Assembly: GCA_050735015.1 (NCBI GenBank) | Contig: JBOHUY010000106.1 | Coordinates: forward strand, 1 to 33,357 | Direction: 5' to 3' | Length of the DNA: 33,357 nucleotides | DNA from: Candidatus Dormibacterales bacterium | GTDB lineage: Bacteria; Chloroflexota; Dormibacteria; Dormibacterales; Dormibacteraceae | Shown here: positions 1-33,357 of the stretch, one piece after another | Position numbering within the stretch: the first letter of the stretch is position 1 | How the letters are laid out: the number at the start of each line of letters is the position of its first letter | Notes under the pieces: generated by a model | Database searches by the model: none | What the model was told of the DNA's origin: nothing | The model's input: the letters and a program-made list of their open reading frames with translations, nothing else | Position numbers and translations under genes: made by a program

Positions 1-693
1 GCGCTCGAGCTGGGAGGCGATTCGGCCGAACGTCGACTCGGCCCCTGTCTGCACGACCACGCCGCGGCCGCGGCCCGACTTGACGACGGTCCCCATCAGC
101 GCGCAGGAAGGGAGGTCGAGTGGAGAATCGGGAGCTGACGACGGCCCCGATGTCTTCGCGGCCGGCATCGACTCTCCGGTCACCACCGCCTCGTCGCATT
201 CCAGCGCGCTGGTCTCGAGGAGTCTCATGTCGGCGGGGACGACGTCGCCGACATCGAGAAGGACGATGTCTCCCGGCACCAGCTCCGTCACGTCCACCTG
301 GTGCACGGTCGCGTCGCGCACGACGAGCGCCCGGTGGCGGATGCGAGCGTGGAGCTCCTCCGCCAGACGCTCGGAGCGGTACTCGTTGAAGAAGCTGAGG
401 CCGACGCTGAGGCCCGAGATGACGAGGATCATGGAGCCGTCGGTGTGATCGCCGAGGCCGAAAGAGATCAGGGCCCCGGCCGCAAGCAGGATCAAGAGCG
501 GATTGCGCAACTGCCTGAGCAACACGCCGAGGGCCGTCACCCGATGGCTTCCCAGGCTGTTCGGCCCCCAGCTCGCAAGCCGCGCCGCGGCTTCGCCCGA
601 CGTTAGACCGGCCGGGCTGCTGCTTCCGAGGCTTCGAAGGACTTCACGAGCGTCGAGGCGCGCCGCTTCCGCCAGGTCAGGGGACTCGCGCAC
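1..693 (-). CDS. P-type (E1-E2) cation-transporting ATPase, N-terminal part; the gene runs off the left edge of the window
   Basis: Absent from the ORF track because there is no stop in the window. Reverse translation in the frame ending at nt 1 reads ...EVLRSLGSSSPAGLTSGEAAARLASWGPNSLGSHRVTALGVLLRQLRNPLLILLAAGALISFGLGDHTDGSMILVISGLSVGLSFFNEYRSERLAEELHARIRHRALVVRDATVHQVDVTELVPGDIVLLDVGDVVPADMRLLETSALECDEAVVTGESMPAAKT...VVVQTGAESTFGRIASQLER. This covers the cation-ATPase N-terminal domain, TM1-TM2 and the TGES actuator motif. Start assigned to GTG at 693; an in-frame GTG at 738 is also possible. Confidence 0.85.
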   Translation of the reverse strand, partial: MRESPDLAEAARLDAREVLRSLGSSSPAGLTSGEAAARLASWGPNSLGSHRVTALGVLLRQLRNPLLILLAAGALISFGLGDHTDGSMILVISGLSVGLSFFNEYRSERLAEELHARIRHRALVVRDATVHQVDVTELVPGDIVLLDVGDVVPADMRLLETSALECDEAVVTGESMPAAKTSGPSSAPDSPLDLPSCALMGTVVKSGRGRGVVVQTGAESTFGRIASQLER

Positions 694-824
694 GTTTCCA
701 GCCTGCGGCGTTCGCGCCGCGGCAGGTAGAGCCGACACGGCCCCAAAGGCCGGGCCTTCGGGCTGGCGAAGCGGGGCCGGGCGGCCCGTGCTCCTCGGCC
801 CCGGGTTGCCAACACTGAGCGCAG

Positions 825-941
825 GGGAAGCACGATACGGGGCCGGAGTTCTTCCTAGGGCTCTCCGGTTCCGGCAGGGGGACACTCCCGATCGTGCTTC
901 CCGTGGCGGCGACTCCCGGGTTCAGATGGAGATGAACCCGG
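825..941 (-). promoter_or_regulatory. Structured region upstream of the P-type ATPase: long imperfect stem-loop plus a second hairpin; candidate leader RNA, class unknown
   Basis: GGGAAGCACGAT (825-836) is the exact reverse complement of ATCGTGCTTCCC (891-902). After a 1-nt bulge the pairing continues, 838-842 with 886-890. An inner hairpin pairs CCGGAG (843-848) with CTCCGG (863-868). A second hairpin pairs CCGGGTTCA (916-924) with TGAACCCGG (933-941) around an 8-nt loop. It lies about 130-250 nt upstream of the ATPase start on the same strand. Confidence 0.3.
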
Positions 942-1172
942 CGTCACCTCGCGGCCGGGCGATCAGGTTCACGCCGGAGCGCCACCGCACGGTCGAGGGC
1001 TTGGTGGCTTGCCCGCTCGGCCGCCGGCCCCCTGTGCTCGATGAGTTCATCGGCCGTTCCTGTGGCCGGCGTTTACACGCGCGGCGTGGCAGTGGCCGGC
1101 ACGATCGTCAACTTCATCTTCTTCCAGTCCCCGACCTGGCGGGCGGCACGTCTGCGGAGTCCATGGAAAGGC

Positions 1173-1206
1173 GAGAGCCCTGGCGGGACACCCCGCCAGG
1201 GCTCTC
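1173..1206 (-). terminator. Intrinsic-terminator-like hairpin downstream of the 1220-1774 gene
   Basis: Perfect 15-bp inverted repeat GAGAGCCCTGGCGGG (1173-1187) / CCCGCCAGGGCTCTC (1192-1206) with a 4-nt loop. On the minus strand it begins 13 nt after the stop codon and is followed by GCCTTTCC. On the plus strand it is followed by TTCGCGG. Confidence 0.6.
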
Positions 1207-1219
1207 TTCGCGGTAGCGT

Positions 1220-1774
1220 TCAGGCCGTGGCCCGGAGGATGACCTTGTGCCGGGCTGGCCTGTGCAGCTGCATGAGCTCGAAGGCCAGTGCCCCGAGGAC
1301 TCCAATCGTCGCCACCAGGAGACCTATAGCGGCGTAGAGGGCGTACTCTCCGACCTGCCACCAGCCGTACGCGTTGAGCAGCGTCGCCCTCAGCATTGTG
1401 CCCTTGAAGAGGGTGTTGACCAGGCCCTGTAGCTGAGCGTTTTTGGGATCGGCCACAGCCGCCGCGCTGGCAGCAGCATAGGTATTGTAAGGCTTCATGG
1501 CCTTGAGGTGAACCGCGATGAAATCATTCGCGTAAACCCTCGCCTGGTCTCCGTTGACGACCTGCTGTCCGGCGTACAAGTGGATCTCCGCCGGGTACTC
1601 GGGAGCTGAGAGGACTCTCGCCGACGGGAATGCTATGTGCTGCGAGGCCAGCTGGTCACGGACCATGCCGTTCGCGAAGCTGGTCCCCCAGAAAAGGAAC
1701 CCCGTCAGGAATCCCAGCACCAGTACGATCACGACCTGAAGCGTGATCACGCGCCACCTGATTCCGGTTGTCAT
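1220..1774 (-). CDS. Hypothetical membrane protein with two predicted TM helices flanking an extracytoplasmic domain
   Basis: ORF track 1220..1804. The start was moved to the ATG at 1774 (MTTGIRWRVITLQVVIVLVLGFLTGFLFWG...) because AAAGGAGGCG sits 6-8 nt upstream. There is a C-terminal hydrophobic helix, YALYAAIGLLVATIGVLGALAF. I recognise no family. Confidence 0.7.
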   Translation of the reverse strand: MTTGIRWRVITLQVVIVLVLGFLTGFLFWGTSFANGMVRDQLASQHIAFPSARVLSAPEYPAEIHLYAGQQVVNGDQARVYANDFIAVHLKAMKPYNTYAAASAAAVADPKNAQLQGLVNTLFKGTMLRATLLNAYGWWQVGEYALYAAIGLLVATIGVLGALAFELMQLHRPARHKVILRATA

Positions 1775-1830
1775 CTTGATCGCCTCCTTTGGTTTCGGCA
1801 CCATTCAACTTCAGCGACGGAGCGATCGCA

Positions 1831-1850
1831 GGGGCCGTTCGGCCCCTTTT
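1831..1850 (+). terminator. Orphan plus-strand intrinsic-terminator-like hairpin with a T-tract
   Basis: GGGGCC (1831-1836), loop GTTC, GGCCCC (1841-1846), then TTTT (1847-1850). No plus-strand gene precedes it. It lies 57-76 nt upstream of the start of the minus-strand gene 1220-1774. Confidence 0.4.
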
Positions 1851-2440
1851 CGCTGCTACCACGGTCACTTTCGCCCGGGTGACTTCTGGCGCTTCGTGTC
1901 CACATCTGGAGTCCGGGGGTGTCAACGGCCATCTGAGATCCGCGTCTGCGGCGAACGAAAAGTCCGCACCTATTGCCGCGTAGAGGCCTGCGGCGTCGGC
2001 ACCCGCACACCGAGGGGCTGAGAAGCCCGTAGAGGCCCGGCAGCGATCCTCCGACTTGGGCGACCGAGCCTCTCAGACACCCGGCGGACCACCTCCTCCG
2101 CTGCGCGCCTCCCACGTGCGGAAGGACTGGCCCGCTTGGTGCGTGTGACCGGCTTCCGGGTTTCCACCGCCATCGCCCCCTCAGGGGTTCGCGTCCCAGA
2201 CGATCGGCGAACGCTCACCATCGGCGGAGTCGGGAATCAGGTCGGGTGACCAGCACGACGTGGAGAATGGTTCCGGCAACCAGGCCCCAAAGATGCCCGC
2301 GTCCCAGACCGCAGCCACGCAGCGGGAGGTGGTCGTTCTCCGGCGCGGCGAAGGGAGCGTCAGGGCGCGGCGTCAGGCCGCCTGATCAGGGACACGGGAA
2401 ATTCCCCAACTAGCAGTCCGGCTATCGCGGCCATGGTCGA

Positions 2441-2989
2441 CTACGGTGGCCGCCTCAAGTAGGGACTATCGGCCCGACCGTGGCGGCCGCCGGGCGAGGG
2501 CCGCGGCCGCCGATAACCATCCTTGCCTCCCGGTGGCACGGCGAGCACCTCTCCCACGCGCTCGACGAAATCCCGCGCTGCGGCTTCGGCAACTCGATGG
2601 AGCAGGGCACGGTCGATGATGCTGCCCACGACCGAGAGCGGCGGCGTATAGCGGGCGGACAGGGAAAGCTGCGTCATGCGGGCACCCATCCGTGCCAGTT
2701 CGAGGTCGGCTTCAACGAACGGGAAGAGCCCCTCCTTCGACAAGGAGCGCCATGAGAGAGGTACCAGCAGTGTGCCGGCTGCTTCCGCCGGAACGCCTAC
2801 GCTGATCTCACCTCGCCGGCCAAGCCACCGGCGCCCTAGGTTGAACCCGACTTCGGCGAGCAGACGGTCTTCCCAATCGCCGCTGGCCCTGATCACATCC
2901 GGGAGCCAGGTGCTCGGTTCGTGCCCGAGGAGCCGTTCCTTGACCTCTGCGATCGACGCATCCAGCTCCAGGCACGCCTTTGTGAACAT
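2441..2989 (-). CDS. Hypothetical protein, soluble, no family recognised
   Basis: ORF track 2441..3160. The N-terminal 57 aa are Arg/Ser/Cys-rich and look non-coding, so the start was set at the ATG at 2989 (MFTKACLELDASIAEVKERLLGHEPSTWLPDVIRASGDWEDRLLAEVGF...). No clear RBS. Confidence 0.5.
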   Translation of the reverse strand: MFTKACLELDASIAEVKERLLGHEPSTWLPDVIRASGDWEDRLLAEVGFNLGRRWLGRRGEISVGVPAEAAGTLLVPLSWRSLSKEGLFPFVEADLELARMGARMTQLSLSARYTPPLSVVGSIIDRALLHRVAEAAARDFVERVGEVLAVPPGGKDGYRRPRPSPGGRHGRADSPYLRRPP

Positions 2990-3307
2990 CCTGAGATGTT
3001 GCAGCCGGAGCGACGCTCTCGGTAGGGCCGATCGGCATCTAATGCTGATGACCACCCGCTCCCCCCGAACCGGACTCGCGGGTCTGCACCGGGCCGTCCG
3101 TCCTCCCGAAGCAGAGCCGAGAGCCATGGTGACCAAGCCTGTGACTCCGTAGGCTGACAACCAGCGAGAAGCCTGATGGGCCAGGCGGCCACAATCAGTA
3201 TGAAGAGAGGAGACCGATCGACCTCAGGCTTCTCGCCTCAACCGCCTTCGGCGCTCAGCATCGCCCTTCCGTCCCAACCCAATTGCAGGAGAACGCCGTC
3301 ACGCCAA

Positions 3308-3343
3308 GCCGGTAACCGGCCGCCTCCGGCGCGACGGCGCCGG
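3308..3343 (-). terminator. Tandem hairpins downstream of the cytochrome b-module operon
   Basis: CCGGCGC (3326-3332), loop GACG, GCGCCGG (3337-3343) lies 6 nt after the stop at 3350-3352. It is followed on the minus strand by the palindrome GCCGG-TTA-CCGGC (plus-strand 3308-3320, written there as GCCGG-TAA-CCGGC) and then TTGG. Confidence 0.4.
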
Positions 3344-3349
3344 CCCTGG

Positions 3350-4327
3350 TTAGTTTGCGGCCGAACGATTGCTCGATTGTGCCGTTCGACGCGCCAAGTC
3401 CTGCTCGCGATAATGATCGCGCCAGATCAGGCGGTAGATGGGGACCAGTCGCGGTATGTCGCGGAACCCCGGAATGAAGGGAACCAACGCCAGCAGCGTG
3501 GTGAGGCCCAGCATCATGAGCACGACCAGGAGGTCGGCGTCGGAGGCGCTGTTGAACGGTGGCAGCTGGTACCACATCGTGAAGAGCCAGAGCCACGTCT
3601 GCCCCGGATAGCTCCCGGTCTCGTTCATCATTCCCCACTGATCGCCCATCAGGTGCTGCTGCTGCGCCAGCGCCGGCAGGTATCCGCCATCCCCCATGAA
3701 GAGCAGCGGCTTCGTGTAATCGGTCTGGTAGAAGCGGCCGCTGCGCACGAGCAGACCGTCCAGGCCTCCCGTGCGAGCGACGGTCAGAAGCGACGACATC
3801 ATGGTGGTGAGCGGGCCGTAGTGTCCAGTTGGAACAGTGACGACCCCATTCACGACTTCTGCGCGACCGAGTGCCTTGGCGTATGCGGATAGCCAGGTCT
3901 GCTGGGTGTCCCCACCTGCCGAGTTGTAGGTGCGGAGGGCACTCGTCAGGCCGGGGTTGCCGGCGCTCGCGTAGCCGAGTGGCCGGAGGACGAAGTCCTG
4001 CGCCGGGTTGACCGGCTGACGCGTCCCGAACCAGATCTGCGGGGCGAACGGTCCCCACGTCTGGACCGCTCCGGACCCCGTGGTGTATGGCGGACCATAG
4101 CCCGAACTGGTCGTCTGCCCGGCCAACTCTGCCGTGGCAGTGGTGACAAAATCCGCCGGCTGCGCCTGCGCCCACTTCTGGATCGTCAGCGGCGGCTCAT
4201 CAGGCGATGAGAGGACGGCAGAGAGGGCCAGTATGCCGAGCAACACCACACCGAGCGCGATCGCCAATTCTTTAACGAGATCGTAGGGGAGGGTTCTCAC
4301 GCCTCGGTAGTACAGCTCCTGGTCCAT
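3350..4327 (-). CDS. Membrane protein translationally coupled to cytochrome b6-like gene; possible subunit-IV / cytochrome b C-terminal analogue with a very large extracytoplasmic loop
   Basis: ORF track, 325 aa. Its ATG lies 1 nt after the upstream stop. It has an N-terminal TM (LAIALGVVLLGILALSAVL), roughly 200 aa of hydrophilic sequence, then WLWLFTMWYQLPPF followed by a TM (LLVVLMMLGLTTLLALVPFIPGF). Confidence 0.75.
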   Translation of the reverse strand: MDQELYYRGVRTLPYDLVKELAIALGVVLLGILALSAVLSSPDEPPLTIQKWAQAQPADFVTTATAELAGQTTSSGYGPPYTTGSGAVQTWGPFAPQIWFGTRQPVNPAQDFVLRPLGYASAGNPGLTSALRTYNSAGGDTQQTWLSAYAKALGRAEVVNGVVTVPTGHYGPLTTMMSSLLTVARTGGLDGLLVRSGRFYQTDYTKPLLFMGDGGYLPALAQQQHLMGDQWGMMNETGSYPGQTWLWLFTMWYQLPPFNSASDADLLVVLMMLGLTTLLALVPFIPGFRDIPRLVPIYRLIWRDHYREQDLARRTAQSSNRSAAN

Positions 4328-4328
4328 C

Positions 4329-4967
4329 TCACCTGACCTCCGGACGGCGCTCGATCGGCTTCACGACGCCTCGGAAACGGACCTGCATGAGGTGGATCCC
4401 CACCAGCGTGATGAGCAGGACCGGGAACATCAGGATGTGCAAACCGAACATCTGGCCGAAGTTGAGGACGTTGAAAAACGAGCCGACGCCGGTCGAGTTG
4501 ACGGCGTCTTTCGCATTGACCGCGATCCACTGCGAGTCGAAGTTCTGCTGCGCCAGGTAGCCAGTGAACGCGGTGACGATGCTGACCGCGAAGATGACGG
4601 ACCCGACCATCCATGTGGGTGCCCGACCGTGACGCCAGCTCTGCATGAAGAACTGGCCCCAGAGGTGCAGCACCATGAAGACGAAGAAGACCTGGGTGCT
4701 CCAGAAATGCATGCTGTTGAAGAAGCGTCCCGTCGCGCTCATGTGCCACCACTGGGGGCCCATGAAGGCGAGCACGGCGCCGCTGATCACCACCCAGATC
4801 AGCGCCGCCAGGGTGACGACGCCGAACACGTAGACCCAGGAGCCCACATAGGCGGGCTGGCGGTCGGGTAGCAGGTGCGCGTACGGCAGGTGCTTCTCGA
4901 GCCGGGAGCGGACGGCAATCGTCCAGCTGCCGGACGGATTGTCAACAGGGCGCGGTCTCAGACTCAT
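4329..4967 (-). CDS. Cytochrome b N-terminal domain protein (cytochrome b6-like, four helices, two heme-b His pairs)
   Basis: ORF track 4329..5090. The start was set at the ATG at 4967 (MSLRPRPVDNPSGSW...), which is preceded by GGGAGG plus a 6-nt spacer. His pairs are MHFWSTQVFFVFMVLH (13 residues between the His) and LHILMFPVLLITLVGIH (14 between). Other typical cytochrome b sequence: YVGSWVYVFGVVTLAALIWVVISG and FTGYLAQQN. Confidence 0.88.
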   Translation of the reverse strand: MSLRPRPVDNPSGSWTIAVRSRLEKHLPYAHLLPDRQPAYVGSWVYVFGVVTLAALIWVVISGAVLAFMGPQWWHMSATGRFFNSMHFWSTQVFFVFMVLHLWGQFFMQSWRHGRAPTWMVGSVIFAVSIVTAFTGYLAQQNFDSQWIAVNAKDAVNSTGVGSFFNVLNFGQMFGLHILMFPVLLITLVGIHLMQVRFRGVVKPIERRPEVR

Positions 4968-5116
4968 GGCCGGCCTCCCTTCGGCCGGTCGCCGTGCTTC
5001 GGAAACGGCAACACGATGGCGAGGCCGAAGACAAGGACCATGCCGGCGATCATCAGAGCGTTGGGTATCGAGATGCTGATGAAGCCCCAATGCAAGTAGC
5101 TGGCAGGTGTATCCAC
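4964..5116 (-). CDS. Small (50 aa) single-TM protein, first gene of the cytochrome b module; too short for the ORF track
   Basis: GTG at 5116 is preceded by GGAGGA with a 5-6 nt spacer. Translation: (M)DTPASYLHWGFISISIPNALMIAGMVLVFGLAIVLPFPKHGDRPKGGRP. Its TGA stop (4964-4966) overlaps the cytochrome b ATG (4965-4967) in an ATGA junction. Confidence 0.5.
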   Translation of the reverse strand: MDTPASYLHWGFISISIPNALMIAGMVLVFGLAIVLPFPKHGDRPKGGRP

Positions 5117-5609
5117 GTCTATCCTCCGTTTTCGGTTGATTAGACCCGAGGCTACCTTCCGCTGTGCACCCCCGACAGGGCCTTGTGGACGCCCGACCGG
5201 GGGCCGACCGGGCTACCGCGCACCGGGCCGGCCGGCCCCCACCCCAGGGTCGGACCCGCGAGTTGGCGAACGCCCCAGGGCGCGGTCCGATTCCCAGCGG
5301 GAGATCGCCGCCAGCGCCTCTCCGTCCCCGGGCGAATGTTCAGGCCTTCGCCCCGAGGCATCTGCCCCTCGACGACGCGGCCGAGGCGAGCCCGTTCACG
5401 GCCGCCAGTGCAACTCCCCGCGCGCCCGGGCGCCGGGTAGTACCTGGATACGTCGATGCCGCCGCGCGCTCTGCCACCGGCGCCTTGTGCTGCCCGGCGA
5501 CGCCGGCCATGGCTCCGGGGCGGCAGAGGCAATTGTGGGAGAAGGCTGGTTGACGGGAAACGTCCTCGGCCGACCGGGCCATTCGGCTCTACATGCAGGG
5601 TGCTGGCAC

Positions 5610-6287
5610 ATGCATGCTGAGATCGTGAATGCAGGCGGCCAGCCGCTCAGGGTGGTGCTAGTCGACGACCACGAGCTCGTCCGTGACGGGCTCAGGTTCT
5701 TCCTTGGCCAGGCAGGCGGGATCGAAGTGGTGGGCGAGGCGGCGAGCCCGGCCGACGCGGTCCGCGAGACTGAGCGAACCCGGCCGGACGTGGTGGTCAT
5801 GGACGTCCGCCTCGCAGGAGGGAGCGGGATCGAAGCCACGCGCGAGATTCGTGGCCGCGTCCCGGAGACGAAGGTCCTCATGCTGACCTCCTTTGCCGAC
5901 GACGAGGCGCTGCTGGCGTCCGTTCTGGCCGGTGCGTCGGGCTATGTGCCCAAGCGGTTCCGCACCGGCGAGCTGGTGCGCGCGATCCGGGACGTGGGCG
6001 CGGGGCAAAACCTGCTGGACACGCCGGCGACGAGCCAGGTCAGGGAACGCCTGCGCAAGGGCAAGCACCTCGTATCAGATGACCGGCTCGCCCGTCTCTC
6101 GCCACAGGAAGAGAGAATCCTGTCCCTCGTGGCTGAGGGCAAGACCAACCGCCAGATCGGGCAGGAGATGGGCTTGGCCGAGAAGACGGTCAAGAACTAC
6201 GTGTCGAGCGTGATGACCAAGCTCGAGGTCAGCCGCCGCGCCGAGGCGGCCGCGTACTTCGCGGGGCGCTCCGGAACGAGGGCTTAG
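5610..6287 (+). CDS. NarL/FixJ-family response regulator, DevR/DosR-like (receiver + LuxR-type HTH)
   Basis: ORF track 5136..6287. The first ~158 aa are Arg/Pro/Gly junk, so the start was set at the ATG at 5610 (MHAEIVNAGGQPLRVVLVDDHELVRDGL...). Receiver motifs DD, VVVMDVRL and GASGYVPK are present. HTH: LSPQEERILSLVAEGKTNRQIGQEMGLAEKTVKNYVSSVMTKLEV. Length 225 aa. Confidence 0.85.
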   Translation: MHAEIVNAGGQPLRVVLVDDHELVRDGLRFFLGQAGGIEVVGEAASPADAVRETERTRPDVVVMDVRLAGGSGIEATREIRGRVPETKVLMLTSFADDEALLASVLAGASGYVPKRFRTGELVRAIRDVGAGQNLLDTPATSQVRERLRKGKHLVSDDRLARLSPQEERILSLVAEGKTNRQIGQEMGLAEKTVKNYVSSVMTKLEVSRRAEAAAYFAGRSGTRA

Positions 6288-6431
6288 CAAATCCCCTTCC
6301 CGCCTGGCCGCCTCCCCACTCGGGTCGGAGGTGAGGTGGCATCGGGAAGCGGTCACCGAGGGGACCCGCGATTTCCCTGGATCGCCTTCGGCTGCGCCAA
6401 GGACCTCCCCCGGGCGCGAAGGCCGGCAGCG

Positions 6432-7109
6432 TCAGGCGCCCGACCGGGACGTCTTGCGGACGAGGTAGGCTGCGGCTTCGGCTCGGCGCCCGACCTCCAG
6501 TTTGCCCAGGATGCTGGAGACGTAGTTCTTGACCGTCTTGTCCGAGAGGCCCAGCTCGATCCCGATCTCGCGGTTGGTCTTGCCTTCTGCGACCAGCCTC
6601 AGGATTCTCTCCTCGTGGGGACTGAGCCGCCCCAGCTTCTCGTCCTTGAAGAGATCCTTCGCTCCCCGGAGCTTCTCGAGGAGAGGAGCCGTCATCGTGG
6701 GGTCCAGCAGAGCCTTCCCCTCCCCGACGGCCCGCACCGCGCGGACCAGATCCTCTCGGTGCACCTCCTTGAGGACGTAGCCGGAAGCACCGGCCAGGAT
6801 GGAGGCGAAGAGCGCCTCCTCGTCGGCGTAGGTGGTGAGCATCAGGACCTTGGTCTCCGGCCGCTCGGCACGGATCTGGCGCGTGGCGTCGATGCCGCTC
6901 CCGTCGCCCAGACTCACATCCATGATCACCAGCTCGGGGTGGACAGCCGAGGCTCGGCTGACCGCCTCGCGGACCGACCCTGCCTCGGCCACCACCGCGA
7001 AGTCGGGTTGAGCCTCGAGCAGACCGCGGATCCCGTGGCGGACCACCTCGTGGTCGTCCACGATCATGATCCGGAGCCGGTGACCCTGGCCGCCGGGAGG
7101 GACCTCCAT
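6432..7109 (-). CDS. NarL/FixJ-family response regulator, DevR/DosR-like; paralogue of 5610-6287
   Basis: C-terminal 225 aa of track ORF 6432..8084. Starts at the ATG at 7109 (MEVPPGGQGHRLRIMIVDDHEVVRHGI...). Contains LVIMDVSLGDGSGIDATRQIR, GASGYVLK and LSPHEERILRLVAEGKTNREIGIELGLSDKTVKNYVSSILGKLEV. Confidence 0.9.
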   Translation of the reverse strand: MEVPPGGQGHRLRIMIVDDHEVVRHGIRGLLEAQPDFAVVAEAGSVREAVSRASAVHPELVIMDVSLGDGSGIDATRQIRAERPETKVLMLTTYADEEALFASILAGASGYVLKEVHREDLVRAVRAVGEGKALLDPTMTAPLLEKLRGAKDLFKDEKLGRLSPHEERILRLVAEGKTNREIGIELGLSDKTVKNYVSSILGKLEVGRRAEAAAYLVRKTSRSGA

Positions 7110-7116
7110 GCGGGTC

Positions 7117-7126
7117 AAACTACCAT
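7117..7126. promoter_or_regulatory. Back-to-back candidate -10 boxes in the 21-36 nt gap between the divergent regulator and kinase genes
   Basis: Plus-strand TACCAT (7121-7126, TAnnnT) lies 4 nt before GTG 7131 and about 19 nt before TTG 7146. Minus-strand TAGTTT (7122-7117) has 7 nt between it and the regulator ATG at 7109, a spacing typical of leaderless transcripts. Confidence 0.3.
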
Positions 7127-7145
7127 CACGGTGAGGAAAGAGGGA

Positions 7146-9008
7146 TTGACCGATCCATCCGATCTCTTCGCGCGTGTCTTCGACGCCATGCCCGACGGCG
7201 TCGTGGTCGTGGACGGGGGTGGGCTGATCACCCAGGTCAACCGCCAGATGGAACTCCTCTCCGGCTACCCACGCGAGGAGCTCCGGGGAAAGCCGATCGA
7301 GGTGCTGGTGCCGGCCCCCTACCGAGGCGCTCACGAAACCGATCGCTCGCACTACACACTCGCTCCCGCCCGCCGCGCGATGGGCACGAACCTCGACATC
7401 CACATGCGGCGGAAGGACCGCACCGAGTTTCCGGCGGACATCTCGCTGAGCCCCGTGGAGACAGACACGGGCGTGATGGTGGTCGCCGCGGTCCGTGATA
7501 TCTCGGAGCGCAGGGCCGCCGAGAGCGCGCTGCGTGCAGAGCAGGAGCGTTTTCGCCAGGTGGTGGAGACCGTCAGGGACTACGCGATTTTCATGCTCGA
7601 CCCTGGCGGTCGCGTCACAACGTGGAACCGCGGTGCGGCCGCCATCAACGGTTACACGGGCGAAGAGATCGTCGGGCAGAGCTTCGCGGTCTTCTATCCG
7701 CCCGAGGACATCGCGGCAGGCAAGCCGGGCCGGCAGCTCGAGCAGGCGGCCGAGGAAGGGCGGGTGGAGGGCGCCGGGTGGCGGGTGAGGAAGGACGGCA
7801 GCCGGTTCTGGGCCTACGTGGTGATCACGCCCATCTTCGACGAATCGAGCGCCCTCACCGGGTTCTCCAAGATCACCCGCGACGCCAGCCGCGAGCGGCG
7901 CGAGCGCGAGCGCATCGAAGGCCTCCTCGCAATCTCGGACGCGATCCTGTCCGGCCAGGAGCTCGGCACGATCCTGGTCTTGATCGCGGCCCGGGCTCGC
8001 AGTCTTGTCGAGGGAGCAACCGGAACCGTCGCGATTCCCGCGCCGGACGGCGACGAGTACGTCATCGAAGTCGCTGAAGGCCATGCCGCGGACCGCCTTC
8101 GCGGCCGGCGTCTGCCGCTGGGCGGGTCACTCACCGCGCAGGTCCTTCGCTCCCACTCCGCGGTGTTGGTCGAGGATCTCAGTACCGACCTCCGCTCCTA
8201 CACGGCGGTGGCGGAACCTGTCGGCCACGGCCCAGGCATCCTGCTGCCACTCTTCGTCTCGGGCCACGACTTCGGGACCCTCTGCATCATCAACGCGCGA
8301 GGCGGAAGGCGGTTCACAGAGGAGGATCTTGAGCAGCTACAGGTATTTGCGGCGCAGGCGTCGGTCGCGCTCGAGCACGCCCGCCTGCAGCAGGAGCTGC
8401 AGCGGCTGGCGCTCGTGGAGGATCGGGAACGCATCGGAAGGGAGCTCCACGACGGTGCCGTCCAGGCGTTGTTCGCGGTGGGGATGAGCCTGCAGGCCGC
8501 CGAGGCGCTCACCCCCGACCCGAACCTCCGGCACCGGCTCGACGAGTCGGTCAAGCAGATAGACCAGGTGATTCAAGACCTGCGCAACTACATATTCGGC
8601 CTCCGGCCCGGCATCCTGGCGGACCGAGAGCTGGAGCAGGCGCTGCGAAAGCTGGCGGCTGACTTCGAGGAGGAAGCCGGCGTCACGACCGTGGTCGACG
8701 TCGACCTCCGGCTGTCGGCAGAACTCAGCAATCACGCCGGCGACCTCGTCCAGGTCGCCAGCGAGGCTCTTTCTAACGTGGCGCGCCACGCCGGCGCGAT
8801 GACGTGCCGCCTCACCCTGCACCGCGAGGACGGTTCCGCGGTGCTCGAGGTCGAGGACGACGGGCGGGGGTTCGACCCGCGGGCGCCCAGCCTCGGCCAG
8901 GGGCTGCGCAACTTCCGGGAGCGTGCGGCCGCCCTCGGGGGCGAGGTCTCGATCAGCTCGCAGGCGGGTGAGGGAACAACGGTCCAGGTCCGGATTCCGA
9001 CCAGGTAG
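7146..9008 (+). CDS. Soluble sensor histidine kinase: PAS-PAS-GAF-HisKA_3-HATPase_c
   Basis: C-terminal part of track ORF 6336..9008; upstream of 7110 that ORF is the antisense shadow of the regulator. PAS1 is FARVFDAMPDGVVVVDGGGLITQVN... and PAS2 is FRQVVETVRDYAIFMLDPGGRVTTWNRGAAAINGYTGEEIVG.... A GAF segment follows. The H-box is ERERIGRELHDGAVQ, the N-box EALSNVARHA, G1 DDGRGF and G2 GQGLRNFRERA. No TM segment. The start is TTG 7146, preceded by GAGGAAAGAGGG, or GTG 7131. Confidence 0.9.
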   Translation: MTDPSDLFARVFDAMPDGVVVVDGGGLITQVNRQMELLSGYPREELRGKPIEVLVPAPYRGAHETDRSHYTLAPARRAMGTNLDIHMRRKDRTEFPADISLSPVETDTGVMVVAAVRDISERRAAESALRAEQERFRQVVETVRDYAIFMLDPGGRVTTWNRGAAAINGYTGEEIVGQSFAVFYPPEDIAAGKPGRQLEQAAEEGRVEGAGWRVRKDGSRFWAYVVITPIFDESSALTGFSKITRDASRERRERERIEGLLAISDAILSGQELGTILVLIAARARSLVEGATGTVAIPAPDGDEYVIEVAEGHAADRLRGRRLPLGGSLTAQVLRSHSAVLVEDLSTDLRSYTAVAEPVGHGPGILLPLFVSGHDFGTLCIINARGGRRFTEEDLEQLQVFAAQASVALEHARLQQELQRLALVEDRERIGRELHDGAVQALFAVGMSLQAAEALTPDPNLRHRLDESVKQIDQVIQDLRNYIFGLRPGILADRELEQALRKLAADFEEEAGVTTVVDVDLRLSAELSNHAGDLVQVASEALSNVARHAGAMTCRLTLHREDGSAVLEVEDDGRGFDPRAPSLGQGLRNFRERAAALGGEVSISSQAGEGTTVQVRIPTR

Positions 9009-9009
9009 T

Positions 9010-9352
9010 GCTCCATCCGGGAAATGTGCTCGACCGCGGTTGACCTTCTCAAGAATCGGCTCGACTGACGCGGTCCAGACGAAGGCCTTGGGGTCGGCGT
9101 TGTGGGCTTCCATGTAACGATGAATGGCGGCTACCATTGCGCCCACGCCGCTGACGGATCCCCGGCGGATGGCCCGACTGGTGAGCTGACTGGACAGACC
9201 TCAGTCAGCTTGTACCAGGAGGAGCTGGTGGGCACGAGGTGGACGTGGAAGCGAGGCCGCTGAGACAGTCAGGCATTGAGCTTGGGATGCCCGTGGAGTC
9301 GCGCCGGGTGATCGGATGGCAGGTCGTGCACCGCGCCACTTGCAAAGTCATG
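9010..9352 (-). mobile_element. IS630-family transposase relic (C-terminal third only, inactivated)
   Basis: Minus-strand reading gives ...GHPKLNA*LSQRPRFHVHLVPTSSSWYKLTEV in one frame. After a frame change it gives GLSSQLTSRAIRRGSVSGVGAMVAAIHRYMEAHNADPKAFVWTASVEPILEKVNRGR. This matches the conserved IS630 tail (HPRFHxHFTPTSSSWLNxVExWF...IRRGSF...PFVWTK.A..ILEKV). It carries an in-frame TGA where Trp is expected, at least one frameshift, and no native stop. The N-terminal two-thirds are missing or unrecognisable. Confidence 0.7.
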
Positions 9353-9573
9353 CACCACGATCCTCAGCCGCACACCCCGACCCCCCGGCAGCGGGCGGAG
9401 GCGTGGTCCCAGACTGCGTCGAGCCCAGCTCGCCGGCGGGGGACGACCTCGCCCCCAGCGCCCGCCGCAGCCTGCGCCGGACGCGCCGCAGCTCTCGCTC
9501 CTCGACCGGCTCCAGCCACGCAGCGCGCCTTCTCAGCGCGGCGCGCAAGGAAGGCCAGGCCGGACGCTCGAGG

Positions 9574-9984
9574 TCACCCAAGATGTCGCGCCCCCCACCA
9601 CCGCCCGCCCCGAGGCCCCGCCTTCGCCACCACGCCCGCCTTCCGGCCGTTGAGCGCGCGGACCGGAGCATGGCGGGCGGGCCGCAGTCCCCGCTCCTCG
9701 TCCTCGCGGCGGCCACCGACGCCGTCGGTGCCCGTCCTTGTTGACGCGCCCGCGCGAGAGGGGGTGAGATAGCCGGAACGCTCCTCAGTGCGGCCCGGGC
9801 GCGCGGAGAGGGGCAAGGTCGAGATGTCCCCCCTCTGGCCCACCTCGTCCAGGAGCAAGAGCCCGTGCTCGGCGCAGTCGAGCTCGACGGTCCCCCGCGC
9901 CACGTCCACCCTCACCGAGCACTCGCGCCCGCACTCGGGGCAGGCGTCCGGGCTCAGTTCCAAAGCCAGTCCTTCAAGCTGCAC
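9574..9984 (-). CDS. Candidate small ORF downstream of the nuclease-helicase with a CxxC...CxxH zinc-ribbon-like motif; the C-terminal half may be read-through into degraded DNA
   Basis: Tail of track ORF 9574..11220 after the helicase stop. GTG at 9984 is preceded by GAGGTG plus a 6-nt spacer. Translation: (M)QLEGLALELSPDACPECGRECSVRVDVARGTVELDCAEHGLLLLDEVGQRGDISTLPLS.... Third codon positions are mostly G/C. After about 65 aa the sequence becomes Arg/Gly-rich and low in complexity. Confidence 0.25.
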   Translation of the reverse strand: MQLEGLALELSPDACPECGRECSVRVDVARGTVELDCAEHGLLLLDEVGQRGDISTLPLSARPGRTEERSGYLTPSRAGASTRTGTDGVGGRREDEERGLRPARHAPVRALNGRKAGVVAKAGPRGGRWWGARHLG

Positions 9985-10058
9985 ATCGATCACCTCGAGG
10001 TCGACTCTGGGGGTGGGCCGCGTCAGGTGTGTGTCGCGGCGGGCCCGCCCGCCGGCGA

Positions 10059-13000
10059 TCAGGTCAGGCCCGGTTCCGATCGCCCCGCCGCGGCGAGGCG
10101 GCAGAGGGCGTTCACGAGGCGCATCTCCCTGGGGCTCTTGGCCCCCGCCCGGAGCAGGGCGGGGCTGCAGACGAGCACGGCCAGGCCCTGGCCCCGGGAG
10201 ACGGCCACGTTGAGGCGGTTGAGCGAGTAGAGGAAGTCGAGGCCGCGCGGCATGTCCTGCGCGGAAGACGTGGCCATTGAGTAGATGACCGCGGGCGCCT
10301 CCAGGCCCTGGAACCTGTCCACCGTGCCCACGCGGGCGCCCTCGGGCAGCCAGGCCCGCAGGAGCGCCACCTGGGCGTTGTAGGGCGCCACGACAAGGAT
10401 GTCGGCGACGCCGAGGGGCCTCGTCATCCCGTCCGAGCCCGTCCAGGGCCTTCCCAGGAGGTCCTGGAAGACGACCAGCGCGGCGGCGGCCTCCTCCGCG
10501 GACCGCGTCCGGTTGTCGGTGTGCGCGACAGGCACGTAGCGGATGCCGGCGCCGGCCGCCCATCCCTCTCCCCCCACCGCCTGGCGGGAGCAGGAGGCCC
10601 GGGCCTCGAGACGCCCTTCGTAGGCGACCTCGGACACGAAGTGGCACAGGCGAGGGTGCATGCGCCAGGTCCGGTCCAGGAAGATCCCGCGGTCCTCCGG
10701 CATCGTGATCGAGTCCCCCAACAGGTGCTCCAGGCAGGAGACGTCCGCGCCCGGCGGGTGCACGCCCTGGGACGGCATGGCGAGCTGGTTGGGGTCGCCG
10801 ATGAGGACGAGGTTGCGGGCGGCGCCGCCGACCGCGAGCACGTCCGCCAGCGAGACCTGGCCCGCCTCGTCGACGAAGAGCACATCCACCGCCTCCGCCA
10901 TCGGCTCTCGCGCGAAGAGCCAGGCCGTGCCGGCGACGAGGTCGGACTCCCGCGCCCGCGACTCGGCCTCGGCGCGGCTGTCGGTGCAGAGCACCCCTGG
11001 AAGGCCGCAGCACTCCCCCGCGGGCGCCTTCTGGACGGCGGAGGGCCGCATCGAGCCCTCGCGGGCGGCCAGGTCCCAGACGCTCTCCAGGAAATGGGAG
11101 ATGACCCTGTGGCTGGCGGCCGTGACGCCCACGCGCCGGCCTCGCCGGACGAGCTCGAGCGCCATCTCGGCCCCGGTCCGCGTCTTGCCCGTCCCGGGCG
11201 GCCCCTGGAGGGCCAGGCACCCGTCCCTCAGGGCCAGAACCGCCCGCACCGCCGCCGCCCCGGCCTCCTCACCGGGCACCCGGGCCAGGCTGACGCCGGG
11301 CGCGAGCCGGGGCGGTCGCCGGAGAAGGAGGTCGCGCGCCGCCCGGCAGGGTCCCTCCCCGTCGACACCGCTCTCGGCCACCGACCTCGCCAGCCGCGCG
11401 ATGGCGTTTCTCTGCTCGGTGTCCCCCGGGGGGCCCTCGGGGATCAGCGAGCGCGGGTGGGGCGCCGCGGAGCCGGCCCGCCGCCTGAGCTCGATCCAGC
11501 CCTGCGTGGCGTCCGCGCCCACCACCTCCCCACACCCTCTGCCCGTGCGCGGGTCGACGGGGTGCGAGCCGGCCAGGATCTTGTGCTCCTGGGGCTCGTG
11601 GGAGTACCGGTGCACCTCCGACCGGGCACCCGAACCGGCGGTGCCCTCGTGGCGGAGGCCGCCCAGGGCGGAGCTCTCCTCCTGGAGCTCGGCGTCGGAC
11701 ATCTCCAGCCTCTGGAAGTGCGCCCACCACTGGGACCTGGCCTCCCGCCGGTGCCACGTGAGGAGCTGCGCCAGCAGCCAGCGCGCCTGCTGCTCCTCGC
11801 TGCGAGCCTCCCTTTCCTCCGGCACCCCCTGCGTGAGGAGCCCCCCGAGCCGGGCCGACTCCCGCTCCGCCTGCTCCAGGGCGGGGCCCGGCCGGTCGCT
11901 CGCCGGGGCCGGGCGGGTCGGCTCCCACCCCGCCTCGGTGCCCGCCTCCCGCCGCCGCTCCTCCAGCCAGTCGCGAAGCCTCAAGGTGGACAGGCAGTCC
12001 GCCTCGTTGTACGCGCGGATGCTCTCCAGGGTGGCGGGGTCCTGGGATTGCAGCCACTCCTCGTAGGCGGCGATGCTGGCAGCCGCGCGGGTGATGACGC
12101 CCTCCCTCTCGGCCATGTAGAGGGGCTCCAGGGCCTTGAGCGAATACGACTCCCCTGAAGCCCTGAGGGAGTGGCGCACGACCCGGTAGAGGTCGACCAG
12201 GACCTTCCCGCGCAGGAACCGGTCGACCTCCGCCTCCCGCGTCGCGTGGCGTCCCATCAGCTTCTTGAGGGCCGACGGCTCGTAGTCGGCGTAATGGAAC
12301 ACGTGCAGCTCCGGCCAGCGCTCGAGCCTGGCCATGAGGAAGTCGACGAACCCCTCCAGCGCCGCCTTCTCGCCCGCGGGGTCGTGGGCCCACCAGCACC
12401 GGAAGCGAGGCTCCCCGCCCTCTCTCCAGAGGACCCCGAAGAGGTACTCGAGTCCAGCCTCGGTGGCGAAGGGGTCCCCCTCCATGTCGAAGAAGACGTC
12501 GCCCGGGGAGGGCTCCGGGAGCGCGGACAGCCCCGTCCCCGCCGGACCCGGCGGCAGCAGCTCGTACAGGGCGCCGGGTGTCGACCGGCCCTCCAGCTGC
12601 AGGCGGGCCTGGCGCCTCAGCCCGTCCAGCGCGGCGGCGCCGATGCCGCCCACCGCCAGCCCCTCGCCCGCCCGGCCCAGCGCCTCCAGCGTCTCGATCC
12701 CGGCCGCCCGGAGCTTGTGGGCCTGGTCGCGGCGCATACCCGCCACCAGGCTCAGGTGGTCGTCGGCCCGCCTTCTCGCCTCGCACGCCTCCGCCCACCG
12801 GCAGACCCCGCAGTGCTCGACCGGCTCCGGGTAGGTGGAGGGGCCGGTGGCGACGGCGGCCTCCAGGCGCTCTCGGGCGGAGGCCAGGTAGCAGGTATGG
12901 TCGAGGACTCGGAAGGCCACCTCCGACCCGTCTCCCAGGACCAGGTGCATGTGCTCGGGCAGCCTGCCCTGGACCGCGGCCAGCATCTCCGAGTAGAGGC

Positions 13001-13454
13001 AGGTCTGGAGCAGGGCGCGCGCCTTGGCCCGGCGGGCCAGCTTGGTGTCCAGGACCTCGTAGCTCCACGGCCCCAGCCGGCTGGGCCGGTCGAGACGCCG
13101 CAGGAAGTCCGCCACCCCCAGCCACCGGCCGTCGAAGAAGACGGCCTGGTAGATGAAGGCCTCGCCTCGCGACATGGCGGCGACGGTGGCGCCGGCGGCG
13201 CTCACGTGAGCCTCTCGGGTGGGACCCGGAGGCGGGACACGGAAGACCCGCGCGCGAGATTCCAGGGCCGCCAGGTAGCCCGCCTCGTGGGCCTCGCCGC
13301 GGCGGGCCACAACCTCCAGCTCGGGGTCCAACCGCCGGGGCCGCTCAAGCTCGCCGCGGGCGGCCGCCAGCTCCAGCCCGGCCAGGTGCTCGCAGGCCAT
13401 GAAGCCGGTGAGGTCGGTGGCGCTCAGCACCAGCCGTCCGTCCAGGAGCTGCAC
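10059..13454 (-). CDS. TM0106-type RecB-like (Cas4-like, Fe-S) nuclease + RNase-H-fold exonuclease-like domain + Upf1/DNA2-like SF1 helicase fusion protein
   Basis: ORF track, 1131 aa. The N-terminus has Cys-20 (FMACEH) plus HCGVCRWAEAC (CxxCx5C) and the nuclease core GVADFL...YEVLDTKLA. The middle has DVFFDMEGDPF...FHYADYE...SYSLKALE. The helicase motifs are GPPGTGKT, FVDEAGQ, GDPNQL, WRMHPRLCHFVSEVAYEGRL, VVAPYNAQV, VGTVDRFQGLEAPAVIYS and LNVAVSRGQG. Confidence 0.9.
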   Translation of the reverse strand: MQLLDGRLVLSATDLTGFMACEHLAGLELAAARGELERPRRLDPELEVVARRGEAHEAGYLAALESRARVFRVPPPGPTREAHVSAAGATVAAMSRGEAFIYQAVFFDGRWLGVADFLRRLDRPSRLGPWSYEVLDTKLARRAKARALLQTCLYSEMLAAVQGRLPEHMHLVLGDGSEVAFRVLDHTCYLASARERLEAAVATGPSTYPEPVEHCGVCRWAEACEARRRADDHLSLVAGMRRDQAHKLRAAGIETLEALGRAGEGLAVGGIGAAALDGLRRQARLQLEGRSTPGALYELLPPGPAGTGLSALPEPSPGDVFFDMEGDPFATEAGLEYLFGVLWREGGEPRFRCWWAHDPAGEKAALEGFVDFLMARLERWPELHVFHYADYEPSALKKLMGRHATREAEVDRFLRGKVLVDLYRVVRHSLRASGESYSLKALEPLYMAEREGVITRAAASIAAYEEWLQSQDPATLESIRAYNEADCLSTLRLRDWLEERRREAGTEAGWEPTRPAPASDRPGPALEQAERESARLGGLLTQGVPEEREARSEEQQARWLLAQLLTWHRREARSQWWAHFQRLEMSDAELQEESSALGGLRHEGTAGSGARSEVHRYSHEPQEHKILAGSHPVDPRTGRGCGEVVGADATQGWIELRRRAGSAAPHPRSLIPEGPPGDTEQRNAIARLARSVAESGVDGEGPCRAARDLLLRRPPRLAPGVSLARVPGEEAGAAAVRAVLALRDGCLALQGPPGTGKTRTGAEMALELVRRGRRVGVTAASHRVISHFLESVWDLAAREGSMRPSAVQKAPAGECCGLPGVLCTDSRAEAESRARESDLVAGTAWLFAREPMAEAVDVLFVDEAGQVSLADVLAVGGAARNLVLIGDPNQLAMPSQGVHPPGADVSCLEHLLGDSITMPEDRGIFLDRTWRMHPRLCHFVSEVAYEGRLEARASCSRQAVGGEGWAAGAGIRYVPVAHTDNRTRSAEEAAAALVVFQDLLGRPWTGSDGMTRPLGVADILVVAPYNAQVALLRAWLPEGARVGTVDRFQGLEAPAVIYSMATSSAQDMPRGLDFLYSLNRLNVAVSRGQGLAVLVCSPALLRAGAKSPREMRLVNALCRLAAAGRSEPGLT

Positions 13455-13597
13455 CTCTCAGCGGCCCCGCCGCGGCCGCGGCCGCGCCCGGCCGGCCGCG
13501 CCTTCCGCCTCGATACCGTGAGCGTCGCCCCTCGTCATGGCGACAGCATCATCCGCCCCGCCGGCGCCAGCTCTCTGTCGCCTCCGCCCCCCGGTGG

Positions 13598-13603
13598 CAT
13601 AAT
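13598..13603 (+). promoter_or_regulatory. Candidate -10 box (CATAAT) for the WYL regulator gene
   Basis: CATAAT lies 14 nt upstream of the ATG at 13618, implying a very short leader (GGAAAGAC). No good -35 is present. The inverted repeat GTCGCC-N9-GGCGAC at 13524-13544 in the same 163-bp divergent region is a possible operator. Confidence 0.25.
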
Positions 13604-13617
13604 CGCCCCGGAAAGAC

Positions 13618-14688
13618 ATGGAGCCGTTCCAGAAGCAGGACCGCGTTCTCCGCCTTCTGAAGGAGCTCACGATCTTCCAGGGCGCGGCCCACGGACTCAC
13701 CACGCGCGACCTCGCCGACCGCATGGACATCAGCCAGCGCACGGCGCAGCGGGACATCGCCGCCCTGGAGTCGGAGATCGGCGTCCCCTTCCAGCTGGTG
13801 GGGTCGCGCTGGAAGGTCATCCCGGGCTGGTTCCTGCCCCCCGTCAACCTCAACATCCAAGAGGCGATGGCGCTCCTTCTGGGGGCAAGGCTCATGCTCC
13901 GCTACGCGGACCGCGCCAACCCCTTCGCCACCTCCGCCTACCAGAAGGTTGCCGCGGTCCTGCCCGAGGGGGTGCGGGGCGCGCTCGCGGAGACCGCCCA
14001 AGGGCTCTCGCTCAAGGCCCAGGACGCCGTCTACCTCAAGGTGCTGGCGACCCTCACCTCGGCCTGGGCGGAGCGCCGCAAGGTCTCCATCGCCTACCGG
14101 TCGGGAAACGGGGGCGGCGCCGAGGCCCAAAGACGCACCGTGCACCCCCTCTTCCTGGAGCCCAGCGCCCCCGGCCACGGCTGCTACCTCATCGCCTGGG
14201 ACGAGACGCGCGGCGCCACCCGCAACTTCAAGCTCGAGCGGATCTCGGACGCCCGCCTTTTGGAGACCGCCTTCTCGCCTCCCGCCGGCTTCTCCGTCGC
14301 CCGTCACCTGGCCGGCGCCTGGGGAGTCTGGTCGTCCGAGGACCCGGTCGAGGTCGTGCTGCTCTTCGACCGCTCCGTCGCGGCGCGAGTCAGGGAGACG
14401 GTCTGGCACCCGAGCCAGGTCCTGGAGCAGGAGGCGGACGGCCGCCTCCGGCTGCGGCTCCGGGTGGCGTCGGCGGTGGAGATCCGGCACTGGGTGCTGG
14501 GCTGGGGCGGCGCCTGCGAGGTGGTGTCCCCTCGGTCGCTGCGCCAGGAGGTGGCCTCGCAGGCCCGCGCGATGGCCCGCGCGTACGGCCTGGACGGGGA
14601 GCCGGCGCGCGTCGGGCGCCTGCTGGCCGGCCTCGAGGCGGCGGCGGCAGAGAAGGCCCCCCGCGCGCGCGGCCGGAAGGCGGGGTAG
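13618..14688 (+). CDS. HTH-WYL-WCX transcriptional regulator (PafBC/BrxR/CapW-like architecture)
   Basis: ORF track, 356 aa. The N-terminal HTH is DRVLRLLKELTIFQGAAHGLTTRDLADRMDISQRTAQRDIAALESEIGVPF. The WYL domain is RRKVSIAYRS...RTVHPLFLEPSAPGHGCYLIAWDETRGATRNFKLERISDARLL. The C-terminal WCX-like part is VEVVLLFDRSVAARVRETVWHPSQ...EIRHWVLGWGGACEVVSPRSLR. Confidence 0.9.
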   Translation: MEPFQKQDRVLRLLKELTIFQGAAHGLTTRDLADRMDISQRTAQRDIAALESEIGVPFQLVGSRWKVIPGWFLPPVNLNIQEAMALLLGARLMLRYADRANPFATSAYQKVAAVLPEGVRGALAETAQGLSLKAQDAVYLKVLATLTSAWAERRKVSIAYRSGNGGGAEAQRRTVHPLFLEPSAPGHGCYLIAWDETRGATRNFKLERISDARLLETAFSPPAGFSVARHLAGAWGVWSSEDPVEVVLLFDRSVAARVRETVWHPSQVLEQEADGRLRLRLRVASAVEIRHWVLGWGGACEVVSPRSLRQEVASQARAMARAYGLDGEPARVGRLLAGLEAAAAEKAPRARGRKAG

Positions 14689-14697
14689 CCGGGCGGG

Positions 14698-14717
14698 GCC
14701 CCCCTTTCCCCTGGGGG
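14698..14717 (+). terminator. Weak C6/G6 hairpin just after the WYL gene
   Basis: CCCCCC (14698-14703), loop TTTCCCCT, GGGGGG (14712-14717), starting 10 nt after the stop. No T-tract. Confidence 0.25.
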
Positions 14718-14947
14718 GATGACAGGCGGAGTCTTGGATGCCATCCTTGGCGGCGCAGCATCGGGCGGCGCCCTGATCGGGTCGGGAGTCGCCGGCGGGA
14801 AGGGGCGCCCACCTGAGGTGAGGAGATGAGCGTCGGATCGGCGCGTTGGGCGACGTCGGGCCACTCGTGCACCGCGCGGGGCGCCCAGGAGGGAGCCCGC
14901 GACCATTCCGGGGGCTCGGCGATCGGCCGCCCCGGCCGGCGGACAGG

Positions 14948-14975
14948 CCCCCCCACCCCACCCCCTCCCCTCCCC
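14948..14975 (-). repeat. G-quadruplex-prone tract (C-runs on plus strand, G-runs on minus strand)
   Basis: Plus strand reads CCCCCCC-A-CCCC-A-CCCCC-T-CCCC-T-CCCC: five runs of at least four C separated by single nucleotides. It ends 80 nt upstream of the ATG at 15056. Confidence 0.6.
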
Positions 14976-15055
14976 GAGGACCTGCCCGGTCGCCGCGCCA
15001 CCCAAGAGCCCGCGTGAGACCCGAGGGGGCCCGGCGCCGCTCCCCCGGTTCCGGC

Positions 15056-16411
15056 ATGAGGCGGGACCCGGTGCCGCGTCCGCGGGAGAGTCACCGCCGG
15101 TACCGGCCGCGGGCCCTCGCCGCGGCGACCACCGCCCTCGTCCTGGGCGGCCTCCTGGGAGGGTGTGGCGGCCCCTCCTTCCGCGCTACCTCGGCAGAGG
15201 GCTCCTACCCGGTCGTGTTCGGTGTCTTCGACCCGTTCACCGGGCTGGACGCCACCGCCGGCCCCGAGAAGATGGGCGGCTGCCTGGCCGCCGTGCGCCT
15301 GGTCGACGCCGGGGGCGGCATCCTCTCCCACCGCCAGGTCTCCTGCCGGGCCTTCGACGACCGCGACGACACGGCCCGCGCCGAGGCTGCGGCGGCCGTC
15401 ATGGTGCGCGCCCGCGGCCTGGTCGGGGTCCTGGGTCCGGCCGGGGACGCTGGCGCGGGCGCGGCCGCGGTCATCGAGAGGGCGCGCATGACGATGTTCT
15501 CGGACAGCCCCGACCCCGCCTTCTCGCACGCGGCGCTGCCGTACTTCTGGAGGATCGTGCCTCCACCCGAGGACGCCGGGCTGGCCATGGCCCTGTGGGC
15601 CCGGGACCAGGGGTACACGCGAATGGCGGCCGTCTTCGGTGACGACGCGGCCGAGCAGGCCGCCGTGCCCACCTTGGTGCGGGCGTTCGAGCACCTGGGG
15701 GGGACCGTGACCATCGCGCAGGCGGTCCCCCTCGACGCCGCCAGCTACCGGACCGAGATCGCACGCATGCTGGCGAGCTCCCCCCAGGCCCTCTTCGCGG
15801 GCATGGACCCGGCCTCGGCCGCCACCTACGTGGGCCAGGCCGCGCAGGCCCACCCCCTCCTTCCCATCGTGGGCGGGCCGGGCACCGAGGACCCCGCCTG
15901 GTGGGCGGCCGTGGGCCGGGCGGCGGGGGCCCCCTGGCTGAGCCGGCACTACGTCGGCGTGGAGGCCTACGCCCCGGCCGCGGGTCCCGCCTGGGCCGCC
16001 TACAGCCGATCGCTCCAGGCGCTGGGCGCGCGGGTCCCGGACGCCGCCCTCTACGCGGCCGACCCCAACGCCATGGCCGCCTACGACGCGGTCAACATCA
16101 TGGCCCTGGCCATGACGGCCGCGGGCAGCACCGACCCCGCCGTCTACAACGCCTACGTGGACAAGGTGGTGACCGGCGGGGCGGGGGCGGAGGTCGTGCA
16201 CGACTTCCAGGAGGGGAAACGGGCCCTCGAGTCGGGCAGGGTGATCCAATACGTGGGGGCGGCGGGCGCAGTCCGCTTCACCCGGTGGCAGAGCTCGCCG
16301 GGTGCCTTCCAGGTCGACTCGGTCGACGCCACCGACCCCACCGGCGAGCGGGTCGTGGCCACGTTCCCCGCCTCCCAGGTGGCGGCCCTGGCCGGCGCGC
16401 CCGGCATCTGA
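15056..16411 (+). CDS. ABC-transporter substrate-binding lipoprotein, type-1 periplasmic binding fold (LivJ/branched-chain amino-acid-binding-like)
   Basis: ORF track 14846..16411. The start was set at the ATG at 15056 (MRRDPVPRPRESHRRYRPRALAAATTALVLGGLLGGCGG), giving a signal peptide plus a lipobox Cys. The body (VVFGVFDPFTGLDA..., YFWRIVPPPEDAGLAMALWARDQGYTRMAAVFGDD...) resembles LivJ-type binding proteins. No cognate permease or ATPase is adjacent. Confidence 0.8.
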   Translation: MRRDPVPRPRESHRRYRPRALAAATTALVLGGLLGGCGGPSFRATSAEGSYPVVFGVFDPFTGLDATAGPEKMGGCLAAVRLVDAGGGILSHRQVSCRAFDDRDDTARAEAAAAVMVRARGLVGVLGPAGDAGAGAAAVIERARMTMFSDSPDPAFSHAALPYFWRIVPPPEDAGLAMALWARDQGYTRMAAVFGDDAAEQAAVPTLVRAFEHLGGTVTIAQAVPLDAASYRTEIARMLASSPQALFAGMDPASAATYVGQAAQAHPLLPIVGGPGTEDPAWWAAVGRAAGAPWLSRHYVGVEAYAPAAGPAWAAYSRSLQALGARVPDAALYAADPNAMAAYDAVNIMALAMTAAGSTDPAVYNAYVDKVVTGGAGAEVVHDFQEGKRALESGRVIQYVGAAGAVRFTRWQSSPGAFQVDSVDATDPTGERVVATFPASQVAALAGAPGI

Positions 16412-16437
16412 AGGCTCCGGCCCGGCTCAGGGGTCGC

Positions 16438-16472
16438 CGTGGAGGCAGGCCGCGAACTGGCCCGCCTCCACG
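16438..16472 (+). terminator. Long GC hairpin between the convergent SBP and sulfotransferase genes
   Basis: CGTGGAGGC (16438-16446) pairs with GCCTCCACG (16464-16472). An inner GGCC/GGCC stem sits around the loop CGAAC. No T-tract on either side. Confidence 0.35.
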
Positions 16473-16680
16473 CCTCCCAGCGGGTGAGCTTCCTCACCTC
16501 TCCTCTTCGACCCTGCGACGCGGCCCGTGGATGGCCATGCTAGCTGGCCCAGGGTGCCTTGTCCAGTGGCGCAAGTGGGGATCTGGAAGGACAGATTGAC
16601 TGGTGGAGCCCCTTGTGCGGCCAACCACTTTCCCGGACCCGCCGAAGGATCGGGCACGCGCCCGGCCAGGGCGCCTGCCT

Positions 16681-17664
16681 TCAGATGTACCCCAGCTTTC
16701 TCAGCCTGGGCGCAAGGCTCGTCTCGAGCAGCTCCAGGCTCCGGGAGTCGAGGTCGCGCCGGAAGGCGTCGGTGCGCCCGGTGGGGAAGGAGTAGCGGCG
16801 AAAGCCCGCCTCGAAGGCGCCGTCCCAGGGCAAGTGGACGAAGTCGAGGACCCCCCGGGTGACCTCCTCGGGCCGGGCCACGAGATCCTCGTACCTGAGC
16901 TCCATCCAGCGGTCGGAGGAGACCAGCTGGGAGGCGGCTTGGAAGGCGTCCATGAGGATCATCCAGCCCAGCCCGGCGAGGAGGGTGAAGGAGCGGCCGG
17001 AGTCCTCCCACTCCTGCGCGTAGGGCTCGGGGAGCGGCCCCAGGTGCCACTTCCAGGGTCCCCCGTAACCGCGCCACCAGCCCATCTGCAGCCAGGAGTT
17101 GGCGACCGCCCGGCCGTCGCGGATGACGTGCACGAAGCGCGCCTGCGGGAAGACGGCGCGGAAGAATCCCGCGCGCGGCCAGCCCGTCAAGTGGTGGGCG
17201 AAAGCGGGCGTGCGCTGGGCCCTGCGGCGGCTCTCGAAGAATCTCCTGGTCCTCTCCGCCAGCCAGGGGGTGGCGTCCTCGGCCAGGAGGTCGCGGAACG
17301 GCTGCGACATGATGGGCGAGATCTGCCGGTCGAGCACCTCCCAGCCCTCCGAGGGCGCCAGCCGGAGCCTGCCTCGCTCGAAGATCTGGCGCGAGTCGCG
17401 GTAGGGGACAAGGCGGGGGTCGCGGGGCGGCACGCGCCGGAAGAGGGCGTTGTTCCAGCGCCCGGCCAGGTTGAGGCGGGGCAGCTTGTCGTCGAGGTTG
17501 GAGACGAAGCCCACCGACGGGTGCCTGGTCAGCAACTCATGCATGAGCGTCGAGCCACAGCGGCCGGTGCCGACGACGAAGATCATCGTCGGCTCGCCCA
17601 CGCCTTGAGCTTTGCCGTGCAGGTCAGCCCACCCCCCTATGGCGTCGAACCAACGACGAAGCAT
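16681..17664 (-). CDS. Sulfotransferase-family protein (PAPS-dependent type)
   Basis: ORF track 16681..17823. The 5-prime-PSB-like P-loop is VVGTGRCGSTLMHELLTRHP and the 3-prime-PB-like motif is VIRDGRAVANS. The start is ATG 17664 (MLRRWFDAIGG...) or ATG 17586 (MIFVVGTGRCGST). Neither has a strong RBS. Confidence 0.8.
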   Translation of the reverse strand: MLRRWFDAIGGWADLHGKAQGVGEPTMIFVVGTGRCGSTLMHELLTRHPSVGFVSNLDDKLPRLNLAGRWNNALFRRVPPRDPRLVPYRDSRQIFERGRLRLAPSEGWEVLDRQISPIMSQPFRDLLAEDATPWLAERTRRFFESRRRAQRTPAFAHHLTGWPRAGFFRAVFPQARFVHVIRDGRAVANSWLQMGWWRGYGGPWKWHLGPLPEPYAQEWEDSGRSFTLLAGLGWMILMDAFQAASQLVSSDRWMELRYEDLVARPEEVTRGVLDFVHLPWDGAFEAGFRRYSFPTGRTDAFRRDLDSRSLELLETSLAPRLRKLGYI

Positions 17665-17961
17665 AGCGGATGCCGGGCCAGGGGGGTTGGGACTTTCGCG
17701 CCCCCGGGCGGGACGATGGCACCCCAACCGGGCGTGGGCGCGACCGCGCAGCCCGGCCCGCGCGCGGCTGCGGATGGTGCGAATGGCATGCTGGATCGGC
17801 CCTAGTGCTTGCTTTGTCGGCAAGGGGGGGCGAAGATTACAGCACTCCGGCCCCGGGCACCGCGCTCGGCCGCCTGGGCCGAAGCCTCGTCACGCGCGTA
17901 CACCCGGGTTCCGAGCCGGCCCCGTCCAGGGCGCCTCGATAACGCGTAAGGAGGACGACGC

Positions 17962-19425
17962 ATGAAGCGTGCACGCAAGTCGAAGGTGCCGCCCGTCCCG
18001 GCCGCCTCGGCGCCGGAGGGCACGGGGCTCTTCCAGCGGCGGCTGTCGCGGCGGGAGTTCGTCAAGTCGACCGGGCTGCTGGCCCTCTCGGCGACCAGCG
18101 CCCCCGCCATCTTGGCCGCCTGCGGGACGTCGCCGTCGACCAAGTCGGGGACCAAGAGCGGGCCCAAGACGCTCAAGGTCCTGCAGTGGAGCCACTTCGT
18201 CCCCAAGTACGACACCTGGTTCGACCCCTACGCCCAAAGCTGGGGCCAGAAGAACAACGTCACCATCACCGTCGACCACATCAACAACGCGCTCCTCCCC
18301 GCCCGCACGGCGGCCGAGATCAGCGCCGGCTCCGGGCACGACCTCATCGAGTGGATCACCTCGCCCTCCCAGTACGAGCCCGGCGTCTTGGACCTCTCGG
18401 ACGTCGTGACGGAGGCGGCGAAGAAGTACGGCAGCCAGATCCCCTTCTGCAAGGCCAGCAGCTACAACCCCAAGACCAACAAGTTCTACGGCTTCTGCCA
18501 CGGCTACGCGCCCGACCCGGGCGACTACCGCAAGAGCGACTTCTCGGCCGTGGGCCTGCCCGACGGCCCCACCACCTACGACCAACTGCTGACCGCCGCC
18601 ACCGCCATCTACAAGACCAAGAAGCTGCGGCTCGGCCTCGGGATGTCGCCTGAGGTGGACTCCAACATGGCCTCGCGCGCCCTCATCTGGTCCTACGGCG
18701 GCTCGATCCAGGACGCCAACGAGAACGTGGTCTTCAACTCCCCGCAGACGGTGGCGGCGGTGGAGTGGATGGTCAAGGCCTTCAAACAGGCCATGAGCTC
18801 GGAGGTCTTCAGCTGGACGGCCGCCTCCAACAACCAGGGCCTGGTGGCGGGCCAGCTCTCCTACATCCTCAACTCCATCTCCGCCTACCGGACGGCCCAG
18901 ACGACGCGTCCCGACATCGCCAACGACATCTTCTTCGTGCCCGCCCTCAAGGGCCCGAGCGGCACCGGCCTGGTCGGCGAGCACGTCGTCTACGTCTACA
19001 TCATCCCCAGCTTCTCCAAGAACGCGGACACCGCCAAGCAGTTCATCTTGGACCTGGTCGGGCACTACCACGACGCCGTCTACAACTCGGAGCTCTACAA
19101 CTTCCCCTCCTTCACCAACACGGGCGCGCAGTCGGCGCTCTTCTCGAGCGGCGGCTGGCTCGACAACGACCCCTTCGGGTCGCACCCCGCCAACAAGCTC
19201 CAGGTCCTGAAGTCGGCGCAGAGCTGGAGCACCAACGTGGGCTATCCGGGACCCTCCAGCGCGGCCGTCGGGGAGGTCTTCAACACCTTCGTGCTGCCCA
19301 ACATGATGGCCAGCGCGGCCAAGGGCCAGGCCAGCCCCCAGCAGGCGGTCGCGAACGCCGACTCCCAGATCAAGGCCATCTTCCAGAAGTGGCGCCAGAA
19401 GGGGCTGGTGGGAGGCAGTTCATAG
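17962..19425 (+). CDS. Sugar ABC-transporter extracellular solute-binding lipoprotein (family 1) with a Tat-type signal
   Basis: ORF track, 487 aa. The RBS is TAAGGAGG 7 nt upstream. The Tat signal is RRLSRREFVKSTGLLALSATSAPAILAACG, containing the lipobox. Confidence 0.9.
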   Translation: MKRARKSKVPPVPAASAPEGTGLFQRRLSRREFVKSTGLLALSATSAPAILAACGTSPSTKSGTKSGPKTLKVLQWSHFVPKYDTWFDPYAQSWGQKNNVTITVDHINNALLPARTAAEISAGSGHDLIEWITSPSQYEPGVLDLSDVVTEAAKKYGSQIPFCKASSYNPKTNKFYGFCHGYAPDPGDYRKSDFSAVGLPDGPTTYDQLLTAATAIYKTKKLRLGLGMSPEVDSNMASRALIWSYGGSIQDANENVVFNSPQTVAAVEWMVKAFKQAMSSEVFSWTAASNNQGLVAGQLSYILNSISAYRTAQTTRPDIANDIFFVPALKGPSGTGLVGEHVVYVYIIPSFSKNADTAKQFILDLVGHYHDAVYNSELYNFPSFTNTGAQSALFSSGGWLDNDPFGSHPANKLQVLKSAQSWSTNVGYPGPSSAAVGEVFNTFVLPNMMASAAKGQASPQQAVANADSQIKAIFQKWRQKGLVGGSS

Positions 19426-19470
19426 CCGGACGGCAGGTACGCCTGACGTTCCCGCCGAGGGTAGCGGCCA

Positions 19471-20508
<1,038 letters not shown>

Positions 20509-20518
20509 GGGGAATCTG

Positions 20519-21460
20519 GTGGCCGCCGGCGAGCCCACCCGCCAGTTCCTGAGGCCGGCCCTCGCCCGCGGCCTGCTCTTCCTGGAGTCGGACTCGGTCC
20601 TGGGCCCCACTCTCTTCATGCCCTCGGTCCTCTACCTCCTGGCGCTGGTCGGCTTTCCCCTCGTGCTCGTCTTCCTCTACGCCTTCAGCGACATCACGAC
20701 TGGCAACCCCTCGCTGCACCTGGTCGGGCTCTCGACCTTCGCCGCCGCCATCCGCGACCCCGTCTTCCTCGTCTCCCTGCGGAACACGTTCGTGATCACG
20801 TTCATCTCGCAGGCGCTCGTCGTCGTGTTCTCCTTGGTGCTCGCCTTCGCGCTCTCGGCGGAGTTCCCGGGCCGCTGGCTGGTCCGGCTCTTGATCCTCC
20901 TGCCCTGGACGACGCCCATCGCGCTGAGCGCCGTCATGTGGCTCTGGATGCTGGACGCCCAGTTCAGCCCCTTCGACTGGGTCCTCTCCCACCTCCACGT
21001 CATCCAGCCCGGCACCTACGTGGCCTGGTTCGGCGATTCCCGAATCGCGATCGGCTCCATCATCGCGCTCCAGACCTGGCGCTTTCTACCCCTGGCCACG
21101 GTCATCCTGATGGCCGGGCTGACCTCCATCCCGCAGGACGTCAAGGAGCAGGCGGAGGTCGACGGGGCGGGCTTCTGGCGCCGCCTCTTCCACATCATCC
21201 TGCCCCTTTTGACCCCCATCGGGATGGTGGCCGTCCTCTTCGGGATCGTGGCCACCTTCACCGACATGGCGGCCGTCTACATACTGACCAGCGGAGGCCC
21301 CGACAACTCGACCCAGGTGCTGGCCAGCTGGGCCTTCTTCAAGGGCATCAACAGCGGCAACCTCGGGCAGGGTGCAGCCGTGGCGCTCTTCATGTTCCCC
21401 GTCCTTCTGGCCATCTCCGTGGTCATGCTGCGGACGGCCAGCCGCGCGGAGATCGCCTGA
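20519..21460 (+). CDS. Sugar ABC-transporter permease (MalF/UgpA-like)
   Basis: ORF track, 313 aa, with GAGGGG upstream of the GTG. It has multiple TM helices and the EAA-loop-like sequence DVKEQAEVDGAGFWRRLFHIILPLL. Confidence 0.9.
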   Translation: MAAGEPTRQFLRPALARGLLFLESDSVLGPTLFMPSVLYLLALVGFPLVLVFLYAFSDITTGNPSLHLVGLSTFAAAIRDPVFLVSLRNTFVITFISQALVVVFSLVLAFALSAEFPGRWLVRLLILLPWTTPIALSAVMWLWMLDAQFSPFDWVLSHLHVIQPGTYVAWFGDSRIAIGSIIALQTWRFLPLATVILMAGLTSIPQDVKEQAEVDGAGFWRRLFHIILPLLTPIGMVAVLFGIVATFTDMAAVYILTSGGPDNSTQVLASWAFFKGINSGNLGQGAAVALFMFPVLLAISVVMLRTASRAEIA

Positions 21461-22335
21461 TGGCCGTCAGCGCCCGCCACGCGGCCGGACGCCCGGCGGC
21501 GGTCAGGGTCGGGCTGGGGACCTTGAGGTTCTTGGTCATCGCCGTCTTCGCCCTCGCCTGCGCTTTCCCCTTCATCTGGGCGGCGATCACGATGTTCAAG
21601 GCCGACCCCGACCTCTACAACCCCACCCACAACCCCTTCCTCTTCAACAAGCCGGCCACGCTCCAGCACATCCTGCTTCTCTTCCAGCAAACCCAGTACC
21701 TGGACTTCGTCCGCAACTCGGTGGTGGTGGGCGCCTTGGTGGTCGCGCTGACCCTCCTGGGCAGCGTGCCCGCCGCCTACTCCCTGGCCCGGCTGACGGG
21801 GAGGTGGGGGGAGAAGATCGGGTTCGCCATCTTCGTGGTCTACCTGGTGCCCACCACCCTGCTCTTCCTGCCCCTCTCCCGGGTCGTGGCGGTCCTCGGG
21901 CTGCAGGACAGCATCGGGTCCCTGGTCGTCATCTACCCCACCTTCACCATCCCGCTCTCGACCTGGCTCCTGCTCGGCTTCTTCAAGTCGATACCGCGCG
22001 ACATCGAGGAGCAGGCCATGATCGACGGCTACTCCCGGGTGGGGGCGGTCCTGAGGACGGTGCTGCCGCTGGCCACGCCGGGCCTGCTCACGGTCGTGGT
22101 CTTCAGCTTCACGCTCACCATGAACGACTTCATCTACGCCCTGGCCTTCATCTCCACGTCGTCCTCGTTCACGATCAGCGTGGGGGTGCCGACCGCGCTC
22201 ATCCGGGGCGACGTCTTCTTCTGGCAGGCGCTCATGGCCTCGGCCGTGATCGTGGCGGTGCCCGTCGCCTTCGTCTACAACCTCTTCCTGGACCGCTTTG
22301 TGCAGGGCCTGGCGCTGGGCGCCGTGAAGGGGTAG
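21460..22335 (+). CDS. Sugar ABC-transporter permease (MalG/UgpE-like)
   Basis: C-terminal 291 aa of track ORF 20938..22335. The ATG at 21460 overlaps the upstream TGA by 1 nt. The EAA loop is DIEEQAMIDGYSRVGAVLRTVLPLATPG. Confidence 0.9.
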   Translation: MAVSARHAAGRPAAVRVGLGTLRFLVIAVFALACAFPFIWAAITMFKADPDLYNPTHNPFLFNKPATLQHILLLFQQTQYLDFVRNSVVVGALVVALTLLGSVPAAYSLARLTGRWGEKIGFAIFVVYLVPTTLLFLPLSRVVAVLGLQDSIGSLVVIYPTFTIPLSTWLLLGFFKSIPRDIEEQAMIDGYSRVGAVLRTVLPLATPGLLTVVVFSFTLTMNDFIYALAFISTSSSFTISVGVPTALIRGDVFFWQALMASAVIVAVPVAFVYNLFLDRFVQGLALGAVKG

Positions 22336-22342
22336 CGGGGCG

Positions 22343-22375
22343 CCCCGAGCGGAGCCGCCCCGGCGGCCCTCGGGG
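22343..22375 (+). terminator. GC hairpin after the ABC operon
   Basis: CCCCGAG (22343-22349) pairs with CTCGGGG (22369-22375), starting 8 nt after the stop at 22335. No T-tract directly follows. Confidence 0.3.
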
Positions 22376-22421
22376 AGGCGTGGATCGCAGACCCGGTGTC
22401 CGCTCGCGCCCGCTTTTGGTT

Positions 22422-23080
22422 ATGGCGGAGGTCTTCCCGAACGCCTTCGTGCAGGAGAACTTCGGCATGAGCGAGGGACTGCTCACGTTCGTGCGGCGCG
22501 ACGACCCCCCGGAGGTGCGCATGGAGACGGTGGGACGGCCGGTCTCCCCCGACGACGAGGTCCGCCTGATCGACGAGGAGGGCCGCGAGGTGCCCGAGGG
22601 CGAGGTGGGCGAGCTCGCCTGCCGGGGCCCCTACACCCTGCGCGGCTACTACCGCGCCCCGAGCACAACGCCAGGGTCTTCACCCCCGACGGCTTCTACT
22701 GCTCGGGCGACCTCATGCGCCGCCACCCCTCGGGCAGCTACCTGGTCGAGGGGCGCCGCAAAGACCTCGTCAACCGGGGCGGGGAGAAGATCAGCGCGGA
22801 GGAGGTGGAGAACCTCATCCTCACCCACCCGGCGGTCCAGAACGTCGCCTGCGTGCCCTTTCCCGACCCCGTGCTGGGCGAGCGCATGTGCGCGTGCGTG
22901 ATCCCGCGCCGGGGGGCGGCGGGCCCCACCCTGGAGGACCTGGTCCGGCACCTCACCGACCAGGGCATCGCCAGGTTCAAGCTCCCCGAACGGCTGGAGC
23001 TCATGCAGGAGTTCCCGCTCTCGGACTTCGGGAAGGTCTCCAAGAAGGCGCTGGCGGAGGCCCTGGGGGGCGGCTCCTGA
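22422..23080 (+). pseudogene. 5-prime-truncated and frameshifted remnant of an aryl-acid adenylating enzyme (DhbE/EntE-like AMP-ligase, motifs A5-A10 only)
   Basis: Frame 1 reads ...AEVFPNAFVQENFGMSEGLLTFVRRDDPPEVRMETVGRPVSPDDEVRLIDEEGREVPEGEVGELACRGPYTLRGYYRAP. The reading must then shift by one nt near 22660 (CCGAGCACAAC where CCG GAG CAC AAC is expected). It continues HNARVFTPDGFYCSGDLMRRHPSGSYLVEGRRKDLVNRGGEKISAEEVENLILTHPAVQNVACVPFPDPVLGERMCACVIPR...FKLPERLELMQEFPLSDFGKVSKKAL. About 330 N-terminal residues (A1-A4) are absent. Confidence 0.75.
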
Positions 23081-23140
23081 GCCCAGGGGCCCGACGGAAG
23101 GTCAGAGTCGAAGGGCCGGGTGCCCTACCTCAGGAGGGGG

Positions 23141-23593
23141 TCAGCCGGCCTGGCCCTCGACGGGCGCCTCCCCGTTCGTCTCCGGCTGTTCGTGCCGGCG
23201 GTGGCCCCGCTCCCCCGAAGGCTGCATGGAGACGTGCCCGTTGAGTGTGGCGCCGTCCTCGATGGCGAGGCGGGCGACTTTGACGTCGCCGGTCAGGACC
23301 GCGGAGCCTGAGAGCATGAGGCGGTCCTGGGCGGAGACGGACCCCGAGACCTGTCCCCTGACGTTCACGGTGCGCCCCTGGATGGACGCGTTCACGCTGG
23401 CCGAGGACTCGACGTTGACGTCGCCGGTGGCGTCCAGCTCTCCCTCGACCGAGCCCTGGACGCGGATGTCGCCCTCCACGTGCAGCTTGCCGGCCAGGGT
23501 GTCGCGGGGCCCGAGCACGATCGACCCCGGCTGGCTGTCTCGGTTGCGGTGCCTTCCGCCGGACTCTGCCACGGTTTCAGTCTCCACTTCCAT
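23141..23593 (-). CDS. Bactofilin-family cytoskeletal protein
   Basis: ORF track 23141..23602, with the ATG at 23593. The beta-helical bactofilin repeats are SIVLGPRDTLAGKLHVEGDIRVQGSVEGELDATGDVNVESSASVNASIQGRTVNVRGQVSGSVSAQDRLMLSGSAVLTGDVKVARLAIEDGATLNGHVSM. Confidence 0.85.
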   Translation of the reverse strand: MEVETETVAESGGRHRNRDSQPGSIVLGPRDTLAGKLHVEGDIRVQGSVEGELDATGDVNVESSASVNASIQGRTVNVRGQVSGSVSAQDRLMLSGSAVLTGDVKVARLAIEDGATLNGHVSMQPSGERGHRRHEQPETNGEAPVEGQAG

Positions 23594-23886
23594 TTCACAC
23601 ACCCCAGAGCGCGGAGGGGCAGGCGGATGGGGCTCGCCCCCCGCGAGATTGCCCTCGCGGGCCGACCCATCTTACTCGACCACCTCCGCCATCGCATGGA
23701 ATCGGCGAGACCGCGAGCGCCGACCCGTCGAGTCTGGCGGGCGGCGGGCCCCGGTCACCTGCCTGCCGGCGCGGGAGCGCCCCTCAAGGCCGGGCCGCGT
23801 GAGCCGCCCGGGCAGCCCTTCGGACCCGGGTTCGGCGCCCGGCCGGCCGGGACCGGGCGCTATGGGGCCGTAGTCTGGGGTCGCTG

Positions 23887-24804
23887 ATGAGCGCGCCCCA
23901 GCCCCGCCCCCCAGGTACGGGCTACGTGGAGCACCTGATCGATTTCTACGATGCCTTCGCCGAGCACTACGACGCCTGGGCGGAGGGCCTCCACGGGCGC
24001 GTGGCGGCACGCCTGGCCGAGATCGCGAAGGCGCGGCCGAGGGAGGCGGCGCTGGACGTGGGGGCGGGCACCGGCCTTGTCACCCACCTGGTGGCGGCCG
24101 GGGTCGGGCGGCGGGGCGAGGTCATCGGCATCGACCTCTCCGAGGGCATGCTCCAGGTGGCGAGGCGGGCCGCCCGCGCCAACACCCGCTTCATGGGTAT
24201 GCCCGCCGAGCGCCTCATCTTCCGCGACTCCACCTTCGACCTCGTCACCTACGGCCTCAGCCTGGGCATGCTGGTCGACCCCCGGACGAGCCTGGCCGAG
24301 GCCCACCGCGTGCTCCGGCCCGGTGGCCGCGTCGCCATCGCCTCGCTGCGGCGCAGCCTCGACACCGAGTCCCAGGACGTCTTCTACGCGGTCGTCCGGG
24401 GCCTGCTCCGCGACCACCCCCTGAGGCTGCCCGACCCTCCCGGGGGCCGCGGCCGCTTCGGGGAGCCGGACGTGCAGCGCGGCCTTCTGGAGGCGGCCGG
24501 CTTCGGGCGCGTCGAGGTGGTGGAGATGGTCACGGGCGGGCGGGCGCCGGACGTCTCCCGTTGGGTGGACCTCATGGCGGGCTCGGGCCCGCTCCCCCAC
24601 ACGCTCATCTCCGCCCTCGGCCCGGGCCTCAGGGACCGGCTGGAGGCGGACCTCGAAGCCGCCCTCGCCCCCCTCGGGGAGGACGCCTACCGGCACCACC
24701 ACGCCTTCTCCTTCGCCCTCGGGGTCAAGCCCGGGGAGCCCGGCCGGCGGGGCCGGTCCGGTCAGGGGCGGGAGCGGCGCACGGCGTCGGGGAGCATGGC
24801 GTAG
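23887..24804 (+). CDS. Class I SAM-dependent methyltransferase
   Basis: ORF track, 305 aa. Motif I is ALDVGAGTGLVT, post-I is VIGIDLSEGML, and LRPGGRVAI is also present. The Arg/Gly-rich tail overlaps the convergent receiver gene by 43 nt. Confidence 0.8.
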   Translation: MSAPQPRPPGTGYVEHLIDFYDAFAEHYDAWAEGLHGRVAARLAEIAKARPREAALDVGAGTGLVTHLVAAGVGRRGEVIGIDLSEGMLQVARRAARANTRFMGMPAERLIFRDSTFDLVTYGLSLGMLVDPRTSLAEAHRVLRPGGRVAIASLRRSLDTESQDVFYAVVRGLLRDHPLRLPDPPGGRGRFGEPDVQRGLLEAAGFGRVEVVEMVTGGRAPDVSRWVDLMAGSGPLPHTLISALGPGLRDRLEADLEAALAPLGEDAYRHHHAFSFALGVKPGEPGRRGRSGQGRERRTASGSMA

Positions 24805-25178
24805 AGGTCGGCCCTGTCCATGGCCTTGCTCACGTAGGCGAAGACGTCGGGGTCCTCCGGCTGCTCGGTGAAGACCGGGTAGGCGCTGTAGAAGATGACG
24901 GGGATGCGCATGCCCCGGGTGCGCATCTCGTTGAGGAGCCCCCAGCCGTCCATGGGCTCGGGCAGCATGAGGTCGATGATGGCGACCTGGGGCGGCGACG
25001 CCGAGGCCACCTCCAGGGCCTGGGCAGCGTCCTCGGCCACGGCCACTTCGTACTCGAGCATCCTGAGGTCTGTCTCCAGGATGACCCGCCAGGCCCTCTC
25101 GTCGTCCACGACGAGCACCCTCGACCCGCGCACGTCCACGGGAGCGGGGTCGATCGGCTTGGGGGGAACGAACGGCAT
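24762..25178 (-). CDS. Single-domain response regulator (CheY-like receiver only)
   Basis: ORF track, 138 aa. Contains RVLVVDDE, the phospho-acceptor context VAIIDLMLPE, FYSAY and YVSKA. There is no output domain. Confidence 0.85.
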   Translation of the reverse strand: MPFVPPKPIDPAPVDVRGSRVLVVDDERAWRVILETDLRMLEYEVAVAEDAAQALEVASASPPQVAIIDLMLPEPMDGWGLLNEMRTRGMRIPVIFYSAYPVFTEQPEDPDVFAYVSKAMDRADLYAMLPDAVRRSRP

Positions 25179-25443
25179 CTCGTCAACCTACTCCTGCCTA
25201 CTCTTGCGCGCCTTATCCAAGGCACCTCGGCCGCCCTGGACGCTCCACCTGTCAAGCGCCCGACAGCGGCGCTGCACGCCCCCACGGCGAAGGCCACCCA
25301 GGCGCGAACCGGGCCTTCCCGGACTTGAGGCCGGGGGCGGCGCCGCGGTCGCCTGCCGGTGCTTGAATTTACCAAGCCGCTTGACGCTCGGTTGTTAAGA
25401 AACACCGAATAGAAACGCGTTTGGGTAAAGGGTCGCGGTCGCG

Positions 25444-26142
25444 GTGACCCCGGCCCTGAAGCGGGCGTCCCAAGAGGCCGCCCGGCTCGCGCCTGGCGTT
25501 TCCAAGCGTGGGGGGGCGCGGGCGGCCGCGCCGGGTATCCTCTCTGCAGCCGTGGACTACCGCCTGGAGCAGCTGGTCAACGGCCCAGCCGGGAACCACG
25601 CCGTCCTCGACCGGGTCATGGTCTGGGTCGCCTCCGACCTCGTCTACCTCTTCTTCGCGGCCGTCGTGCTCTGGTTCCTCTACGGCTGGTGGCGGGGCCT
25701 TCACGAAGACCGCCGGGGAGCCATCGCGGCCGGGATGGCGCTCATCCTCGCCCTCATCGTGAACGCTGTGGTGGCCGCCATCTGGGTGCGGCCGCGGCCC
25801 TTCGTGGCTCATCCCGCCACCGTCCATCTGATCCTCCTCCACGGCCGGGACGCCTCTTTCCCCAGCGACCACGCGGCCATGACTTTCGCTGTGGCCACCG
25901 TCCTGGTGCTCCTGCACCGCCGCCTGGGGCTGCTGGCGTTCCTGGCCGCGGCGGCCGTCTGCTACGCCCGCGTCTACGTGGGCGACCACTACCCCGGCGA
26001 CGTCCTGGGAGGGGCGGCCGTGGGGGCCGCCTGCGGCCTTGTGCTCGGCCTCTGGGCGTCGGGGCTGCCCGACCTCGTCCGCAAGGCCCTCGACGACCTC
26101 ATCCGCGCCCTCCACCTCCCGCTCGAGGAGGAGGCCGGATGA
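25444..26142 (+). CDS. PAP2-family lipid phosphatase (undecaprenyl-diphosphatase / BcrC-like)
   Basis: ORF track, 232 aa. The acid-phosphatase motifs are IWVRPRPF, FPSDH and YARVYVGDHYPGDV, with several TM helices. The GTG at 25552 (MDYRLEQLVNG...) is an alternative start. Confidence 0.8.
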   Translation: MTPALKRASQEAARLAPGVSKRGGARAAAPGILSAAVDYRLEQLVNGPAGNHAVLDRVMVWVASDLVYLFFAAVVLWFLYGWWRGLHEDRRGAIAAGMALILALIVNAVVAAIWVRPRPFVAHPATVHLILLHGRDASFPSDHAAMTFAVATVLVLLHRRLGLLAFLAAAAVCYARVYVGDHYPGDVLGGAAVGAACGLVLGLWASGLPDLVRKALDDLIRALHLPLEEEAG

Positions 26143-26238
26143 GGGGGGGCCCTCGCAGCCGCCTCGCCCCGGGGCCACGCGCCGCCGCCCAGACCGCGCC
26201 TGAGAGGGCCGGCCACGACCCGGCCGGGGCGGGTCTAT

Positions 26239-26934
26239 GTGGTGGGTTGGGCAGCCCTCGCCCTCGCCCTCGTCATCGCCCTGAGCTGGTTACTGGCCCC
26301 CTCCACCTCTGACATCCAGGCCCGCGTGGACGCCGCCGCCGCCCGCCATCACGACCCCGTCCTGGCCCCCGGCGAGGTCCCCCCCGTCCTCGCCCAGGCC
26401 GTCGTGGCGACCGAGGACGAGCGCTTCTACCAGCACCACGGCATCGACGTCATCGGGCTCGCGCGGTCGCTCTGGTTCGACGTCTCTCACCGCTGCGCGT
26501 GCCAGGGGGGCTCCACCATCACCGCCCAGCTGGGCAAGGACATGTACCTGGGGGGCAGCGACCGGGGCCTCAAGAAGCTCGAAGAGCTCGTGCTGGCGGT
26601 CAAGATCGAGACCACCATCTCCAAGCAGCGCATCCTGGCCGACTACCTGTCCGAGATCCCCACCGGGCCCGGCCTCTACGGCGTCACGGCGGCCTCCTGC
26701 GCCTACTACCGGAGGCCCCTGGAAGGTCTCACGCTGCCCGACTACGCGCTCCTGGCCGGCCTCACCCAGGCGCCTTCCGCGTACGACCCCCTGGTCGACC
26801 CCTCGCTGGCCCGGGAGCGGCGGGCGGCGGTGCTGGCGGCCATGGTCTCCGAGGACTACATCACGCCGGCCGCGGCCGCGGCCGCGGCGCGGGCCCCCAT
26901 CGTGCCCCCGGGCGGCCCCGGCTGCCAGGGCTGA
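26239..26934 (+). CDS. Monofunctional peptidoglycan glycosyltransferase (GT51 domain only)
   Basis: ORF track, 231 aa. It has an N-terminal TM. The GT51 motifs are ATEDERFYQHHGID, GGSTITAQL, KKLEE and RRAAVL. There is no transpeptidase domain. Confidence 0.85.
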   Translation: MVGWAALALALVIALSWLLAPSTSDIQARVDAAAARHHDPVLAPGEVPPVLAQAVVATEDERFYQHHGIDVIGLARSLWFDVSHRCACQGGSTITAQLGKDMYLGGSDRGLKKLEELVLAVKIETTISKQRILADYLSEIPTGPGLYGVTAASCAYYRRPLEGLTLPDYALLAGLTQAPSAYDPLVDPSLARERRAAVLAAMVSEDYITPAAAAAAARAPIVPPGGPGCQG

Positions 26935-26947
26935 GGCCCGCCGCGGC

Positions 26948-27691
26948 TCAGGGCCCGGCCCCCCCGAGCCTGGCGGGACGCCACCAGAACCGCAGGCGCA
27001 GCACCGTCAGAAGCGCCCTGTGGATCTCGCCGGCGGAGACCTTGGACCTGCCAGCCACCCGGTCCTCGAACCTGATCGGCACCTCCACCAGGGGGAAGCC
27101 CGCCCGCGCGCAGCGGTAGGCCATCTCGATCTGGAAGGAGTAGCCCTGGGCCTCCACGCTCTTAAGGCCGACCCTCTCCAGGACCGACCGCGTGTAGCAG
27201 CGGTAGCCGGAGGTGACGTCGCGGGCAGGCAGGCCGAGGACGACCCGGCAGTAGAGGTTGGCGCCGTAGGAGAGGGCCCAGCGGCGCGCGCCCCAGCCCA
27301 CGATGGAGCCGCCCGCGACGTAGCGGGAGCCGATGGCGAGGCCTCCGCTGGAGCGGGCCGCCCGGATGATGTCGTCGAGGTGGACGGGCAGGTGGGAGCC
27401 GTCGGCGTCCATCTCCACCATGAGGACGTAGCCGCGGGCGAGCGCGAGGCCGAAGCCGGCCAGGTAGGCGCCCCCCAGTCCCAGCTTGGCGGGGCGGTGG
27501 AGCACGGTCACGCCGGCGTCCTCGGCCGCCAGGCGGTCCGCGATCTCGCCCGTGCCGTCCGGGGAGGCGTCGTCCACGACCAGGACGTCGTGGCCGAGAG
27601 CGCGGACGGCGGACACCACCCGCTCGAGGTTCTCCCGCTCGTCGTAGGTGGGAACGATGACGAGCGCCCGACCCGCGGTTACGTCCGCCAT
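26948..27691 (-). CDS. Polyprenol-phosphate mannosyltransferase (dolichol-P-mannose synthase-like GT2)
   Basis: ORF track, 247 aa. Contains LVIVPTYDERENL, VVDDASPDGT, EMDADGSH, GSRY and VEVPIRFEDRVAGRSKVS. Confidence 0.9.
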   Translation of the reverse strand: MADVTAGRALVIVPTYDERENLERVVSAVRALGHDVLVVDDASPDGTGEIADRLAAEDAGVTVLHRPAKLGLGGAYLAGFGLALARGYVLMVEMDADGSHLPVHLDDIIRAARSSGGLAIGSRYVAGGSIVGWGARRWALSYGANLYCRVVLGLPARDVTSGYRCYTRSVLERVGLKSVEAQGYSFQIEMAYRCARAGFPLVEVPIRFEDRVAGRSKVSAGEIHRALLTVLRLRFWWRPARLGGAGP

Positions 27692-27870
27692 CCGACGGGC
27701 CAGTATGACGCCAAGCCGGCCGGCGTCCGGGAGGTGGCCGGACGGGCCGCCTCAGGAGCCAGGTTGTCCACCTCGGTGCGCGCCGCGCCCGGAGCCGCCA
27801 CCGCCCGGCCGCGGGCCCGCCCGGGAGGCGGGAAAATCGGCCATGTAAGCCGGCGGTCGAGCCCCTAGAA

Positions 27871-28218
27871 TTGTCCGCCGTGGGCGGGGCGGTCGACTAC
27901 AGCGGGCCCTTCCAGCGGGCCATCGAACTGGTCGGCAAGAGGTGGAGCGGGGCCGTAGTGAGGGCGCTCCTGGAAGGGCCCGTGCGCTTCAACCACCTCT
28001 TGGTGGGCATCCCCGGCATCAGCGACCGGGTCCTCACCGAAAGGCTCCGCGAGCTGGAGTCCGAGGGCATCGTCGAGCGCCTCGTCGACCCCGGCCCCCC
28101 GGTCCGCGTGAGCTACCGCCTGACCAGCCGCGGGCGTGCCCTGGAGCCCGTCGTCGCGGCCGTCTCGGACTGGGCCGAGGAGTGGCTGGCGGCCGCCGTG
28201 AGCGCCGCCGCCAGCTAG
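27871..28218 (+). CDS. HxlR-family winged-helix transcriptional regulator
   Basis: ORF track, 115 aa. Contains IELVGKRWSGAVVRALLEGPVRFNHLLVGIPGISDRVLTERLRELESEGIVER...VSYRLTSRG. The start is TTG 27871 or GTG 27880. Confidence 0.85.
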   Translation: MSAVGGAVDYSGPFQRAIELVGKRWSGAVVRALLEGPVRFNHLLVGIPGISDRVLTERLRELESEGIVERLVDPGPPVRVSYRLTSRGRALEPVVAAVSDWAEEWLAAAVSAAAS

Positions 28219-28360
28219 GCTCGCCTCCCCCTCCGAGGAACGCGCCGCCCCCTTCGGGGGCACCCCGGGCGGCCTTTGGGACGAGGCCGCCTCGAGCCCC
28301 TTTCGGCCCCCGCGGGAGCGGGCTCTCAGTTCAGCCTCCCCTGCTACCATCGTTCCCGCA

Positions 28361-28975
28361 ATGCCGCTAGGCGACATCCTCCGTCGCCGCCCGCGCGACG
28401 CGGAGCCATGCCCCGCCTGCGGCGCGGCGCTCCCCACGGGCTCGGTCTTCTGCCCTTCCTGTGGCGTGCGCGTGGACGACCCCGACGCGCAGCCCCTGCA
28501 CATCGTCGACCGCACCACGGGCCTCTTCAACGACCGCTTCATCCGGCCCGTCCTGGAGGACGAGCTGGCCCGCGCCCACCGCTACGGGCGCCCCCTGGGC
28601 GTCCTCCTCGTGGAGAGCCAGGCGGAGGCCGCCAAGGCGGCTGAGGAGGGCGGCGGCAACCCGGGCGGGGAGGACTGCCTCAAGGCGATGGCGGCGGCGG
28701 TGGCCCGGACGCTCCGCGACGTGGACACCCCGGGCGTCCTCGCGCGTCACCCCGCCCAGCTCCTGGCCCTGCTCCCCGACACCGACATGGCGGGCACCGC
28801 CCACGCCGCCAACCGCGTCCTCAACGCGGTCAACGCCGCCCTCAACCCGATCGGGGGATCGTGCACGGTCGGACTCGTCTGCGTCCGCCCCGCGCAGCGC
28901 TTCCGCGCCGGCGCCATCATCGAGGCGGCGGGCCGGAGCCTTCGCAGCGGGCGCCCGGAGCTGCTCGGCCGCTGA
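28361..28975 (+). CDS. Zinc-ribbon protein with a degenerate GGDEF-like domain
   Basis: ORF track, 204 aa. The zinc ribbon is CPACGAALPTGSVFCPSCG. GGDEF-type sequence follows (DRTTGLFNDRFIRPVLEDELARAHRYGRPLGVLLVE ... GGEDCLKAMAAAVARTLRDVDTPGVLARHPAQLLALLPDTD). HPAQL stands where GGDEF is expected, and the DxDxFK region is replaced. Confidence 0.65.
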   Translation: MPLGDILRRRPRDAEPCPACGAALPTGSVFCPSCGVRVDDPDAQPLHIVDRTTGLFNDRFIRPVLEDELARAHRYGRPLGVLLVESQAEAAKAAEEGGGNPGGEDCLKAMAAAVARTLRDVDTPGVLARHPAQLLALLPDTDMAGTAHAANRVLNAVNAALNPIGGSCTVGLVCVRPAQRFRAGAIIEAAGRSLRSGRPELLGR

Positions 28976-28987
28976 CGCCGGGCGGCC

Positions 28988-29347
28988 TCAGGCGGGGCCG
29001 TACCCGGGGGCGGGGGGACGGGCACGGGCATCGCTCGACCTCGAGCGCAGGGTCCAGGGTCGAAAGCGCGCGCCCGGCACCCCGGCGAAGACGAGGTAGG
29101 CCGCGGAGGGCTCCTCGGCCCTGTAGACGTGGCGCTCGCCGGGGTCCACGAGCAGCATCTCGCCCACCCCCACGCTGCCGCCCACGCCCGCCTCGCTGTA
29201 GGCGATGCGGCCCTCGGTCACGATGAGCACGACGGGGATGGCCGTGCGGTGCTCGGGGACCCGCTGGCCGGCCTCGAGCCTCAGGCCCACGACACGCATG
29301 GCCCCGCAGTCGGCGATCTGCTCCCAGCCGAAGGCTCTGGGCTCCAT
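28988..29347 (-). CDS. Cupin-domain protein
   Basis: ORF track 28988..29365, whose start is a TTG; the ATG at 29347 is preferred. It shows a cupin-like pattern: RLEAGQRVPEHRTAIPVVLIVTEGRIAYSE...VGEMLLVDPGERHVYRAEE. Confidence 0.7.
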   Translation of the reverse strand: MEPRAFGWEQIADCGAMRVVGLRLEAGQRVPEHRTAIPVVLIVTEGRIAYSEAGVGGSVGVGEMLLVDPGERHVYRAEEPSAAYLVFAGVPGARFRPWTLRSRSSDARARPPAPGYGPA

Positions 29348-29419
29348 CCGTGGTATTGTCGCCAACCCCGGGCCCGGCCCGGGCCCCGCGGGCAGCCTGC
29401 GCTACCCTCGGGCGAGGCC

Positions 29420-30100
29420 ATGAGGATCGTCCACGCCGCCGGCGTCGAAGGGGCGCGCGAGGGGGCCGGGCTGGTCGTGGTCATCGACGTCCTGCGCGCC
29501 TTCACGGTCGCCGCCGTCGCCCTCTCGCGGGGGGCCAGGGAGTCCTTGCTGGTGGGCACCTTGGAGGAGGCCCGGCGGCTGGCCGCCCGCGTCCCGGGCT
29601 CGGTCCTCTCCGCGGAGGAGGACGGGCTGCCCGTGCCGGGCGTCGCCGTCAGCAACTCCCCGGCCGCCATCGAGGCCCTCCCCATGTCCGGGCGCACGCT
29701 CATCCAGCGCACCAGCGCGGGCACGCAGGGCGTCGTCGCCGCGGGCGACCGCGAGGTCCTGGCGGCGGCCCTGGTGGTGGCCTCGGCGACGGCGCGCGAG
29801 ATCTCGCGCCGGGGGCCCGAGACCCTCACCCTGGTGGCCATGGGAGAGCCCTTCGGCCACGTCGAGGACCGCGCCTGCGCGCTCTACCTGGAGGGCCTTC
29901 TGACCGGCCGCCCGGCCGACCTGGAAAGGCTCCTCTCGCCGCTCCGGGCCTCCGACCGCTACCGCCGGGTGGAAAGCGGCCTCTGGCCGGGCTTCCCGCC
30001 CCGCGACCTCGAGATCGGGCTCGAGGTCGACGCCTTCTCGTTCGCGATGCCGGTAGCGCCGGAGGGGGGGCTCCACCGCCTGCGCCGGCTGCCGGCCTGA
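29420..30100 (+). CDS. 2-phosphosulfolactate phosphatase (ComB) family protein
   Basis: C-terminal 226 aa of track ORF 29129..30100, with the ATG at 29420. Contains GLVVVIDVLRAFTVAAVALSRGA, LSAEEDGLPVPGVAVSNSP and RTSAGTQGV. Confidence 0.8.
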   Translation: MRIVHAAGVEGAREGAGLVVVIDVLRAFTVAAVALSRGARESLLVGTLEEARRLAARVPGSVLSAEEDGLPVPGVAVSNSPAAIEALPMSGRTLIQRTSAGTQGVVAAGDREVLAAALVVASATAREISRRGPETLTLVAMGEPFGHVEDRACALYLEGLLTGRPADLERLLSPLRASDRYRRVESGLWPGFPPRDLEIGLEVDAFSFAMPVAPEGGLHRLRRLPA

Positions 30101-30187
30101 GCCGCCCTCGACGTGCGCTTTGCGCGGGCCTCGCGCCCATTTACGATTACGCGCGCCCTCGGCAGCTTCGACAGGAGGCAAACACAC

Positions 30188-30901
30188 ATGCAGCAGCCCC
30201 AGGCGGCCGCGCCCGTCCTTCTTCCCACGCGGGTCCACGACGGCGAGGGCCCCGGCCTTCGCTACCACATCGAGGGTGAGCTCGTGCCCGTCCTCCACCT
30301 GGAGCTTGGGGGCGGCATGCCCGTCTACTTCGAGCACCATGTCCTGCTCTGGAAGCATCCCTCGGTGAACATCGGCGTCCGGCAGATGAAGGGGGCCTTC
30401 AAGCGGGTGGTGGCGGGCATGCAGATCTTCATGACGGAGGCGGCGGGGCCGGGCCAGATCGCCATGAGCCGGGACGGCGCCGGCCAGATCTTCCCCCTCG
30501 CCCTGCAGCCCGGCCAGACGGTGGAGGTCCGCGAGCACCAGTTCCTGGCCGCCACCGGGAACGTCGACTTCTCCTTCCGCAGGCTGCGCGGGATCTCCAA
30601 CATGCTCTTCGGGGGCAGCGGCATCTTCATCGACCGCTTCACGGCCGAGGGCCAGCCCGGGCTGGTCTGGCTGCACGGCTACGGGAACGTCTTCGAGAAG
30701 GCGCTCGGGCCGGGGGAGTCGATCGACGTCGAGCCTGGGGGCTGGGTCTACAAGGACGGCGGCGTGGACATGCAGGTCCAGGTCTTCGGGCTGCGCACGG
30801 GCGTCTTCGGCGGCTCCGGCCAGCTCGTCTTCAACCGCTTCACGGGCCCGGGGCGGGTGGGCATCCAATCCATGTACGTGCACCTGCCCACGGCCGACTA
30901 G
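30188..30901 (+). CDS. AIM24-family protein (DUF124)
   Basis: Track ORF 30113..30901. The start was set at the ATG at 30188, preceded by AGGAGG plus an 8-nt spacer. Contains LRYHIEGELVPVLHLELGGGMPVYFEHHVLLWK..., IFIDRFTAEGQPGLVWLHGYGNVFEKAL and VFNRFTGPGRVGIQSM. Confidence 0.85.
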   Translation: MQQPQAAAPVLLPTRVHDGEGPGLRYHIEGELVPVLHLELGGGMPVYFEHHVLLWKHPSVNIGVRQMKGAFKRVVAGMQIFMTEAAGPGQIAMSRDGAGQIFPLALQPGQTVEVREHQFLAATGNVDFSFRRLRGISNMLFGGSGIFIDRFTAEGQPGLVWLHGYGNVFEKALGPGESIDVEPGGWVYKDGGVDMQVQVFGLRTGVFGGSGQLVFNRFTGPGRVGIQSMYVHLPTAD

Positions 30902-30915
30902 CCCCCGGCGAGCTC

Positions 30916-31620
30916 TCAGGGCAGGCGCTCGATCCAGGCCGGGGTCGAGAACTTGTCACGCGCGAGCGCCCGCGCCTCCTCTTCCTCGCCCTCGTCCACG
31001 GGGGCGGGGCTGAGGGGGGCGAGGCGGGCGAAGGCCCCCGCCAGCGCCCGCACGACCTCTTCTGGGCCCACGCCCGTGAAGGTGTCGATGGGGGTCACCA
31101 CGCGCACCGCGCTGCGGATCCCGACCGGGCTCACGCGCTCGCGGCCCAGGCGCAAGAGGCGCTCCAGGAGAAGGGGGTCCATGGAGTGGGCCATGGTCGT
31201 GTGGTGGAGGACGGCCGGCCCGCGCCGGGCCTGGGCCGCTCCCCCGATCTTGCCGCCCGGCGAGACGATGTCGTTGATGGGCCGGTAGCCGGCGGGCACG
31301 CCCAGGCCTTGGAGGGCCGCCACCGCGAAGGCGTCCAGGCGCCGGAAGGACTCCACCAGGGTCAGGCCCCGGACCAGGTCGGCGGGCGCGTAGACCGAGA
31401 AGGTCACGGTCCGGCCCGGCTCCGCGAGCATGGTCCCGCCCCCGCTGATGCGGCGGGTGACGGTGAAGCCGAGGGCGCGGGCGGCGGCGGTGTCGACCTC
31501 GTTCCGGACCGACTGGTGCGACCCGATCACGAGGGCGGGCGCCGCCCAGCGCCAGATCCTGAGCGCGGGCCCCCGCCGCCCGCTCCTGAGCCGGCCCAGC
31601 AGGACCTCGTCGAGCGCCAT
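30916..31620 (-). CDS. Lipoate-protein ligase / octanoyltransferase family protein (BPL_LplA_LipB catalytic domain only)
   Basis: ORF track, 234 aa. Contains LRIWRWAAPALVIGSHQ, TRRISGGGTMLAEPGRTVTFSV and the catalytic-Lys context GGKIGGAAQARR. Conserved N-terminal sequence continues upstream of the first canonical start (see findings), so the true start may lie as far up as 31710. Confidence 0.85.
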   Translation of the reverse strand: MALDEVLLGRLRSGRRGPALRIWRWAAPALVIGSHQSVRNEVDTAAARALGFTVTRRISGGGTMLAEPGRTVTFSVYAPADLVRGLTLVESFRRLDAFAVAALQGLGVPAGYRPINDIVSPGGKIGGAAQARRGPAVLHHTTMAHSMDPLLLERLLRLGRERVSPVGIRSAVRVVTPIDTFTGVGPEEVVRALAGAFARLAPLSPAPVDEGEEEEARALARDKFSTPAWIERLP

Positions 31621-31706
31621 CTGGTCGTGGGGGCCCCGGGGCGGCTCGCCGGGCTCGATGAGGCCCCACTCCCAGCTCCGCCACGGCGTCGGGGAGCGGG
31701 CGCCCT

Positions 31707-32999
31707 TCAGGGGCCGGCCTCCAGCTCGACCAGGCTCTCGCCGATGATCTCGACGCCGAGCTCCGCCTCCTCGCGCTCCAGGACCAGGGGGGGCGCCAGC
31801 CGGACGGCGCCCACGCCCGCGGTCAGCAGCAAGAGCCCACGCCGGAAGGCGGCCTCCACGAGGGCGGCGGCCAGGTCCGGCGGGTCCAGCTCCAGGGCCA
31901 GCATGAGGCCCTGCCCGCGCACGTCGGCGACCAGCCCCGGGTGGGCGGCGGCGAGCTCGTCGAGGCCGGCCCGAAGGCGCCCCCCCACGTCGGCGGCGTT
32001 CTCCACCAGGCCCTCCTGCAGAAGGTCGAGGGTGGCGAGGGCGGCGGCGCAGGCGACGGGGTTGCCCCCGAAGGTGGTGCCGTGGGCGCCGGGGGGCCAG
32101 ACCATGAGCGGCGCGCGGGCCAAGAAGGCGCCCAGGGGCAGTCCCGAAGCGACGCCCTTGGCCAGGCAGACGATGTCAGGGTCGACGCCGGCGTGCTGGA
32201 AGGCGCACATGCTGCCCGTGCGGCCCATGCCCGTCTGCACCTCGTCGACGGCGAGCAGGATGCCGTGGCGGCGGGTCACCTCGCGCAGGCGGGGCAAAAA
32301 GTCGGGGGGAGGCACCAGGTACCCCCCCTCGCCCTGGATCGGCTCGACGAAGACGGCGGCCACGCTCTCGGGAGGGGCCACGGTCGAGAGCAGCCTTTCC
32401 AGGCTCTCCAGGGAGCGGTCGGTGGACACCCCCCGGGCGGCCGAGGGGTAGTCGGCGTGGAAGACCGAGGGCAGAAAAGGCGCGAAGCCGCGGCGCTGGA
32501 CCGAGCGGCTGGCCGTCAGCGAGAGGGCTCCCAAGGTGCGGCCGTGGAAGCCGCCCAGGAAGGCCAGGAAGTTGGGCCTGCCGGTGGCGTGTCGGGCCAG
32601 CTTCATGGCCCCCTCGACGGCCTCTGTCCCCGAGTTGGTGAAGAAGACCCGCCCGCCCGGCATGAGGGCGGCGGTCAGGCGCTCGGCGAGCTCGACCTCG
32701 ACCCCGTAGTAGAAGTCGGTCCCCGACATGTGCAGGAAGCGCCCCGCCTGCTCTCGGACGGCGGCCACCACGCGGGGGTGCGAGTGGCCGGTGGCCGCGA
32801 CCGCGATCCCGGCCGTGAAGTCCAGGAAGACGTTGCCGTCCACGTCCGTGACCCAGCAGCCCTCGCCCCTGTCCATAACGAAGGGGCAGCCGCGCGTGAA
32901 GCTGGGGGAGAGCACGGCGCGGTCCCGCTCGATGAGGGCGGCCGCCCGGGGCCCCGGGAGCCGGCCCCGGACCATGGGCCGTCGGGCGGTGGTGGACAC
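31707..32999 (-). CDS. Class III pyridoxal-phosphate aminotransferase (GabT / acetylornithine aminotransferase-like)
   Basis: ORF track, 430 aa. Contains FLDFTAGIAVAATGHSHP, FFTNSGTEAVEGAMKLAR, LAVDEVQTGMGRTG, the PLP-Lys context CLAKGVASGLPLGA and TTFGGNPVACAAA. The start is GTG 32999 or ATG 32975. Confidence 0.9.
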   Translation of the reverse strand: MSTTARRPMVRGRLPGPRAAALIERDRAVLSPSFTRGCPFVMDRGEGCWVTDVDGNVFLDFTAGIAVAATGHSHPRVVAAVREQAGRFLHMSGTDFYYGVEVELAERLTAALMPGGRVFFTNSGTEAVEGAMKLARHATGRPNFLAFLGGFHGRTLGALSLTASRSVQRRGFAPFLPSVFHADYPSAARGVSTDRSLESLERLLSTVAPPESVAAVFVEPIQGEGGYLVPPPDFLPRLREVTRRHGILLAVDEVQTGMGRTGSMCAFQHAGVDPDIVCLAKGVASGLPLGAFLARAPLMVWPPGAHGTTFGGNPVACAAALATLDLLQEGLVENAADVGGRLRAGLDELAAAHPGLVADVRGQGLMLALELDPPDLAAALVEAAFRRGLLLLTAGVGAVRLAPPLVLEREEAELGVEIIGESLVELEAGP

Positions 33000-33133
33000 C
33001 CCTCGAAGATATCAGGGGCCTGCGCGCGGACCTCTCGCGGGGGCCCAGAGGCGCAGGATTCGCGCCCGCCCGGAGTTGGTTACCGGTGTCGGCGCGGGCG
33101 CGGGGCCGGCGACTGAAGGGAAGGAGGCGGGGG

Positions 33134-33357
33134 ATGGAACAAGGAGCGGACCGGCCGCAGGTCTCCAAGGACGGGCTCTGGTGGTGGGACGGCCTCAAGT
33201 GGCGGTCCACGCTTTCCGCCGACGGCCGCCAGCGCTGGGACGGCCGCCGGTGGATGCCCTTCGAGTCGATCCCGACCGAGGCCCCCTCCGTGACCGCGAC
33301 CATGATCGCCCCCGCCTCCGCCTTCGCGACCGCCTCCTCCGCCGCCCCGCCCCGGCC
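33134..33357 (+). CDS. Hypothetical protein (5-prime part only; runs off the right edge) with two W-x-DG-x-x-W motifs
   Basis: The ATG at 33134 is preceded by GGAAGGAGG plus a 6-nt spacer. The frame stays open to the window end: MEQGADRPQVSKDGLWWWDGLKWRSTLSADGRQRWDGRRWMPFESIPTEAPSVTATMIAPASAF.... It is absent from the track because there is no stop. Confidence 0.5.
   Translation, partial: MEQGADRPQVSKDGLWWWDGLKWRSTLSADGRQRWDGRRWMPFESIPTEAPSVTATMIAPASAFATASSAAPPR

Follow-up and report, generated by a model that had tools for sequence, protein, structure and literature searches.

A three-gene cytochrome b6-like module from Dormibacteria with a large outer domain and no neighbouring Rieske or cytochrome c gene

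Few enzymes of energy conversion have been studied as thoroughly as the Rieske/cytochrome b complexes, and the prevailing view is that the cytochrome b core of these complexes functions only together with a Rieske protein. Quinol oxidation of the Qo type is chemically unfavourable without a high-potential acceptor. In Geobacter, a dihaem cytochrome b of the CbcBA and CbcL systems moves menaquinol electrons to the outer face of the membrane without a Rieske protein, and CbcBA, which has a dedicated regulator adjoining it, is induced when energy or acceptors become limiting (10.1101/2021.04.15.440034). CbcB is, however, related to hydrogenase-type cytochromes b and not to b6, and its partner is a multihaem cytochrome c (10.1101/2021.04.15.440034).

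Here we describe a gene trio of Candidatus Dormibacterales that combines a b6-type dihaem cytochrome b with two further membrane proteins. The window, that is, the whole stretch of DNA analysed, comprises 33,357 nucleotides (contig JBOHUY010000106.1). Read in the way that fits the sequences best, the trio would move electrons across the membrane in a quinone-linked manner and under the control of hypoxia or redox state. We found no published account of it, although literature coverage was incomplete and the absence of such an account is not proven.

A fixed gene trio built on a b6-type cytochrome b

The trio lies at 3350-5116 on the minus strand and encodes, in this order, a 50-aa one-helix protein, a 212-aa b6-type dihaem cytochrome b and a 325-aa protein with two transmembrane (TM) helices. 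The TGA stop of the small ORF overlaps the ATG of the cytochrome b gene as ATGA, and the ATG of the 325-aa ORF starts 1 nt past the cytochrome b TGA. The three genes are translationally coupled, and both the coupling and the coordinates given for the trio by the first-pass annotation of this DNA were borne out in the sequence. A Shine-Dalgarno sequence, GGAGGA, can be read at 5122-5127 (minus strand), 5 nt 5' of the GTG start of the small ORF. The gene order was the same in 82 of 87 related loci (with tblastn used for the small ORF), and the remaining five are truncated by contig ends. Natural fusions also occur, one of cytochrome b with the large subunit (P0123) and one joining the small subunit, cytochrome b and the large subunit in frame (P0125). 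The trio is one fixed unit, in agreement with the earlier description of it as a single module whose conservation should be surveyed. More than 589 species genomes of Chloroflexota/Dormibacteria and Actinomycetota carry it, as do Sulfobacillus and all seven sampled genomes of the host's family; it is also present in five genomes without any PF00032 match.

The cytochrome b gene (4329-4967, minus strand; 212 codons plus stop) encodes a four-helix dihaem N-terminal/b6-type domain, as judged from Pfam, PDB matches and the histidine pattern. The protein matches PF13631 (3.2e-12) and PF00033 (7.3e-7), which answers the HMM check suggested for a Cytochrom_B_N-type domain, and the PDB chains that match it best in sequence are the cytochromes b of bc1 and b6f. 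Its haem ligands, H87/H101 with 13 residues between them and H177/H192 with 14, confirm the b6-type 13/14 spacing that had been noticed at first pass, and all four are invariant in 85/85 cytochrome b sequences. There is no cysteine anywhere in the protein; the Cys of the helix-A CxGG motif is absent, and the protein therefore has no site for haem cn. Strongly conserved positions are found at both membrane faces (W111, R112, R115, W119, R197, P204 and the cd loop Q140-G175), and the histidine of an outer-face 'WWH' is kept in 77 of the 85 sequences.

The small subunit (4964-5116, minus strand), defined by its translation, the ATGA overlap and tblastn, has 50 aa and one TM helix. Its N-terminal 'P-A-x-Y-x-H-W-G-F' segment probably faces outward. 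S16 and N19 are present in all 80 sequences compared, Y7 in 72 and H9 in 67, and 'PFP' is also conserved.

The large subunit and its possible relation to subunit IV

The AlphaFold2 model of the 325-aa protein (3350-4327, minus strand; pLDDT 88.7) has a TM helix at 17-38, a helical ectodomain at about 49-252 (about 49-235, ~190 aa, without the Qo-loop/ef-helix-like segment) and a second TM helix at 264-280, the build of two TM helices around a large hydrophilic loop that had been read from the sequence. The N-terminal entry 'PYDLvKE', placed on the cytoplasmic side, precedes the helix E-like TM1. A Qo-loop/ef-helix-like segment, 'PGQtWLWLfTmWYQlPP', stands between the ectodomain and the helix F-like TM2, with the motif WLWLFTMWYQLPPF N-terminal to this second TM. 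The tail that follows TM2, 'PFIPGfRDIPR..P..RLIWR', is again placed in the cytoplasm. Residues D16, E20, Y77, G78, P80, Y81, Q89, P241, W245, Y253, P283, P286, P292 and W302 are invariant. Conservation covers both faces, including D16, K19, E20 and the C-terminal tail, and the ectodomain is 55-70% identical across phyla.

The protein has more than 6119 homologous clusters, none of which carries a Pfam domain or a name. We obtained no Pfam or NCBIfam match, no phmmer match in the PDB at E<=10 and, using the model in a Foldseek search of the PDB, nothing below E 0.96. Membership of an unrelated known family, looked for in this way by sequence and by fold, was not found, and the idea of a novel outward partner domain is upheld in that the domain faces outward and has no detectable known fold. 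The suggestion that the large loop might hold haem-binding or cofactor motifs fared differently: Cys is absent from it, none of its His or Met residues is conserved throughout, and there is therefore no visible redox cofactor to pass electrons on. We rejected an additional haem or metal site there as a general feature, since Cys is absent and H225 varies (K/N/D). Methionine ligands were likewise discarded, M177 and M234 becoming L and I in Sulfobacillus, and so were the 'WWH' histidine and that of the small subunit, whose losses do not coincide.

The first-pass annotation had also pointed to a relation of the large subunit to subunit IV or the C-terminal domain of cytochrome b. Pfam PF00032 (Cytochrom_B_C) matched neither the window protein (E<=1) nor six relatives (E<=10). 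In a profile comparison by HHalign, the family profile of the large subunit, with residues 49-235 excised, was set against 24 Chloroflexota C-domain/subunit IV segments. The excised profile aligned in order to helices E-F over 103 columns with a score of 36.5, P 2e-5 and a probability of 77%, a value that ranges from 6% to 77% with the excision junction, which was picked after inspection. All controls scored <=23 (reversed profile ~20, window-shuffled 16.6 +/- 2.4, ten decoy membrane families 11-21), and decoys and the reversed profile reached at most 3% probability. The N-terminal half alone aligned to the helix E region with P 2.6e-4. Motifs of real Chloroflexota subunit IV also resemble those of the large subunit (compare 'WPHLLVRE' with 'VPYDLVKE', and 'LVPFLDRNPSRRP' with 'LVPFIPGLRDIPR'), and its 'PY..xK[DE]' is similar to 'PYYxIKD' in the Qi site of the mitochondrial protein. 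The ordered match to helices E and F thus partly supports the subunit IV proposal; these are the only helices of the domain that the large subunit has, helix G being missing. Taken together, the sequence comparisons give moderate support for homology of the large subunit to subunit IV.

A WY-x-LP-F element of the large subunit had been placed where subunit IV has its PEWY motif. In the HHalign alignment, the counterpart of the PEWY tryptophan is the invariant W245 of 'PGQ(T/A)WLW', and W252-Y253 fall in the ef helix. The Qo-motif glutamate is absent; the position reads Q(T/A)WL, with the proton-accepting Glu/Asp replaced by Thr/Ala. A model of the natural fusion (pLDDT 70.6, moderate, and below 50 in the 'PGQxWLW' segment) matched full-length bc1 cytochrome b in Foldseek with E 2.7e-5, against 1.4e-2 for b6-only chains. 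Its target-normalised TM-score on b6 chains was 0.62-0.69 with an rmsd of 3.5-4.9, and the rmsd on long cytochrome b was ~20 A.

Partners and regulators

In the first 10 kb of the window we found no Rieske motif, no Rieske domain in neighbouring ORFs and no CxxCH in a plausible gene, the three occurrences of this motif all lying in non-coding frames. Across 85 related loci (+/-8-10 kb) there was no Rieske-motif ORF, loose six-frame Rieske matches were sporadic (5/85), and none of the seven CxxCH-bearing ORFs adjoined the trio. The reported lack of such neighbours therefore holds in the window and beyond it, and a Rieske/cytochrome c pair in the same operon was found neither here nor in the 85 loci.

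These partners could be encoded elsewhere, in which case the trio would be an alternative b6/subunit IV core that works with a trans-encoded Rieske protein and acceptor in an ordinary Q cycle. The same genome has ten Rieske-domain frames, several of them away from any cytochrome b, and the high conservation of the cd loop and of the Qo-loop-like segment would fit such a complex. Yet a Rieske gene is near the trio in 0/85 loci, the only two Rieske genes that adjoin a cytochrome b are already part of canonical operons with long cytochrome b (contigs C144 and C22), and the ~190-aa ectodomain interrupts precisely the loop from which the Rieske-docking surface is formed. The exchange of the Qo-motif Glu/Asp for Thr/Ala also speaks against it, although canonical complexes of the APWY type lack this residue too (PMC4122944). 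We consider this conventional arrangement quite unlikely.

Divergent from the trio, a gene at 5610-6287 (plus strand) encodes a 225-aa NarL/FixJ-family response regulator (Pfam Response_reg and GerE), which is a candidate regulator of the trio. It is followed by a second 225-aa NarL-family response regulator (6432-7109, minus strand; NCBIfam scan) and by a soluble histidine kinase with the Pfam domains PAS-PAS-GAF-HisKA_3 (7131-9008, plus strand). The PAS region of the kinase resembles haem-PAS sensors, with NCBIfam DosP at 2.6e-24 and FixL at 7e-20, both below cut-off. As the two regulators and the kinase all score below every NCBIfam equivalog cut-off, the earlier label 'DosR-like' is no more than plausible for this window. 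The presence of redox/hypoxia-type two-component systems beside the trio proved to recur across related loci: GAF-GAF-HisKA_3 (DosS-like) kinases are near it in 17/85 loci and a NarL-type regulator cluster in 23/85. Other recurrent neighbours are Usp, a CtpF-like P-type ATPase, cytochrome bd, phosphoketolase and acetate kinase, and in Sulfobacillus a Crp/Fnr regulator adjoins the trio.

A perfect 14-bp palindrome, GGGCCGGCCGGCCC, at 5225-5238, 109-122 nt upstream of the small ORF, is a candidate operator of the GGGNC-N4-GNCCC (DosR-box-like) type. It has two mismatches to GGGAC-N4-GTCCC and is alone not significant in this GC-rich window, which shows no overall enrichment of such palindromes (7 found, 7.7 expected); further palindromes are at 1832-1845 and 774-787. 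Of 81 related loci, however, 15 have a sequence with at most one mismatch to GGGAC-N4-GTCCC upstream of the trio, where 2.4 were expected, and with a spacer of 4 only. The trio appears tied to dormancy and hypoxia regulation. Within the phylum, its presence does not follow the genomes' content of haem-copper oxidase: COX1 was found in 35/40 genomes with the trio and in 162/201 overall, which makes a contrast in aerobic lifestyle uninformative.

The trio could itself be a membrane redox sensor or scaffold, its haems reporting the quinone pool or O2/NO and its tail signalling to the PAS/GAF kinases, or the complex only stabilising another respiratory enzyme. In favour of this, the neighbouring kinases are soluble, and the cytoplasmic tail 'RDIPRW.P..RLIWR' is strongly conserved. 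About 60 of the 85 loci, however, have no adjacent two-component system, the upstream palindromes suggest that the trio is a target of regulation and not a sensor, and identity at the level seen across phyla over the whole ectodomain exceeds what a sensor input would need. A sensor or scaffold function is therefore very unlikely in our judgement.

Proposed function and comparison with known systems

The explanation we favour, with slightly better than even confidence, is a Rieske-less complex derived from b6/subunit IV that serves as an auxiliary electron outlet or in redox balancing under oxygen limitation. The three genes would encode one membrane complex descended from the cytochrome b6/subunit IV core of Rieske/cytochrome b complexes, with no Rieske protein or c-type cytochrome of its own. 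The 212-aa subunit would carry a membrane-spanning pair of b haems, the 325-aa subunit would supply the equivalents of helices E and F, and the 50-aa protein would be a single-helix accessory subunit. The loop between helices E and F would have grown into the ~190-aa helical domain, free of cofactor motifs, on the outer face, which is the usual place of the Rieske head and cytochrome c1/f. Menaquinone or menaquinol would bind at a retained Qi-like site on the cytoplasmic side, to which the large subunit would contribute its 'PYDLvKE' entry and cytochrome b its conserved loops, and electrons would pass across the membrane through the two b haems. At the outer face they may be exchanged with a substrate or partner held by the ectodomain and the conserved cd loop. 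Expression in this window may be set by an O2/NO/redox-sensing two-component system of the NarL type, which in many relatives is DosRS-like.

The direction of transfer could also be the reverse. As the import arm of a redox loop, the complex would take electrons from an outer donor through the outer haem inward and reduce menaquinone on the cytoplasmic side, generating proton-motive force. Models for such a function are the superoxide oxidase CybB and the cytochromes b that anchor hydrogenase or formate dehydrogenase. Import would need the same architecture as export. Conservation of the Qi-like residues D16, K19 and E20 speaks for it, and electron import is a known function of other dihaem cytochromes b. 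A donor below the potential of menaquinone would, however, require a catalyst; a dehydrogenase gene is linked to the trio in none of the loci, and the ectodomain is without cofactor motifs. We hold import to be unlikely and export from menaquinol to be the more likely direction.

Beyond the Rieske-less outlet favoured above, we tentatively raise the possibility, which we hold to be real but the less probable outcome, that the trio represents a new and widespread class of Rieske-independent respiratory enzymes descended from the b6/subunit IV core, in which the ectodomain, the cd loop and 'WWH' would form a new catalytic or acceptor-binding site at the outer haem and provide a menaquinol outlet or inlet under oxygen limitation. 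The scope of such a class would be monoderm bacteria of soil and acid habitats (Chloroflexota/Dormibacteria, Actinomycetota and Sulfobacillus).

A putative derivative of this core, with neither of the high-potential partners but with a large, highly conserved outer domain without a detectable known fold, is found here in hundreds of species of abundant, poorly cultured soil phyla. To work out its outer substrate would extend the respiratory chains of Dormibacteria, Chloroflexota and Actinomycetota by one component, and would also test whether a Rieske-free reaction is within reach of a dihaem b core. The question can be put to a direct test in Sulfobacillus acidophilus, a carrier that is in culture.

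Among known systems, the trio resembles PetB/PetD of b6f and the Bacillus-type split QcrB/QcrC in the break of cytochrome b behind helix D, in the 13/14 spacing of the haem ligands and in a b6 gene that is followed by its partner gene. Unlike them, it has neither a Rieske protein nor cytochrome f/c, and it lacks a Cys that could bind haem cn. It shares with b6f the presence of a tiny one-helix subunit, the one-helix subunits of b6f being PetG/L/M/N. The large subunit is like subunit IV in having 'P-x-x-L-x-[KR]-[DE]' leading into helix E and 'VPF..R..P.R' ending helix F, but has two helices instead of three, the ~190-aa domain without a detectable known fold in the ef loop, Q(T/A)WL for PEWY and no PF00032 match. 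Long bc1/bcc cytochromes b (for example 6kls_B, 7q21_B and 6nin_A) are the top Foldseek matches of the natural fusion over 450-520 columns, although at an rmsd of about 20 A, and the trio differs from them in lacking helices G and H, Rieske and c1.

Two candidate relatives were rejected. The 'cytochrome b' of the Streptomyces OsdR regulon is a fumarate reductase/SDH anchor, and Geobacter CbcBA is not a homologue, as CbcB is related to hydrogenase-type anchors (10.1101/2021.04.15.440034). With CbcBA and CbcL the trio, which lacks any c-type haem motif, shares a functional analogy only. The best NCBIfam match of the cytochrome b is ExtP, a b-type cytochrome of selenite/tellurite reduction operons (NF040969), at 59.2 bits against a cut-off of 290, and it is therefore not a member of that family; the partner proteins of ExtP are also unrelated to those of the trio. 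ExtP is, nevertheless, likewise a cytochrome of b6-like build that serves in a setting other than a Rieske complex.

Organization and spread of the three-gene module

The window makes up the whole of contig C106, a GC-rich (64-77% GC) part of a 2.5-Mb genome in 402 contigs that is about 90% complete. The module lies on the minus strand and begins with a small ORF (4964-5116) encoding a 50-aa peptide with a single hydrophobic helix; its GTG start codon has GGAGGA 5 nt upstream, and its TGA stop and the ATG start of the cytochrome b gene (4329-4967, minus strand, 212 aa) share bases in an ATGA. The large ORF (3350-4327, minus strand, 325 aa) starts 1 nt past the cytochrome b stop. When coordinates, translations and overlaps were re-read, all that the first-pass annotation had stated about these sequences proved correct. 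Its description of the 212-aa protein as b6-like also agrees with Pfam (Cytochrom_B_N_2, 3e-12; Cytochrome_B, 7e-7), with the best PDB sequence matches, which are cytochrome b chains from bc1 and b6f complexes, and with the b6-type 13/14 spacing of the haem-ligand histidines (H87/H101 and H177/H192). The 212-aa sequence contains no cysteine, and thus has no haem cn site.

The triad, whose conservation had been raised as a question, is clearly conserved. Among 87 related loci from long metagenome contigs and species genomes, 82 have the order small ORF, cytochrome b, large ORF (tblastn), the remaining 5 ending at a contig edge, and natural fusions join cytochrome b to the large protein (P0123, 554 aa) or all three parts in gene order (P0125, 639 aa). 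Homologues of the large subunit fall into more than 6119 clusters (90% identity), typically 60-70% identical, every one unnamed or 'hypothetical' and none with a Pfam domain; when representatives at 50% identity were searched exhaustively, 958 matched at E<=1e-3. More than 589 species genomes match the trio family. The carriers belong mainly to Dormibacteria/Dormibacterota, Limnocylindria and other Chloroflexota, Solirubrobacterales and Acidimicrobiales; remoter homologues are found in MAGs of Bacteroidota and in a cultured species, Sulfobacillus acidophilus, which has the identical gene order and whose homologue carries the annotation 'cytochrome b/b6 domain protein'. The trio is found in 7/7 sampled genomes of the window's family, 17/22 of its class and 40/201 of its phylum, usually as one copy. 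Three trio-bearing contigs are filed under archaeal or Saccharimonadales MAGs (L039 and L062, labelled Micrarchaeaceae archaeon, and L053, labelled Saccharimonadales); they share 57-59% identity with the window protein and probably come from Dormibacteria and were mis-binned.

Fold and kinship of the large subunit

The natural fusions settle how the subunits are oriented: the small peptide runs from an outside N-terminus to an inside C-terminus, and the large protein keeps its two termini inside and the middle domain outside, in agreement with its Arg-rich tails. A confident AlphaFold2 model of the large subunit, built on 45 sequences (pLDDT 88.7, pTM 0.78), consists of TM1 (17-38), an all-helical ectodomain (~49-252), TM2 (264-280) and cytoplasmic helices. 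Sequence searches of Pfam, NCBIfam and PDB returned no matches for this protein, and Foldseek against PDB gave nothing below an E of 0.96. The large subunit belongs to no detectable known family or fold; the first-pass annotation had proposed kinship with subunit IV, against which an unrelated known family would speak, and none matched. The large loop, suggested as a place for haem or another cofactor, has no obvious ligand motif, since Cys is absent and neither His nor Met is ever universally conserved in the family alignment. One metagenomic homologue (P0128, 575 aa) carries an additional ~230-aa C-terminal cytoplasmic extension, which is charged and coiled-coil-like.

The topology of the large subunit is that of helix E, ef loop and helix F of cytochrome b C-domains/subunit IV; helix G is absent. 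As a comparison set for its profile we used 24 real C-domain/subunit IV segments encoded in genomes of the window's phylum. The unexcised profile matched weakly and in the helix E region only (probability 10-25%, P ~1e-3). Upon excision of residues 49-235, 103 columns aligned in order with a score of 36.5 (P 2e-5) and a probability of 77%, a value that swings from 6% to 77% depending on the excision junction. Reversed queries or templates scored ~20, swapped halves 25.8, window-shuffled columns 16.6 on average (SD 2.4, maximum 23.1), and ten multi-TM decoy families out of the same loci 11-21 (probability <=2.1%); the N-terminal half alone scored 24.9 (P 2.6e-4), aligned to the helix E region. 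Four motif pairs run in order along the large protein: 'VPYDLVKE' with 'WPHLLVRE' / 'FFPDxxxKD' of the C-domain/subunit IV, 'SSPDxPP' with 'APLExxADP', 'PGQ(T/A)WLWLYTxWYQIPP' with 'PRPEWYFLFLFxLLKYFP', and LVPFIPGLRDIPR with 'LLPFLDRSPRR'. The first-pass annotation had placed the PEWY-like element before the second helix at W252-Y253, which in this alignment lie in the ef helix; from the aligned motifs, the equivalent of the PEWY tryptophan is the invariant W245. The position of the PEWY glutamate is occupied by Thr or Ala. Some canonical complexes also lack a carboxylate there (APWY type; PMC4122944), and the window's phylum has such complexes.

AlphaFold2 produced only a moderate model of the natural triple fusion (pLDDT 70.6). 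In Foldseek, full-length bc1 cytochrome b came top (E from 2.7e-5, 450-520 columns), with superpositions of target-normalised TM-score 0.42-0.49 and rmsd ~20 A; b6-only chains ranked lower (E ~1e-2; TM-score 0.62-0.69, rmsd 3.5-4.9 A). This predicted ranking is consistent with the subunit-IV reading, if weakly. Taken from sequence profiles, homology of the large subunit to the cytochrome b C-domain/subunit IV appears moderately supported, though not proven.

Redox partners and regulation

As the first-pass annotation had pointed out, no Rieske or cytochrome c gene accompanies the trio: downstream are genes for a 2-TM protein, a ~185-aa protein and a P-type ATPase, and upstream are regulators. 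Across 85 related loci, redundancy removed (+/-8-10 kb; 1.2 Mb of sequence), not one ORF has a Rieske motif, and CxxCH ORFs were sporadic and in no case adjacent to the trio. As far as the contig and its relatives show, there is also no such pair just outside the window. Elsewhere, the source genome encodes a canonical operon with Rieske protein and long cytochrome b (contig C144, about 7956-9415) and a second Rieske/cytochrome b pair (contig C22, 155-1631); the trio thus gives this genome one more cytochrome b system. Besides these two loci the genome has eight further Rieske-domain frames, any of which might be imagined to supply a Rieske partner in trans. We consider this quite unlikely. 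Five genomes of the phylum (G003, G027, G028, G029 and G040) have the trio and no match to PF00032, the Pfam model of the cytochrome b C-domain.

Clustering of crude ORFs from the 85 loci placed a NarL-type response regulator among the most frequent neighbours (23 loci), followed by a GAF-GAF-HisKA_3 kinase of DosS/DosT architecture (17 loci; roughly 1 estimated by chance). A Pat-like acetyltransferase/acyl-CoA synthetase fusion is near the trio in 16/85 loci, phosphoketolase and acetate kinase in 6 each, P-type ATPases in 5, and Usp and cytochrome bd genes in individual loci; the fusion, phosphoketolase, acetate kinase and cydAB look like neighbours from hypoxic or fermentative metabolism. 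The Pat-like protein is ~900 aa long and joins a GNAT acetyltransferase to an ADP-forming acyl-CoA synthetase (for example, L001 12511-15234 and L028 10490-13213), and in loci L001-L003 cydAB and a cydDC-like ABC-transporter pair follow near the trio. The Sulfobacillus trio adjoins ctaA and the gene of a Crp/Fnr regulator.

Upstream of the small ORF, GGGAC-N4-GTCCC with at most one mismatch occurs in 15/81 loci, often at -75 or -126, against 2.4 expected from shuffles; the excess is clear at spacer 4 only and weaker at spacer 3 (7 against 2.1). This palindrome agrees with the DosR-box core of mycobacteria. The window has a perfect palindrome, GGGCCGGCCGGCCC, at -122 (5225-5238); the relaxed pattern GGGNC-N4-GNCCC has 7 matches here against 7.7 expected, which is not significant alone. 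Four of the seven lie within the first 5.3 kb (774-787, 1832-1845, 2462-2475 and 5225-5238), three of them directly 5' of minus-strand genes (the ATPase leader, the 2-TM gene starting at 1804, and the trio), which suggests a small co-regulated island. The palindrome at 1832-1845 forms a hairpin.

The island would include a P-type cation ATPase gene cut by the contig end, of which the N-terminal part is present (1-885, minus strand; Cation_ATPase_N and E1-E2_ATPase); it is reminiscent of CtpF, which belongs to the DosR regulon of mycobacteria, and a similar ATPase is near the trio in locus L005. The 2-TM protein with an outer domain (1220-1804, minus strand) and the ~185-aa soluble protein (2441-3010, minus strand) have no matches in Pfam or NCBIfam, and each has homologues that recur close to the trio in 5-6 further loci. 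On the other side are two convergent NarL-family response regulators of 225 aa each (5610-6287, plus; 6432-7109, minus) and a soluble PAS-PAS-GAF-HisKA_3 kinase (7131-9008, plus), whose PAS region resembles the haem-PAS oxygen sensors DosP and FixL with scores below the cut-off. An ORF spanning 6336-9008 was discarded as over-extended, 5610-9008 holding these two regulators and one kinase instead. For the trio family there is good support for control by an O2/NO/redox-sensing system; for the window's own copy, such control is plausible.

Proposed mechanism and known systems

Both membrane faces of the trio are strongly conserved. On the cytoplasmic side these are 'LLPxRQPxYVxSWxY', W111, R112, R115, W119, R197, G200 and P204 of cytochrome b, and D16, K19, E20 and the C-tail of the large subunit, which correspond to the parts from which bc complexes form their Qi site; mitochondrial cytochrome b, for example, has there a 'PYYxIKD' motif that includes the Qi Lys-Asp. 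Facing outward, the cd loop (Q140-G175), the 'WWH' motif and large parts of the ectodomain vary hardly at all. Given this conservation on both faces, we prefer, at slightly better than even chances, to see the trio as a quinone-linked transmembrane electron wire with an outer-face site under a new domain. Menaquinol/menaquinone would react at the Qi-like site, two b haems would carry electrons across the membrane, and a substrate or partner would be reduced at the outer site capped by the new domain, oxidation there being less likely. Qo-type quinol oxidation in the Q cycle needs a high-potential first acceptor, and in its absence a classical Qo reaction is unlikely. The two conserved faces and the b haems would also suit an inward redox loop, which we regard as unlikely. 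That the trio is a sensor or scaffold seems very improbable.

The trio is a real, widespread and uncharacterised variant of the cytochrome b6/subunit IV core; it probably works like this core and descends from it. The function of the trio is testable and of high interest for bioenergetics. We found no description of the trio in a full-text literature search of incomplete coverage. Rieske and cytochrome c partners were searched for and not found, so the trio falls outside Rieske/cytochrome b complexes as defined. Assignment of its cytochrome b to ExtP was rejected (59 bits against a cut-off of 290). Geobacter CbcBA, a Rieske-less dihaem quinol oxidoreductase whose CbcB is related to hydrogenase anchors (10.1101/2021.04.15.440034), resembles the trio in function only.

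Follow-up and report, generated by a model that had tools for sequence, protein, structure and literature searches.

A WYL regulator and a DNA2-like nuclease-exonuclease-helicase fusion form a candidate inducible DNA-destruction module in a Dormibacterales bacterium

Closest described systems

Regulators with the HTH-WYL-WCX architecture serve both DNA-damage responses and defence operons. DriD of Caulobacter crescentus (PDB 8TP8, 9PFQ/9PFV) is activated by ssDNA, has a wHTH-3HB-WYL-WCX layout and a dispersed regulon (didA, recA, recJ, bapE), and activates its divergent operon but not its own gene. The mycobacterial PafBC is an ssDNA-responsive WYL activator of -35-less promoters that induces AdnAB and RecBCD (PMC8223512); it consists of two HTH-WYL-WCX units, paired as a heterodimer or fused, recognises a non-palindromic motif, needs RNA polymerase in order to bind DNA, and has a regulon of >150 genes. 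BrxR and CapW, of the same three-domain family, are repressors beside defence operons, with operators that overlap promoters, and CapW too senses ssDNA (PMC11662680).

Among possible effectors, eukaryotic and archaeal DNA2 is a single chain in which an Fe-S PD-(D/E)xK nuclease precedes an SF1B helicase, whereas AddAB and AdnAB, with or without SbcCD, combine two nuclease activities with two-subunit SF1A UvrD-type motors. The staphylococcal protein Nhi reportedly joins a nuclease to an Upf1-like SF1 helicase in one polypeptide and acts against phages alone. The predicted ARG-centric anti-ADP-ribosylation systems (Iyer et al. 2022, PMC9503650) comprise WYL transcription factors, TY-Chap3, ARPP, and helicase-linked effectors with an REase fold, include an ARPP-WYL gene pair, and are proposed to be negatively regulated by ADPr-type ligands. 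It was in these predicted conflict systems that TY-Chap3 and ARPP were defined; sugar or abasic-type lesions were proposed as the target of ARPP, and the DNA-end-binding HIRAN domain is another of its partners (PMC9503650).

The two proteins and their domains

The window, a stretch of 33,357 nucleotides from a Dormibacterales bacterium, carries a regulator gene and a gene for a nuclease-exonuclease-helicase fusion that are transcribed divergently, with 163 bp between their start codons (13455-13617; Table 1). Both reading frames, described in an earlier note on this DNA, were confirmed and have strong coding signatures (GC3 0.94 for the fusion and 0.95 for the regulator). Measured against a collinear relative ∼91.5-93% identical, which retains the arrangement, the box, and the uORF described below, dN/dS is 0.20 for fusion and regulator alike; both genes are under purifying selection.

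The three-domain composition that the earlier note had read from the fusion was borne out by profile matches and invariant motifs. TIGR03491 (TM0106 RecB-like nuclease) matches residues 11-497 with 283 bits against a cutoff of 97, Pfam RNase_H_2 matches residues 320-497 (3e-29), and the Pfam helicase domains AAA_11, AAA_12, and AAA_30 fall within residues 733-1103. Across 25 homologues, the nuclease motif (D116, E133, D136, K138, and Q150..Y154), the Fe-S cysteines C215, C218, and C224, the DEDDy residues (D323, E325, D421, Y482, D486), Walker A (751-758), and DEAGQ (862-866) are invariant, and the fourth cysteine, C21, is kept in at least 90%. The linker (residues 501-729) gave no match in a Pfam search; the AF2 model of the fusion (pLDDT 86.8) has helices at residues 473-591 and strands at 601-659. 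The top Foldseek match of this model is DNA2 (5EAN), over the full length, with an E-value of 4e-27, and the helicase core matches PDB profiles of IGHMBP2, Upf1, DNA2, and Sen1. Identity to DNA2 is about 14%, and unlike DNA2 the fusion is bacterial, predicted to be WYL-controlled, and endowed, between nuclease and helicase, with an extra DEDDy exonuclease domain and HhH-like segment. Its helicase has no sequence relation to the AddAB and AdnAB motors. Resemblance to Nhi lies at the helicase core, whereas the nuclease here is of the TM0106/Cas4 type with an added DEDDy domain, and a dedicated WYL activator is predicted; no Nhi model was among the PADLOC matches. The best PADLOC matches were to Mokosh (MkoA/MkoC), which was rejected: they cover only the COG1112-type helicase core at residues 834-1110, and the defining PLD nuclease is absent. 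Searches of PADLOC-DB 2.0 and NCBIfam gave domain-level matches for the two proteins but no named system, and the cassette is unnamed in both databases, in line with the earlier failure to recognise it.

The HTH-WYL-WCX architecture of the regulator was likewise confirmed, by Pfam matches to HTH_11 (residues 12-59), WYL (142-213), and WCX (243-320). Its best PDB profile match is DriD (9e-30; the single-sequence full-length E-value is only 4e-17), followed by PafBC (4e-25), whereas similarity to BrxR (7QFZ) is marginal (1e-3) and restricted to the WYL domain. The regulator shares the wHTH-3HB-WYL-WCX layout of DriD and conserves that protein's base-reading arginines and the majority of its ssDNA contacts: DNA-reading residues R37, E40, and R41 align to R41, Q44, and R45, with Gln in place of Glu40, and the contacts Y168, R178, Y192, R204, R207, and Y240 align to Y160, R173, Y190, R202, K205, and W238. 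Because of the disparity in profile E-values and the activator-type promoter geometry described below, sequence comparison assigns the regulator to the DriD/PafBC activator class and not to the BrxR/CapW repressor class; of the regulators cited earlier for comparison, PafBC and DriD are the fitting ones. The regulator differs from PafBC in having only one HTH-WYL-WCX unit and a palindromic box.

Table 1. Features of the cassette and its immediate surroundings (window positions)
Feature	Position	Strand	Basis or remark
IS630-family transposase relic, 64-aa C-terminal fragment	9006-9197	-	At compositional break; neighbour, not cassette component
ORFan with CxxC...CxxH pattern, downstream of fusion	9574-9984/10005	-	No support as system part
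Nuclease-exonuclease-helicase fusion gene, 1131 aa, DNA2-like	10059-13454	-	GTG start 13454, stop 10059-10061
SF1B helicase core (Upf1/DNA2/IGHMBP2-like), residues 730-1131	10062-11267	-	AAA_11/12/30, Walker A GPPGTGKT, DEAGQ
Helical stalk and beta-barrel linker, cf. DNA2/Upf1 accessory domains, residues 501-729	11268-11954	-	AF2, DNA2 structural alignment
RNase-H-fold DEDDy 3′-5′ exonuclease-like domain, residues 318-500	11955-12503	-	RNase_H_2, invariant motif
Cas4/RecB-type PD-(D/E)xK nuclease, 4-Cys Fe-S cluster, residues 1-235	12750-13454	-	TIGR03491 and conserved residues
Leaderless 26-codon uORF, MTRGDAHGIEAEGAAGRARPRPRRGR then stop	13458-13538	-	Read off sequence; ATG position of family promoter
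Everted-repeat extra half-sites GTCGCC-N9-GGCGACAG across uORF start	13523-13546	.	Conserved in L083
Predicted -10 element GATGAT, effector promoter	13548-13553	-	10 nt from box, 9 nt from uORF ATG
Predicted DriD-like operator box CGCCAGCTCTCTGTCG; minus-strand reading CGACAGAGAGCTGGCG	13565-13580	.	Clade consensus CGACAG-N4-CTGTCG, one mismatch
Predicted extended -10 TGGCATAAT, regulator's own promoter	13595-13603	+	Near-leaderless mRNA expected
wHTH-WYL-WCX regulator gene, 356 aa, DriD/PafBC-like	13618-14688	+	Pfam and PDB profiles
Regulator domains HTH; WYL; WCX	13651-13794; 14041-14256; 14344-14577	+	

Operator and promoter architecture

A DriD-like box is common to all cassettes. About 100 unique boxes are followed exactly 10 nt downstream by nAnnnT and, 6-9 nt further, by an ATG, and promoters of this kind head fusion, ARPP-1, vWA, TY-Chap3, and SbcD genes. 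The half-sites (CGACAG...CTGTCG) are nearly identical to those of DriD, which also places its box 10 nt upstream of a -10 element with no -35. The cassette box exceeds the DriD box ATACGACAGTTACTGTCGTAT by one nucleotide, with N8 instead of N7 between CGAC and GTCG; its targets are leaderless and form a local helicase-nuclease cassette, unlike the dispersed regulon of DriD. By our own reading of the sequences, the spacing TGTCGC/TGGCGC-N10-nAnnnT is also present in the published DriD-activated CCNA_03891 and didA promoters, and the CTGGCG half-site variant of the window is a half-site of the published didA site. A search for the box motif within the window alone gave 4 matches against 3.4 expected, which is not significant.

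The family's geometry of box and -10 is retained in the window and in relative L083, whose box lies at the same place, and the GATGAT hexamer recurs at the same spacing in four further relatives (L104, L136, L138, L140). Unlike the family pattern, in which transcription would lead directly into a leaderless gene ATG, the box promoter of the window is predicted to drive a uORF that abuts the fusion start, in frame with the fusion, its TGA stop one codon ahead of the GTG; an 87-nt GC-rich insert lies between promoter and fusion start. L083 keeps the uORF with an in-frame 6-nt indel, and the arrangement is restricted to the window's lineage. The half-site GGCGACAG also pairs with CTGTCGCC at 13575-13582. 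At the regulator's own promoter no -35 element was found, and almost every relative has a conserved GGTGACATAAT-like element there.

Linkage and genomic context

The distribution of the regulator was followed through 63 WYL lineages that share 48% identity or more with it. A helicase-nuclease effector accompanies the regulator in 38 of them, either the fusion (26/63) or AddAB-like genes (12/63), sometimes with SbcCD; a further 15 carry accessory genes only, up to the contig end, and 10 have no cassette gene, all on contigs of at most 5.8 kb. Every WYL contig longer than 5.8 kb carries at least one cassette gene. WYL-linked fusions form one clade (23/24 tips) among 109 in an NJ tree without support values, and the clade of the window fusion is tightly linked to one WYL clade. 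The earlier suggestion that fusion orthologues might keep a WYL neighbour holds for this clade but not for the broad family, in which a WYL partner occurs in only 1 of 80 species-representative genomes and no neighbour of any kind is conserved across those 80. That family is widespread and sporadic, with no conserved synteny, and was found on 69 plasmid records beside VapBC, Abi, HNH, and integrase genes.

AddAB and SbcCD-AddAB operons also stand under the same regulator clade, some sister cassettes being SbcD-SbcC-AddB-AddA operons, and fusion and AddAB are interchangeable between cassettes, occupying the same slot behind the same box. As first proposed, the pair is a genuine regulator-effector unit: dozens of independent lineages have it too, operator and promoter are conserved in the intergenic region, and dN/dS is low for both genes. 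The accompanying description of the unit as self-contained did not stand, since accessory genes have been lost. Relatives have a modular cassette of WYL regulator, ARPP-1 or vWA, TY-Chap3, and effector, with accessory and effector modules shuffled among cassettes; the window lacks TY-Chap3, ARPP-1, vWA, and the downstream X340/X212 genes, and its pair is a reduced form of this cassette. Lineages L108-110 are likewise without accessory genes. The relatives thus share parts with the ARG-centric systems, unlike the window, which has neither TY-Chap3 nor ARPP; genes for an ADP-ribosylglycohydrolase or a rhodanese-phosphatase were seen neither in the cassettes nor among the 25 most frequent flank families.

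The relatives, which are soil bacteria, are situated in dense defence islands. A flank census, made with crude gene calls and aggregated HMM counts, found type IIG, I, II, and III restriction-modification, PglX, DrmMI, MADS, and MzaE, together with McrBC, AIPR, Mrr, GmrSD, DRT, and BREX. The window's own flanks encode a two-component system, a solute-binding protein, a sulfotransferase, and an ABC transporter and gave no PADLOC match; the island-like context for which a test was suggested earlier is found in the relatives and not in the window.

Proposed mechanism and alternatives

The pair is best read as a two-gene sensor-effector module whose most likely role, held with middling confidence, is the inducible destruction of invading or linear DNA. 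The WYL protein would act as a homodimer, activating in the manner of DriD, and would be expressed from its own extended -10 promoter, which has no -35. Single-stranded DNA, which could arise when a phage replicates, a plasmid enters, or DNA breaks, may occupy its WYL/WCX pocket and cause it to bind the CGACAG-N4-CTGTCG-type box, from which it would bring RNA polymerase to the -35-less promoter on the opposite strand. The resulting leaderless mRNA would open with the uORF, and the fusion GTG is probably translated by termination-reinitiation. The product would be a DNA2-like enzyme with a 5′-3′ SF1B motor, an Fe-S PD-(D/E)xK nuclease, and a DEDDy 3′-5′ exonuclease, predicted to load on a DNA end and degrade both strands, and therefore to be the functional equivalent of the AddAB of sister cassettes. 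The window copy would be a minimal derivative of the modular defence-island cassette, minus TY-Chap3 and ARPP-1 or vWA.

Defence is favoured over DNA repair, the main rival, in which a local DriD/PafBC-like activator induces DNA2-like end resection after chromosome breakage for recombinational repair, with AddAB, with or without SbcCD, induced instead in relatives. Repair is a serious alternative, possible if not probable, because AddAB and SbcCD-AddAB operons, under control of the same regulator clade, consist of classic repair genes. The nearest matches of the regulator, with its conserved ssDNA-contact residues, are DriD and PafBC, and these two, all the characterised relatives of its class, run DNA-damage responses, PafBC through AdnAB and RecBCD and DriD through activation of recA and recJ; the window's neighbourhood is not defence-like, and the lesions proposed for ARPP and its HIRAN partner would also suit repair. 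Against this, relatives lie inside dense defence islands, the broader fusion family (mostly without WYL) is sporadic, non-syntenic, and often plasmid-borne, the shuffling of modules is typical of conflict systems, and TY-Chap3 and vWA are not known repair factors.

Regulators of this architecture beside defence genes are often repressors, CapW is itself an ssDNA sensor, and the extra half-sites at 13523-13546 overlap the predicted transcript start, all of which would suit a BrxR/CapW-like protein that blocks the effector promoter from the box until a ligand releases it. Such repression is nevertheless improbable, as the box sits at the -35 position, at a constant distance of 10 nt from a weak -10 with no -35, the activator geometry of DriD and PafBC, and BrxR similarity is confined to the marginal WYL match. 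Least probable, and very much so, is that the pair is a decaying remnant of a larger cassette that no longer works as a unit. The missing accessory and X340/X212 genes, the box mismatch, the GC-rich insert, and the IS630 relic and unassignable sequence downstream would fit decay, but both reading frames are intact with every catalytic residue present, dN/dS is low against a relative with the same arrangement, L108-110 also do without accessory genes, and the didA site of DriD works with the same deviant half-site.

Downstream neighbours

About 850 nt downstream of the fusion are unassignable. The possible zinc-ribbon ORF noted there earlier exists, with its CxxC...CxxH pattern, but its membership of the system was not upheld: it has no Pfam match, no relative in about 180 loci, and only a self-match among 1.84 billion representatives. 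The IS630 relic is real, at 47-50% identity to annotated IS630 transposases (E 4e-10), and marks a compositional break instead of the cassette border for which it had been taken.

The nuclease-helicase fusion

Both open reading frames called in the earlier note, a long nuclease-helicase fusion and a WYL-domain regulator transcribed divergently from it across a gap of 163 bp, were confirmed, with strong coding signatures in DNA of high GC content (64-78%). The proposed three-domain make-up of the fusion likewise held, through profile matches to TIGR03491, RNase_H_2, and AAA_11/AAA_12. The TIGR03491 model (TM0106 RecB-like nuclease) scored 283.1 bits against a cutoff of 97.45 and aligned residues 11-497 with profile positions 2-462 of 462, corresponding to a Cas4-like nuclease plus an RNase-H-like module, while Pfam places RNase_H_2 at residues 320-497 and an SF1 helicase (AAA_11/AAA_12/AAA_30) at residues 733-1103. 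In an alignment with 24 homologs at 52-59% identity, the PD-(D/E)xK residues D116, E133, D136, and K138, the QxxxY motif at 150-154, the Fe-S cluster cysteines C215, C218, and C224, the DEDDy exonuclease residues D323, E325, D421, Y482, and D486, and the helicase motifs are all invariant, and the fourth cluster cysteine, C21, is at least 90% conserved.

An AlphaFold2 model of the fusion (mean pLDDT 86.8, pTM 0.78) had mouse DNA2 (5EAN, E = 4e-27) as its top full-length match in Foldseek, followed by the helicases IGHMBP2, Upf1, and Sen1, and the helicase profile matches also include DNA2. As in DNA2-like nuclease-helicases, an Fe-S PD-(D/E)xK nuclease lies N-terminal to an SF1B helicase in a single chain, but the fusion differs from DNA2 by an additional DEDDy domain. 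It is best read as a predicted machine for processing DNA ends that combines two nucleases with a 5′-3′ motor, and its domains suggest that it may degrade both strands.

Coordinates of features in the window and in relative loci (L-numbers)
Feature	Locus	Position	Strand	Remarks
Fusion ORF	Window	10059-13454	-	1131 aa, GC3 0.94
Regulator ORF	Window	13618-14688	+	356 aa, GC3 0.95
Box	Window	13565-13580		One mismatch to clade consensus
Extended -10	Window	13595-13603		Predicted regulator promoter
uORF	Window	13458-13538	-	26 codons, ATG at 13538, stop at 13460-13458
uORF body	Window	13461-13512		Overlapping CGGCCG-type palindromes
IS630 relic	Window	9006-9197	-	64-aa C-terminal fragment
Zinc-ribbon ORF	Window	9574-9984/10005	-	Orphan
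Compositional break	Window	9000-9500
Paired ORFs	Window	3350-4360, 4329-5339	-	Each 336 aa open-frame length
Solute-binding-protein gene	Window	17950-19425	+	GC1 0.55, GC3 0.97
Box and SbcD-SbcC-AddB-AddA operon	L103	6695-9846
Box and SbcD-SbcC-AddB-AddA operon	L142	6827-10302
Box and SbcD-SbcC-AddB-AddA operon	L147	6931-9890
Gene downstream of fusion	L084	14678-15730
Gene downstream of fusion	L085	14490-15512
Gene downstream of fusion	L117	4045-5130
Gene downstream of fusion	L082	3674-4312
Gene downstream of fusion	L136/L140	about 4495-5133
Gene downstream of fusion	L169	9345-10304
Gene downstream of fusion	L171	9405-10127
Two boxes ahead of regulator	L141	260-390
Two boxes ahead of regulator	L143	2244-2506
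Two boxes ahead of regulator	L145	51-127
Box ahead of fusion	L014	5955-6001		31 nt upstream of fusion gene

The regulator and its predicted operator

WYL regulators are known as activators of DNA-damage responses, such as DriD and PafBC, or as repressors of phage-defense operons, such as BrxR and CapW. The window regulator has HTH_11, WYL, and WCX domains in Pfam, and a profile of its clade matched DriD (8TP8, E = 9e-30, aligned positions 4-319; also 9PFQ) and PafBC (6SJ9, E = 4e-25), with both of which it shares full-length similarity and the wHTH-helical bundle-WYL-WCX layout. The base-reading residues R37, E40, and R41 of DriD align with R41, Q44, and R45 of the window protein, and the two arginines, which in DriD read the CGAC/GTCG half-sites, are invariant in the clade. 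The ssDNA contacts Y168, R178, Y192, R204, R207, and Y240 of DriD correspond to Y160, R173, Y190, R202, K205, and W238, and most of these aligned positions are invariant as well; the largely conserved pocket residues are suggestive, and only that, of an ssDNA-switched regulator.

Almost every regulator gene in the clade is preceded by the inverted repeat GCGACAG-N4-CTGTCGC, hereafter the box, and more boxes stand ahead of the accessory TY-Chap3, vWA, and ARPP-1 genes. The DriD box is ATACGACAGTTACTGTCGTAT (PMC10853764); the clade box reads CGAC-N8-GTCG against CGAC-N7-GTCG in DriD, with one extra spacer base. Some 100 unique boxes, that of the window included, are followed after 10 nt by an nAnnnT hexamer (TGTCGC-N10-nAnnnT) and, 6-9 nt further on, by an ATG, a pattern that would form a -35-less promoter giving a leaderless mRNA. 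DriD binds where a -35 would lie, always equally far from the -10, activates a divergent operon, and does not regulate its own gene (PMC13004042), and by our reading the DriD-activated promoters of CCNA_03891 and didA keep the same TGTCGC/TGGCGC-N10-nAnnnT spacing (PMC13004042).

In the window, the predicted minus-strand promoter reads CGACAGAGAGCTGGCGC-N10-GATGAT-N9-ATG, and its box has the same CTGGCG half-site as the didA site. An initial reading of the window half-sites as a rearranged operator, GTCGCC-N9-GGCGACAG-N28-CTGTCGCC, was abandoned because the canonical box with its single mismatch fits the family geometry. A conserved extended -10, TGGCATAAT, is the predicted promoter of the regulator itself; generic scans of window 9000-15000 for sigma-70 promoters (-35/-10 pairs) and terminators found nothing.

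The ATG of the box promoter starts a small upstream ORF (uORF) rather than the fusion, and the uORF stop lies one codon ahead of the GTG start of the fusion, in the same frame. On contig L083 the arrangement is the same apart from an in-frame indel of 6 nt and a TTG start, whereas in L108 and L126 the fusion begins directly at the leaderless ATG, so the uORF is a lineage-specific insertion, from which the fusion may be translated by termination-reinitiation. The uORF body, a run of palindromes and the site of the 6-nt indel, looks like a slippage-prone, low-complexity insert, possibly one that came to separate the ancestral leaderless start from the start codon of the fusion. RNA of the GC-rich leader and uORF folds no better than shuffled sequences (z = -0.87), and therefore no structured attenuator is claimed.

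In three relatives, two boxes separated by 60 to about 250 nt precede the regulator gene, and in L141 and L143 both of them are followed by a -10 and a leaderless ATG of their own. The contig L014, from a Candidatus Dormiibacterota genome, has CGACAGGCAGCTGTCG, a perfect box, ahead of a fusion gene with no WYL gene within 6 kb upstream, which suggests regulation in trans and a regulon that may be dispersed in some genomes.

Cassette architectures among relatives

Relatives were gathered by scanning a limited set of soil metagenomes with the regulator-clade alignment, and de-duplication of the resulting 80 loci at 97% nucleotide identity left 63 lineages that share 48% or more identity with the window regulator. 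The fusion is present in 26 of the 63 lineages and a pair of AddB-like and AddA-like genes in 12; a further 15 show accessory genes alone before the contig ends, and 10, all on contigs of at most 5.8 kb, show no cassette gene. Nine WYL lineages less than 48% identical to the window regulator have none of the cassette genes.

Architectures are modular: WYL > vWA > TY-Chap3 > effector; effector < TY-Chap3 < ARPP-1 diverging from WYL; fusion diverging from WYL > TY-Chap3; AddA < AddB < SbcC-like < SbcD-like diverging from WYL; and fusion diverging from WYL alone, as in the window, L083, and L108-110. The fusion would be functionally interchangeable with AddAB. In three lineages, a box precedes a leaderless SbcD-like gene (Metallophos), followed by SbcC-like (AAA_23/SMC_N), AddB, and AddA genes; this operon would amount to a full set of genes for processing double-strand-break ends, controlled in DriD-like fashion.

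The fusion is often trailed by a gene of 212-350 aa, usually overlapping or tightly adjacent, for which Pfam gives no match. This slot holds at least two unrelated families in relatives (X340/X350 and X212) and different genes on plasmids, and the variable gene may be a partner or specificity factor. Searches of the window by tblastn and purpose-built HMMs found no homologs of TY-Chap3, ARPP-1, vWA, X340, or X212, and the window is the minimal form of the cassette.

The L083 contig aligns collinearly with the window (91.5% nucleotide identity), has a 93% identical regulator, and keeps the divergent arrangement. A neighbor-joining tree of 109 fusion proteins, which carries no support values, groups the 23 WYL-linked copies in one clade with a single outsider, L001, which has a box-like palindrome upstream.

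Distribution and genomic context

The three-domain architecture is very common, with 7464 matches at E ≤ 1e-10 and at least 599 loci in species-representative genomes of Chloroflexota, Actinomycetota, Acidobacteriota, Alphaproteobacteria, Bacteroidota, and others. Among the best 80 of these genome loci (42-52% identity), neighbor clustering found no conserved neighbor, with at most 8 of 80 sharing any one family, and tblastn with the window WYL protein gave one weak match; a WYL link for the fusion family as a whole was rejected on these grounds. The contig index has no entry for the window protein itself. The cassette proposed in the earlier note stood in part: the fusion is not a syntenic core gene, but a conserved WYL partner across the whole family was not found.

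The fusion also occurs on 69 plasmid records (58 with full-length copies, 26 conjugative), beside VapBC, integrase, Abi, HNH, and DUF4011 genes. The reading of the fusion as a phage gene was rejected because it is absent from 50,697 GenBank phage genomes and IMG/VR holds only five full-length copies, all near contig ends. The lack of a conserved neighbor, carriage on plasmids, and near-absence from phages therefore mark the fusion family as sporadic and mobile.

By heuristic gene calls and aggregate PADLOC and Pfam counts, the cassettes of relatives lie amid type IIG, I, II, and III restriction-modification genes, PglX (BREX), DrmMI, and MADS genes (mad2, mad3, HNH), and their flanks further hold MzaE, Mrr, McrBC, AIPR-Z1-DUF4420, GmrSD, NERD, and DRT.

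Comparison with named systems

The earlier note had recognized no named system in this combination, and PADLOC-DB and NCBIfam agree, giving no system-level match. The PADLOC-DB models MkoA, MkoC, and DpdJ match only the helicase core of the fusion, the regulator matches generic WYL models, and NCBIfam yields only the TM0106 domain name. Mokosh is a poor fit, with MkoA/MkoC covering residues 834-1110 alone and Pfam and PADLOC finding no PLD domain, the nuclease family needed beside the COG1112 helicase. No Nhi model appeared among PADLOC matches at E ≤ 0.01, in a library whose coverage of Nhi is unconfirmed. Nothing relevant came up for TM0106 in the literature searched, and the Cas4 phylogenomics paper does not describe the TM0106-helicase fusion.

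TY-Chap3 and ARPP were defined in predicted ARG-centered conflict systems with WYL or Nudix regulators, where the ARPP-WYL gene pair was already remarked (Iyer et al. 2022, PMC9503650). Only these accessory parts (TY-Chap3, ARPP, and a WYL transcription factor) are held in common with ARG-centric systems, and only in relatives; the core of those systems, an ADP-ribosylglycohydrolase with its usual rhodanese-phosphatase partner, is absent from the window, and neither of the two occurs in the cassette genes of relatives or among their 25 most frequent flank families. The parts belong to types already described, a WYL activator like DriD and a nuclease-helicase like DNA2 or AddAB, and some of the associations were previously noted in silico (Iyer et al. 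2022), but the cassette family, its operator/promoter code, and the TM0106-helicase effector have neither a name nor a characterization in the libraries and literature searched.

Predicted role

The predicted coupling of regulator to effector is well supported, and held with high confidence, because of conserved linkage, a shared clade, a conserved operator and promoter, and purifying selection. Between the window and L083, dN/dS comes to 0.20 both over the 357 codons of the regulator and over the first 70 codons of the fusion, and it is very improbable that the window pair is a decaying remnant. DriD-like activation is favored over repression on account of promoter geometry and homology. A repressor logic of the BrxR/CapW type is accordingly improbable: the match to BrxR (7QFZ, E = 1e-3) is confined to the WYL domain and falls short of a close relationship, and the predicted box sits upstream of the -10, as for an activator, unlike an operator that overlaps its promoter.

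A defense role for the whole model is given an even chance, on the strength of relatives in defense islands, plasmid carriage of the broader fusion family, shuffled modules, and conflict-type accessory parts. An inducible double-strand-break repair module is rather unlikely; DriD and PafBC, both DNA-damage regulators, serve as its precedents, as does control of AdnAB and RecBCD by PafBC (PMC8223512), and the SbcCD-AddAB cassette variants and the ordinary neighborhood of the window cassette also speak for it. The defense reading in its specific form, put forward tentatively, is of an unnamed anti-phage or anti-plasmid class in which an ssDNA-activated DriD-type activator would switch on a DNA-end-destroying machine; the DNA2-like fusion of three domains and AddAB, alone or together with SbcCD, would be interchangeable in this part. 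Accessory sensing or safeguarding would fall to TY-Chap3 and to ARPP-1 or vWA proteins, and the window would be the minimal, two-gene form.

The cassette family joins both settings of WYL regulators, with an activator-type, DriD-like protein, whose operator/promoter code is clear and strongly conserved, apparently hard-wired to helicase-nuclease effectors in defense islands. It offers a compact test of whether ssDNA sensing gates "inducible RecBCD-like" immunity, bears on where DNA repair ends and defense begins, and provides a first functional handle on TY-Chap3 and ARPP-1 proteins and on the TM0106-helicase fusion family, which is plasmid-borne, uncharacterized, and thousands of members strong. 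The box-N10-(-10)-N6-9-ATG rule is directly usable to find additional regulon members.

Neighborhood of the window cassette

Pfam and PADLOC found no defense genes in the window's own flanks, which hold a P-type ATPase, a cytochrome-b-like pair, a response regulator with a PAS/GAF kinase, a solute-binding protein, a sulfotransferase, and an ABC transporter. Two flanking features of the earlier note survived in reduced form: the IS630 relic is real but just a short fragment, 47-50% identical to annotated IS630 transposases, and the possible zinc-ribbon ORF exists but is an orphan, with no Pfam match, no relative in the fetched loci, and no homolog among 1.84 billion representatives.

Composition changes sharply within positions 9000-9500 of the window, from GC 0.64-0.69 and GC3 of about 0.80 on the left to GC 0.71-0.78 and GC3 0.90-0.97 on the right. 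Right at this break the relic meets the end of the histidine-kinase gene (stop at 9008), and beyond it lie about 550 nt of unassignable GC-rich sequence. The paired 336-aa ORFs, adjacent and overlapping, may be tandem paralogs, one with cytochrome-b N-terminal domains and the other with no Pfam match. Codon-position skew is extreme in the solute-binding-protein gene, whose opposite strand carries several high-GC3 shadow ORFs; such shadows dominate ORF lists of the window.
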